A stretch of DNA of 64,000 nt from Massalongia carnosa (Eukaryota), in the NCBI GenBank assembly GCA_965645245.1, contig OZ287069.1, positions 2,294,001 through 2,358,000 of the forward strand. The letters run 5' to 3'. Shown here piece by piece: positions 1-64,000 of this stretch. Each line of letters starts with the position of its first letter. The stretch's first letter is position 1. Both the position numbers and the translations under genes were made by a program. A model generated the notes under the pieces. That model worked only from the letters and a program-made list of their open reading frames with translations, did no database searches and had not been told where the DNA came from.

Positions 1-777
1 AAACCTATACGCTAGACCTGAATAAAACGGGACCAATGGTGCTGGACGCGCTGATCAGGATCAAGAACGAAGTCGACCCCACGCTGACGTTTCGGCGGAG
101 CTGCAGGGAGGGTATTTGCGGGAGCTGTGCGATGAATATCGACGGGATTAATACGTTGGCTTGTCTATGTATGTCCTCTTCTTCCAAACCTTTACGGATG
201 CTTTAAGATTCACACCTAACGCAACGGTGGATTCTAGGCCGTATCCCCACCAACACCACGCACGAATCCCGCATCTACCCTCTCCCCCATACCTACGTTG
301 TCAAAGATCTAGTTCCCGATCTAACCCAATTTTACAGACAATACAAATCAATAAAACCTTACCTTCAACGTGACTCTAATCCCGAAAATGTTTGTCCCCA
401 CCTCTTCTCCCCTTCCCCCTTTTCCTCCACACTAACTCGCCCCACCCCAATAGGGCCGCGAAAACCTGCAATCCCCCGCCAACCGTAAAAAGCTCGACGG
501 GCTATACGAATGCATCCTCTGCGCCTGCTGCAGCACCAGTTGCCCCTCGTACTGGTGGAACAGCGAAGAATACCTTGGCCCCGCCGTGCTCTTGCAATCC
601 TACCGCTGGTTAGCCGATTCCCGCGACCAGCGCACTGAGGAGCGAAAGTCGGCGTTAGATAACAGCATGAGTCTCTATCGGTGCCATACTATCTTAAATT
701 GCTCGCGGACTTGTCCGAAGGGTTTGAATCCAGGGAAAGCGATTGCGGAGATTAAAAAGGTTATGGCTTTCTCGTAA
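1..777 (+). CDS. SDH2: Succinate dehydrogenase iron-sulfur subunit, 3' part (5' end outside window)
   Basis: Spliced translation (introns 169-237, 390-453) gives [69 protein letters not shown] and [17 protein letters not shown], the Fe-S cluster motifs of SdhB/SDH2; stop TAA 775-777. Confidence 0.98.
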
Positions 778-1581
778 CGTAGGGGTTGACGAAGAGGGAG
801 AGGGGAGTGGAAGGGGAATACGGGATCAACGATTGGAAGAAAGCAGAGGGGAGCATGGGTGGATGGATGGGTGGGTAGGGAGTCTGGTTTCTCGTCTCGC
901 GTACTGCATAACTCATATCAAGGCAATTCTCCAATATACATCAGAAAAATATAACACAACGCAGCTTTTAATGCTCTACTTCCCCCTCACAACCCCAACC
1001 CCTCAAAATCTAAAGCGGTTTACCAGGCCATCTGGATCATATTTCCAAGCCAATCACTTTCCAGAATACTCGAAAGTGCAAGTCAACCAGCAAATCCCAT
1101 CTCTCTTGTGATTGATTAGATATCTCGGGAATTGCTTCATGCGCTTGGAAAATTGCATCACCGTTGACAAGAGAAGAGGCAGAAGAAAACGAGGAAGGAG
1201 AATACGAAGAAAACTTCCAAGCCAACGCGCTGATCCCATCCATTCTTCTCTTCCATTCCTCCATTTGAGGTCCTGGAACCTTCTCTCATACATACATACA
1301 TACATACATAGGTAGGTACATACCATACATACCCAATCAACCCACCATCCTTACGTCATTTCCATTTACTCCACCCACAGCCTAATGTAACCAACCAACC
1401 ATCCAACTCCTCCGTCCCCTTTTTCCCACCATTCCCCGCCCAACCAAGCAAGCAACCACCACATCCTCATTCCCCCTCTCCTTTTCTACCTTCCCCTCCC
1501 CCCTCTAGAACGCCTAGCAAAACTCCACGGGAATCCCTAGCTTCCGTTGGTCCAACCCTCGTCACTTCCTCTCATGCACCA

Positions 1582-3453
1582 CTAAGCAAACCCCTCCCAA
1601 CCACTCCGGCTCTCCTCCCCATCCGTAACTGTACCGTTGTCGCTCCTCCCATCCCTCACTTCAGGCCCATACCCCCCGCTGGTCGGGCTCGACGAGCCCC
1701 TCGCCGCTCCCCCAACCGTGCTAGGCAAGTCCAGCTCGCTCTCGTTCCCGCTACTGTCGTCAGCGTAGGCTCGCTCTGTTCCAGGAAAAGGGTCTTTGCG
1801 CCGGAGGACGGGTTCCCCGGCGGTGATGGCGGGGAGGTTCAAATTGCCTGGGAGGGTGGCGCAGCTGATGCCCCGACGCTCGTGCACAGAGACATTGGGG
1901 GTTTCACCGCGGGTAGGGTCCGCGACGCGGATGGTGCTGAAGATAGGGCTTAGGGAGGCGATCCACGGCTCGTGGTAGGATAGGGAGGGGTTGCGAGGTG
2001 ACGGATAGGAAGTGCCGGGTGGCGAAGGGTGGGAGGGACGGACTTTTCTGATGTACGAGTACGAGTCACTGCCCGGGGGGGCTTCAACGTAGATGTGCCC
2101 GGACTGGATTCGAGCCGAGCGCTGGATTTTGGCTAGGAGTGTATTAATCACCCAGCCGTCAAGGAGCTCAAGGCGCTGAAAGGCGGATTGGCCGCGCTTG
2201 TCGCGGTATTCATGGATATAGTGCAGAGGACGGATGACATTATTTGCGAAAGTCCAGGGTAGGGCTTTGCGGTCTTGAGCGGGATTGCTCCGTTGGTGAA
2301 AGTTGCCGTTAAGAAAACGGATGACTTCGTCGTCGAGGGGATGCGTGTCCGTGTCGATTGCTTTTCCGATGATACGGTGAAGGAGGCGGTCGTAGAGGCT
2401 TTGCGCTTTGGGGTGCGAGTAGAGGCTGCGAGGTGAGCACGGATGGACGTTTTCGACAGGGGGTGGCGCGGGAGCGATGGCGTCGTTGAGAGGGAATGGG
2501 TCGTCAGTTGAGACGATATAACGCCAGTGTTCGGACAATACCTCTGTGCATGGGTATATGTCTCGAATGGCGCAGAGCTCTAGGTGTGGGGTGCACCCGT
2601 CCTCGGATTTCTTCATCCGAGGTAGGCAATCATCCGTATAGTTTTCAACGTCAATGAAGCGGAGAACATCATAGTCGTTTGCATCCAATTCTTTGTTATT
2701 CCATGGATATATTTCTCGGTTGACCATCGTAGCCTTTGATTGCATTGACTCTTTCATTGTCACGTCCTGATATTGTGCTAAGCCAAAGGACTTGTGCTCA
2801 TCCTTTTGATATCTAGCTTCGATAGCTTTCATGATTTCTTCTCCAAGTCTGAATGCACAGTTTCTTTCGCTAAGTCCTACTGTCCGTATGCTAAAGGAAT
2901 CTGATATCATCCCGAGCGCATCATTCATAGCACCTCCACCACATTGCTGAAGAGCATCACACATGCGGTAAATAGCTAGGTATTCAATAGCCGAACAAAA
3001 TGTATTTCGCTTCTTTATATCCATATAAGTATCGATGCTGGGCGCTGTGATGTTAGAAGTAATTCCAGCCAAAAGATCCGACAGTTCTTCTGATTCTTTC
3101 GATAAAGTCCAATACGCCTCAGCGTCCCAGTGAAGCTTTTCTGTGCGGAGATACTTGACGCAAGTACGTAGCCTCCCTGTAGCGACAACGGAATCTAGAT
3201 CTCGCATCTCGTGAGATGATATCGCTGCACGATATGCGTCGACGACGGCAAGCTCTGGATACCCAAGCCTGCTCTAGGCAATAGCACGATTAAGAAAAGC
3301 AAAAACATGGCCAGGACATGTTTTGTAGAGGACCTCAGTGTAGAGATGTAAGGCCTTTGAAGTTTCGCCAGAACCGAGATGTTCATTTGCTCGAAAAAGC
3401 AGACCCTCCGTGCTGTCATAGCTATTGACGACACGAAGATTTGACCTTGCCAT
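1582..3453 (-). pseudogene. TPR + degenerate SET-like domain protein, interrupted by one in-frame TAG (codon 60); pseudogene or editing/readthrough-dependent gene
   Basis: The frame of the 541-aa ORF extends upstream to ATG 3453 through TAG at 3274-3276: ...KALHLYTEVLYKTCPGHVFAFLNRAIA*SRLGYPELAVVDAYRA (TPR-like). Downstream AIRDIYPCTEVLSE and LSPIFS..PNVS resemble SET-domain segments but lack the NHS motif. Family call is by motif recognition only. Confidence 0.65.
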
Positions 3454-5325
3454 ATCGGTCTTTTTGATGACTTACAGATAATTCAGTAAGGATGCATTGA
3501 AAAGTAACAGGAAGCAAAAACGGATGTAAATACTGAAATAGAAAAGAAACCGGGGGGCGCGACATAGTTGATTTGTTAAATAAAAAGAAGTGTTGCTGGC
3601 GATAGATCGCGACCAAGTAATTGATGATGTGGACGAAAAACGCGTTGATCAGCGTGTTTGTGTCGATAACGCCCTATGATATAGTGCTATACCAAGTATA
3701 GACCGAAAGGAACATGGCATCTGTCTTTACTCCTTGAAAGTCAATCATCAATGCAAACCTACAGCCGATTGATTGCAGAGTAAGGAAGCTCGGCAAGAGG
3801 TTTCGATCAGAGAATCCGCTGTCAAAAAATTACAAAAACTCGTGACTGCATCAGTCATAGCAACAATCCTCATAGCAAACTGATGTATTGGCTAGCAACT
3901 ACCCGAAAAACAAGAAAGTATACTTTCTCTTTTAATACCGGCTTTGTATGCTCCAACCCTAGAAACGTCTTTGGTTATTGATCAGCTCAATGTGGTCCAT
4001 AACGGTTTGTTCCTTACCCTGGCTCACGATCTGATAGCGCTGCGATGAGTTTGTCCAATTTGAACTATGCCACATTTTCTTTTTACTTTGCTGCAGTGAC
4101 ACATTTTACTCCTTACGCCATGGTCTGGCTAGCAGATAATATTGACAACCGAATGGAAAAGGCATCAAACATTTATTTTTGTTATTTGATCCTGATATCG
4201 ATATCGTAATATAAAATCTCTGATAAATAGAATAGGCGTTCATAAAGAATGTCTTACTTTGATCTCGTTGAATCGCTCGAAATTCGGTTGGTTCCCATTT
4301 TGAAAGGCTTCCTTGATTAATCAACGCTTCATCGAGCGAGCAGGCTTCTTTGGACATTTCCTAGAGACCACAATGAGCAGCTTGATATTTATTTCAGGAA
4401 AGAGAGACTGGTAAATATTATGAATCGAGAGAACAAGATATTACTAGAGTAAACCGTTTGGAAGACCACACGACTGACTATTCGAAAGCCCGAAACTTTC
4501 GTTGAAATCCAATAGGACATAAATGAAATGGAAAACATTAAAGGGCAAGTAAACAGAAAATGACGCGTAGTTTTGTCACCAGTGTCCCTACTTGGACTTC
4601 TATAACTACCCCTGAAACTTCTAGCAGAGAGCAGATGGTATGCCCGTGCTCTCTCGTTGATAGAAGGTCTCTGGCTTATTCTCCATATTAGGAGGTGTAT
4701 CTGGAAAGCGGTCTTGGGAGGGCACGTGATAATATCTAGTTTTGTAACTCCACCAGCTTAAGTAAGCCGCCTCCCGCGCTTCTCACCCCGGTATCTCACT
4801 CCCGCTTGTCGCAAACCCTAAATCTCAGAGTTTCTCACATACCCTATTATTTGGCTGCGCCATCCAAAATCAACCTTTACAAGTACCCAAGATACCCATT
4901 TGTCAGGAGAAGCTGAGCTACAAGTAAGTCCAGCACTAACTCTGCCTTTTATCTCCGTTAAAGCTTTTACCAATGGGCTGTGAACGGTCTTGATTCAGCT
5001 CCTAGCACCCGCGACAGGAGGCACCCGGAGCCGGAGTAGCCACTGAGCTAAGCTCCGAGGTGTAGCGCGAATCTCGGTGTGACGATAGAGGCTTTTCTTA
5101 TAGTCGGGTTTAACTAATTGCTGGTTCTGATAGAAGACGGGTATAGGGTACCACACAGAGCGCAAAGGCCGGTTATCTTGTCTCGGGCAACGGAGATCTG
5201 TCAGTCTGCCAAATGAGCAGTATTCATGGCCAGCCGACTCTTGGCATTCTAACTCTAACGTCAACCGCTAACCAGAAGATTCCTCGATTTCAGGCAACGA
5301 CTTTCTCCGTCCTCCCTCCTTGAAG

Positions 5326-5526
5326 ATGCCCGCGTTCAACCTTTCCCTTGTCGCTCGCACTATGGAGGTCCACAGATCCAATTGGGTGGGCAAGAACGCC
5401 GGCATCGTCGTGGTCTTCTGTATTGTGTTTGTCATTGCTGCAGGGCTGATTGGTCTCTTTCTCTACCGAAAGGTGGCCGCTCGTGTGGCTCGTCGTGCAG
5501 ATCACAGAGAAAGGCAAGTGGGCTGA
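5326..5526 (+). CDS. Small single-pass membrane protein (66 aa)
   Basis: ATG 5326; hydrophobic helix GIVVVFCIVFVIAAGLIGLFLY followed by basic RKVAARVARR. Candidate 5'-UTR intron GTAAGT 4924 ... GCTAAC ... CAG 5293. Confidence 0.7.
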   Translation: MPAFNLSLVARTMEVHRSNWVGKNAGIVVVFCIVFVIAAGLIGLFLYRKVAARVARRADHRERQVG

Positions 5527-6690
5527 GGGGGGTGAATGAGGTCGCAAAGGGAAGAAGTTACAGGATAGTGTGACCGGAGTTGTCTTCAAATGGTGGGGAG
5601 CAGAGCTAATAAGAGCTGATAGCTAAGGGGAGGTTGAGGGTAGAAGATAAGAGATACTTTGGATCGGTAGGTTTGTGCAAAGGTCCATCTGAGTCTTTTA
5701 TATTGCATAGGTTAAAACAAGTTTAGCGACGAGACTTATGAAGCCCAACATGTAATTGAAATTGGACGGCGCCTTCACCTGCGGCTGGGTGATACGTTCT
5801 ACATGCTTAATCCAGGTTCAGCTAAGACCGAATCGACACGATATTCCAACAAATTGGTCGTATTACGTTCCTATTATATGACAGCCTGATCCCAAGATCT
5901 TTCAATACAAGCAAGAGACAATTACGCTAGCGACGAAAGATTTCTCCCGCCCTTCTAGGCAGCCATGTGTCCTACCGCTTCTTCCACTTTTGCACACCTG
6001 AACCATGCTTAGCTTATTCCTAAAACGGGGTTTACTCCAAAACTTGGTGCCTAAGCTATAAAGCTGGAAAATTGGTCGCTGAAAAAGGTGTTGCCTGAAA
6101 TCTTACCCTTCGGCACGTCATTAGGAATCCCTCCCGCCATCGCTGGCGGAGCTAATCCGTGATAATCTCTCATCGAGGTCCTCTCTCCTTGGGGTCCTCG
6201 CTTCGGGGTCTCCTATTCGGGGTCCTCTAGCCGTTGCTTCAAACAGTTCTGCTTAGGGACTGAAGGCAAATGGGGCTTCGTTTTTATAGAGACACTACAA
6301 TCTCTTAATGTGCTAACAATACCAGAACACTCTTCAAATGTCACCAATGACGTTGCGGAAAGCATCATCTGTTTAATGCTGTCTTCATTGTCTCTTTGCT
6401 AGCGCTGCTAGGGAGAAGAAAAAAAGTTAGAGCTGGCGATCAATGAGGAGTCTAAGAACATGGCATGGAACGGGTCGTTTGAGTTATAGTGTATTCAAGC
6501 ACAGCGTCGAGAACGGCTTACATGAAGGCCTTTGAACTGATGTCTCCAATCTCAAATTAGTATCTGTTGAAAGGTAGCTATAAAGGGGCAGTTCTCTCCA
6601 TCACTTTTTCCAATTCTCATCTCATTGCTTATCATCTTATTATCAAGCCAAGCTGCAATTGTGTTTATATATAATTAGAACTTGGTCGTT

Positions 6691-8112
6691 ATGCTGTCCA
6701 TCATTATCCCTTTCGTTGGCTTTCTTGGCGTTGCTCTAGCCACGACCAATAGCTCTCATCATCGCCATGACGCTAAATGTTGTAAGGAATATATCGTGCC
6801 TATCACAGTCACGTCAACCCAGCTCAAATGGAGCCCCTCTAAGTTTCATAACGATTTGACGTCGCCGACGTGAATACCATTGCTACGAGCCGGGATGCCT
6901 CGACCACCTTCAAGCCCTATTCCGGTGAGACGAACCAAACATTTACGTACGAAATTGCAGCAACGTTTTGCACTCCGAAGAAGGTTACCCCGAGAAGCAA
7001 AACTGTATTGTTGGCCACTCACGGAATCTGCTTGGACAGGAGGTTAGTTCTAATCCCATGATGCACGGTTATACCCTTACTCACAAACAGCAGCTACTGG
7101 GATTTGCCTTTCAGGCCTTCCGAATATAGCTTCGTTGATTTTGCAATCTCTATAGGGTATTCGGTCTGGTTCTACGACCGGGTGGGAGTTGGGAGTTCTT
7201 CTAAGTAAGTATCTCTGAGTTTGCTAGCTTCTATCCAATCACTGATGCCTTTCAGAATCTCCGGATACGAAAATCAAGCCTCGAACCAAATCGCTGTCCT
7301 GGATAAGCTCTCAGCCTTGGTCAAAGCTGGAAAATATACACATGGCATTGGCAAGCCCACCTCGCTAATCCTGGTTGGTCATTCTTACGGCTCCGCCCTT
7401 ACCAATGGCGTTGTGGCAGCCAATCCCGCGGCGGCAGATGGTATCATTCTTACCGGTTTCAGCCATAACGTCAGCGCGCAGAACCTGGTGGGTACCGTCG
7501 ACGCCTTCCAGTCTAGAATCGCATCGGGCCAGGCATCAAGGTTCAAGGGGTTTGACAGCGGTTGGCTGACAAACATTGACTTGTATTCGAGCATTCAAAC
7601 GTAAGTATTGACGGCCAGGTGGCTTTAAAGTCTTTTTTTTCCGCGCTGACCCAAGTAGATTCTTCAAGGCCCCGTTTTTCGCCCATGACGTTGCCCAATA
7701 CGCCGAGAAGGCGAAAACCCCTTTTGCAGTCGCCGAGATCTTCAGCCTCACAACAATTAATTACCTCGCGTTCGCCTTTAAGGGCCCCGTCCTGGTTCGT
7801 TCTCGCCCCCCCCTTCGATTTTCTTTACCCAAAGAACCCGACCTCTCGCGCGGTTTCGCCTCCCCACCTACTTACTACATTTAAACTAACACATGGTATT
7901 CTTGTTAGATTCTTACCGGCGAACGGGACTTCATTTTCTGTAGCGGTTTGTGTACCCACGAGTTGCTCGTCAATCCTGCCCAGCAGATCTTTGCCAAAGC
8001 CAAGGAATTCTCTGCCTACGTGCAGCCGGGTGCAGGACATGCGCTGGGTCTAGCCACGACGGCGTCGGCTTCGTACAAGGTTATGACTGATTTCCTCGAG
8101 AAGAACTTTTGA
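6691..8112 (+). pseudogene. Secreted alpha/beta-hydrolase fold protein with a frameshift in exon 1
   Basis: Signal peptide MLSIIIPFVGFLGVALA; motifs LLATHG, YDRVGVGSS and nucleophile elbow GHSYG; introns 7043-7093, 7205-7255, 7601-7658, 7795-7908; stop 8110-8112. Exon 1 changes frame near 6855 (apparent 1-bp deletion; in-frame TGA 6871-6873). Confidence 0.8.
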
Positions 8113-8572
8113 TACGGGAACTTGATGATAACGTGTTCGTTCTAAGAAGAGTAATTAGCCTTGATATTGCAAAATAATAATAAGCCAAACTGTCTGTTTC
8201 ATTCTTTTAGAGATTTCGATCATTTGGTAGCTTTTTCATAATCAGTAGGGGATTTCTTGCGTGCTATTTCAGACTTTAGATTTGAGTAATATGAACCAAG
8301 CATCCTCTAAACTTAATATTTATGGAATAATGTGATTGAAATACCGCAGGCCTGATTCTACTAAACTTAGGGATAGGGGGAACTTCGAAGAAAATCGAGA
8401 ATAGCGGAGCCCACCCAGTATCTAACTATAAATAATCTCCAAACCGACAGGCAAATTTCCAACCAATCAATAAATTAACCAATTCCTGAGACGCTAATAC
8501 CCGGGAGGAGGGGAGAACTATGATCTTGCTACTGCTTGAGCTAGTTGTGTATTCTCAGGGGTAGAGAGGTAA

Positions 8573-9866
8573 TGTCAAACCTGAATGCGGTCGATTCTCA
8601 TCGCCGATCCTCGACCCCCTGTCGCGGCAGATGCCGCTAAGACTACGCCATTTCTTTCCCACCTTTACCCCTCAATTTGCCGGGGTTGATATCGTTCGCC
8701 GCCATGACCCCTTTTCCCTTCTATGTATATAGGTAGCTAGATGTGGGCATTTCCCACATACAGAATACAATCTTTTCATCCTTCCTGAATCCATGTGATT
8801 GGTCAGAAAGGTTGACAGTTATGAGCCCGGGTTAGCTGAATTTTTCGCTGCCTTCATCTTATCTTTAGTTATTGGTAAGCTGATTTATCGCTGACTTCAT
8901 CGACCCCGAAATATCCTAGGCAGGCTGAGTATCGCCACCGGAATTATCGTATCTTTCATGGAGCATCGCAGAGTTGATTTATTCCTCGTGCTTCTGTTTT
9001 CCTTTGCCTTTTTGGTCGTTTCCCTGTTTTTCCCATCTGTCTCCATCATTGGTCGGTTATCCCAAATGGAAGACTCGTCGTCGGGATCGTCTCGGAAACT
9101 CATCGTCTCGGCTCTGACGCCTAGGACCTACAATTCCTGGTTGTCGGAAATCAAGGGTATCGCGGTACGATCTCAGGTATGGGAGTACGTCGATCCGGAA
9201 GGATCAGAGCCGGAACCTACCATTCCCAAATTTCCCAGATACAGTGATTACGTCAAAGTCGTCTCGGCAAATACGCCTGGCACTGATTCTACCAATACCC
9301 CTACGCCTGCTATTGTCGCTTCTCAAGGTTCTTCTCAAGGGACAGTTCTCGGCGATTCAAATGGCCTGCCGGTCCTGATTCCCGAACCATGTTCTCGGTA
9401 TGCCGATCTCTCGGAATCACAGAAGGAGTCGTACAACGCAGATGAACGGTCACATCGAGGGCTTCAGGCAGATGCCAGGGCCGCAGCCATGGGAATTGAG
9501 AAGGTTCATACGATCATCCTGGAGTCGGCTAAAGATTATGTCGCCAGGAATGTCAGATCATCCTCGGTTCGAGAAATTCTTCAGTCCCTGGCCCACAAAT
9601 TCAAAAAGAATCCGGGCTCATAACTGTCAACCTTTCTGACCAATCAGATGGATTCAGGAAGGATGAAAAGACTGTATTCTGTATGTGGGAAATGCCCACA
9701 TCTAGCTACCTATATAGAAGGGAAAAGGGGTCATGACGGCGAACGATATCAACCCCGGCAAATTGAGGGGTAAAGGTGGGAAAGAAATGGCGTAGTCTTA
9801 GCGGCATCTGCCGCGACAGGTGGGTCGAGGATCGGCGATGAGAATCGACCGCATTCAGGTTTGACA
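8573..9866 (+). mobile_element. Ty1/copia-derived non-autonomous element with inverted LTRs and truncated gag
   Basis: LTR 8573-8817 (TGTCAAAC...GTTGACA) + PBS GTTATGAGCCCGG 8818-8830; reverse-complement PBS 9612-9624 + reverse-complement LTR 9625-9866; direct TSD GGTAA at 8568-8572 and 9867-9871. Confidence 0.92.
9066..9623 (+). CDS. gag: Truncated copia-type Gag N-terminus
   Basis: YNSWLSEIKGIAVRSQVWEYVDP resembles the N-terminal motif of fungal copia Gag; lies downstream of LTR+PBS; ORF ends at a TAA supplied by the inverted PBS (frame also open from ATG 8958). Confidence 0.75.
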   Translation: MEDSSSGSSRKLIVSALTPRTYNSWLSEIKGIAVRSQVWEYVDPEGSEPEPTIPKFPRYSDYVKVVSANTPGTDSTNTPTPAIVASQGSSQGTVLGDSNGLPVLIPEPCSRYADLSESQKESYNADERSHRGLQADARAAAMGIEKVHTIILESAKDYVARNVRSSSVREILQSLAHKFKKNPGS

Positions 9867-10136
9867 GGTAACTAAGTTATACGATTATTAAAGGGTGCGG
9901 ATACGGGCACACCCTATTAGCTTCCTTAACACCCTACTTTGCTACCTTCACACCCTACTTGGATACATTCACACCCCCGAAAAAGTAACCGCAAAAGGGA
10001 AAGTTTCCGCCCCCTTCCCTTTCCAAATTAGGGTAAGCGGCGCGAAATTTTGCCGCACCTGAAATTTCGCTGCATCTTTCGCAAAATTTCGTCGCATCTT
10101 GGAATTTCGCCGCAACCTTCCTCTTACTCCTGCAGA

Positions 10137-12701
10137 ATGTCATCTTCCGATGACACGTTCAATGGTTTTGATACCGAATCCAATTCTTCCGCTCCCAATC
10201 TCATCATCCTCGAAAGAATCGCATCTGCCTCCCCTCCGCCAGCTTCTCCCCCTCCGCCAGCTTCTCCCCCTTCGTCAGCTTCAGCACCTCTTGCTGCTCC
10301 GGAAGAAGGACAATCCTTTGAGTCTTTGGAAGACTTGATTCAACGAGTCAATGAGCATGCTGGCCCGCGCGGTTATGCAATTGTTCTCGCTCGTACGAAG
10401 AAGAATAAGGATGGAAATACGCGCAAAGCTTGGTTGATTTGCGATCGAGGAGGCAGAGTGAGAGAACCTCGTGGACAAAGTCGTCGTCATACTGCCAGCA
10501 GAGCCATTGCTTGTCCCTTTTCAATGATTGCGATTCGGGAAAAAGAGTTGTTGCGAATGCCAAGCCAGCTAGAGCATATCTGACGTAATATGCGAATGCC
10601 CTCGCGTATTTTACTGATATGGGAATAGTTACATCTGAGAATTTCTGGTATCTTCGATGCTTAGAAATTCAGGTCTATAGACGTTCGAGTAGAATCTCGA
10701 ATGTTCTATGATCAACATGTATATAACATCACTCCTACGCATAGCTTAGAGATCAGTCGCAACAACCTGAATTATTTCATTCATAGAAGTTCTGTACTAT
10801 CCAGAGACTTCTGGCACTCTGCCACCTATTTTCTGTGCATTGGGTCCATCATTCTCCATCCATCCCTCCTATTTTAAATAAGAGTCTGATATCTGGTTTT
10901 TGGAAGTGGTCAAATCGGAACATAATCATGCCTCGAGTTTAGCAGGGGCTCATCCAGTGCATCGAAAGATGGCTATCACCGCCGAGGTAAAAGATGAGAT
11001 ATCGCGTCAGCTAACTGTTCAGACTGCTCCATCGAAAGTGATTTGGAGTCTGCGCATACCTGATCTTACCACCGGAATCAATTGGGACGATCCGGCCAAT
11101 CCTCGAGTCGTCAATCCCATGAGCAAACCTCGAGACATCTACAATCTCAAGGCTCAACTTCGTCGCGAGGCTTTGGGACCGTTGACTCCCATACAGGCAT
11201 TGATTCGAGAGCTTGATCAGAGCGACGATTGGTTGTATCAAATGCAAAAGAATGAGGAGGATCGCAATCAAATAACTCATTTATTCTTTGTAAAAGGAGG
11301 TTCCCGAACTTTTTTAACGTCCAACTATGAGGTTCTGATCATGGATTGCACTTATAAAACCAATCGCTACAAAATGCCTCTTCTGATCATCAGCGGTCAA
11401 ACCGCATTGCATACCAATTTCTATGTGGCTTTTTGCTTCATGGCCAGTGAGACAAAATTTGACTACACCTGGGTTTTGAGGCAAGTCAAAGCTCTATATT
11501 TGCAAATGGAGCTTCCAGATCCGACCGTCATTGTCACCGACATGGAAAGAAGTCTGATGCTTGCTCTTCGTGCGCAATTTCCTCGTACCAATCATCTGCT
11601 TTGCATTTGGCATATCAATAAGAATGTCGTCGCCAATTGCAAAAGACAATTCAGCAAGGAAGAATGGGACACCTTCTTTGCGGAATGGAAAGCGATAACT
11701 TACGCCTCATCGGAAGTCATACTATGGGAGCTCTGGGGTCAGTTTTCGATCAAATACAAGGACTATGAGGTAGTGGAATATCTGGCTACCACCTACATTA
11801 CTCATGTTCAGCATTTCGTAAGATGCTTTACCAATCGAGTACTGCATTTTGACACCACCACTACTTCCGAGGTGAGGGAGGGCATGCAGTGATCAAACGT
11901 CAATTAGGAACGTCGACCGGAGATCTGAAAACGGTGGTGGACGGAATCAGTCTTTTATTGATGAACGAGTATCATAACTATTGGATCAAATTGAATGAGG
12001 ACAAAACGCGATATCCGCTAGATCTTCGGAAATCAAATTTTCAGCAAATATCTCCATTCATCAGTACTAAGGCAATCAGAAGAATTAATTCTCAGTACGA
12101 TTTACTGACCGGGAGACCGACGGCTCTGCCAGCATGTACGAATTCTTTTACAACCAGCACCGGACTGCCTTGCAGTCATAGAATTCAGGAAAGATTGTAT
12201 GGCGAAGGAAGTTTATTGCTGGAAGACGTTCATCCACATTGGAGATTTGAAAGAAACGCTCCCGCCAATGATTTCAATCTGCTGATAGTGGAAGAACCAG
12301 ACATTATTCGACCTCGTGGACGACCTTCGGGAGCGGAAAACAGAAGAACTCAAGCTTTCAATGCCTCTACGGGTCGACAACCTTCTCAATTCGAGCGAGT
12401 TATTATGGAGACGGCAGAAGATGAAGAGGTGCCAGCGGATGTGGAACGGGTCATTCGTCGGGCGGATCCAGCCCGACAAGGGCGCGAGGCAGAAGAGCTC
12501 GAGCTGATCGAGGTGATCGAGGTGGTGGAGATGCACGGGGGACGCGGGGGACGCGGGGGACGCGGGGGACGCAGGATGCGCAGGAGACTCGAGGGACTCG
12601 AGGTGCGCGAGGGATTCGAAGAAGTGCTCGGAATGCGCGAGAGAATCAGGGAGGTGAGGGAGATGTCAGAGATGGAGACGGCGAAAATGAGGGTTGAATG
12701 A
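10137..12701 (+). pseudogene. MULE transposase, disrupted by an insertion and a frameshift
   Basis: FAR1/WRKY-like Zn finger (CDRGG..CPF..HNH), MDCTYKTNRY, VIVTD, LLCIWH, GLPCSH. Insert at 10549-10880; frameshift near 11866 in the TS(R)GEGGH catalytic-Glu motif. Confidence 0.93.
10549..10880 (+). mobile_element. LTR-type insertion (solo LTR, or LTR plus leader) inside the MULE transposase
   Basis: 5-bp TSD AGAGT at 10544-10548 and 10881-10885; removing insert plus one TSD restores IREKESDIWFLEVVKSEHNH. Starts TGTTGCGA; matching TCGCAACA ends at 10764. Confidence 0.85.
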
Positions 12702-15700
12702 AGCAGCGATAGATCAGGCAGGAAATGAGGTAGCTAGTCTGCTTTAAGTTTAGTAGCTTGAAATCAAGGTGCGAATGGCCAACATGGTGCCAATCGACTC
12801 CGATTCCTGAGGTTCGAAAACATGGAATTTCTTCCTTCCCCATCTCAGGCGACAGAATTTCGCACCGCTTACCCTACTCGGGAAAGGGGCGGCGGAAACT
12901 TTTCCTTTTGCGGTTACTTTTTCGGGGGTGTGAATTTATCCAAGTAGGGTGTGAAGGTAGCAAAGTAGGGTGTTAAGGTAGCTAATAGGGTGTGCCCGTA
13001 TCCCGACCCTTATTAAATATGTACAACCGGAACTGTCCAAGCTCTACATCTTTAAGAGTTTGGGTAGTTGTCTTAAAACAACTGATGGGAGCACCTTGGG
13101 AGCTTTTTTTTTTGGCAGTTGCTGATTACTGAAGTCGGTTTCACGGATGGTGGGTTTCGTCTTAAATATCACGTGACTTTCCATCTGTCACGGCCTACTT
13201 GGTCATTAGATCTGTAACGCTACTCCTAAGATGGTCCACTCAGCCCTTGAGTTGAGAAACATGAACCCACATCCTACTCAATCAATTTCAAACCGGCCAT
13301 GAAATCGTCACTGCAGAACTAAGGTCTATATTTTTCTATTTATCGAAATCTCCCTGCAGCATAATAAACCCCATACGAGAAACGAACAGACTTGACAAGT
13401 ACCTACTGAAAGTCCTGAAGCATGAAATACCTTCTAATATACCTTCTTACCAAATTACCAGAATAAGCAAATACGCATTGACTTATGGCTCTTGATAATG
13501 TAGAGTAAGCTAACTTGTGTTCTCCGGTTCGAGAGCAATAAACTGCGAATGCCTTTTGCATTCTTGGCCGGAGATCCTAAGGCTTTTCTCTGTTTTTCTG
13601 CTTCTCTGCTTAATCGTGTTAGACGCTTCTTCATGAATTTCTAATATCGACATAAAAGATCGACTCCGGCATGACGGCAACAGATACCCAGTGGAGCTTG
13701 ACATCTCATCGATATGGATATAAACTAAAAAGATCAAAGTGGTACAGACACCCTTCTCTACCAAGGTCCTATCGCCACCTTTCGAAGCTCTATAAACCTA
13801 TCGATGTCCAGGGACACCTCTAATTTGAAAGAAAATGTCTTGTCGAAGCTAGCTCGCAAAATGAGGCAAGCTTTTCATAGGACATACGCACTCTTGCTTA
13901 CTTATGGTAATCACAAAAACTCACTAGGGTTTGAGTGATGTATAATATATTGATTTTCCCTATGTTTCCTTTGCATCGACTCTCTTTATTAGATTTTCTG
14001 TCAAAGATTTAGTTCTATTTTAAATGGGAAATCTGGAAGTAGCTGTGGGAATGGTTCCGCCAATGGCTTCCCAAGAGCTCCATGCCCTGCTGGATCTGAC
14101 GACAGAGGATCCCGAGACTGGAGATACAGTTTCTCATTATGCCTATGGATTACTACTGGCGATTAGAACAAATAGTTTCGTCGAGTTCGTGACGCCTTCG
14201 CTTATTGCGAACGGAAAAGCGACGACCCCGAGGTTTCATGTTTGATATATACTCCTAAACTACCTTCATTGCTTTCATAACGGTCCGACTGATTCTCCTT
14301 CCTTTCCTTCTCCAATCGACTTGGATATTAGATCTGAACTTGTATTCTCATTACAGGAGAGGATCTAAGAAAACTGACTTTACAGAGAAGGGGAAGAAAA
14401 AGGAATAGGACAAATCAGGCGAACATGTGCCGATGTTATGGTCGAGTCAAAACTAGATTGATTTGGCAAGTCTAGGACTCTCGGGTTCCAAGAAACAACA
14501 AGTTATACAAATGGCGGGTTTTCTTCCTCTCCAAATATTGGTTGAATCAATAAACTCTTTTTCCCCTTGTCATAGTTGGCAGGATCAAGTTTGAACATAA
14601 GAAGATGTGGTACTGCGAATCAAAGGAGATAAGGCCTTTCACTAGCCAAACTTATGTCTTCCAAAAGTCTGAACATGAAAATCATCCAGATCGCGCTCCA
14701 TGGCATCATACAAGAAACCTTACATAACCAATCAGCTGATATCCCACTGCTTGACTCATCCAAACACATGAGTGGCCTTGAATTGGTACGTTACGCCTTG
14801 CGTCTAACAAGCAGCATTTTGATCTGCAGGCTGGGTGTTCCCCATATCATTGTGGTAGATACCTAGCCACATTTAAGAATCTAATGGAAACTTTCAACCC
14901 CATCATGCTGCTGCTGTACCCGCCAATCTCATTTGCATCCTTTCAACGCAGACATTGCGCTCGTCCATTGCATTCAGTCATCCATCATCAACTTGAATGC
15001 TTTCTAGCCCTTCAGGCATTCATACGTTCAGAAGCGAAGCTGTCAGCTATGAACGCAAAGGAGATATGTGTGAACCGCATGGCAATCCATATACGATCAT
15101 TTTAGGTATCGATGTGAACGATAATTATAGCTGAATAACGGAGAGAAAGGAGATGGAGAGGGAAAGCGAGAGGGAGAGGGAGAGGGAAAAGGGCGAACGT
15201 AGCAGAGAGTGAATGATGATGATGATACCGTCTTACATATCCCGCCGATGCGAGGTAAGCGAGTGGGGATGTGTTTATCGGGAAGATCAATTGGGTTAAT
15301 TGGATCGGCATGGCGGTTGTACAAGGTACGAAGTACGTGGTACCTTGTACCGACGGAGGCATGACTCGCGTGAGAGGACGAACTAAAGCTGGAACTACGC
15401 TCGAAGTGGACATCTCGGGCTTTTAACCTCCGAAAGACGACCCATAAACTTGGATAAAGTGAGATAAGCTTTTGTGCACATGGTGCATCCCAACTATACA
15501 TGGATCGCCCAGCGCCATATCTGTACAGAGTACTTTGTACTCCGTACTCTACTCTGTACACGGCATCGACATTTGCCGAGCAGAGCTTAGTTATATAACT
15601 ACTCTGTAAATGGAAGAATATAATGCTCATTAACGGCTTCCCGGATTCCTGGATTCCCGGCTTCCCTCGGCTTATGCAGCGGTCGATGCACCTACGACAG

Positions 15701-16142
15701 GTTTTGGATCATTCGAGATTCGGTTGGTGCACAGATGTACAATGTACTATGTACAACGCAAAATGCAAAATGCAAAGATCCCCCCCTCCCCCGACGTCAA
15801 GGATACTTGTGATGAGATGTTAGAAAGTTCCTTGATCATGCTGTCTCCATCTTCTCCCAATCCTCTTCCTCTTCCTCTTCCTCATCCTCTTCTCCTTCCC
15901 CTCCGTCTCCGGTCTGGTTCCGTTCCTTTCTCGTTTGCATTGTTCTTTTCTGCACATACATCTGGTGATTCATTAACATAAATCTCTAGACATTTGGAAG
16001 GGGTGGTGTGCGGTGAATCATTCAATTGACAGCATCATCGTCTCTCCCGTTCTACCTTGATAAATACTCCCTTTCAGCTTCAACCAAACGAGGTGCCTCG
16101 AAAATCCTAGATTGATCGCGACAGGACGGTGGACCTGCCACC

Positions 16143-18040
16143 ATGGGAGAACCAATACCTCTAGCAATCGTCGTAGGTGGGGCAGAGCGCAGGGAGGATC
16201 TTGCAGAGTTGGAAGGCCGCAACGCGAATTACATTTCGATGATCAAATCACCGTCGCCCACTGCCATTTCATCGGCCTCATCCCCTACCATGTCAGAAAG
16301 TGGGAGGCCGGATGACGTCGAAAACGGTGCGCACGACAACTCAGCCAGCAAGGCGGATTATAACGGACTCCCGGATGAGGTCAAAGACCCAAACATTGTA
16401 TCGTGGGATGGGCCAAATGATCCAGCGAACCCCATCAACTGGCCTGAGAGTTTAAAATGGGGCAACATCGCAGTCATTGCAGCAATCACATTCATCACGT
16501 AATTACGCAGTTAGCAGCTTGAGGGACTGCGCTAATATAGCCTCTATTAGTCCTCTAGCCTCGTCCATGTTCGCACCTGGTGTCCCGAAGGTTATGGAAG
16601 AGTTCAATTCCCAGAATCTTGAGCTTGGCTCCTTCGTGGTTTCCGTCTATGTCTTGGGCTATGCCTTTGGACCGTTGATTATAGCCCCGCTATCCGAACT
16701 ATACGGCCGCCTCGTCATATATCATAGTTGTAATGTCTTGTTTGTGGTATTGACCGTTGCCTGCGCAGTGAGCAGTAATTTCAACATGCTCATTGCCTTT
16801 CGGTTTTTCTCAGGGACGTTTGGCTCTGCCCCTCTGACAATTGGTGGTGGGTCTATAGCAGATATGATAATCCAAGAAAGAAGAGGGGCAGTAATGGCGG
16901 TATGGGCTTTGGGTCCTCTGATGGGACCCATCATTGGTCCTGTTGCTGGTGGTTATGTTTCGCAAGCAATCGGGTGGAGATGGGTGTTTTGGATCATCTC
17001 TATAGTGGTATGTCGAACCAATCTCCTACCACGTCGTTAGTTGACAACTCTTGAGGCTGGCTCAATCACTATTGCCGCGTTCTTTCTGCTGCGGGAGACT
17101 TATCCACCAACGCTCCTGAAGCGCAAAGCAGAAAAGATTCGAAAAGAAACCGGGAATCTCAATCTAAGATCAAAACTTGATTCTGGACTCGCACCAGTGG
17201 AATTATTCAAGCTTTCAATTGTCAGGCCGGTCAAGATGCTAATATTTTCTCCCATCGTGCTGGCTTTATCCACCTTTATGGCTGTGGTCTATGGTTATCT
17301 GTACCTCCTATTCACCACCATCACCGAAGTCTTCGAGAACAGATATCATTTCTCCCAAGGATCAGTTGGATTGACCTACCTTGGCATTGGCCTGGGCTCG
17401 TTGGCTGGGGTGTTTGTATTTGGTATTGCAAGTGATAGAATAGTAAAGGCTAAATCGGTTTCGGGAGTCATGAAGCCGGAGTATCGACTCCCACCAATGA
17501 TTCCGGGTTCATTTGCGGTTCCTGTTGGGTGTAAGGAACCGATTCGTCTCGCCAGCACGTCATCTCACTAATATTCTTACAGTATTGATCTACGGATGGA
17601 CCGCCGAGAAAGGCATCCATTGGTTCGTTCCTATCCTCGGCACTTCGCTAGGTATTCATTCACCCTTTAGTCATGATTAAAATTGTCATTGTTAACCTTT
17701 GTTAGTGGGCCTCGGGTTACTGGCAACTTTCGTGCGTTTCTAATAGGCGCCCTTTTCTTTCCAATCAAACTAACATGGTTATCAGATGCCCATCCAAACC
17801 TACCTAGTCGATGCATTTACAGTGCATGCCGCCTCCGCGCTGGCGGCAAACACAGTACTACGTTCCCTTGTCGGAGCTCTGCTGCCCTTGGCCGGCCAAC
17901 ATATGTACAAAGCCCTTGGCCTTGGCTGGGGTAACTCTCTCCTGGCCTTTATCGCGCTCGCCATGTGCCCAATCCCGGTTATATTCTACAAATATGGCGA
18001 AAGGATACGGACGAGCCCCAAGTTTCAGATACATTTGTGA
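16143..18040 (+). CDS. MFS multidrug transporter, DHA1 family
   Basis: ATG in GCCACCATGG context; motifs [51 protein letters not shown]; introns 16499-16550, 17008-17055, 17531-17582, 17652-17705, 17732-17785. Confidence 0.95.
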
Positions 18041-20199
18041 ATGGAGATATGATGTGGTTTGGGTATCATCCTGAATCATACGTTAATAGTGAAAGATGCA
18101 ATGTACATGACTTGTTTGTTCGGTCAAGGTGGTTTGCATTAGCCCCGGCATTTGAATCCCTCTTCGCTCTGTACAAATGCATTTAGTGAGATGGCATTTC
18201 CGCGTTTGGCGCTTCGGAGATCTTTGCATGCATCAACGACAGATGATGCATAGCTTATGACTAAGCGTAGAGCGAACTTATTTCGCTATCCTGTTGCGAG
18301 AATCACTGTTCAACACGGTTCGGATTCCACACGGTTCTGTCTTCTCATACTTCATTTTTCTGCTATCTCTCTCTCAATTCCTTCCATTTTTCCGGTTCAC
18401 CGATATATACCTTCTAACTCGCTTTGCATCATTTGCCTAACAATCCACGGCTTCCCAGATGGCCCACATCTAGCCCACCGCTCGCAAACACTCGGATCGC
18501 TAGAGTTCCATGCAACCTACCTACCCCATCCGTCTCTCCGGGATTGCAAACGGATCGGAACCAAAATCCCTGCGTAAAATATGTAATTTATTACCCAAAC
18601 TACTGGGAGATCCTGCCAAGAAACAATATCCAGCCTTGTTTCCGCGCATCGCGCTTTTGCGGATTTCTTGCGAGTTGCCGCGAAATCTCTCTCTCATGAT
18701 TCGCTGCATATATTGTTTATTTTTTAAAAAAAAAGAGGATCTTCAAAAGCGGTGTGGGTGGCGTTTGCTTTTCCTCTCCTTCTTCTGCCCAATTTCCCAT
18801 CGACATGTGTTTTTATTCCTGCATTCTTCACACGCCCGTGAGCAGAATCCCAAATTCTCCTCTCTCCATGAATCCATCTTATTCCGTCTGTCTATCCATG
18901 ATACTTCATGTCTTCGTCAATCTACCACCATTCCTTCCTCTTCTTTAGTATAAGAAGCAGGGGTCCCCCCCGTGCCCTCTAATAACTTAAATAGAGAAGA
19001 GCGCATTCACCCGCAAGACTCGGCGGTGATAACATATCATCATCATCATTGTCATTATTATTAGTCGAGGTGGGGGCGTATGGGCGGGCAGGTGCAGAAC
19101 CGCGTTTTCCGGAGGAGGGGGCCAAATAAAAAACAATCTGCGCTGATGCCGTTGACACGTACATGATTAGCATATGTGTATTCAAGGCTTCCTCCCGAAC
19201 CTAGGGAGGGAGAGGAGGGAAGGGGAAGGAGAAGGAGAAGGAGACAGGGGGTTAGATCAATCTAGGGGTGATTGCATTTTTTCACCTTGGCGGGAAATAT
19301 TACATATGACAGGGTTTTTTTGGGGGGGTGGGGGCAGAGGGGGCCGGGGTTCGGAAAGGGGATAGGGACAAGGATAGGGAAGAGGGAAGATGCGTGCATA
19401 TGTATACGCCGCTTCCTCCGGCCCCTCCCTTGTTGTTTGTTTGTTTGTTTTTGCGGAGAAGAAGGGGGGGGAGATGGTTGGTTTCGAGAAGTCGCTTTCC
19501 GGGTTCTCCGGTTGCCCCTTTCCCCCTTCTTCCGTTTACGGATTGTGGGTGTGGGTTTGTATCCGCGAATGTGTCTCGTTTTCGCTTCTAGCTGCTGCTT
19601 ACCTACTTACCTACTTGTCTATATATATATACATATACCTCCATCCACCCCAAACACCGCAGGATTATCTCTCTTTCTGCCTTTCCTCGTTCTGCTTTCT
19701 TGGTTTTTCTGTTTCTGTTTGTTTCTTTTTTTCTTTCCTTTTTTTATAAAAAAAAAACAAAAAGTTATATTAAATAGACAATCAAGCCCTCGGAAGATGT
19801 CAGGCCTGCTTGCCGTCTATCTCGCGACCAAACGGTGCAACTCCAACGAGCAGCTGTCCGTTTTTCCGGGTGATAGAGTGCTTCGATCTCGCAAAGACCT
19901 AGCGAGAGGGGGCCATCAGCGCTCGGGCACAGTCAGTTTTTCAAATTCCGCTTGATTTGGCTTTTCGATCTAATCTACTTTTTCGGGCTTTATAAAGGAG
20001 AAGACACGTGGTGGGGCATATATATTTTTTTACGTGTACCTACTCGGCCCGTTGCAGATCCTCAATCTCAACTTTCTTTTTCCCGAGCCTATGTCCTGCA
20101 GCCGCAACCATATCTCCTCTGAGGGGGGGGGGGGAAGGAGAGAGCAAGGCTTCACTCCCCCCAAGCCTCCCTGGCCGGCCTCCCTGGTGTTCGTCGTCG

Positions 20200-21930
20200 A
20201 CCTGATGAGCGATATGAACTTTCTCTATGTGTTCGAGTTATTTATCGCGCTTGGGTTCAGAGGCTACTATAGATGCAACTGGCGAATATCTACTTCGGGG
20301 GGGTTGGCGAATTCCATCAAGAAGAGAGTAAGTTCCCCGTCTCTAGCCCCTAGTATGGGACGCGCACTTTTAATCTCTGCAACGGTTTCTAAAAAAAATT
20401 GTAGAGCCACCTCAAAGATCCGCTCCAGCGGGCTAATTTGAGGAGCACGGATGGGTCAAATTACCCACAACTTCCCAGCGCTGATACTCTTTGAAATCAC
20501 ACATACACAAATATCGATAAACTCACCAATTTGCTCACTCATGTAAAAGCCAATGGACTTTACCGATGCCGAGACTTGGCCTTAGCCCAGGAAGAGTAAC
20601 TTGCGGGACTATTTCCCACTAGAGAATATTCCAGGCCTGGAAGTTTGGGTTGCACATACTCACTTTCAAACGCCATGCTGTACCGAACAGATAATTTCCT
20701 TACACTGCTTCGGATCCTTGCTTCCTCACATTGAGGGCCTGAGCAAAAGGGCCTACAAGGCATTCGTATCTCATGAACTGATATTCGCTCTGATGACAAG
20801 TTTTCTAGCGCACTCGCTGCCCGAGGCTTCCCGAGTGTTGAGGAGTGGACCAGGTGTTTACCCGGGTACTACCGAAGGGCATCAACTGGAACTCTCGGGT
20901 ATAAGAAGATCTGGCCGATAGTCCTTGACGTTGGTGGTGCAACCACGCTTGCCTGTTGGGATTGAGCTTCACTGCAATAGCGGCATTCCACTGAACCTGT
21001 CTCGCCGTGGTTTTCGATGCTTGAAGGGCACGATGACCCAGTACCCAGGAGGAATGGAACGGATTTTGAAACCAGCACTACCCCTTATTTTCTAGTCGCA
21101 GAAAAAGCCTGCCATCAAATAGCTCAAGCGCTGGACTGTTTCACGAAGGAAGATGTCTTAAGTAGGAAGGTGGATGTAAAGCCCGAAAAGCCTGAGGACA
21201 TCCCTCTGCTCAAGTTCAACAAGTCTGCCTCCAGATGGTCCAAGCGGTAGACTATCTCGCAAAAGGAGCTGAAGCCCAAAAAAATCATGTATTGATCAAG
21301 CCTAGATAAGTCTACGGGCAAATGCTAGAAGCCCGGACTTCCTCGGCCAGGAAGGATTTGTCAAGATGGGATGTGGACCAGAGCAATACCTATTAGAGCA
21401 GGTCCAAGTGTGGCGCGGTGATATCACAGAATGGAACGACAGGAAGCTTTTAGCACTAAGTGTGCTTTGACGCTCCCTACATATTGTATACAATAACCAA
21501 CTGAGCTGTTGCCCCATCGGTAGACACGCGCCCCAGAGGTTAGCTTTGTGATAATCTCTGAGTATTTAGACACCACGAGACAGCGCGTTCGATTCCTCGT
21601 TGATGTGCTTCGATATGACGGATGGTATCTGCAAGGGCACTCCGGCCAACGGCTCGAAAAGCAGCGATAGAGAAGTGGACGTGGTCTTACCCTTGTTCCA
21701 AAGGGTGTAAGAAAGCCAACCTACCTTCCTACTGGAATTGAAATTGTGGAGCATTCGAGTTTAAGAAGCCAGAAACGCGGGGATCCAATGCAGAGCTGAA
21801 TCCGATGAGACAGGGAGGAACTCTACTCGACGCTTGGTTAGGTTCATAGACAAACAAAACAGGATGCTCGCCCATCGCAGGCTAAAGCTTCAGCGACTTG
21901 TGATGCGAACAGCATATTATGAAGCTAGTT
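20200..21930 (+). pseudogene. Degraded coding relic of unknown family
   Basis: Chain of short protein-like ORFs (20601-20921, 21017-21250) broken by stops and frame changes; boundaries approximate, family not recognised. Confidence 0.3.
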
Positions 21931-24900
21931 CAAGGAGCTGAATGGCACTGCCTGCAGAATGCCAGTCAGGTACAGGTCTGGCCTGCGTGGTTTGGTATGC
22001 TCCATGCCTTCTCAATAGACAACAAACAGCTAGAGATCAGAGCAGCTACGTAAGCGTCTAGCAATTGACCCAATAAGGTCATGGGGGGAGGCCCTTTTTG
22101 ATGCTTTCAACCCGCTACAGTATAAATCTCAGAGGGACAGGGCCTCGATTATAGCTACATCTTCTCACCGTGTTTTTGCCAATTGGGACTGGCGGTAAAC
22201 CTAGCATGTCAAATGTGCGCTTTAGTACCAAAGCTTCCAGATGGATTATTTTACCTTTCCGGCCTGGTTTACTGGCCCACGGAGCTCATCGAACCCAGAT
22301 AACGTTGAAGGTCCCCCTTTTCAATGAAGTACGGAGATTGAGTCCGTCCTCTGATCGTTTGCAATGTAATGCGGTATGATATTTGCTGGCAGGAGGGCTC
22401 ACATTCAATACTCCTTTCGTAAGAGCAGTATTCTCAATCATTCGTGGGAGTCTACTTCTTCAACCCATTTTCCTTCAAATTAAAAAGAACAGATCTGGCC
22501 AGCTATAAGGGGCAGTGAGTGCTTCGGATAGGCAAACACTCTGAACTAAAATAAGAATGCCCGCTAATCGCAGGAAGAGGAGGGCGTAGACAGACAGAGA
22601 TTCAAGCCTTCCAGCAATCTTGTTCGCATCGAGGACACGCAGATATGAAGCCTTCCTTGGGATAAGCCAATTCTCTTAGAGGGGGTTTTCGCTCTTCGCC
22701 ATATGAGCAAACCTTGATAAATCTACTAAAGACTGGCAGAGCTGGAGGAAAAATTGGAAGGTGGAGAAGCGGAAGAAGTAAAAAACCAAACAACGGGTTG
22801 TTAAGCGGTCTAGTAGACATCATTGACCCTGTGAGCTAGCTATACTCAATGAAGAATAATGCCCGCTTCGTCTTGGCAACGGCGACTTTACAGAAATATG
22901 CGCAAATGGAAAAGTTCAGGCTTCGAGAACAGAGAGCATACTGAAGCGGCCGCAAATATGACCGTGCTTTTCAAAGCTTGACCGTGAACTTGGAACCAAG
23001 AACCACTGAAGGCGGCTGCATCGAGGTTTCCTGGAAGGAATCGCTCGTGGATATTGTGCTCCCAAGACAGACTCAAGGTTATCGTTTTAGAGGTTAATCT
23101 TATCTCCTCAAATAAAAGAAAGGGAAATCGCCATCAAGTCCCTAACAGCAGAGTGGCCAGGTTCGCAACTGCAAACGTAAGGCATTGGGAAGCTTTCAAG
23201 AGGCTTGGATCTTATCCAGCATCGATTGCTATCTCCTTTTCTGCTAAAAAAGGCTGGGTCTATCAAAGCAACCTTTCGTGGACCATAGCAACTTTATCAC
23301 CTTCAAAGAGGTTAGTCTAAAAAATTTCAAGTCTGCCGCCTGGATAGGAACCTGGTATTCCTTAGTTTCATAGAGTGTTGTAAAAACAGTGAATACGATC
23401 GCGTCATCGAATTTACGGGTATCAATAACTGCAATGAAGGAATGTGCTTTTTCTGGACACCCCCAAAGCTTATAAATCCCATCTACTACTCGTCATACTT
23501 AACAACACGACACGATATTGACGAACAAAAGGCGTGTGAAATGAGATATCGCTGGGGAATCAAACTAGGGAGCTATGCTAGCCCAGTGAATGGAGCAAAT
23601 GCCACGTACCACGAGCTGTTCACCCAAAACGTGCTCCTGGCTTTGCCTCTCCATGGCAAGAACTATTATTACCTCAACCATCAATTAAAAGTACCTAATA
23701 GTATTGAAACACACCTGCAGTTTCGCCCTGCACCATCCTCGTCGATAGTTTTTCAGGGCTTTAAAACATGATCACCAGAGGAAGGAGTTTCATCTTCTGG
23801 AGGAGCGAGTTATAAACGTTTGGTGCTATCACGGGACCTCATGGATCATGGACTTCTCTTGTGTGGCCCTTATTTCGAAGAACAGAAAGCCCGATTTCTC
23901 GCCTGAGGTGACTTTGGTATCTATCATCTCCAGTGGAAATAGCGGACCTCGTAACGCGTTGTGTAAAGACAAGTGAAAGAATAGATTGAGCTAATCACCT
24001 CCGTGAAAATTCGTGTCCAACTCGAGCGCCAAGTTGATGTAACGCGTTTCAAAGCCTCCTATCTTGGAGCGTTTCGTCATGGAGCCCACGCTTAGCGTAA
24101 TTTGAGAGACTCCTTGGGAATAAAGGGTTTATATGCGAAACCCTCCAAGACAGATTGCTCGCCCCCTTGTTTGGATTCGGACAGGGGGTGCTAATATTAG
24201 ATTTTTCTCGGTGAGAAGACAATGCCTTCGGGAAGGACCCCGAATTTTCTGATGACAGGATATGGCGTTTACGGTTGTGCAACCAGTGTAGGCCGACAGG
24301 TCCAGGTTCAGCTCTGCGGGTACCTGACATGGAAAGCTTCCAGACATGGAGCGGAAAAAGCGGTTTCTGCGAAGAAGAAGATATTGCCTAGGGAAAGCGC
24401 TGGGGAGTGGGTGTAGATAATATATACCGGCGCGATATTCCAACCTTTGATGGTTCTCTAATTCCATCGCGCATGTCCGTTTTTCGCACCCGATCCCAGA
24501 CTATCTTCTCCTCGTCTATTACATGTGGCATAAAAAACCCAATAGACAGCTCCATCTCAACCTCTGGAGTATCGACGAGTCTGTCTCCAATCCCTCCATA
24601 TCGGCGCAGCTTCCGTCCTACACAGCGCTTTCTTAAAGCCTGTCCTCTCCCGAGTTCTTACCACGTTGGACGAACCTTACGGCACCTCGAGCAACACCTT
24701 CGTGACGGAGACAATCGGCAACACTGCAGAAAAATATCCGCAGGCACGGCAACAGCACTTGAGAGAGACCCTGTAGATAGCAAGGATTCGTTTACTGCTA
24801 ATTGGATGTTCGAAGTAGAAGGTAAGTAAAAAAACGCTCGGCGCCACGAAAGGAGAATCCAGGATATTTGAGATTCCCGGGAGACGAAGACGGAGGACCT

Positions 24901-26160
24901 TACGTAACACCCTCTCAATAAGCTGTAGACCTGCCCACAGCTTCTGGTGGGCTCTTGGATATTTGTAAAGTGCTTTCGTGGGTGGGAGCGTTAGAGTAGA
25001 ATGGATAAAAATTTGTATGATACAGATTCCTTTACTGGGGGAGTTTCCCTCATGGGAGACCTTGATTAGCTGAGCCAATCCCATCCAGCGGCCAAAAAGG
25101 GCGCAGAGGAACACATTCGTCCGCGTAGGGTCACTTCGAGCAGTGGTTCCTCGCTTCCTGATTCTTGACGCTCATAAAGCCACCTTTTGCACCACTCAAC
25201 AAGGCCCTCCCGAGAGGAGCACGGAAAGACTTCCATCGGAGTCGCTGTTCTGTACACTTTTATCATCTACTGCCGTCTAAAGAATTCCCCTAAAACTTCT
25301 ATACCGATCCAGCTTTGAGACATCTTTACCCTAAACGTAGAGTTGGTTCTACGATTATCGCCCCCAATTCTCCAGTTAGGCGAACATAACTAAGCTATCA
25401 CGCTATACATATCAACGATCATGACCGTCACAGCTCCTGAGAGTCCCCGGTGATGGTGTGTCGCTGGTCAAGGCATGCGCCCAATGCTGTAGCTGGTGAG
25501 GTGGTTTGACCACTTGGTACAAGGGATAGTTCTTTTTGTTTACCCAATTATCTGCAGAGATCTCACCTAAACTCATAAGAATACAAGCTAGCCTAATCGG
25601 GCAGTTGCAGTTCAACCAATTGCCTGACACTATCTAGTTAGGCTAACATCAACATTATCAGCTATATGTCGGTGCACACCTCTTGTCTCAAAAATATCTC
25701 GGGTGATGGGGATGGGGACGACATCAAGCTCCAATCACTGCAATTCTGTTGTTGGTCCAGACTTCTTCATCGACACGAAATTTTCTGACATACCTAGCAT
25801 CCAAACATCAGCGAAAACCAACCCTTTCCTTAAACCTCACGATTCTTCAGTCATGCCACGCACTGTGACGTAATGACTTGCTTCACTGCAATCTAGGCCA
25901 TGATGTGACAAATATCGATGCATGCGTTTACACAGGAAGAGGTGTTCGCTGCCCTCAAATGTCATCTAACTTCAGTCAATCAAGACACCCTCTATAGAAT
26001 AATTAGGATTTTCCCAAAGCATTTTTCTTTCATCTCTCGCTCATCAGTTTCCGAATCAAAAGCACTACATCTAAACAAGCAACAGTGGATTAGTCAGTAT
26101 TATAATACTTCTACTATTACTTGCACCAGCGATCCGACTCGTCTAGATCAACAGATAAAC

Positions 26161-26941
26161 ATGAAATATCAGTTAATCACTCTCATTACCATCGCGGCTA
26201 CTGTCATCGCTTTGCCGGCTCCAGGAGACAACCATTTAAGCAGCAAACGTGAGGTTACTGTGTGTACCGAAGCAACGATAGGTCAAGAATGTTTGGTAAT
26301 AAATGTAAATAGCAAGCAGTAAATCTCTTAGGTGTCTTAAGAAGCTGACATGATGATTATTATTCAATAGGCCAAAGGCGTAACAGTCAGTTGCATTTGT
26401 AGGGTAGGTTATGCCTATCCTTGAGTCATAGTATAACGATCTTTTGCTGATAAATGATTCATTCATTAAAATAGTTTATTAGCACTCCTATCTTAGAATA
26501 ATGTTGTAGTAAATCTTTCACTGATAAACGATTTGATTTTTGAAATAGAACGTAAGTTACCTCTGTCGTTGAATCATATTATAACAGTTATTTTGCTAAC
26601 AAACAATTTGTTTGTTGAAAATAATCTGTAAGTTACGTCTATCTTCGAATTATATTTTAACGATTCTCTTGCTAATAAACGAATTGTTTGTTGGAAATAA
26701 CTTGTAAGCTACGACTGTCGTTGAATCATGTTATAATGAATTTTCTGCTGATGACCGGTTTGATTGTTCAAATAAAACATAAGTTATTTCTCTTGTCATT
26801 GTTTCTTCGCACGACACACACGTTCACTCGATCTTGGTTGTTGGCTTTAAATGTGGTCCCGCCTTTAGTTTTGTCTTCGGTCTTTACCCAAATATAAAGA
26901 GTTTCTGTTGGAATAGCAACTGTGCGGCAGCTGACTGCTAG
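26161..26941 (+). CDS. Small secreted cysteine-rich peptide (prepro, Kex2 KR site) with micro-exon array; possibly pseudogenised
   Basis: MKYQLITLITIAATVIA signal peptide, LPAPGDNHLSSKR pro-region, EVTVCTEATIGQECL; intron 26296 (or 26305)-26370; exon 26371-26403 AKGVTVSCICR; 3' structure inferred (see findings). Confidence 0.7.
26404..26851 (+). repeat. Tandem array of ~74-76-bp intron-like units with 3-nt spacers
   Basis: Units start GTAGGT/ATTAGC/GTAAGT/GTAAGT/GTAAGC/ATAAGT at 26404, 26478, 26552, 26628, 26704, 26779; the first five carry a CTRAY branch-like motif and end AATAG or AATAA. Confidence 0.85.
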
Positions 26942-27389
26942 GTTGGTTCTTGCTGGGACCGGAGCAGAAAATAATACCACAGCGTCATGTGGTGACTGAT
27001 TTTCTTTGGTCATTTTTCATTTTGAGTGGATCGAATTTGAGTTGGGATAGTCAACGTAGGGAGACATTCGAGTGAGATCACTTTAGCAACATCACTCTAT
27101 TCTTCCTTCCGTACTTTTTATCAAGAATGAACAGCTCTTCATCAGGTAAAATTCTCTGATCCTGTACTAACTACTTGATTCTATTCGATCTTTCCCAATT
27201 CTGCAGCTGGTGGTCTATTTGCGCTTTCTGGCAGAATTCGGATTCTTGAGAGCTTTTTGATGAGACTAAAGGCAGACTTGGCAGCAGATCGCTTAAACGA
27301 TCAGCAAAGAAATTCATAAAAAGGAAAAGACTACATTGAAGTGTGCTCGAATTCCTCCCCTATTCCAACTGTCAATAACATCAACCAAT

Positions 27390-29443
27390 TCACCACCGCC
27401 TGCCATATCCCTCGGGAATCGGATACCGCGCCCGCTTCACACCCGCGAAACCTGGCAGCGCTGCGGCTCCTGACGGCTGCGCGGCGATTCCCGAAGGCTG
27501 CGCGGCTCTGTTCCCGCCACCAGCAGGGTTCGGGCATGACTTGCCATCTAGCTGGCGGCCGTTGAGACAAGGTTTGTTGGACTTTGATTTGGGATTTGGT
27601 TGCCCGATGGGGGTCTTTTGGCCGGGTGGAAGTTTTTGGGTTGGAGCCGATTTGATGCCTTTGAACTCGATGCATGTCTGCGCGAAGTCTTTCTCTTTGA
27701 CGGGCTAGAGATTCTGGATCAGCGGAATTATTTTTGGGGAGTAGAACAATAATCCCATGAAGAACGCACAGAGAGCGGAATTTCTGCAAGCGGAAATTCT
27801 TTGTCGCCCAATTTAGCTTCGAAGCCTGCCGTTATTTTGACGTCCGTTTTGGCAACGGCGTAGAAGCCGGTCTCGAGTCCTCCCTTTCTACACAGGCCCC
27901 TTTGCGCTATTTTGTGCCTTATGTTAGCGACAAGAGCGAAGATGGCGTTAACGTGTGGAGAACTAACCATAGGCAGGAGTGAATGAGACGACTCCTTCCG
28001 GAAGGGGCATGGCTATGTTCACGTTCAACTTCCCAACTTTGAGCGCCTCGATGCCAAATTTCAGCGCGGCTGTTCCAGCCAAGCTTATACTTGTCGCATG
28101 CTCGAGAGATCTAAGCTGGTAGGTCGGCTGGTCATATAGGAATTTATCCCAGCCTTTGATCTGCCCGTTCTTGGGGTTGACCACGTCGGCGGTGACGAGC
28201 GCGGATGTGTCTTTCATGCCTCCTTTGAAGGTCATGCCTAGGTCGACGGCGCCTTGGAATGTACTTTTCAAGCTGATGCTATAGGCTACCGATGCCCTAG
28301 CCTTGAAAAAAGGCCCAAGCGAGATGCCAAGATCCGGAATGGAGGATCTAATGATATCGTGCTCGAAATTAATGGGAATTTTGGCAGCCGAATTTATGCC
28401 ATTGGATTTGATAGAGACTGTCATAGCCGTTTTTACGTTGGAGAACGATATGGTTGCGGTGGCCGCTACGATATTAGGCCCTATAACCTAGTGGAGTTGG
28501 TTTGTGTATCATTCAAATAGGGGAGCATGGGCGTAACTGAAAAACTCACTTTAATTCGCCCGGTCATTTTTATTGATGCATAGATAAGACAATCGGTGCA
28601 GAAAATCTTATAATCCTTGCTAAAAGATATCAGAGAGATTTGCGAGGGAGGCTCAGCACACGAGGCTTACGAGAAAGAAGGAATCTCAGTTTTCTCCCCA
28701 GGGTTGGTCTTGACATCAAGGTATATTGGCTTTGTGTTCGTGATAGAATTATCGAAATCGCGTGGCCTGAGCGTTGAACGATGAGATCCGGTTGTGCGAA
28801 CGTCCAATGCATTTATGCTATGCGAGGTGGCCAGCCGGCGCTGCTCAAATTGTCCCCAACTCAGATCATAGCTGTGGGTAACGTCGGACCACTCAACCAA
28901 CCGCGAGGATAGATGCGTTGTTAAAAGAACTGGATCTTCTCTGAGTTGTGTGAGCTGTCATGGGAGTCAGCAGCTGCACTGTTTATGTTTATGCATTACT
29001 GACATATAGGGATGCCTCCTACTGTCTGGGCCACAGCCTTGGTGGTTGGTGATTACCAAGAAATTTTGATCCGTCTCCTGATTGATAAAGCTCCATGCCT
29101 TCAACGCACGTTCGAAAGCATCTTCTGATTTGAAGGTTAGCGACATATGTCCGTCGTCGCCGTTACAGTCCACGTATTCGGTAAGGGATTCAAAACGTTC
29201 TAGAAGGACGATAGGTAATCCGGCTGGAGCTTCAAGGGTGACGTTTCCAAAGTGCACCTCGTCATCGAGGCCAAGCCCGTACATGAGCTGTGCCTGAGGT
29301 TGTGGATCGAAATCTGCCAAGCAGTCGACGCTCCGGCGTTTGATGCCGGTTGCAGCTTCATAATGGCCAATGTTGATTGGCAGCAGCTCAATGGCGAACG
29401 AGGAACAAGCGAATGATAGGGCTATCAGTTTTGAGGTCAGCAT
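27390..29443 (-). CDS. Secreted fungal protein of unknown function (resembles DUF7029/DUF7223-type proteins), multi-exon
   Basis: Signal peptide MLTSKLIALSFACSSFA; PIVLLERFESLTEYVDC..MSLTFKSEDAFERALKAW; IFCTDC exon; an open frame can be spliced through five GT-AG introns to TGA 27390-27392. DUF assignment from recall, not searched. Confidence 0.75.
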
Positions 29444-31430
29444 AGCTGAGCGTATTTCCCGGATGCTAATAAATCGAAAATTTTCTGCTGGAAAATGAAC
29501 GGAAGAGCTGAACGAGAGTAGGAACTAATGAACGAGAACACAATAGAGAAGCTATTTGAAATGGAGAGAGAAAAGACCCAATCGAAGAAAAACCTTCACA
29601 CTTATACCCTTGAGACCTTGGAGGGACACTGCAGCGTCGTCACCACCAAGTCTAAGCCCTAGGGCTTCTACAAAGGTCCTCTCAGTGAGTCATGGCTTAA
29701 CAGCTATCCAATATTCTCCGATATTTGATTGAACCTGAAAGCACATACCCTGGCGTTCAGAATTCGAGGCGCAGTGAATCGGAAGACCGAAGAAAGTAAT
29801 GGAGCAGCATTGATGGGAAACGCATGAAACTTGAGTCAACGATGCTCAGCCCAGGATAGTGGGGATCGGATTATGGAAGAATCGCAATTGTGGTGTAGAG
29901 CAAATCTTACGATGGGGTCTGGCTGAGAAAAAAGGAAGCCGATGGATGAGAAGGTGCGGATTTGGTCTACAATTCGCTCGCCAGGAACCTGGCACCAATA
30001 TATCAACAAAACGAAGAAACCTCAGAAAACCATATCCTCTCTCCATAGCCACATACAGTTCCAGAACACATCTCTTTTCACTCCACCCAAGAGACCTAAT
30101 CACACCTCATCCCCTCAATCAAAAAGTGCCCCTTATCAAAAACTCCCAGGTATCCAGATCTACGTGACCTACCTACGCGTAGATAGATAGATAAACAGCT
30201 GCCCTCCCCGGTCATACCGTTATTCGTCAAAGCCCCAGGGCTGAAGACCCCTTATTTCTTTTCCCTGCATAAGAAACGGCTCGGAGAAGGGGTCTGCATC
30301 CCACACACATGGACTCCCGTCGTTAGTTGCTTAATGCAAGTCTCCCCTCCGAAGAGCTCTCAGCCGCCTTTCCGCCGAATAGGTAGGTAGCTATCTCCTT
30401 TTTTTCCCACCCAATGCAGGGTCTAGGTACGTATGTACATACACACATACGCGCAAGCAATGGGTAAAAAAATAACGGCAACGGCTGGTTGCGGTACTCT
30501 GTATGTACCTGTTACGACTACCTACCTATCTACTGTCCATCTCCCTAACCCCCAACCTCCCAACCTCCTTGCTAATCTCTATTCCTCCTCTCTCAAGGTC
30601 TACTTGTTTTGCTTGCTCTCTCTCTCTCGTGCGCGCGCGTTCTGCTTAATTGTTTCCATGCAGTAGTAACCTTCCCCTCCCCTCCACCCCGGCGCTATGA
30701 GGATAAGTAATAAGAATACCAATAATAACTACATCATCAAGAATGATGACGATGATCATCATGATAAATGCTCCTTCCTATACCTTAGCCATAAACCCGT
30801 ATGCATACATACATCCATTCGTCCAATACAACCTCTCTCGCCCTCCCCCATCACCAAAACACCAAAACTCCCAAACTCCCCGTCCAGTCGCTAAAAAAGA
30901 CTCGACTCCATCACGGCGGAAACCGACCAACCAAACAAGTCTAGGCCCAAAAGGGCGATTTGAGCGGATTGGAAGCGAGGCAAGCAAGCAAGTAAGCAAA
31001 GCAAGTAAGAGGGCAAGCGGGGAATGGACGTTGTGCGGGCCTTTTTTTTCGGTTTGGTTCCGCTGGGAATTGATATTTGGGTGTGTATATATACAAAAAG
31101 AAGGGTGATTCTCCTAAGAAATTCCAAAAAATCCATGTGTGGTGACAACGAAATTTCGTGAGAAAACCCCTCCTCAAAACCTTCCAGAAATGAAACAAAA
31201 ACAACTCTCCCCAAGAAAAACAAAAAACAAATAACGAATATATATGTGACAACAACGAGGTTTTGCAAGAAACCCCTCCTTCTCAGATTCCTCCGCAAAT
31301 GAAACAAACACAACCCCTCCCCCCGGCACCCAACTCGCGAACATGCCGTCGTCCCTGCTGGATAAGGCTTGTTTATATACCCAACCCCCCCCCTCGTCTC
31401 CTCTTATATATACCTATCTATAAATACTCC

Positions 31431-32261
31431 TCACCCCTCCGCTTCCCTCCTCCTCCACGCCACACTCCTCTCCAGCGCTCGCTCCCACCAAAGGCTAACC
31501 ACTCCACCCGCCCTCGCATGTCTGCGGTGCTGCACGCCGCCCCGGTTTTGCGACTTATGTTTAAACAGTCTCGCGATGCGCGCGAGCAGGTTGAGCAGCC
31601 GCGCCACAGACGCGGAGTGTTGGGTTGAGGCGGTGGTGGACTTATTCTCGTGCGGAGAGGTGCTGGGGGACGAGGACGTAGCTTTGTTGATGGAATCGGG
31701 TGCTGGGATGGGGAAGTAGTTATTTGAGGGAGGAGAAGGGGGGGAGGTCCAGGTTGGGGTTAGGCCGAGAGTGGTGGGGGTTGCAGTGGAGGGGATGAAT
31801 GGTGGAGTTGCAGGGGAGGAGGGGTTAGGTTCTGAGGCGCTTGCAAGTAGGGCGTTAATGAATCCCCGGCTGGGAGAGGGGGTTGGGCCTGAGGGGCGTT
31901 CGTAGGCGAATGGGGCGGTTGTATTGCTGGATGCAGTGGCGCTGCTCAAAGGAGCTGATCCGCTGGCGACGATAGGATTGCTGGATGCTATGGCTTTCAG
32001 ATGTACAGTGATGTTGCTGAATGCAGTGACGCTGCTCGAGGGAGCTGATCCGCTGGCGGCGATGGGGTTGCTGGATGCTGTGGCGTTTAGATATATAGTG
32101 GTGTTGCTGAAGCGTGATGAGCCGGTTGAAGTTATGATATTGCTGGATGCTATTGCATTGAGGGAGGCAGTGGCGCTACTCAGGGGAGCCGATCCGCCAC
32201 CATGGGCGGTAACCCAGGAGATTGATCCCAAAGCGACCAGGAAGTTCCTGGTAGTATGCAT
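31431..32261 (-). CDS. Ser/Thr/Pro-rich secreted protein with internal repeats
   Basis: MHTTRNFLVALGSISWVTA signal-like start; about three imperfect repeats ASSNPI.ASGSAP.SS.TA.SN.T; 3' end uncertain. Confidence 0.6.
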   Translation of the reverse strand: MHTTRNFLVALGSISWVTAHGGGSAPLSSATASLNAIASSNIITSTGSSRFSNTTIYLNATASSNPIAASGSAPSSSVTAFSNITVHLKAIASSNPIVASGSAPLSSATASSNTTAPFAYERPSGPTPSPSRGFINALLASASEPNPSSPATPPFIPSTATPTTLGLTPTWTSPPSPPSNNYFPIPAPDSINKATSSSPSTSPHENKSTTASTQHSASVARLLNLLARIARLFKHKSQNRGGVQHRRHARAGGVVSLWWERALERSVAWRRREAEG

Positions 32262-34271
32262 TTTCGGTTTGTATGGGAAGGGCGAAGACAAGGTAACCGA
32301 TCAGTGCTTCTTACTTCCGGCGTAGTCAAGGGTTGTCAAATGAATGTTAATCTTTAATCAATGAAAGAATGGTAAGGAGCGACTAGGTCAAAGGAAGGTG
32401 AGTTGGTAGATTTGAAATGAATGACCCTATGATAACAAACACAAGGATAGAACCACTTCGCAATAAAGATACTAAAGACTTGGGTAAGAAGAGAAAGCAG
32501 GCGAGAACGTTTTATATGAGAGAATTCTACAAGCGACATCGGTTAGCCATGCATCTAAGATCCTCCACACCTCTGACACAATTGACTGCTTCTGCATAGT
32601 TTCCGGAGATTTTTGCGAGTACATCTCAATGCTATTTTCGTATTTTCAAACACTGATGCAAAGTGATGTTAAACAACGAGATGATATAAAGCGTATTGGG
32701 GTAAAACATGGCCACGGGATGGACCCTGCGGGCTAGGAGAGTGTGGCGGGAGCGATCATGGGACAAATGTGGCTTCGCATAAAACGAGGCATCTAATCCA
32801 GAGCGTCGGGAAGAGTTCTTATATCCGTGCTTTTTGGTCTTGATCGGGAGGAGTTGACTTAGGGAGACGAGTGAGGGAGGAGTATTGGGGCTCTCCGGTT
32901 GATGTGTTTCATGGACAGCGAGAAGCAGTGATTGATAACATTAAGCTAATGACACGTTGGTGTTGTGCATGGATTCAAGTATACAAAGTTCACTTGGCTT
33001 GTTGAGGGCTGAGACGGTGTGGAATGAGGAATGAGGATGGAGGATGGAGGATGGTCGTCGTTCAGGGGCTGTGTACCGGAGAATTATCGGCGAACCCATC
33101 CGAAATCGGATTAGTGTGGAAACAGGCTATCTTGACGACAACTTCATGTCCGATACACCACACTCCCTCCTTCCTCTTTCTGCGCTTACTCCACCACTAA
33201 TTCGCTTCCGCTTCTTGCGGTCAACCACAGCTTCGTTGTTTGGATTACTGCTCATCTTCTATATGTTGAACCGTGAAGACCCTCTCAGATTCCGGAGCTC
33301 GCCCTTTGAATGCAGGGCTCATCAAGCAACCCGGTTGTCGACTAGCCTGGTTTAAGAAAGCTGATTCGATGTTTGCGAGCCGGCGCAGGGTCTCTCACTA
33401 GATTTATCGCCGAATAGATGACGACAACAGGCGCGCTACGTGTGCTTGAGAAGAGAAAGTGCCGAATCCACATAATGGATAGGGACCTCGGGGTGCGGGT
33501 GGAGCTTTGTTCTCCCGGTGAGATCGGGCGTGGTGCTGAAGACCCTTGGCATCATGCCCTTTCTACTTTGTGTAACGCGAGTAAAAATACCATGTGGTAG
33601 TTCACCGATTGGCTTGCTATTTATAGGGGTGGCCAAAGGCCCTGCTTTCCTTCCTTCCTCCTTCATCCTACACTCCAGGGCGTACACACCCTCAGGTAGA
33701 TTTTGTTCATTTCAAGTCTTTATGCACTGAAACGGGCGCATGGCTTATGACGGCTCCAACGAGCAGTAAAACCTTCAGGGTCGCAAGTATTCTGACTTAA
33801 TGTGGAGTCTCGATGTAATTTCCTTGCATTCAATCTCCCTTACCGCTTCTTAGAATTCAGGGCATGAATATGGTTTGTGTTGCTCGTCCCTTACGGTGGC
33901 AAAGTTGATATCGACGAATTACGTGGCAAAGGAAACGTTTGCAGCCAAGGTGTCCATTTCATGCTTCTGTTTTTGTAATTGGTCATCGTACAAACTCAGG
34001 TTGTCTATCAGTTTCATGCAAGACGCGGCTCGGGCAAGATCACTCAACTCGTCATGACTTTTAATGATGAGGTTTTTGCAGTAATCAAAGCTTGAGTGAT
34101 AGGCTGAAGATATGAGGGGTGGTATACGATCCTCGGTCAGAAATAGCCATCGTGAAAGTTTTATTTGCATTGAATGAGCAGACTATTAAAGCGTAGTTCT
34201 ATCCATCGAATGCGTGTTCATTCTGTTCAGTATCTTTTGCTTTAGGATTCTCCTACGAAAAATCACATGCA

Positions 34272-36706
34272 ATGCGTTCCACCAGTTTTCTTCTAGCGTT
34301 CTGGGTTGCAGTTGCATTGACAATTCCTGTCCACAAACGACAATTCGACGATGGAGGCGATGGAGGCGATATAGGATCGTCTTTCGACGGTGATTTCATC
34401 GATTCTCTAGATTCTCTAACCCTGCTTTAACTGACGTTGCTCTAGACAGCACTACCTCATCTGACACCACGCCGGTCGACACTACACCAGTTGACACCAC
34501 ACCAGTTGATACCACACCAGTTGACACCACACCAGTTGATACGACGCCAGTAGATACTACACCTGTTAACACTACCCCGGTCGACACCACGCCGGTTGAC
34601 ACCACGCCGGTTGATACTGCACCGGTCGATCCCACTCCTGTGGATTCCGCTCCCGTCGATAGTACCCCTGTTGACGCTGCCCCAAACAATGTTGCACCCA
34701 CAGATGGGACTATTCCTGCTGAGATAAGCAAACCGCCTGGCGACGTTGCTCCCGTTCAGCCTGTCGCTTTAGGGCCATTCAGCGATACTCCCACGAATAA
34801 TATTGCTCCTGTTGAAACAGCCCCCCCGGTACCTGTCAGCGATACTCTGGTAGAGACTAGCCTTCCAGGACCTGTCAGTGATACACCCTCAGATAATACT
34901 GCTCCGGTGGAGACAGCTGCTCCTGTCGATACAGCTGCTCCTGTGGAGACAGCCGCTCCAGTCGATACAGCTGCTCCAGTGGAGACAGCCGCTCCAGTCG
35001 ATACAGCTGCTCCAGTGGAGACAGCCGCTCCAGTCGATACAGCTGCTCCAGTGGAGACAGCCGCTCCAGTCGATACAGCTGCTCCAGTGGAGACAGCCGC
35101 TCCAGTCGATACAGCTGCTCCAGTGGAGACAGCCGCTCCAGTCGATACAGCTGCTCCTGTGGAGACAGGTGCTCCAGTCGATACAGCTGCTCCAGTGGGG
35201 ACAGGTGCTCCAGTTGATACAGCTGCTCCAGTCGATCCAACTGCTCCAGTCGATACAGCTGCTCCAGTGGAGACAGGTGCGCCAGTTGATACAACTGCTC
35301 CAGTCGATACAGCTGCCCCAGTGGAGACAAGTGCGCCAGTCGATCCAACTGCTCCAGTCGATACAGCTGCTCCAGTGGAGACAGGTGCTGCAGTGGGGAC
35401 AGGTGCGCCAGTCGATACAGCTGCTCCAGTGGAGACAGGTACTGCAGTGGGGACAGGTGCGCCAGTTGATACAACTGCTCCAGTCGATACAGCTGCTCCA
35501 GTGGGGACAGGTGCTCCAGTTGATACAGCTGCTCCAGTCGATACAACTGCTCCAGTCGATACAGCTGCTCCAGTGGAGACAGGTGCGCCAGTTGATACAA
35601 CTGCTCCAGTCGATACAGCTGCCCCAGTGGAGACAAGTGCGCCAGTCGATCCAACTGCTCCAGTCGATACAGCTGCTCCAGTGGAGACAGGTGCTGCAGT
35701 GGGGACAGGTGCGCCAGTCGATACAGCTGCTCCAGTGGAGACAGGTACTGCAGTGGGGACAGGTGCGCCAGTTGATACAACTGCTCCAGTCGATACAGCT
35801 GCTCCAGTGGAGACAGGTGCTCCAGTTGATACAGCTGCTTCAGTGGAGACAGTTCCTCCAGCAAGCGCTGTGTTGACTGCCGCACCTGAAGCAACTATTC
35901 CTTCTGCACCCGAGGAGACTGCAAACCCTGGTGCTATACCAAGTGAATCCAACCTCCAAGGAATCGCAAGTGACTTGGCAACTGCAGGTTCCCAGCCCAC
36001 AGCTCCCTTATCGCCAAAAGAGACCCCAAACCCTAAAGATGTTCTCAGCAACGCTGACCTTGATGCCATTGCGAGCGATTTGGCCAATCCAACAACCCAG
36101 CCTGCCCCTCCGTCAAACTCGAAAGCACCCTCTTCCCCTGAGCCCAAAGCGCCACAACCAAAATCACCCAACAAGGCTAATCCTCTTGATGATTTACTCA
36201 AGCAAATTGTATCCGCAGCTCCGGGGATCATCAATAATCTTCTCAAAAAGCTGGCGACTCCTGGCACTCCGGCGCGTGTATCTGTGAAGTCCAAAGCCCC
36301 ATTGCCAACATCTACGAAGAGCAAATCCATCATATTAACGCCGGCACCCGCTCATACTTCTGCCGTCTTCATCCCCAATGTGGCATTAACAACGCTGAAA
36401 GGTACTGTTTCCAAGCCACTTCCTGCGCCATCGCCATCGCCATCGCCATTGCAGGTGGTGGGTGGGTTTGGGGATCAGCAGCTAAAGCAGATAGTTTGCG
36501 TTGTATCCTGTCTGAAAGCCGATGATTTTCAAGCTTGTGTGGGTAGTAAGTGTGCTAGCCAGGTTAGTATATGATTTTGCTTTCTATACGCTATCGTCTA
36601 AAATACTGGCGAGAAAGCTAATAACTTGGTTGGGCTGTAGTCAGGAAGCCTAAGTAAGACTACGAGCGGCGTTTCTCTTACCAAAAGTCCAACAGCGCTC
36701 CCCTAG
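34272..36706 (+). pseudogene. Secreted mucin/adhesin-like tandem-repeat protein with a frameshift after the signal/pro region
   Basis: ATG 34272 MRSTSFLLAFWVAVALTIPVHKRQ (signal + KR) is in a different frame from the long VDTTP / PV(D/E)TAA repeat ORF; frame change near 34395-34420; C-terminal CVVSC..ACVGSKC; intron 36563-36640; TAG 36704-36706. Confidence 0.75.
34462..35852 (+). repeat. Coding tandem repeats: 15-bp units (VDTTP) then 18-bp units (PV[DE]TAA) with a 306-bp higher-order duplication
   Basis: 15-bp array ~34462-34678; 18-bp array ~34901-35852; block starting 35281 recurs at 35587 (17 x 18 bp). Confidence 0.95.
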
Positions 36707-37242
36707 GTAAGACTTAAAGCAGCAGTCCTCGCCGCAAACGTTGAGATGCTCGCGAAAAGTACCTCTGAAGATGTCTGGATGCCCTGCTGCCAAAGCGGCA
36801 AGGCTTCGTAAGGGGATGATGACGGACTGGCGGGCTAACGTAGCTTCAAAAACCACATTGGGCTCCTTTGATTTCTTTTCGCGAGTTTTTGTATACTAAA
36901 TGTATTTTTCACCAAGAGATTTGTAGCAATGCCTGCCGAAACAGATTTTAACATTTGCCTCAAAGATCAATCTGAATTAAGACTATGTTATAAAGTTTCC
37001 CTATTATTAGTTTTGGTGTCTTTCTCGAGAGCAAAATCAAAGAAATCAGCATAACTTTCAGTAATATACTTAGATGAGAATGTTGCTCCTCACTACCGGC
37101 ATAGGTTCAATTATCACGGAATCGGTTTCAAGGTACTTTATGAAGAGGAACTGTGGCACCTCGTTTCGCGTGCAAAGGACTTGAGCGCGCCGTATGAGGT
37201 GACACTAGATATATTCCGTTAAGCTAACATTCAATCACTAAT

Positions 37243-37315
37243 GGCCGTGTAGTCAAGCGGTAATGCCGACACAAACGTAAACGCACACCTCGCCGGTTCG
37301 AACCCCCGCCGGGGC
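37243..37315 (+). other. tRNA-derived Pol III promoter (SINE head or tRNA pseudogene)
   Basis: A box TAGTCAAGCGG 37250-37260 and B box GGTTCGAACCC 37295-37305 at tRNA spacing, starting GGCCGTG; acceptor and anticodon stems do not pair. Confidence 0.55.
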
Positions 37316-37929
37316 ATTGACATTTACTAACCATATCAACTCGTAGGAGAGACGTACACTGGAGGAAACAATTCGAACCCTCCCCTTAAGGAATGAATAA
37401 AAAAGGGAAGAGAACTGTTTCCTCCTTTGGAACTCTTTTGCCATTTTTGACCGAAGATAAGTTGAGTATGTTTTTTGTTTTGCAGAAAAACAGGAAACTC
37501 GGTTATCATGCTATGCATTTATTTATACATACAGCAACTCCCTTTCTTTGGCGAAACAATTTTTTTCAGGAAAACATCTGCGACAGCCATTTCAGGCAGA
37601 ATTTTAGCCTAGTCAAGAGCAGATCTACTGACTATCTCGCTCCTTTATCGGACAGCCCTTTATGGCCTCGTGTATACAATACGTGCGCCTATGCCAGATT
37701 GCCGATAGCCATCACCACCGAACCGTTTCCCCATAACCTGTGCTAGATGGCTTGCATTTATTGCGCCATTTTCTTTTCTCCTGGAGCGAAGGCTCAGCAA
37801 CCTGATGGTTTATATCTTTTCTCCATAACCTGGTATTTCTCCTGTTGCCTCCCCATTCAGCCCATTTGAAATGAGGTTTTATTGAAGAAGACCCAACAGA
37901 AACGTCGCCAGATTCACGATGCGACCTCG

Positions 37930-38435
37930 ATGGTTCGCCCACACGTTCCACGCTCCTCGCTGTCTTCCTCTCCTCCTTCCAAAATCCCTACTCTGAGCTC
38001 GCTAACCAAAGCCCCCCATCTCACAGCCTCTCACTTCCAAAACGAACACCCCACCCCTCTCCTCTTCCTCCTCTTCCCTGCTCCCCCTTCCGCGCCAACC
38101 CTTAAGCCCCCCCCCCCTCCCCCACCTTACAACAACCTTCACGTATCGCAGGCCCAAATTTCTCCATACATCCAGCCTACCTACGCCTGCATGTTCGCCC
38201 CCTTAGCCTTTACGTGAAAATCGCGTTAAACGCCGAAGGCGAGTGAATTCGGGATCACGCTACCTCTTCGACCTACATCATCGAGAGCGGCCAGCTCCAG
38301 CTCTCCATCAGGTCGTTTTGTACAGCCATGCCCTGGGCGCTGGTGCACTCGTTCGCGGTGCACATGAGCCTGGCCACGATGCAGGGTTTCTCGTCGACGT
38401 ATCGCGTGGTTTTCCATGCTCCGGTTAAAGAGTAG
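37930..38435 (+). pseudogene. Degraded small secreted-type protein
   Basis: Frame LYVKIALNAEGE*IRDHATSSTYIIESGQLQLSIRSFCTAMPWALVHSFAVHMSLATMQGFSSTYRVVF with TGA at 38244-38246 and upstream frameshifts; resembles from memory a hypothetical family seen in lichen fungi (not searched). Confidence 0.4.
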
Positions 38436-38588
38436 ACCGGAAGATCTTCCATGTGAGAGATAGATATACAAATAAATAGATACAAAGGTATGAAGGGAGG
38501 TATTAGGTATTAGGTATTGTCGTATAGCTAGCTAGCTAGCTAGCTTGAGTTTGTTGGGGAAGTGGGAGGGGTTTTAGAATCTTCATCT

Positions 38589-38965
38589 GAGTGTGTGTGA
38601 GAGAGAGAGTGTGTGTGAGAGAGAGAGTGTGTGTGAGAGAGAGAGTGTGTGTGAGAGAGAGAGTGTGTGTGAGAGAGAGAGTGTGTGTGAGAGAGAGAGT
38701 GTGTGTGAGAGAGAGTGTGTGTGTGTGAGAGAGAGTGTGTGTGAGAGAGAGAGTGTGTGTGAGAGAGAGAGTGTGTGTGAGAGAGAGAGTGTGTGTGAGA
38801 GAGAGAGTGTGTGTGAGAGAGAGAGTGTGTGTGAGAGAGAGAGTGTGTGTGAGAGAGAGTGTGTGTGTGTGAGAGAGAGTGTGTGTGAGAGAGAGAGTGT
38901 GTGTGAGAGAGAGAGTGTGTGTGAGAGAGAGAGTGTGTGAGAGAGAGAGTGTGTGTGTGAGTGAG
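38589..38965. repeat. Compound minisatellite, 18-bp unit (GT)4(GA)5, ~20 copies
   Basis: GTGTGTGTGAGAGAGAGA repeated, with two variant units carrying a longer GT run. Confidence 0.97.
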
Positions 38966-39237
38966 ATGGAACACCAACTGCCGATTTCGTCATTCTATCA
39001 TCTTTCCTGATCTCGAACTACCAACACGTATCCATATTCCTATCTCTATTCCTTCCTACCATCCTCCCTCTCTCTCTCCATTTCTCCTCCTTAACCTCCC
39101 AAGCTCCCCCGCCCCCCGGTCTGAACAGCCAACCTACCATCCAATTATGCAAAAGCTTAAGACCGAGTGAACCTCTCTCTGCCCACGATACATACAAGAA
39201 CTTCATATTTCACCACTAACCACAATCGCACACGCAA

Positions 39238-41515
39238 TCAACCTCTCACCAGCGGCAACCCCTTGGCGACCCCGAAGATCCGCCGAACCTCGGTGCTCGT
39301 CCACACGGGGTTCCCCTGGTCGTCGACCCTGGCCGCTAGCTGATGATACGCCGCGCGTAGCTGCCCCTTCCATGTGAAGGCGTACGGCGCCTCGCGATGG
39401 CGCGCGTAGGCTTTGACTAGCTTACCGACGCGGACGAGCTGGTCGTCGGATTTTTGCAGGTGCGGAGGGATAGTGGGGGAGAGGGCGGGGAGGCGGAGCT
39501 TGGAGGCGGCGTAGGTTTCTCGCTTTCTTTTGGGTGGGGGGTGCAGTTGCACGGGAACGGGCGCCGCTGGGGCTTGGGGTTGGTGAGGCCCTGGGGGGGT
39601 GGGAAATTGGTTGGGGACTCTTGCGGGCGGTGGGGGAGGGGGGATTTGGGAGGCGTTCGGTGAGTGGATTCTTGCAGGAAAATGCAGGTGCGGCATGACC
39701 AGTCGGGCTGGTACGCTCTGGTGCCGCCGAACACGCCTGCTTGCCAATGATTCTTGTATGTGCATCCCTTGCGCGCGTGCTAGGAAATCTCCGGTTCTTC
39801 GGGCAGGAACATTGTCCGGATTGTACTCGTTCCTAGCTGGAGGAACCTGGGGAGGTATGAGGTGAAATGGAGTGGGATTAATAACACCCTTACAACGTAA
39901 CGGTGACGAGTCTGGTGGAGTAGGTGGTAAGTTCTGTGGTCGATTAGTAGGGTGATGATTTGCTGGCATACGGGATTTGAGCACGGACTGGTCGGGGGTA
40001 AGAACTGTGAGCCGTTTGATTCGGGAAGTGGATTTCGTGCCCTGGCCAAGGTCCCCAAGGGTGTCTATCCATGGGTTTGTTAGTAGGATCTCTATATCTG
40101 CGCCTCTCTTCGTGAAGAGGACTCTTCGTGCCTGCCTTTTCGTAGGCATTTTCTTGATGGAATTTCCGGTTTAGACCCCTTTGGCCCTGTGGAACTTGCA
40201 CATAGTTTGAGTTTCTCTGCTCTCCATAGCAAGTAGATGGAGATGATCCGTGTCGATTATCCTGACTAGGTGGAGAACCCCTTCTATTTCCACCATGATC
40301 TGCCACAATATTCGTCATAGGGCGAACATAGGCTGTAATTTTCAGATCCTGTAGTAGTTGGCTCTTCTGTCCATGACCAGCTTCAATGGCTGGTTTAGAA
40401 CGGCCATCTTCATGTAGAGGCCTTTTGGCTACCTCAGCAGCTTTTGAGAGTTCGGCTGGTGCTTGAGAAGGTTGTTCAGCTTGAGAGTGCAGCTTGTTCT
40501 TAGTTCGATATTACTGACTCTTAATCTTCTCTAACTTCAGAATCTATCGCTTTCTTTTCTTCCTCTAATCTATGAATCTCCTTGGTGTCCTGCTTCTCCT
40601 TCTCTCCCTGCCACAATCTCTTCTCATTACGTAGTTGTTCTTTTAACAGGCCGAACTTTCGCTTCGTTTTATGATACGTATCACGGTAGTGGTTTGCCAT
40701 CTCGATTTCTTGAAACCTATCTTTTTCAATGGCGTGAGTCAATCTTTTAGGAGAGGGTTCTTGGGAAGAGCGATCGAGTATGACTTCAAGATTTAGAAAT
40801 GTTAGCAATTCATACAAGCGTAGAATAGAAGGCGGAGTTTACCTGCTTCGGCGTTGATGACAGCTACATGTATCGGTGGGGACGAGACCAAAGCTCTAGA
40901 TGATGAAAATTACGAAGTGGCGAGATCGATATGGTGTTAGCATGTCGTCTAACAAGAAAGCACAATGATTTGTTGCAACGCTCTCCTTGTCTCTGGCTCG
41001 CTCATGCGTCGTCTTGCGTTTTGGCAATTCTCTTCGTGGTTGCATGGCTGAGAGATCCTCGTTGGAGCCTTCATGATTGATCCTAGACTCATCCCCTTTA
41101 CCGATCGTGATCTTTGGAACATTCCGCTTCTTCGCAGAGCATTCAACAGTAGGAATGAGAGCCGCTCGTCGTATGTACCGACCCCTTTTAGCCATAGGAA
41201 CTCTTGATGGTGTCTCTTTTATACTAACGTCAGCTCCTTTTCATGCGTAGAGAAATCACTCCTTTCTCTTCCCAACCAACCAGTGTAACAAACTTCCGGG
41301 ATAATAATACCTTGCCAGCATGGGTTCACCATCAACTCATGCGTATTTTTTAAGCTATTAGATTTTTTTCTCTTCATACCCTTCTTAGAGTTTTTCGTTG
41401 CTGGTATGGATGACGGACTTCTACACCGATCGACAGGTGTCATAGCTCGATGAGTGGTCGGCTGAGAGGATTGCATTTTCCGATATTCCTTCAAGACCAA
41501 GTCACCACTTTTCAT
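39238..41515 (-). pseudogene. Hypothetical protein (coiled-coil and Pro-rich segments), fragmented
   Basis: Co-oriented ORFs 41219-41515, 40896-41195, 40521-40817, 39944-40318, 39238-40149 in changing frames; not all joins explained by introns. Confidence 0.4.
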
Positions 41516-42441
41516 TGTCCAAAGTCATAGTACAAGATATCTGTTCGTGCACAAGTTAAGCTGATCCCAGAAGATAGACCTCTCGCAAGGAACGGTACCT
41601 ACCCTAGTAAAGCTCAACTGGAAGACTACAATAAATGGCGTAAAGAAATAGGAGCAAGAGGTAAGCAAAAGATCTAATCAAAGTAGAATAAGGGAATAAA
41701 GGGTTTCAATAGCGACATAAAGAGTCTAAAAAGCTCGAGTGTGAGAAACTAAATGCGCGGGTCACAGTAGAAAACGCGAATTTCCTATCACCCCCGGCGC
41801 TCTAGGCGTCAGGGGCGGAATTCCCAGGCGTCGCATTAGTGGGGATCCGGGCTTCTCTAGGCGATCATTCAAGCTAAAGAGCCTAGAAAGTAATAGGAAA
41901 TATGACAACTTTCCAAGGTGCGTAAATTACCTCCCTCATAATCCCTGTCTCATAATGATCGGATCACAGTTGACGATCTCTTCGTCTCCCTTGCAGAATA
42001 CATTATTCTTTCCAGATGAAATATCGGCTGAATCACCCCATAGAAGGAAATTTAAAGATATCAGTTGTTCATGCTGGTGCAAATTGTCATTGCAATTGAA
42101 CCGACAATTTAGGCGTTTCCAGGCTCTTCCTCTAATGGAGGCCTGCGGGGCCTGCTCCGGGTAACTAGGTCCGATCCCGGTAAGTGTTCGGGGAGGTTGA
42201 ATTTCGGGTTCCTAGCGGAGTCGATAGTTAGAGCGCCCCTATACTTTCGTAAACATGCCTACCCCTCTGGGCCTCCTGGTTGCGGGATGTGTTCAATAAA
42301 CGCTGTAATATAGCAAAAGAAATACACACCTACGCACAGGTTATCAAAGCCGAATGGCAAAAAAGCGAGATTATAAGATGTCAATAAGATAGTTTACGAA
42401 GCCTAGCAATTCACCAAAAAACAATCCCTCAACAAGTCACC

Positions 42442-43671
42442 TCATCTCTCAGCCTTCGTCCTCGTGTTCTCCAGCTTCGTTACCAAGATGTCTTCAGCCC
42501 CACATTCTATCAAATGGTCCATCACCGTGGCGATGCACTTTGACTCCACCATCACGCTCACTGCTACCCAGCTCGAATTCACCAGATTCGTGACCGTCGG
42601 CGCCTTCTTCCCAGGAGCGATTTCAATGGCTGTTTCCACCAAGGAGGAATCAATGTTGAAAAGACAGAGGACGTATTTTTGTGCAGCTAAGACGAGGAGC
42701 GGAAATTTAGCGAGATTTACGACTGAAATGAGGATTCAACCAGGTAGGGTTATGAAAAAGGTATTAAAGCTTTTGCGAGAAGCTGGGGGGGTCTTACTGA
42801 TGACGCCCTCAATCCGAGCGGTTATTGATCCTATAAGCTTTGGGTTCGATGGACTTCTAGATTTTATTAGGACGGCGGTACTCTCTAGGACCGTGTCGAG
42901 AGCTTTGAGGCCCGCTTCGCGCATGGTATTCCCGGATTCTGATACACACTCCAGTCAACTTACAGACTCGGTTGAGGGTAGTGAAAGCCTACCCACAAGA
43001 TCCACAACCCCGTCCGCCATGCCTAGCGCGCAAGACGACTCAACGGAGCCGGTCATGGCTCGAATCGAAGTCTGCAAGGGCTTCCCGGTTCTAGTATGGT
43101 TCTCCGGCGTACCGTTAACTTCCAGCGCCTCCAGCTGCGCAAAATACTTTGACGTCAGTCCCACGAAAGTCGTGCGGATTCTCTTCCCAACCAGGTCCTT
43201 CCCACTTGTGTATGGTCCATCCTTCGGCACTTGAACTTGCAGTTTACAGCTCCCGAACCCCATATCCAGAACCTCTTCTGCCCCCATGGTCTCCCCCGGA
43301 GGCAGCTGTGCTTCGCACTCCGCCATTTGGTCTCTCCCCGTAATGCCCAGATCTACATGACCGTCCGCAACCGCGCCTGGGATATCTGCCGCCGGAAGGA
43401 AAATCAGAGCCATATTATGGTTGACGACCAAGGCGATGTCGGCCCGGTCTTTTTTCAAGTACTGGATATCTGAGCCAGCAAGCACTTTAAGGGCCGCGGT
43501 ACACAAGCGGCCCTCTATGAAAATTCCTTGAGCATCAAATTAAGCGTAGTGGAGAAAAGTGCTTACTTTTTGGCACTGCAAACAGCAAACGACCTTCTAG
43601 GCTAGTCAACTGGTCAGAGTGATCGTCCATGGTCATGCGCGAGTGAGAACTTACTCGGCGAAGTGAGTCAT
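42442..43671 (-). CDS. HIS1: ATP phosphoribosyltransferase
   Basis: Spliced start MTHFADLEGRLLFAVPKKGRL; FLPAADIP, VDLGITGRDQ, GSVESSCALGMADGVVDLVE, TMREAGL, APGKKAPTV, GAEDILV. Confidence 0.97.
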
Positions 43672-44173
43672 GGCAGCGACTTTCGGGGCTGTATTAAATA
43701 AACGAGTAGAATCAAGTCCAATGCTCATGCGTTGTTAGTGCCTGAATAAAATAAGTTTAATAGACGGTTGCGGAATCCACTTGTTCAATTAGGTGAACGT
43801 CAGGATCGGATGGAAAGCGCTCAAGTTCCATCACGCGGAGCAAGAAATGCACCATTGAGATTTCATACCGAGCATTAACTCCAAGCCCTGTAGATCATCA
43901 TTGGAATCCCTATGCATCGACACATGCGATGATGAATGGATGAGCAGTAGTGTTATCGCCAGGATGTTCTTTGAATGCGCGCAATAAGGCCTTACCGGAA
44001 CCCCCGCACCAACCGCTTTCGGAATTTTGGATTTGTGCGCCCGTGAAAAAATAAGCGAAAGCCTTCAAAGCCGCACATCAATATCCCAATATTTACGAAA
44101 CTCCTCCTCCGCAACTGCATCTCCAATCGACTCATCAAGCTGCTAGCAACATCCATACCAAGAGAACAAAAAC

Positions 44174-44687
44174 ATGGACGCGTCAAAAGTCCAGGTCAAG
44201 CTCGTCAAAGTGACCCGGGTAAGTCCTCCCTTCCCCTCCTCCGCTGTCTGCCCTAGTAGTCCTTTCCTAGTCCGGAGCATATTAGCTAACACACTTCAAC
44301 CAGGTCCTCGGTCGCACCGGTAAGCAAAATTCCCTCGACGCCAAAATTTTGGAGTTTGTGCTAAAGTCCCCACTTCCCAATAATAGGATCCCGCGGCGGC
44401 GTGACACAAGTGCGTGTAGAATTTATGGACGACACAACGCGAAGCATTATTCGCAACGTCAAGGGGCCAGGTATGATAATATTTCCTTCGTTCTTCTGTT
44501 TGTCTTCCGTCTATTTCCCCCTATCCCTTTATCGTCCCGTTTCCCCCTTCATTCTATGAGCTGGTGTATCTCAATTCCCCACTTTTCACTCCAACCCCCC
44601 GCTAACCCTTCACCCTTACATATAGTACGCGAAGATGACATCCTTTGCCTTCTTGAATCCGAGCGCGAGGCGCGCCGGCTACGATGA
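44174..44687 (+). CDS. RPS28: 40S ribosomal protein S28 (eS28), 4 exons
   Basis: [68 protein letters not shown]. Confidence 0.99.
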
Positions 44688-45327
44688 TGTTTCTTTTCGC
44701 TCCTCTCATGCTTTCGATTTTTGGGAGGAAAGGGGCCTACTTGTGGGTGGTTTTGTTAGGTTGACCTAAAAGATTACGGAGAGTGGAGAGAGGCTAGAGG
44801 AGGAATGCGGCTTGGGGGAGGTGGGGGGGCTCGCTGGAGACCCGATGTTGTAGGTAGATTTCACGAAGTGAAACGGCGTGGTTAGTTTACTTCAGCTAGG
44901 ATTCAGTCATCCTGAATATGCAGGTGCAATGAAAAATTCTTGCTTCACGCTTTCAAGGGCCGAATTTCAAAGAACGCAATGTCGTAAACCTGTCTTCTGT
45001 TTCCTAACGGAAGCGTGTTCTTGCGCATTATGTACGGATCGCGTTCCCATTTTCAACTAAACCCCAGCGTCCCAGATAGTCGAGCCTGAAACTACCCCAG
45101 GTATTTGGAACAAGAGCAAGCTAAACCAGGCATAAAATACACAAAGTGTAATCGACTGGGTGCTACGCTGCAGAATCATACATAGTGCCTCCTTTAGGAA
45201 AGCCTACTTACGTATGAAAAGGCAACAAAGATATGACTTAGTGTGGTCAGTAGAAGCTCTCAACCGTGACCACAATCTCTCGCCGGATTATGCCTATTGA
45301 ATGGCGTATGTTCTCTGAAACATGTAA

Positions 45328-46848
45328 TTATTCGATGAGGTCAGGAAGATCCTGAGCTTGAACCTCGCCTTGTAAAATACCTGATGAAGACGTGTTAGCT
45401 CGCCACAACTTGGGAAATACGAGAATACGCACGGTACACAGCAACAAGCAACGGAAACTCATCCTCCTTCCCCTTGGCCTTCAATAACTTATACACCTCC
45501 TTCGCCGTCGAGGTTCCTTGCAGCATCTGCCCGTTTAGCTCCTCTTTCTCCACCTGATCGATACTAACTCCCCTCTCCACACTAAGCTTTGCGCAGCGGT
45601 AATTCCGCCCGCCGGAGCAGCTCGTGATTAGATCCGCCACGCCTGCGCTTTCCTCGGTGAACGTGGCTGCCTTGACCGAGTCTGAAAAAAAGACCTTGCC
45701 AAACTTGACCATTTCCAGAAGGCCGACGCGCATCACCGCCGCTTTCGCGTTGTCACCCCAGCCAAGGCCAGAGACAAAGCCCGCAGCAAGAGCGACTATG
45801 TTTTTGAGGCCGCCGCTGAGGGAGACGCCAGCTACGTCAGAGATCACACGAACATGAAAATAGGGGCGATGGAAGAGAAGTCGGAGTAGGTTGTGATCCA
45901 CGAAGGGTAGTTCCGATGGCTGAGGGATGAGCTTGACTTTCGATGTCAGCCCTTTTGAGTTTTTATGTTCAGTTAGCTGCGTAAGGTCAAGATGGGAGGA
46001 TTGAGGGGTTGGCCCTTTTGGCGTGGTTGCTCTTGGGGTAGGGTTCCGGGAGTCCATTGGTGGTGGATCATAGCCAATTGTGGTTTCGGAGAACTTCTCT
46101 TGAGCTACTTCGTTGGCGATGTTTGCACCAGAAAGTGCACCGCAGTATATTCCTAGTTTTTCCCCAATGGACTCCGAAAAGAGACTCACATCGTCGCTTG
46201 ACACGTTGACTCCCTTAATACACGACACTCCACGAGCATAAGGCACTATGTGTCCTTTCATCTGGTCACAGAGCCCACCGATGAACTGATGTGGAAGATT
46301 AAAGATTAGGATGCTAGACCCCTCCACCGAATCCTTTAATGAAGGATTGGCAAAGATATTGGTCGGTAAGGCTATTCCCGGAAGGTATTTAACATTCTCG
46401 TGGAAATGGTTGATCAGCTTCGTCAGCTTCTGGGGTTTCGTAGAATACTCTGAGGAAGCTTCATAGTGTTTAGAAGTCTTAGGGATGGTGGTTTCCTCCT
46501 CGTACACCCACATCTGTACATCAGGCTCGAAGAGGTCAGGGTGTTCCTTTGTGTTCTCCGCGACCATCTTAGCGATGACGGAACCCCTCCATGTCGGCAT
46601 CAGCAGCCTTCTCGCTGAGAGCCATAGTGGCTAGACCTAGTATAAGCTCACCAATTTCCAGACCCAACGACTGTCACTTTGTGCCTTTTCTCATGGGAAC
46701 CAAGAGTAGCCATGCTGTTCGAAGTCGGAATGATTCGTGTCACTGCTGAAAACCCTTTAGTTGGTTTGAAAGTATGAGCTGCAGAAAAAAATGAAGTGCG
46801 CAGTAGGGTGAAGTTGATGATTTTGGAAACTCCCAACGTGGCTCTCAT
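45328..46848 (-). CDS. GPD1: Glycerol-3-phosphate dehydrogenase (NAD+), 3 exons
   Basis: [46 protein letters not shown]; second in-frame ATG at 46713; TAA 45328-45330. Confidence 0.97.
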
Positions 46849-47716
46849 TAAAAGCTATTTTGACATTTAATCACAACTGATTTTCGGTTACGGCCCACAA
46901 CCAAGTCTCCTCTCATGCGTTACTCCGGCTCTGTGTTGTTGAGATTGTTCGTTCTACCCCTGTCCACTTCATGGCGGTACAGAGGGGAAAATGGAGCTTT
47001 ATTCGCCTTGACAATCAAGGTACTTTAGCTGTCTAAAGAGGGATATGTCAGACGTGCATGCAACTTTTACCTGATTACAGTTTCGTAACAGAGCCACAAG
47101 CGCCACCTTCAAAGCCTTAAAAATTGAAAGTGGCTCAAGACCAACTGCAGACGATACCTAACTACCTACTTCCGATAACCCTAAGCTAATTAGACTGAAC
47201 AGGTACAACCTATCTCAGATATAGTTCCACGTATATCTCATGAAGGAAATGATCTTGGCTTATATGGCTTTATCCCTAAGTGTTTGAATGTCAAGCCACA
47301 AGAAGACTGTATCTACCGCCATAAAAAATCTAGCATACATGCTCATGCATCTGGCCACTGGCTGATGAGGTTCTTCAGGCATTCTATCATCCAAACTCTT
47401 CGCACTTATGCAACGGAAATGTGATTATCGACGTAATCACATTCTAAGGGAGAGCCTGCGAATCAATCGTTTGATGCGCCTGTACACCTTATGATAACCT
47501 AAATGCTCCAAGAAATTAGCGAATATTTGTATGAGTAACGATGAAACATGCCGGGTGCTTACCATGAATGCTCAATATAGTTGAATACATTCATAAAGCA
47601 GCGTATCAATTATACAGTTCATCGATATAATCTATCTGAATGAAATTGAATGGAAGTCATTGGAGTTTTGTTCTGGTGGGGAGCGCGGTTTCCTAGCTTT
47701 GTTTACTTATCCTAAT

Positions 47717-48727
47717 TCAAGAGTTTGCCACTGATGCAGTGAGCCTAGCAGCCTCAAAATTCAGTTTGGCTGCTTCTTGCATCAACCTAGCAGCATGCTG
47801 CATTAGCCTAGCAGCTTCCACGCGTGTATCTTGAGGTGTTCTAGTCGGTTGCTCAGTTTGAGAAATGGCAAACTGATTAGGTTGTAGATTTGGTGGCTGA
47901 GGCTCCCTATTGGAAGGTTGGACTTGTGCTCCTGATAGCCCTGGTCTGGAGAAGTTGTTTCTAAGATTTGGGTCGATGATTACTTCATCTCGATGCTGGC
48001 CAGCAAGGTTTCGTTGTTCGGATCCGAATCCCGCTCCTTCATTGGGGGCTGATGGACCATGGTCGCTGGAACACTGATCATAAGTATGGCCAGTTTGAAA
48101 GCATCGGGTACACTGATGTTCTGGCCCAGAGGGATTCTCACCACCCGAGTCAAGTTGCATTCCGCTGTCATCGTTATCCATAGCATCTGTGCGCGAAGAA
48201 GCATCAAAGTTATACCCTCCTGGGAAAAGCACAGGACAAGTTTTCTTGCTATGGCCCATCCGGCGACACTCCCTACAAGGGCCATGAGGCTTACCACCAA
48301 GTGCCCTTTTCACTTTTTGAGCTTGACGTAAAGGCAGGTTCTGGCCATATTTTCGCTTCACTGCATCGATGATTATTGTTGTTGTTATAGGCTCCTCCAT
48401 ATCAATGATTTTTGGCACTGCCTCAACAAGGAATTTCAGCTTGCCGGCTTCGGGCCGTTTGATAGTCTGGGAGACCAAGTGTCCGGAAGTAGACACACAA
48501 TTGTGGACATCTTCGCAGGTGGTGACTCTTGCGTTTCCTCGCTTTTCGCTGTAATTGGCACGGATTCTAAAGGGACAATCCGGGCTTGACCGACAACCTG
48601 CACGGACTCGATGGCTGTCGCTGTCAAGGATATGAGGAGTGAAATTGCGTTCAATGGCCCAGTCACGCAAGGCTTGCTTGAACTCTAAAAGAGTGGTGAA
48701 GATTTGCCCTTCGTCAATAGGAGGCAT
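47717..48727 (-). CDS. MuDR N-terminal/WRKY-like Zn domain + two CCHC knuckles; probable domesticated Mutator-derived protein
   Basis: IDEGQIFTTLLEFKQALRDWAI, C-x4-CPFRIRA..HNC, CRECRRMGHSKKTC, CTRCFQTGHTYDQC; no DDE domain and no TIRs seen; intact single exon. Confidence 0.8.
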   Translation of the reverse strand: MPPIDEGQIFTTLLEFKQALRDWAIERNFTPHILDSDSHRVRAGCRSSPDCPFRIRANYSEKRGNARVTTCEDVHNCVSTSGHLVSQTIKRPEAGKLKFLVEAVPKIIDMEEPITTTIIIDAVKRKYGQNLPLRQAQKVKRALGGKPHGPCRECRRMGHSKKTCPVLFPGGYNFDASSRTDAMDNDDSGMQLDSGGENPSGPEHQCTRCFQTGHTYDQCSSDHGPSAPNEGAGFGSEQRNLAGQHRDEVIIDPNLRNNFSRPGLSGAQVQPSNREPQPPNLQPNQFAISQTEQPTRTPQDTRVEAARLMQHAARLMQEAAKLNFEAARLTASVANS

Positions 48728-49348
48728 CCCTATCTCGGAAAAGGTCTTCCAAGGAAGTATCGTTTATTTTAGGGGTCAGGTAGGGCTAGTAAGCGGATAG
48801 ACGTAGCTGTGGCATTGTCAGCGAAATACAAATAATACTGCACAACAGGAGTCTTTTTGCCTCGTACAGACCTCGAATCAAATCAAATATTTTTCCAAAG
48901 AGCAATCCGCAAGGCCGGTCACTTGTTGATCAATGAAAGAGCAACCAATCTTTGGTACTCTGAGGTTAAGAAAACGGTATCTGGGGGAAGAAAATGATGG
49001 TACGGAGTAGTGTAGACGTGAATGCGGAGGTTGATGGCATCAAAGATGTCGGGCGGGCGAAAGGCTTGTATTTTGGGTGGTCGTTACGTAATCATATATG
49101 AACCTTCGAATCACCTTTCAGCAGAAACAGAGAATTCGCAGCAGTTCCTATCGTTAGTTACTCTTACCGTTTCGCTGCAAATCTCCTATTTTCTAATCAT
49201 TCTTGTTGATCTGATACAATATGAATAGCATTGGCTGGTGCCGACTCTCTTTCTAAGTCTCCTTCCTCAAGCTCGGCAAGAAGCCGTCTTCCTTTTCCTG
49301 GTGTTCTCTTGAATCCTTACTGCAAAACAACCTACATTCTCAAGCAGC

Positions 49349-52300
49349 ATGGCATCGCCCAATGACTCGACGGTTCAGGAGGTCCATCTTTTGACATTGA
49401 CTGATAGTGGAGCTCCAGATGTTCCCGGGGGCTACATCTACCTGCCACCTCCATCCGATCCCCCGTATATCGTCCGCTTTGCATTTGAGGGCACAAGCTC
49501 GATATGTCGGGAAGGAAGTCTTTGGGTTAACGTACCTGCATACGGAGAAAGTTTCCAAAGAAGTCGTTTCAGGGAGTATAAGTGGGTGCTCCGTCTATCA
49601 GAAATCCTTTAGATTCTGATACCACGGAATTTAAGGCTTCGCCCGGATTTTAACCAGACTCTGAAAATCGACATCCCAATATTTCTGGCAGGTGCTTTTG
49701 CTTATTACACTACATTCACACCTCTTCCACCCTTTTCAACGGCAGAAATCTCCATTCCCGCACCTACAAGGACACCCACATACTATCTTGACGTATCCCC
49801 TAAACTGGTCCTGAACGGAACTCATCTTCCACTCGATGCTGTATCTATATTTTCAGTTGTATCGAAATTCATGGGGCGATACCCAAAGGACTGGGAAAGA
49901 CATCTCCAGGGCATTGGAGCACGAGATTACAACATTATTCACTTTACACCCTTAATGGAAAGAGGAGACTCGGATTCGCCGTACAGCATATGCGACCAAC
50001 TGAAATTCGACCCTGTCTGTTTCCCTAATGGTGAAATCGATGTTACATCGTTGATAGAGAACATGGAAAAGAACTACGGATTACTCGGCTTAACAGATGT
50101 CGTCTGGAATCACACAGCAAATAACAGTAAATGGCTGGAGGAACATCCGGAGGCTGGGTACAGCGTTCAAACTGCACCATGGCTTCAATCCGCTCTAGAG
50201 CTCGAGGATGCTCTTTTGGAATTTGGCAGGGATCTCCAATCTCATAAGCTTCCCACAGTCCTTCACAATACTGAAGATTTATGTCGAGTGATGGAGGGGG
50301 TCAAAACTCATGTCATGAGCAAGCTAGATCTCTGGGAGTATTACGTGGTCAACGTAGAACGAGACGCTCATGCGGCTGTGCGTGCTTGGTCAGAGGGCAA
50401 TATTATTTTCCCGGATGGTGGCTTCAAAGGCTCTGGCGTCGGTGGGTTGGAGGGGGTCAGAGATTGGTCGCCGAAACGGATGGCGGACTTTCTTCGGGAG
50501 GGTGGCTTATTGGGGGCATCCGAACTTGGTCCAAGATTTCACCGCCAAGTTAATCCTAGTGCTGCGGCTGCTTTGTTGACGATTTTACATGGTCGTTACG
50601 GTTCGGAGAATGAGGGCCAAAATGGAGACGCCCCCCTGAAGACAATGATACAGATCCTTGATCAGATCAACATACCATTTTATCAGGAGTTTGATTCCGA
50701 TGTTACCACAATAATACAACAGATCTCGGATCGGGTTAAATACCTTCGTTTAGATGATCATGGACCGAAGCTTGGTGAAATAAATGCAACAAACCCATTC
50801 ATCGAGTCATACTTTACCAGGCTTCCGACGAATTCAACAACCCAGAAACACAAGCCTACCAGCTTAGCCTTGGTGAACAATGGATGGATATGGGCTGCTG
50901 ATGCAATGAAGGATCATGCTGGGTCTTGTTCTCGGGCTTATCTTCGCCGCGAAGTAATTGTTTGGTCTGATTGTGTTAAACTCCGCTATGGAAATTCGCC
51001 CAAAGATAATCCCTTCCTGTGGGACTTCATGGCAAGGTACACACGGCTAATGGCAAAATTTTTTGTTGGCTTTCGAATAGATAACTGCCATTCTACGCCA
51101 CTGGTCGTTGCGGAGTATCTTCTCGATCACGCACGAGAGGTCAGACCTAATTTGGCAGTGTACGCAGAACTCTTTACCGGCTCGGAGGAGATGGATTACG
51201 TATTTGTCAAGAGACTTGGTATAAGTGCGTTAGTCAGGGAGGCTATGCAAGCTTGGAGCACTGGTGAGATGAGCAGACTGGTGCATATGCACGGTGGGAG
51301 GCCTATCGGTAGTTTCGAGATAGACGAAGTATCAGGCAACAAAAAAGCTCCTGGCATGTCTCCGAAGGCCAATGGGGCCGATGGCTTCAGCCCACCAAAA
51401 TCTGAGTTTGTTCACAGAATAAAACAAAATTCTGTCCATGCGCTCTTCGTTGACTGCACACATGATAATGAACTTCCTGCGCAGAAGCGTGACGCCCGGG
51501 ATACTCTTCCCAATAGCACACTGGTTAACATGTGTGCCTGTGCCACCGGAAGCGTGATGGGATATGATGAGATCTATCCTAAATATGTCGACATTGTTCA
51601 GGAGCGACGTCTTTATTCATCACCATACTCAGGCCAAAGTGAGAAGCAACTTGAGTGTAAGATTGGTCCTGGGGGCATTGGTGGGATTAAGAAACTGCTC
51701 AATCAAGTTCATACTATGATGGGACAAAAGGGATATAACGAAACCCACGTTCATCATGAAAACGAGTATGTCACGGTGCACCGGGTACATCCCAAATCAC
51801 GAAAGGGGTTCTTTGCAATCGCACATACAGCCTTTCCAGGTCATGGTAATGGTAATGGTAATGGAGGGTTAGCACCGGTGCATTTGGCAGGAACCAAGGC
51901 TAAATTGCTTGGAAGTTGGATGCTGCAAGTGGACGTAGATGAATCAACGAAAAAGTTTGTTATGGCTGACCAAAAATTCCTGAAAGGATTACCTAGTAAT
52001 GTCTCCGAATTGTCTGGCGTTGAGCAGCACTCGTCTGAACACGAAATAATGATCAATATACCAGAATATTTCCCCCCTGGTAGCATAGCTTTGTTTGGAA
52101 CCTGGATCCCTGGGGCTGAACATTCAGAAGGTCTTGACAAGTTTGTTAGCAGTGGTGCCGCTGAAGCTTTTGGGCAACTGAGCCTAATCGATCTCAACTT
52201 TGTACTTTATCGATGTGAGCCCGAAGAACGAGATTCCAGCGGTGGTAGTGACGGTGTTTACAATATTCCAAACCATGGCGCGTTAGTGTACGCAGGTCTT

Positions 52301-54148
52301 CAAGGGTGGTGGAGCGTTCTCAAGGACGTTATCCGGAAGAATGATTTAGGGCATCCTATCTGCAACCATCTACGGGATGGTCAATGGGCTCTAGATTATG
52401 TATCAGGAAGACTTGAGCGAGTTTCGAAACGCGAAAGGCGTTCCTCTCTACATAGGCCTGCCCAATGGTTCAAAGAACGCTTTAGTGCAATTCGGAAATT
52501 GCCAAATTTCCTATTGCCACGCTACTTTGCGTTAGCCATCCAAACGGCATATCAAGCTTCTTGGCAACGTGCCTTGGAGCTGATGAACGATGATATACGG
52601 CATGGACCAGAATTTTTGCAAAGCTTGGCGATGGTGAGTATCCAGCAAACGGGGTATATGAGATCGGTATCTTTATACCCTTTTAAGAGCGTTCCAACCC
52701 TTGCAGCAGGCTTACCACACTTCTCAGCTAGCTGGGCTCGATGTTGGGGAAGGGATATATTTATTTCGCTCCGAGGATTGTTCCTCGCGACTGGCCGATA
52801 TGATGAGGCAAAGCAGCATATTCTCGCTTTTGCCAGTGTGCTAAAACATGGAATGATCCCTAATCTGTTAAGTGACGGAAAACTCCCACGTTACAACTCC
52901 AGAGATTCAGTATGGTTTTTTCTTCAGAATATTCAAGATTATGTCAAAATGGCACCTGATGGTAAATCGCTTCTCCGTGAAAACGTTGCAAGACGATTCC
53001 TCCCATATGATGACACAGACTTTGAGTTTGACGACCCCCGAGCCTACTCTTGTAAATCGACGATAGAAGAAATCATCCATGAAGCACTCCAAAGGCATGC
53101 TAGCGGACTTTCTTTTCGTGAGGCAAATGCTGGTCCAGGTTTGGACATGCAAATGAAGCCTGAAGGGTTTCAAATTGATATCAAAGTTGATTGGAGTACG
53201 GGATTTATCTTCGGAGGTAATCAATTTAACTGTGGAACATGGATGGATAAGATGGGCGAGAGTGAGAAAGCGGGGAGTAAGGGCATTCCAGGAACTCCAC
53301 GAGATGGTGCTGCGATAGAAATCACCGGCCTAGCTTATAGCACGCTTGTCTGGGTCGCTCAACTCCACAATGATGGCCTTTTTCCGCACCGTGGGGTCAA
53401 GACAGGAGGTGGACAGAACATATCTTACCATGATTGGGCATCCCGAATTAAAAGCAACTTTGAGCGCTGTTACTATGTTCCTTTGGATCCGAAAGAGGAT
53501 GAGCATTACGACGTCAATCCAGCTATCATTAACCGAAGAGGAATCTACAAAGATCTCTACAAGTCTGGGAAAGAATATGAAGATTACCAACTTCGACCTA
53601 ACTTCCCCATAGCAATGACCGTGGCTCCTCAAATTTTTAGTCCTGACAAAGCATTACACGCGCTTGAGCTGGCAGATTCAATTTTACGGGGCCCTACCGG
53701 GATGGCTACCCTCGATCCATCCGATCTTAAGTATCGCCCTTATTATAATAATTCCGAAGATTCCACCGACTTCGCAACCTCCAAGGGTCGTAACTACCAC
53801 CAAGGTCCAGAGTGGTTGTGGCCCACGGGCTTCTTCTTGCGTGCGTTGCTAAAATTTGATCTGGTGCGACGAGATACGAAGGAAGCCCGAATAGAAGCTT
53901 TTCAGCAGATAACGAGACGCCTTGAGGGCTGCAAAAAGGCTATTAGGGAGTCGCCATGGGCTGGACTAACGGAATTAACGAACAAAAATGGAGAGTTTTG
54001 TGGTGACTCGGTAAGCTCTTGGAGTTTCGTTTAAACCATAGGAGATTAGAATGCAGCTAATACCATTTCACAGTCGCCTACCCAAGCGTGGTCAGCAGGG
54101 TGCTTGATAGATTTATTCATCGACGCAAAAGAGTTGTCTATAGAGTGA
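49349..54148 (+). CDS. GDB1: Glycogen debranching enzyme (4-alpha-glucanotransferase / amylo-1,6-glucosidase)
   Basis: Exons 49349-49581, 49636-54010, 54074-54148; motifs DVVWNHTA, GFRIDNCHSTP, AELFTG, DCTHDNE, WGRD, TWMDKMG, YHQGPEW, SPTQAWS. Confidence 0.98.
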
Positions 54149-54469
54149 TGAGTGGCCTACCATTGGTCCTGTACATATACAACCTGAGAAATCATCAATC
54201 CTAGAGATGTAGCGGCCCTGAAAACTTCATCAATCTCCCTTCGAGCAAACATAGATACCAAATGAAATACAAGATTATCTCGTTCTTGGTTTTCTGCTCT
54301 TTCTAGGATTTGAAGCCGCTTTCTCTATACAGAGAAATCTTATAGGCCATTGGAAAACTACTATCTTACCCCTTTACTTCGTAACATATTTGATCAGGAT
54401 TGGTTATTCCGCGTGGTATATGTGAAGGAATCTTAAGGGCATTTTACAGTTCATCATGATCCTAGGATG

Positions 54470-55833
54470 CGACACACCGTATTTTACCTCTCTAGGTCGA
54501 CCTTTTCAATGTCTTCGCGCTGTAACTCGTTTAGGTTCAGAAATAACGCAACTTACGTCCATCATTTTCACCAAATCCAAAGGTTTAGATCAAGGCAGCT
54601 TCACCATATCAAGAAAGCAAAACCACTCGTACTTCTAATAGCTAACCATATCCCAGAAAAATATCAGGAATCCTGCCGCATCGATTTGTCGCCCCATTGG
54701 CCGTAGGCAGTAACAACTCATGACGCTCTACCCTTCCCATGCCCACCTCGAAACTAAAAGATACATATAGATCAATCATCATATCCTTGTCCCATCATTC
54801 TCATCTTAGCCTCCTACAAATTTTCTCATAATTTGCCTTTGCGACATTTTTTGATTTACCTTTTCATCGCTTGCTTCGACCCCCATCTCGTCTTTTGTGG
54901 GCATCTTACCGATTTTTAACTTTCTTCTTTCAACACAACTATCCCGTAATACCACTTTCATAACGGAGAGGTCACCCTTCTATCAATCTCGAAGAAACCG
55001 TCCATCGGAGCTACGTTTTGACTATGCTTCTTATCGTGAGAGATTTGCTCCTTCGCTGCAGTTAATTCTCCCTCCTCCAGTCCAACCGATGGTGAACCAG
55101 GAAATAACTCGTCATGGAGGGAAATTAGGACTCGCTCTATCCATGTTTTCTTAACCTCTGCTTGGTATTTTCCACGTAGCTTCAACCACTCCGTGTTCAT
55201 TGTCTTCGGTTTCTCTTTTTTCGGTTCATCTCCGTAGAATTTTTCTACCTTCTCCTCCACAACAATATTCATTAAATACTTATCAAACTCGTTCGAGTTC
55301 ATTAGGGAACTAATTTTTGCTCTTTCCATCTCCGTCTCATAGGGACGCCAACTAGCCTGACACGCCATGTACATCTTGGTGTCCTATCGTGCTCGATATT
55401 CCTGTGCCTCTCTACTTGTTATGCCGGATTAGGCATTACAGTCAAAGAGGTGCTTGATGATGTACTTCGCAGAAAACCTCCAAGGAGTTATTTTATCTGC
55501 TCCTAGCTCACGCGGTATTTTCCTTTCGGGTATGAATACGTCCTTACCCCAGGACACGTTTTTGTCGATACGGTGACCCTGCTTCGTGGACTCCTCAAGA
55601 ATTAGTTCTGCTTTTCCGGCTGCAGCCCTTGTATCGGACCCAGAAAGTTGAGGTGAAACTGGCTTTCCCTCTTAGTTTAATACAGTTTTGGCTTTCTTTT
55701 CACCGTTCTCATCTTTCTTGGTCTTTGAGTTAGACTGTGACGCTGAATTACGGATTATTCCATTATTTTGGCCCTCCTCGGAATCGCTCCCCACCGTTGT
55801 GTGTCCCTGATCGAAAGAGAATGAACGGCCCAT
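54470..55833 (-). pseudogene. Degraded hypothetical protein
   Basis: Protein-like frames (55672-55833, 54958-55374) joined through stops, e.g. KHLFDCNA*SGITSREAQEYRAR*DTKMYMAC; boundaries approximate. Confidence 0.4.
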
Positions 55834-56708
55834 TTTTAGGTTTTGATAGGTACCTGAGCCTCCGCTGATGACTATATCAGCCACAGTTTACCAGACGCAC
55901 TACATCTTGGCTAGGGGAACTGGATTGAATATACCTAGACGAGGAATGAATGAAAGCGTCTTATCGTGAAGAGAGATATTCATGCAATATCAGATGTAGG
56001 TTTTGAAAGGCTGAAATGGATTTTCACTATAGCCGGCATAGATGAAACGTAGCGCAAACTGTGAGAGGCCTCGAGACATGAACTAAATTTTTCTAGATGG
56101 GCAAAACCATCGAGTAATCAGCCTTTCGTGCGAAAAACAATCATCCTTATATCTACCTTAGGTGGCATTCCCGAGCGAATCTTAGCCGAATAGCAAGCGA
56201 CGTATGAAGTTTGAAACAGCCATCAGGGGAGATTTACGAGACAAATGATTTAGCTTCCGTACCACCCTCCAGTTGTGGACCCGGTCGTTCGGTCTCAAAT
56301 CATTACATCCCTACATCAAGCTTCAACATGTCTACAACCAAGCTACTAAGGTCTTACTCTCGATATACAGTCGTATTCTTTCTCATTTCTCAATCCGAAA
56401 AAAGCAAAAATAAATAGTCTAAGATTAAAGTATGGAGTAGCGAGTCATTGAAGCTTAATTAACAACTACCAGAAGGAAAAGCCGATCTAAAAGAAGCCCG
56501 GGTTTAAAGGCATGCAAGATACACTATATCAGCTGCAGATTGTAGCATTTCAAGCAGGAAATCAGTGCGCTCAATCGCTTAATATTGGCCTCTAAAAATA
56601 CCATACTAAATCGTTCACAAGAGAGAAACTGCTGGCTCAAGGGTAGCCTCCGTTGCCGTCGTTGGCGGGATGATAGAATCTAAATACCCTAGTCGAATGG
56701 GCGTGCCG

Positions 56709-57054
56709 TCATTTGCATGACGATCCGGTAGCCCCCTTGTCTGGGATCTCCTCCATGACGGCCGACTGAGGCTGCGGCGACTTCTTTCCGGGGAATATTC
56801 GGCGAGGGATTTTGCTAGCCTGCAGGTATTGAATAGCGGGGGATTCTTCGGTACTGGTTAACCACATGCCCTCGTTGCCTGGTTCGGCAGGGTCTTTGCC
56901 GTCCTGAAATGGCCATTTCGTGTTAGCGGTAGCGGACGTGGATCTGTGGCGAGTAAGTTAGTTAGCATCCGAAACCATTGAGACGGGTTCGTTTTATGTG
57001 GAGGACGTACTTCTTTTTCTCGGATGTCTTAGACGGTTCTCCGGCTTGGGACAT
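56709..57054 (-). CDS. Small two-exon hypothetical protein (92 aa)
   Basis: ACCACCATG start at 57054; intron 57010-56944 (GTACGT...CTAAC...CAG); MSQAGEPSKTSEKKKSTSATANTKWPFQDGKDPAEPGNEGMWL...GSSCK*. Confidence 0.65.
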
Positions 57055-59012
57055 GGTGGTTTAGCCAGCGTTCGTGGATATTCAAGGAGTTGGTGGGAAG
57101 GAAAATATAGCCTAAGAGGAAGCTATGGCGGTAAGGAAGATTATGAACTGGTCAAGTTTGAAAGGGCAAGGCATAACAGACAACAGAATATGACGCCTAT
57201 AAATACAAAGCATACCGCAAGCATACCGCAAGCAAACTCTCTATCTATTCTGTGGCAACCGGCCCTTGAAGAGTGAAGGAGACGGCCTCTTCACCTCGGT
57301 AAGAATAAAATAAGAGAGAGTGTGTGTGTGTGTGAGAGAATCATTCACAGAAACACGAAATGAACAAGGGGCTACCAGACAATGATCACCACCACCGGAC
57401 TCCCACCCATGTAGAAAGGTCCTTTGCGGAGCACAGCAGCGCGTGAATTGCGAATCCTGAATAATCACCACCACCAAAGCAAAGTGAAGCAACCTCGCCA
57501 AGCTCAGCTTCAAAACCGCTCTCCCAAAAGAAAAGGAATGATCCCGCTTCAACCAATCAACCTTCCCCCTTCCCCCCCTCAAAATAGCGCGCGATTGAAA
57601 GAAATTCCCGGAGCGGGGAGGGGAAGGCGTTGGAAGCGGAAACTGGAAATATCCCTCCTAGGAAAGAAAAATGAGAAAAGAAATAGAAAATAGGCGAAGT
57701 AGTGGGGAGCGGCAATATTATTCAGTCTGTCCGGGACGGACTAACTGACTGGCTTAGATCTCTCACGTGTTGTGGGTTGGAGGGAGAGTCGATGGCGTGC
57801 GCATCCGCATATCTGTATTCATATATCTGTATTCACTACAATAGGCATACCCCCTCACTTTAAACAATGACCAGGCAAGCACTCACCAACCAACCAACGG
57901 TCCCCAAAAATGCCGCGAGGGGGAGAAATTGGCAACTGACAAATCGATTTGCGATGTAGTAGAGAAAGAAAAGCCTACTCTAAAATCTCGTTTGGGGGAT
58001 TTAAGCCCCCTTTTGGGGGCTTAAGTACACATGTACGCGGGGATGCCTGCCCCCCGCAAAGAAAGGAAAGATTGTGTATGTCATGAAAAAGAAACCCCTC
58101 CCAAGGGAGTAAGAAAACACCCCCAATATTTATTCCGTTTTTCTCTTTCCCGGCTCTAGCGACCGACCCCTACCACCAACTTAAATAACCAAGAGGCAGG
58201 AACTTGACGGGTTTCGGAGGGGGGGGTTGGTTTAAGGGAACTCAAAACTAAACTCAACTAAATCGAGCTATGTAACCTAAAGCTGAGCGTTAAGCTAGGA
58301 AGTGTGGCCCTGGCATTTGATATTTTATTTTAAAATTACCGCTCATCGTGGACTACAGGAAGAGAGAGGGATGATCTTCTTGTTTCGCGAAACGGAGAGG
58401 GAAAGGGGAAGAGAGGAACGGAAGGAGGATTTGGAAAATTTTAAGGGATGAATGAAGAAAATAAGTGAGAAAACGGGTTGGGGAGGGGGACTTCAGAGCC
58501 CGCTTGTGCTCCGTGGGGTCTGTGGCGGCGGTAAGGTCCTCCATATCGGACACCGCCGCGTAGCTGTTGAGCGTGGTTTCCGGAGCCAGGGGGCCGCAGG
58601 GTTGTGGGAAATGGGGCGAGGTCGGACTTGTGAAGGCCGTATGGTGGGATATCGATTTGACCGGCCAGGTAGACTTTGGCTTAGTTACGATAAGCTGGGC
58701 TGCGTACCCATACTTCAGGGTTGCATCGTGACTTGGCTGACTTAGATTATTGCAAATTACTAGTAGTAGGCTCCTACACCTTACTCTTGGAGTTACCCAT
58801 GATCCAGAGTTATGGTGTTAGGTTTGAGGGAGATTTATCGAACGTTGGCGATTCGAAAATGGGTTTCTGAAGAACCTTATACTTAGTGTAAGTGGCTGAG
58901 AAATATATGTATACACAACAGTCAGATTAGGAGTCATTGCCTATCAAATATTGTCAGCCAATTTAGTGGTCAAGCAGTAAGCGATATGTAGCTCGAATAC
59001 GGTAATCTATTA

Positions 59013-61413
59013 ACGTAACTCACTAGACAACGGAACAAACCGTTCAACAGAACTAAGAAATTCCGAAAACATAATTTATTCACCTTCTTAGATGCTGAAG
59101 CCTTCACCTCATACATTTTTCATACAAATCTAGCTATAAACATCATAATTGAACATACTTATCATTTGAAGATTGTTATAATGGGTGTTTGTAAAAAATC
59201 CACCTCACACAAAACCTCCAAGTCCTTCCATCCTTCACCCCCCTCCACATATGAACAACGCGTTCAATCAGCCCTTCCAGCTTAGAAACAAGCTGATGGA
59301 GCTCTTTCCATCACAAAGACAGCTAGTTTATACGCTGTTTCGAAGACTACTCTCTATTCTCGCATTCATGGCCGTCAACCACGATTTATTTCGGATCAAA
59401 TCAAACAACTGTTGACATTCGAGGAGGAGAACGCTTTGAAGAATTGGCTTCTTCAATTGTATACCTGGGGCTGGCCTGCTAAAATCGCTCAGTTACGTCA
59501 GATGGCCATCGAGTTATTAAGAGCTAGGGGAAATCATACTGCATTGGGGTTCAATTGGCAACAGCATTTTTTGAATCGTCATTCCGATTTGCAGGCTAAA
59601 TACAGTCGCACCTTGGATCAAGATCGTTTATTCGCGGAGAATGAAGAGATTTTTCAGCATTGGTTTGACCTCTTTCTTTCTACCAAACAAAAACACGGAA
59701 TTCTCGATGAAGACATTTACAACATGGACGAAAAGGGATTTATGATGGGAGTAGCCGGTAGTGCAAAAGTAGTAATTTCTAAACATGAAAAGCAAGCCTT
59801 TTCAGCACAATCAGGTAACAGAGAATGGGTGTCATTAATTGAGGCCATTGGCACCACCGGTCGAAGTTTACCACTTTTCGTCATTTTTAAAGGGGTTAAC
59901 AAGCAGAAGGCCTGGTACGATGTTTTGAACGACGTCAAAAGTGAAATCGCTACCAGTGAAAATGGATGGACCGACAATGAACTAGGCCTTGATTGGTTGA
60001 AAAATGCTTTGATCCTGCTACTGCAAAATATTTACACGGTGAATATCGACTTCTTGTGGTAGACGGTCATGCTTCCCATATTTCTACCGAATTCATCAAG
60101 TTCTGCAATGAAAAGAAAATCATTTTACTATGTTTACCTCCTCATACAACACATATGCTACAACCTCTAGATGTAAGTGTATTTGGGCCTCTGTCCTGGG
60201 AGTATAAAAAACGACTGGAGGTCGTCACCCGGTTCAACGTCTGCTCGATTGACAAGATAGACTTTTTGAAGATCATTCAAGAGGCAAGAAAGGAAGCAAT
60301 CAGCGAGAAAAACGTACTCACTGCATGGAGAACTACCAGATTAGTACCATTCAATCCGTCATTGGTGCTTCAGAAACTGACTAATAAACAATCGGTGTTG
60401 CGAAAGACTAATAGCATTAACACCATCAGCACCACTACCACTGTCACAAGAAGCTCTAGTGTTGGAATTGATACGGAGATCGCGTCTGCTTCTCATCCTG
60501 GTACTCCGATAACACTTCAGAACTCTCATGAAGCTATTACCGGAGTAGAAGAGACACCTGCAAATATCAATCAAATAAATCAGTTGGTTTGTCGAATTCG
60601 AAAGAATGAAAATTCGGACTCGACACCCGCCCGAGCTTTAAATAAATTGATAAAAGGGGCCAAATATGCCTTTGCCGACTCTACCTTGCTACGAATTACC
60701 AACACCGAACTTCTTCAGGCCAATGTACGGCGGCATCATCGAGCCAATCGTAGCGGGGCTCACTATGGTGGAAAGGCTCGAGTACTGAGCCTTGAAGACG
60801 TACAACAGAGACAGCAATGGGCTAAAAATAAACAGAAAGAGAAGGATGATAAACGAAAGGCCGCACAAATAAAACGCGCCGAGCAGGACCTTATCAAAAC
60901 ATTCAGAGAAATGTGTCGATTTGGGCCTGATTTACTAGGACATACGTCCACTTCATCCCCGACTAAAAGTGGTCAGAAAAGTCCTCAGAAAGCATCTGAT
61001 AGTTCACAAAGAACGCTTATTAGTCCTTTCAAAAGATCATTACTGCCCCCTCCCATGCTTCGACCAATCAGAGAGGCGGAAGAGATAGTAGAAGGGGTGA
61101 AAGAGGTAGAGTTGATGAAGGTGGTGGAAGGGGTGAAAGAGGTAGAGTTGATGAAGGTGGTGGAAGGGGTGAAAGAGTTGGAGGTGGAGGAGGTGAAAAT
61201 GGTTAAAATAACCCGACGGGGTCGCATTGTCCGACCACCAAGCAAAATGTGACTGCTTTATGAGACATGCATGCATATGTAATGTTATTTTTACATGTAA
61301 TAGTCATTGAAGCTAGAATTGTATGTAAATTGGGTGGGAAGAAGGCTTCAAAGACTAAGCGAAATTTAGTTAGTTCCGTTGAACGGTTTGTTCCGTTGTC
61401 TAGTGAGTTACGT
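59013..61413 (+). mobile_element. Fot1/pogo (Tc1-mariner superfamily) DNA transposon, full length
   Basis: 44-bp TIRs ACGTAACTCACTAGACAACGGAACAAACCGTTCAAC[A/G]GAACTAA (1 mismatch); TA TSD at 59011-59012 and 61414-61415. Confidence 0.96.
59181..61252 (+). pseudogene. Fot1-type DD35D transposase, inactivated
   Basis: HTH/CENP-B-like N-terminus, YNMDEKGF, VVDGHASH, HMLQPLD; premature TAG 59283-59285 and frameshift near 60000; C-terminal 36-bp repeats. Confidence 0.93.
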
Positions 61414-61678
61414 TAACCGAATCCCAACATTCCATGAGAGAATTGGGGAAAATCCTTTCAAGGCAAGCAATCATCACCTCAATTCCAAGTGTCTACCGTA
61501 TAATTTCCCATATAAGCCTGGACTTAACTATTAACCCCTTTTCGGCTATAAGCCTGTGTTCTAAAATTGAATTTTCAGAGCGAGGGGGGGTATTGGGCTA
61601 TAAGCTCCTAATTCTTAAGAAGATATAGAGGTACTTAATTTTCCTAGTAATTCTCACTGAATTTGAAGTACCTTCCTA

Positions 61679-64000
61679 TTATTCTTCATCCATCTCGCTG
61701 TCGCCGCTATTATCTTCCCCGCCATCGTTTTCCTCAATATTCGACCCTATTTCATCTCTTAAAACATACTCGTATCCCCCCCTAATATTCTCATCCGTAA
61801 CTACCTTATTTGTCTCGTCATTTGTCCCCTCATCTGCCCTCTCATCTATTCTCTCAGCTGTCTCTATTTCTTCCTCGTTATTTCGTCTCCAATTTCCCAC
61901 CTCAATGCCCGGAAGATCTTCTACATGCAATTCGTCATCTTCCGATCCATCTATGGCCAGAGAAAGTCCTAATTTTCTAAACGCTCGACGAATTACATCG
62001 GAGCTTTCTTCATGAAATTCCTTCCAAGCTTGTCCAACCCATTGAGTAAGCATGATTCGACGATCCCCCACAGTGTATTTTCCCTGATTCCATTGCTCGA
62101 AATGCATGTCGAAATGCATGTCGGCCAGCTCCTTTATTCGATTTTTAATGGGTTTGTTGACTGCTACGTCCAAAACTTGAACGTAGCCGGTGCAGCCCGA
62201 GGGGATAAAGGAAGGGGTAATATTCAACTCTCGAAAAGCATCTCGAACCTACAAATCAGTCAGTTAATCAATTGTTATCTTATCAGATTAAAAGCATACC
62301 TCGTCGGTTTTCTGTCCTCTGAATACGTCTAAAGTCAACAATCGAGGTGTAGCATCTCTGTCATGAAATGCCTCCGACCTCACCACGTGCCTCTATCACG
62401 TGCCTTGATCTGATGACTACTCACGGACGTCGTGCCATGCCTTCGGGACCCTCATATCATTCTTCGAATTCGCCGATTACTGATCATTACTCAGCCTCGC
62501 ATTGATGATTTATTCCCGTCTTTCGACTATTATCATGTCTAATAGCTTCGCATTGATGTTTGACATCTCCCGTCTCCTCGCTGACCCCATCGTGCTTATT
62601 GCCGCTATAATGCCCCTCATTCATCATCGCACTGACTAGACATCATTCGCCGCCACCCTAGAAAGATGAATATGGGAGGACAAAGATATAAGAAAGAAGT
62701 CGAATCATGGAAGTTCTGATTCTTTGTCGAACGTCTTGAATAGCCAACCTAGCCTAGCCTAGATTCATAGCTATAGACTCAATCAATAAGCTTGACCATC
62801 AACCCACCTTGCCTTTGCCCTTGCCCTCGACCTGATTTCGTGACAATCTCGAGCATCTCGATTGACGAATCCGACGGTAGCGTACTTATATTGATGTTTT
62901 AGCCATCGAATCATGACCGTGGTATTGCTCCATGCAGTATCATTCCATTGGACCGACACCCCTGTATGATACTGACTTATCTCCTTCTTTATACGACTGT
63001 TTTTGATTCCGTCTTTTCCCCTGAAGATAAGAAGCGGTTTGCAACGATTTATCCCATCAGCAGAGACGTATATCATTAGTGTAGCTTGTCTCTTATCCCA
63101 TCCCGATCTATGCGTCTTGGCCCATATCGTTTTAGCCCCCTTGAAGTCGTAGGTATGTCCGTCCAGAAATTCGTACGCAATTGGGGTTTGATCCATGTTA
63201 CCAATATCACAAAGACGATATCTTCCCCCTCCGTGCTGTGGAATTTGACCTATTAAGGGCTGAGAATTACGTCGATTGAATTGCAGCCAACTTTCAATAG
63301 TGGACCGCAAATTCTCGGAAACTATCTGTGATTTTTTGGTAACTGCTCGTGGAGAAATACCGACTCGATTCCTGAAGTTATTAAACCACCCAACAGAGAA
63401 TTTGAAGCCTAGATACTCATCTCTTTTCCCCGCTTTTCGAATAATTCGATGTGGATACAACTCGGCATATATATGTTTTGCCTGACGTATAATCCATCGT
63501 TTATCAACCTTCATTCCAGCTTCTCTTTTGTCTTTAAACAGCTCAATCAGCTGTCTTTCCAACTCCGGTTCCTGACAGCCAGTATTGAGAGGTCTGTTTT
63601 TTCTGATTCCAGTACTCATGTTTTCGATTACGGAGCTTGTTTTTAACCATCTACGAAGCATAGCTAGATCAATTCCTAGATTTTTTGCAGCTTCGTATTT
63701 ACTAATAAGCTTAAGAGTTCCGTCTTTTTGAGTCTTCCAAGTTGTTGTAGCATAGTTGATAGCAGCTAACTTATTCTCTCGTGTGTAGGATTTTCTTCGA
63801 CGAGTGATTTCATCATCCGAATTTCTATTAGACACGTCATCAGCCGATTCACGTATCAAACGAAACTGTTCAGTTATCTGAGTATTGTCTCCGAAAGATG
63901 TCTGAGATGACTGTGAATAGCCTGATTTTTTGACACTTGATGCCCATAAGCTTCTGGAAACAACTGATTTTGTACGAGGACCGGTACGAGTCTTTTTAGG
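61679..64000 (-). pseudogene. pogo DD35D transposase with an intron, interrupted by a solo LTR
   Basis: FKFSVGW, GNMDQTP, LLTLDVF..35 aa..VQVLDVAVNKP after removing the LTR and intron 62299-62249; frame open to the window end. Confidence 0.9.
62359..62845. mobile_element. Solo LTR (487 bp)
   Basis: TGTCATGAAAT...ATTTCGTGACA termini; 5-bp TSD ATCTC at 62354-62358 and 62846-62850. Confidence 0.93.

Follow-up and report, generated by a model that had tools for sequence, protein, structure and literature searches.

A copia-derived retrotransposon copy with inverted LTRs and a single target-site duplication in Massalongia carnosa

In 64,000 nucleotides of Massalongia carnosa DNA (the whole stretch analysed, hereafter the window, to which all positions refer), a 1.3-kb copia-type copy was found in which an LTR followed by its primer-binding site (PBS) at 8573-8830 faces the reverse complement of LTR and PBS at 9612-9866. 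The LTR orientation is inverted, unlike the direct LTRs of an intact Ty1/copia member, and both arms of the element carry a PBS. It is probably a dead copy that arose from one aberrant copia cDNA bearing a U3 at each end, which the element's integrase inserted once.

The window was compared with contigs of other sequencing runs and with public proteins. Eleven runs were listed, seven of which contained part of the stretch, with no RNA run among these; those with matching sequence came from a lichen metagenome and three coded organisms, which makes a lichen-associated fungus the probable host. Four runs (X1, X2, X3 and X5), all in the form of contigs, were compared. The reference protein, P0001, is a 1651-aa protein from a public assembly. 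The anatomy of the element can be read directly from the letters, and its features, with the basis of each in brackets, are as follows.

8568-8572, no strand: left copy of the target-site duplication, GGTAA (sequence; crossed by flank contigs of X1, X2 and X3)
8573-8817, plus strand: left LTR, 245 bp, TG...CA, with TATATA at 8726 (sequence and arm alignment)
8818-8830, plus strand: primer-binding site, 13 nt, GTTATGAGCCCGG (sequence)
8831-9065, plus strand: untranslated leader (stretch separating the PBS from the ATG at 9066, which corresponds to residue 1 of P0001)
9066-9615, plus strand: Gag-Pol codons 1-183 (gap-free alignment to P0001)
9612-9615, no strand: CCGG, microhomology at the breakpoint, present in gag as well as in the inverted PBS (contigs from full-length elements follow the window to 9615)
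9612-9624, minus strand: inverted PBS (sequence and arm alignment)
9625-9866, minus strand: right LTR, 242 bp, the left LTR reverse-complemented with its U3 end outward (repeats and alignment)
9867-9871, no strand: right copy of the target-site duplication, GGTAA (sequence)

The left LTR begins with TGTCAAACC and ends with GGTTGACA. A repeat search recovered the inverted repeats as three collinear blocks (45, 122 and 108 nt; complementarity 100, 95 and 97%), and in a pairwise alignment the arms differed by three substitutions and by two indels, one of 1 bp and one of 4 bp. The arm differences, and the coordinates, agree exactly with the original prediction, which had described an LTR (245 bp) with PBS followed by a PBS and LTR (242 bp) in inverted orientation. 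That prediction had also placed the unit between direct repeats of GGTAA, and these are present at 8568-8572 and 9867-9871. The TGTCA...TGACA ends with GGTAA on either side fit the terminus and the 5-bp duplication that define a Ty1/copia insertion, and the chance of a 5-mer match at two fixed places is about 0.001 for the composition of the window. Because the other family copies in X1 diverge from the window exactly before 8573, the LTR terminus is fixed at that position. Both arms contain a TATATA that points inward. No purine tract of at least 9 nt was found beside either arm, such tracts occurring only inside the inverted LTR, and a direct 3' R is absent from the element. Without a polypurine tract and a direct 3' R, the element is unable to replicate.

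Downstream of the leader, the frame at 9066-9614 aligned without gaps to residues 1-183 of the P0001 polyprotein, with 171 of 183 residues identical, and codons 1-181 used as a protein query gave 94% identity across the whole query. Pfam domains in P0001 were Pol_BBD (residues 444-524), gag_pre-integrs (577-630), SH3_retrovirus (818-886) and RVT_2 (1145-1374), with rve at 643-745 scoring below the Pfam cut-off. Integrase ahead of RVT_2 is the Ty1/copia order; the element in the window keeps codons 1-183 only. Since this relative places integrase before RVT_2, the element is, as judged from the encoded protein, copia-derived with a Ty1/copia parent. The domain order (Pol_BBD, gag_pre-integrase, rve, SH3, RVT_2) bears out the copia origin claimed beforehand, and the match of 9066-9614 to P0001 bears out the claim of a truncated gag.

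Past codon 183 the gag frame runs for two codons inside the inverted PBS and then reaches TAA at 9621-9623; the predicted product of the open frame at 9066-9620 is the first 183 Gag residues plus two. This 185-aa gag piece matched none of the Pfam families. An in-frame ATG upstream, at 8958, would add 36 hydrophobic residues to the gag frame, MEHRRVDLFLVLLFSFAF... (8958-9065), and the relatives P0002, P0005 and P0006 have N-terminal extensions similar to it. The leader may be partly coding in the copia family of this element.

The joint between gag and the inverted arm was located by comparison with full-length copies. Contigs from such copies fit the window through 9615 and then encode the next residues of P0001 (DEVQRQ...). 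Loose ends at 9615 were found in two contigs of X2, two of X3 and one of X5, and X1 contained a 5241-nt contig whose first 642 letters align to 8974-9615. The inverted arm starts at 9612, and the letters common to gag and arm are CCGG (9612-9615) only. As the full-length relatives continue past 9615 and the arm starts at 9612, the break lies in CCGG, which is its own reverse complement and at the same time the final 4 nt of the 13-nt PBS; CCGG occurs at four more sites in the retained interior (8938, 9195, 9210 and 9369). The inverted arm consists of LTR and PBS and nothing further. This accords with the earlier claim that the arms are LTR plus PBS, as in plus-strand strong-stop DNA; the joint in CCGG at the PBS end is an addition of the present analysis. 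The junction falls at the 3' end of the PBS/tRNA copy, where it would lie if plus-strand strong-stop DNA had been transferred aberrantly, and a break in CCGG at the PBS end strengthens the reading of the arm as putative strong-stop DNA.

The complement of the 13-nt PBS reads as a putative initiator-tRNA anticodon stem-loop. The primary paper on Ty5/copia priming from the initiator-tRNA anticodon arm is that of Ke et al. 1999. For Ty5 and copia, the cited text gives the initiator-tRNA anticodon arm as the primer, and the PBS that directly follows the LTR here likewise reads as the complement of the initiator anticodon stem-loop (PMC5371799). There were no tRNA genes in the 64-kb window.

A metagenome scan with the 21-mer made of the LTR end and the PBS returned six contigs (L001-L006) in which the 21-mer was identical and the elements were otherwise unrelated. 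The base following ...CCCGG in the six was A, A, G, C, T and G, and their similarity to the element ends right after ...CCCGG; they had been chosen by the 21-mer itself, so that this gives limited support for the PBS end. By BLAST, one of the six loci shares 24 nt with the element and five were without a match. Two facing matches to the 21-mer were present in none of the six loci, and none of these belongs to the element's family. The contig L003 encodes a distant copia-like Pol with 28% identity to P0001. The 21-mer (GGTTGACA plus the 13-nt PBS) is, judging by these letters, a terminus-plus-primer signature common across families. The 13-nt extent of the primer copy is drawn from the arms, the six motif-selected contigs and general features of initiator tRNAs.

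Independent contigs confirmed the left junction. Single-copy contigs of the left flank cross GGTAA into the LTR in X1 (to 8602), X2 (to 8596) and X3 (to 8602); they come from two studies and reach 24-30 nt into the LTR. The X1 flank contig differs from the window by three letters and by indels that include a 14-nt insert, with the LTR at the same place. Because these flank letters and indels differ, this contig was not the source of the window, and the left junction is real and common to differing haplotypes. Among the contigs listed, none bridges 9615/9616 or the right junction; as contigs only were available, this is uninformative. The depth in the bin 9546-9642 in X1 and X5 is wholly explained by a contig ending at 9615, with none over 9616-9642. 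Parts of the right arm have zero depth in X1, X3 and X5, where repeat contigs that fit two arms are placed once and rare variants are dropped, so that these gaps carry no weight in either direction. The word depth of interior contigs was about 8-fold (X1) and 24-fold (X3) that of the single-copy left-flank contig, values that are not copy numbers. The parent copia family is abundant in these runs.

Further copies were sought both inside and outside the window. Within the 64-kb window, neither DNA nor protein comparison revealed a further copy of the element or of any portion of it. The junction pattern gave 0 matches in viral contigs, and the LTR start gave 0 matches in prokaryote genome contigs. 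Among protein relatives of near length, 0 of 4 end in the junction-derived residues; P0004 (144 aa, 97% identical) ends before the junction.

Other features were noted in the window. A Mutator-like DNA transposon lies at 9891-13011, 19 nt to the right of the inverted-LTR element, with 124-nt terminal inverted repeats (9891-10014 and 12888-13011) that are 95% complementary and an ORF at 10969-11892 with a MULE transposase domain (E 7e-27). It is high-copy in 4 of 4 runs, and its other copies diverge just before 9890/9891. At 26539-26772, a 76-nt unit is present in three tandem copies with 72-76% identity to the reference copy. A 541-aa ORF on the minus strand at 1582-3207 had no Pfam match at E <=0.01.

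The differences between the arms bear on whether they had one source or two. The arms were compared with family contigs aligned on the left arm in four runs, these contigs being majority sequences in which variants are collapsed. At position 8697 both arms carry a letter that is absent from all 7 of the family contigs aligned there (four runs). Two changes are private to the left arm (a 4-bp insert at 8722-8725 and an A at 8770), and at both places the family contigs side with the right arm. Three are private to the right arm (one additional A, one T and one C), and no family contig departs from the left arm there. All five arm differences are therefore private to a single arm. Because the rare letter is shared and the differences are private, the arms would have been identical, or nearly so, when the element was formed. 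Between the interior and the contig nearest to it, one of X1, 3 of 642 letters differ, which is comparable in order to the divergence of the arms. This pattern fits a single source for the arms, with mutation probably following later. The original prediction had proposed one integration of a molecule with two U3 ends, probably built from two templates: the first part is in keeping with the single 5-bp duplication, but the second is not supported, given the shared letter at 8697 and the private differences.

From this anatomy we infer a reverse-transcription step of the following kind. During plus-strand synthesis, free strong-stop DNA (U3-R-U5 plus 13 nt from the half-tRNA primer) would be made with a 3' end of ...CCGG. 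This end would pair through the palindromic CCGG with plus-sense gag rather than with the minus-strand PBS complement, its partner being either a plus-sense template or the growing plus strand, whose 3' end had reached codon 183. With a displaced plus strand ending at codon 183 as the partner, mutual extension of the 3' ends would give the observed duplex directly, with a blunt U3 terminus on each side; a plus-sense RNA or DNA template would give the same bottom strand, with extra steps to complete the top strand. Extension would yield a linear dsDNA with the order LTR-PBS-leader-gag(1-183)-inverted PBS-inverted LTR. We infer that the integrase joined both U3 ends to one target, which would leave a single 5-bp duplication, and after integration the arms would have gained two (left) and three (right) private changes.

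In HIV-1, as described in the cited passages, plus-strand strong-stop DNA that is mis-transferred gives rise to deletion junctions carrying a copy of the PBS or tRNA (PMC12657518). The U3 terminus here, TGTCAAACC, is nearly identical to the normal U5 terminus read inward, TGTCAACC. Ty1 integrase is described as inserting any TG...CA-ended DNA with a 5-bp duplication (PMC2939329). Because any such DNA is taken, a U3/U3 molecule would be expected to integrate with one GGTAA duplication, and the single 5-bp duplication around the whole unit fits one integration with two U3 ends.

The 4-nt microhomology at the joint counts against a template switch to the extent that it suits host end joining equally well, and the four further CCGG sites of the interior also tell against the preferred reading. 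Microhomology-mediated end joining by the host could have made the head-to-head joint from two pieces of cDNA, one a broken fragment with LTR-PBS-leader-gag and the other a duplex of LTR-PBS, followed by the same integration and with no template switch. Only 4 nt are common at the joint, which is typical of end joining, and the outer ends and single duplication are equally well accounted for; this route nevertheless still requires strong-stop DNA, in the form of an unattached LTR+PBS molecule with its end at the PBS, and a break in gag exactly at CCGG. End joining and template switch predict the same product, and we regard the former as a rather unlikely origin of the joint. An artefact of assembly or library, in which a chimeric read or a mis-join between high-copy repeat copies put the inverted arm on gag, appears improbable. 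It draws on the repetition of the family (interior at about 8-fold flank word depth in X1 and 24-fold in X3) and on the junction, which is bridged by no contig among those listed. A simple fold-back chimera was rejected because GGTAA comes next after the right arm, and the flank beyond it does not repeat the left flank in reverse complement. An artefact would also have to produce the second GGTAA by a 5-mer match with a chance of only about 0.001, and to make a join over a 4-nt overlap, far under what assemblers join on. The right arm, moreover, is not an average family copy, since both arms carry a letter absent from the aligned family contigs.

Changes after integration would have had to be exact. 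An ordinary element, or two head-to-head insertions, might have been reduced later by deletions or inversion; nested and rearranged LTR elements are common, and the MULE transposon 19 nt rightward indicates a region that accepts insertions. This history requires two exact deletions, one reaching from the CCGG in gag to the point where the PBS of a second copy, in inverted orientation, ends, the other from an LTR terminus to the duplication of the first element, whereas recombination between inverted copies yields inversions with unmatched duplications and not the present form. The private letter common to both arms also speaks against it, and we hold such a history to be quite improbable. The original prediction went further in proposing a new non-autonomous type, a mobile family of inverted-LTR elements copied from either end. 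A promoter-bearing LTR and a PBS at each end would favour this, but neither arm has a polypurine tract beside it, and the direct 3' R that the first strand transfer would use is missing. No second copy was present in the window, 0 of 4 near-length protein relatives had the junction residues, and viral contigs gave 0 matches. The proposal was not upheld by the sequences searched, in which no second junction copy occurred, and a mobile family is very improbable indeed.

A single aberrant cDNA with two U3 ends, the reading preferred here, has its closest parallel in HIV-1. Defective HIV-1 proviruses, as the cited passages present them, share with the copia copy a misplaced strong-stop DNA, a PBS/tRNA copy at the edge of the junction and a product that was still integrated (PMC12657518). 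They differ in that the strong-stop DNA lands downstream on the minus strand, giving a deletion with direct LTRs, whereas the copia copy would have had a plus-sense partner and has an inverted arm, two U3 ends and a 13-nt site of the half-tRNA type. Inversions have been recorded elsewhere: in a set of 78 distinct HIV-1 proviruses, genomic inversions occurred in one and sequence inversions together with a deletion of >1 kb in one (PMC9278108), and one foamy-like insert in the guppy "has inverted LTR" (PMC5210030). These are likewise integrated retroelement copies with inverted parts; the passages cited give no junction anatomy, whereas the copy described here combines an LTR+PBS arm with a microhomology that is palindromic and with one duplication. 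In the Ty1 work, TG...CA-ended DNA was supplied as PCR fragments in an over-expression experiment (PMC2939329), whereas the copia copy would be a natural product. The literature search, which did not cover old virology papers, found no description of an inverted LTR+PBS arm with a single duplication.

Membership of recognised classes was also considered. DIRS elements, whose inverted repeats go with an internal complementary region, are not known to make a target-site duplication. They resemble the present element as retroelements with inverted terminal repeats, but according to the cited passages they use a tyrosine recombinase (PMC7192593, PMC3950715), whereas the parent here encodes a DDE integrase and RVT_2. 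DIRS membership was rejected on the DDE integrase and RVT_2 of the parent and on the 5-bp duplication. TRIM and LARD elements occur in several copies and have direct LTRs, a PBS and a polypurine tract; membership of these was rejected on the inverted LTRs, the missing polypurine tract and the single copy in the sequence searched. Defective integrants from aberrant strand transfer are already known, and the inverted-arm copy is best read as a variant of these.

The element could also have consequences at the level of RNA. In the predicted fold of the element as a single strand (1294 nt), both arms were fully paired, with a minimum free energy of -744 kcal/mol. A hairpin RNA, or convergent transcripts across the leader and gag, would be possible on this model. 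That the left junction is common to two differing haplotypes is compatible with retention of the locus but no proof of it; the locus might have been kept as a source of hairpin or convergent transcripts feeding RNAi and restraining the abundant parent copia family; we consider this doubtful, with only a slim prospect of being correct. In maize, Mu killer, an inverted partial duplication of a transposon, reportedly silences its family. The likeness lies in an inverted partial copy able to yield hairpin or dsRNA against an active family; Mu killer differs in that it derives from a plant DNA transposon and its silencing is said to be proven, whereas the copia copy is known from sequence alone. 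Were the locus a source for RNAi, it would be the retrotransposon counterpart of Mu killer, produced by an error of reverse transcription.

As a single dead copy, the element has modest biological weight unless small RNAs show it to act. It would represent the mirror outcome of mis-transfer in HIV-1, with strong-stop DNA joined in the wrong polarity. If this reading is true, the arm records the extent to which the half-tRNA primer was copied (13 nt), and the integrase accepted a pair of U3 ends, with a 5-bp duplication of the normal kind as the result. Aberrant transfer of strong-stop DNA would then be a further route by which inverted partial copies arise that are able to form dsRNA against an active family.
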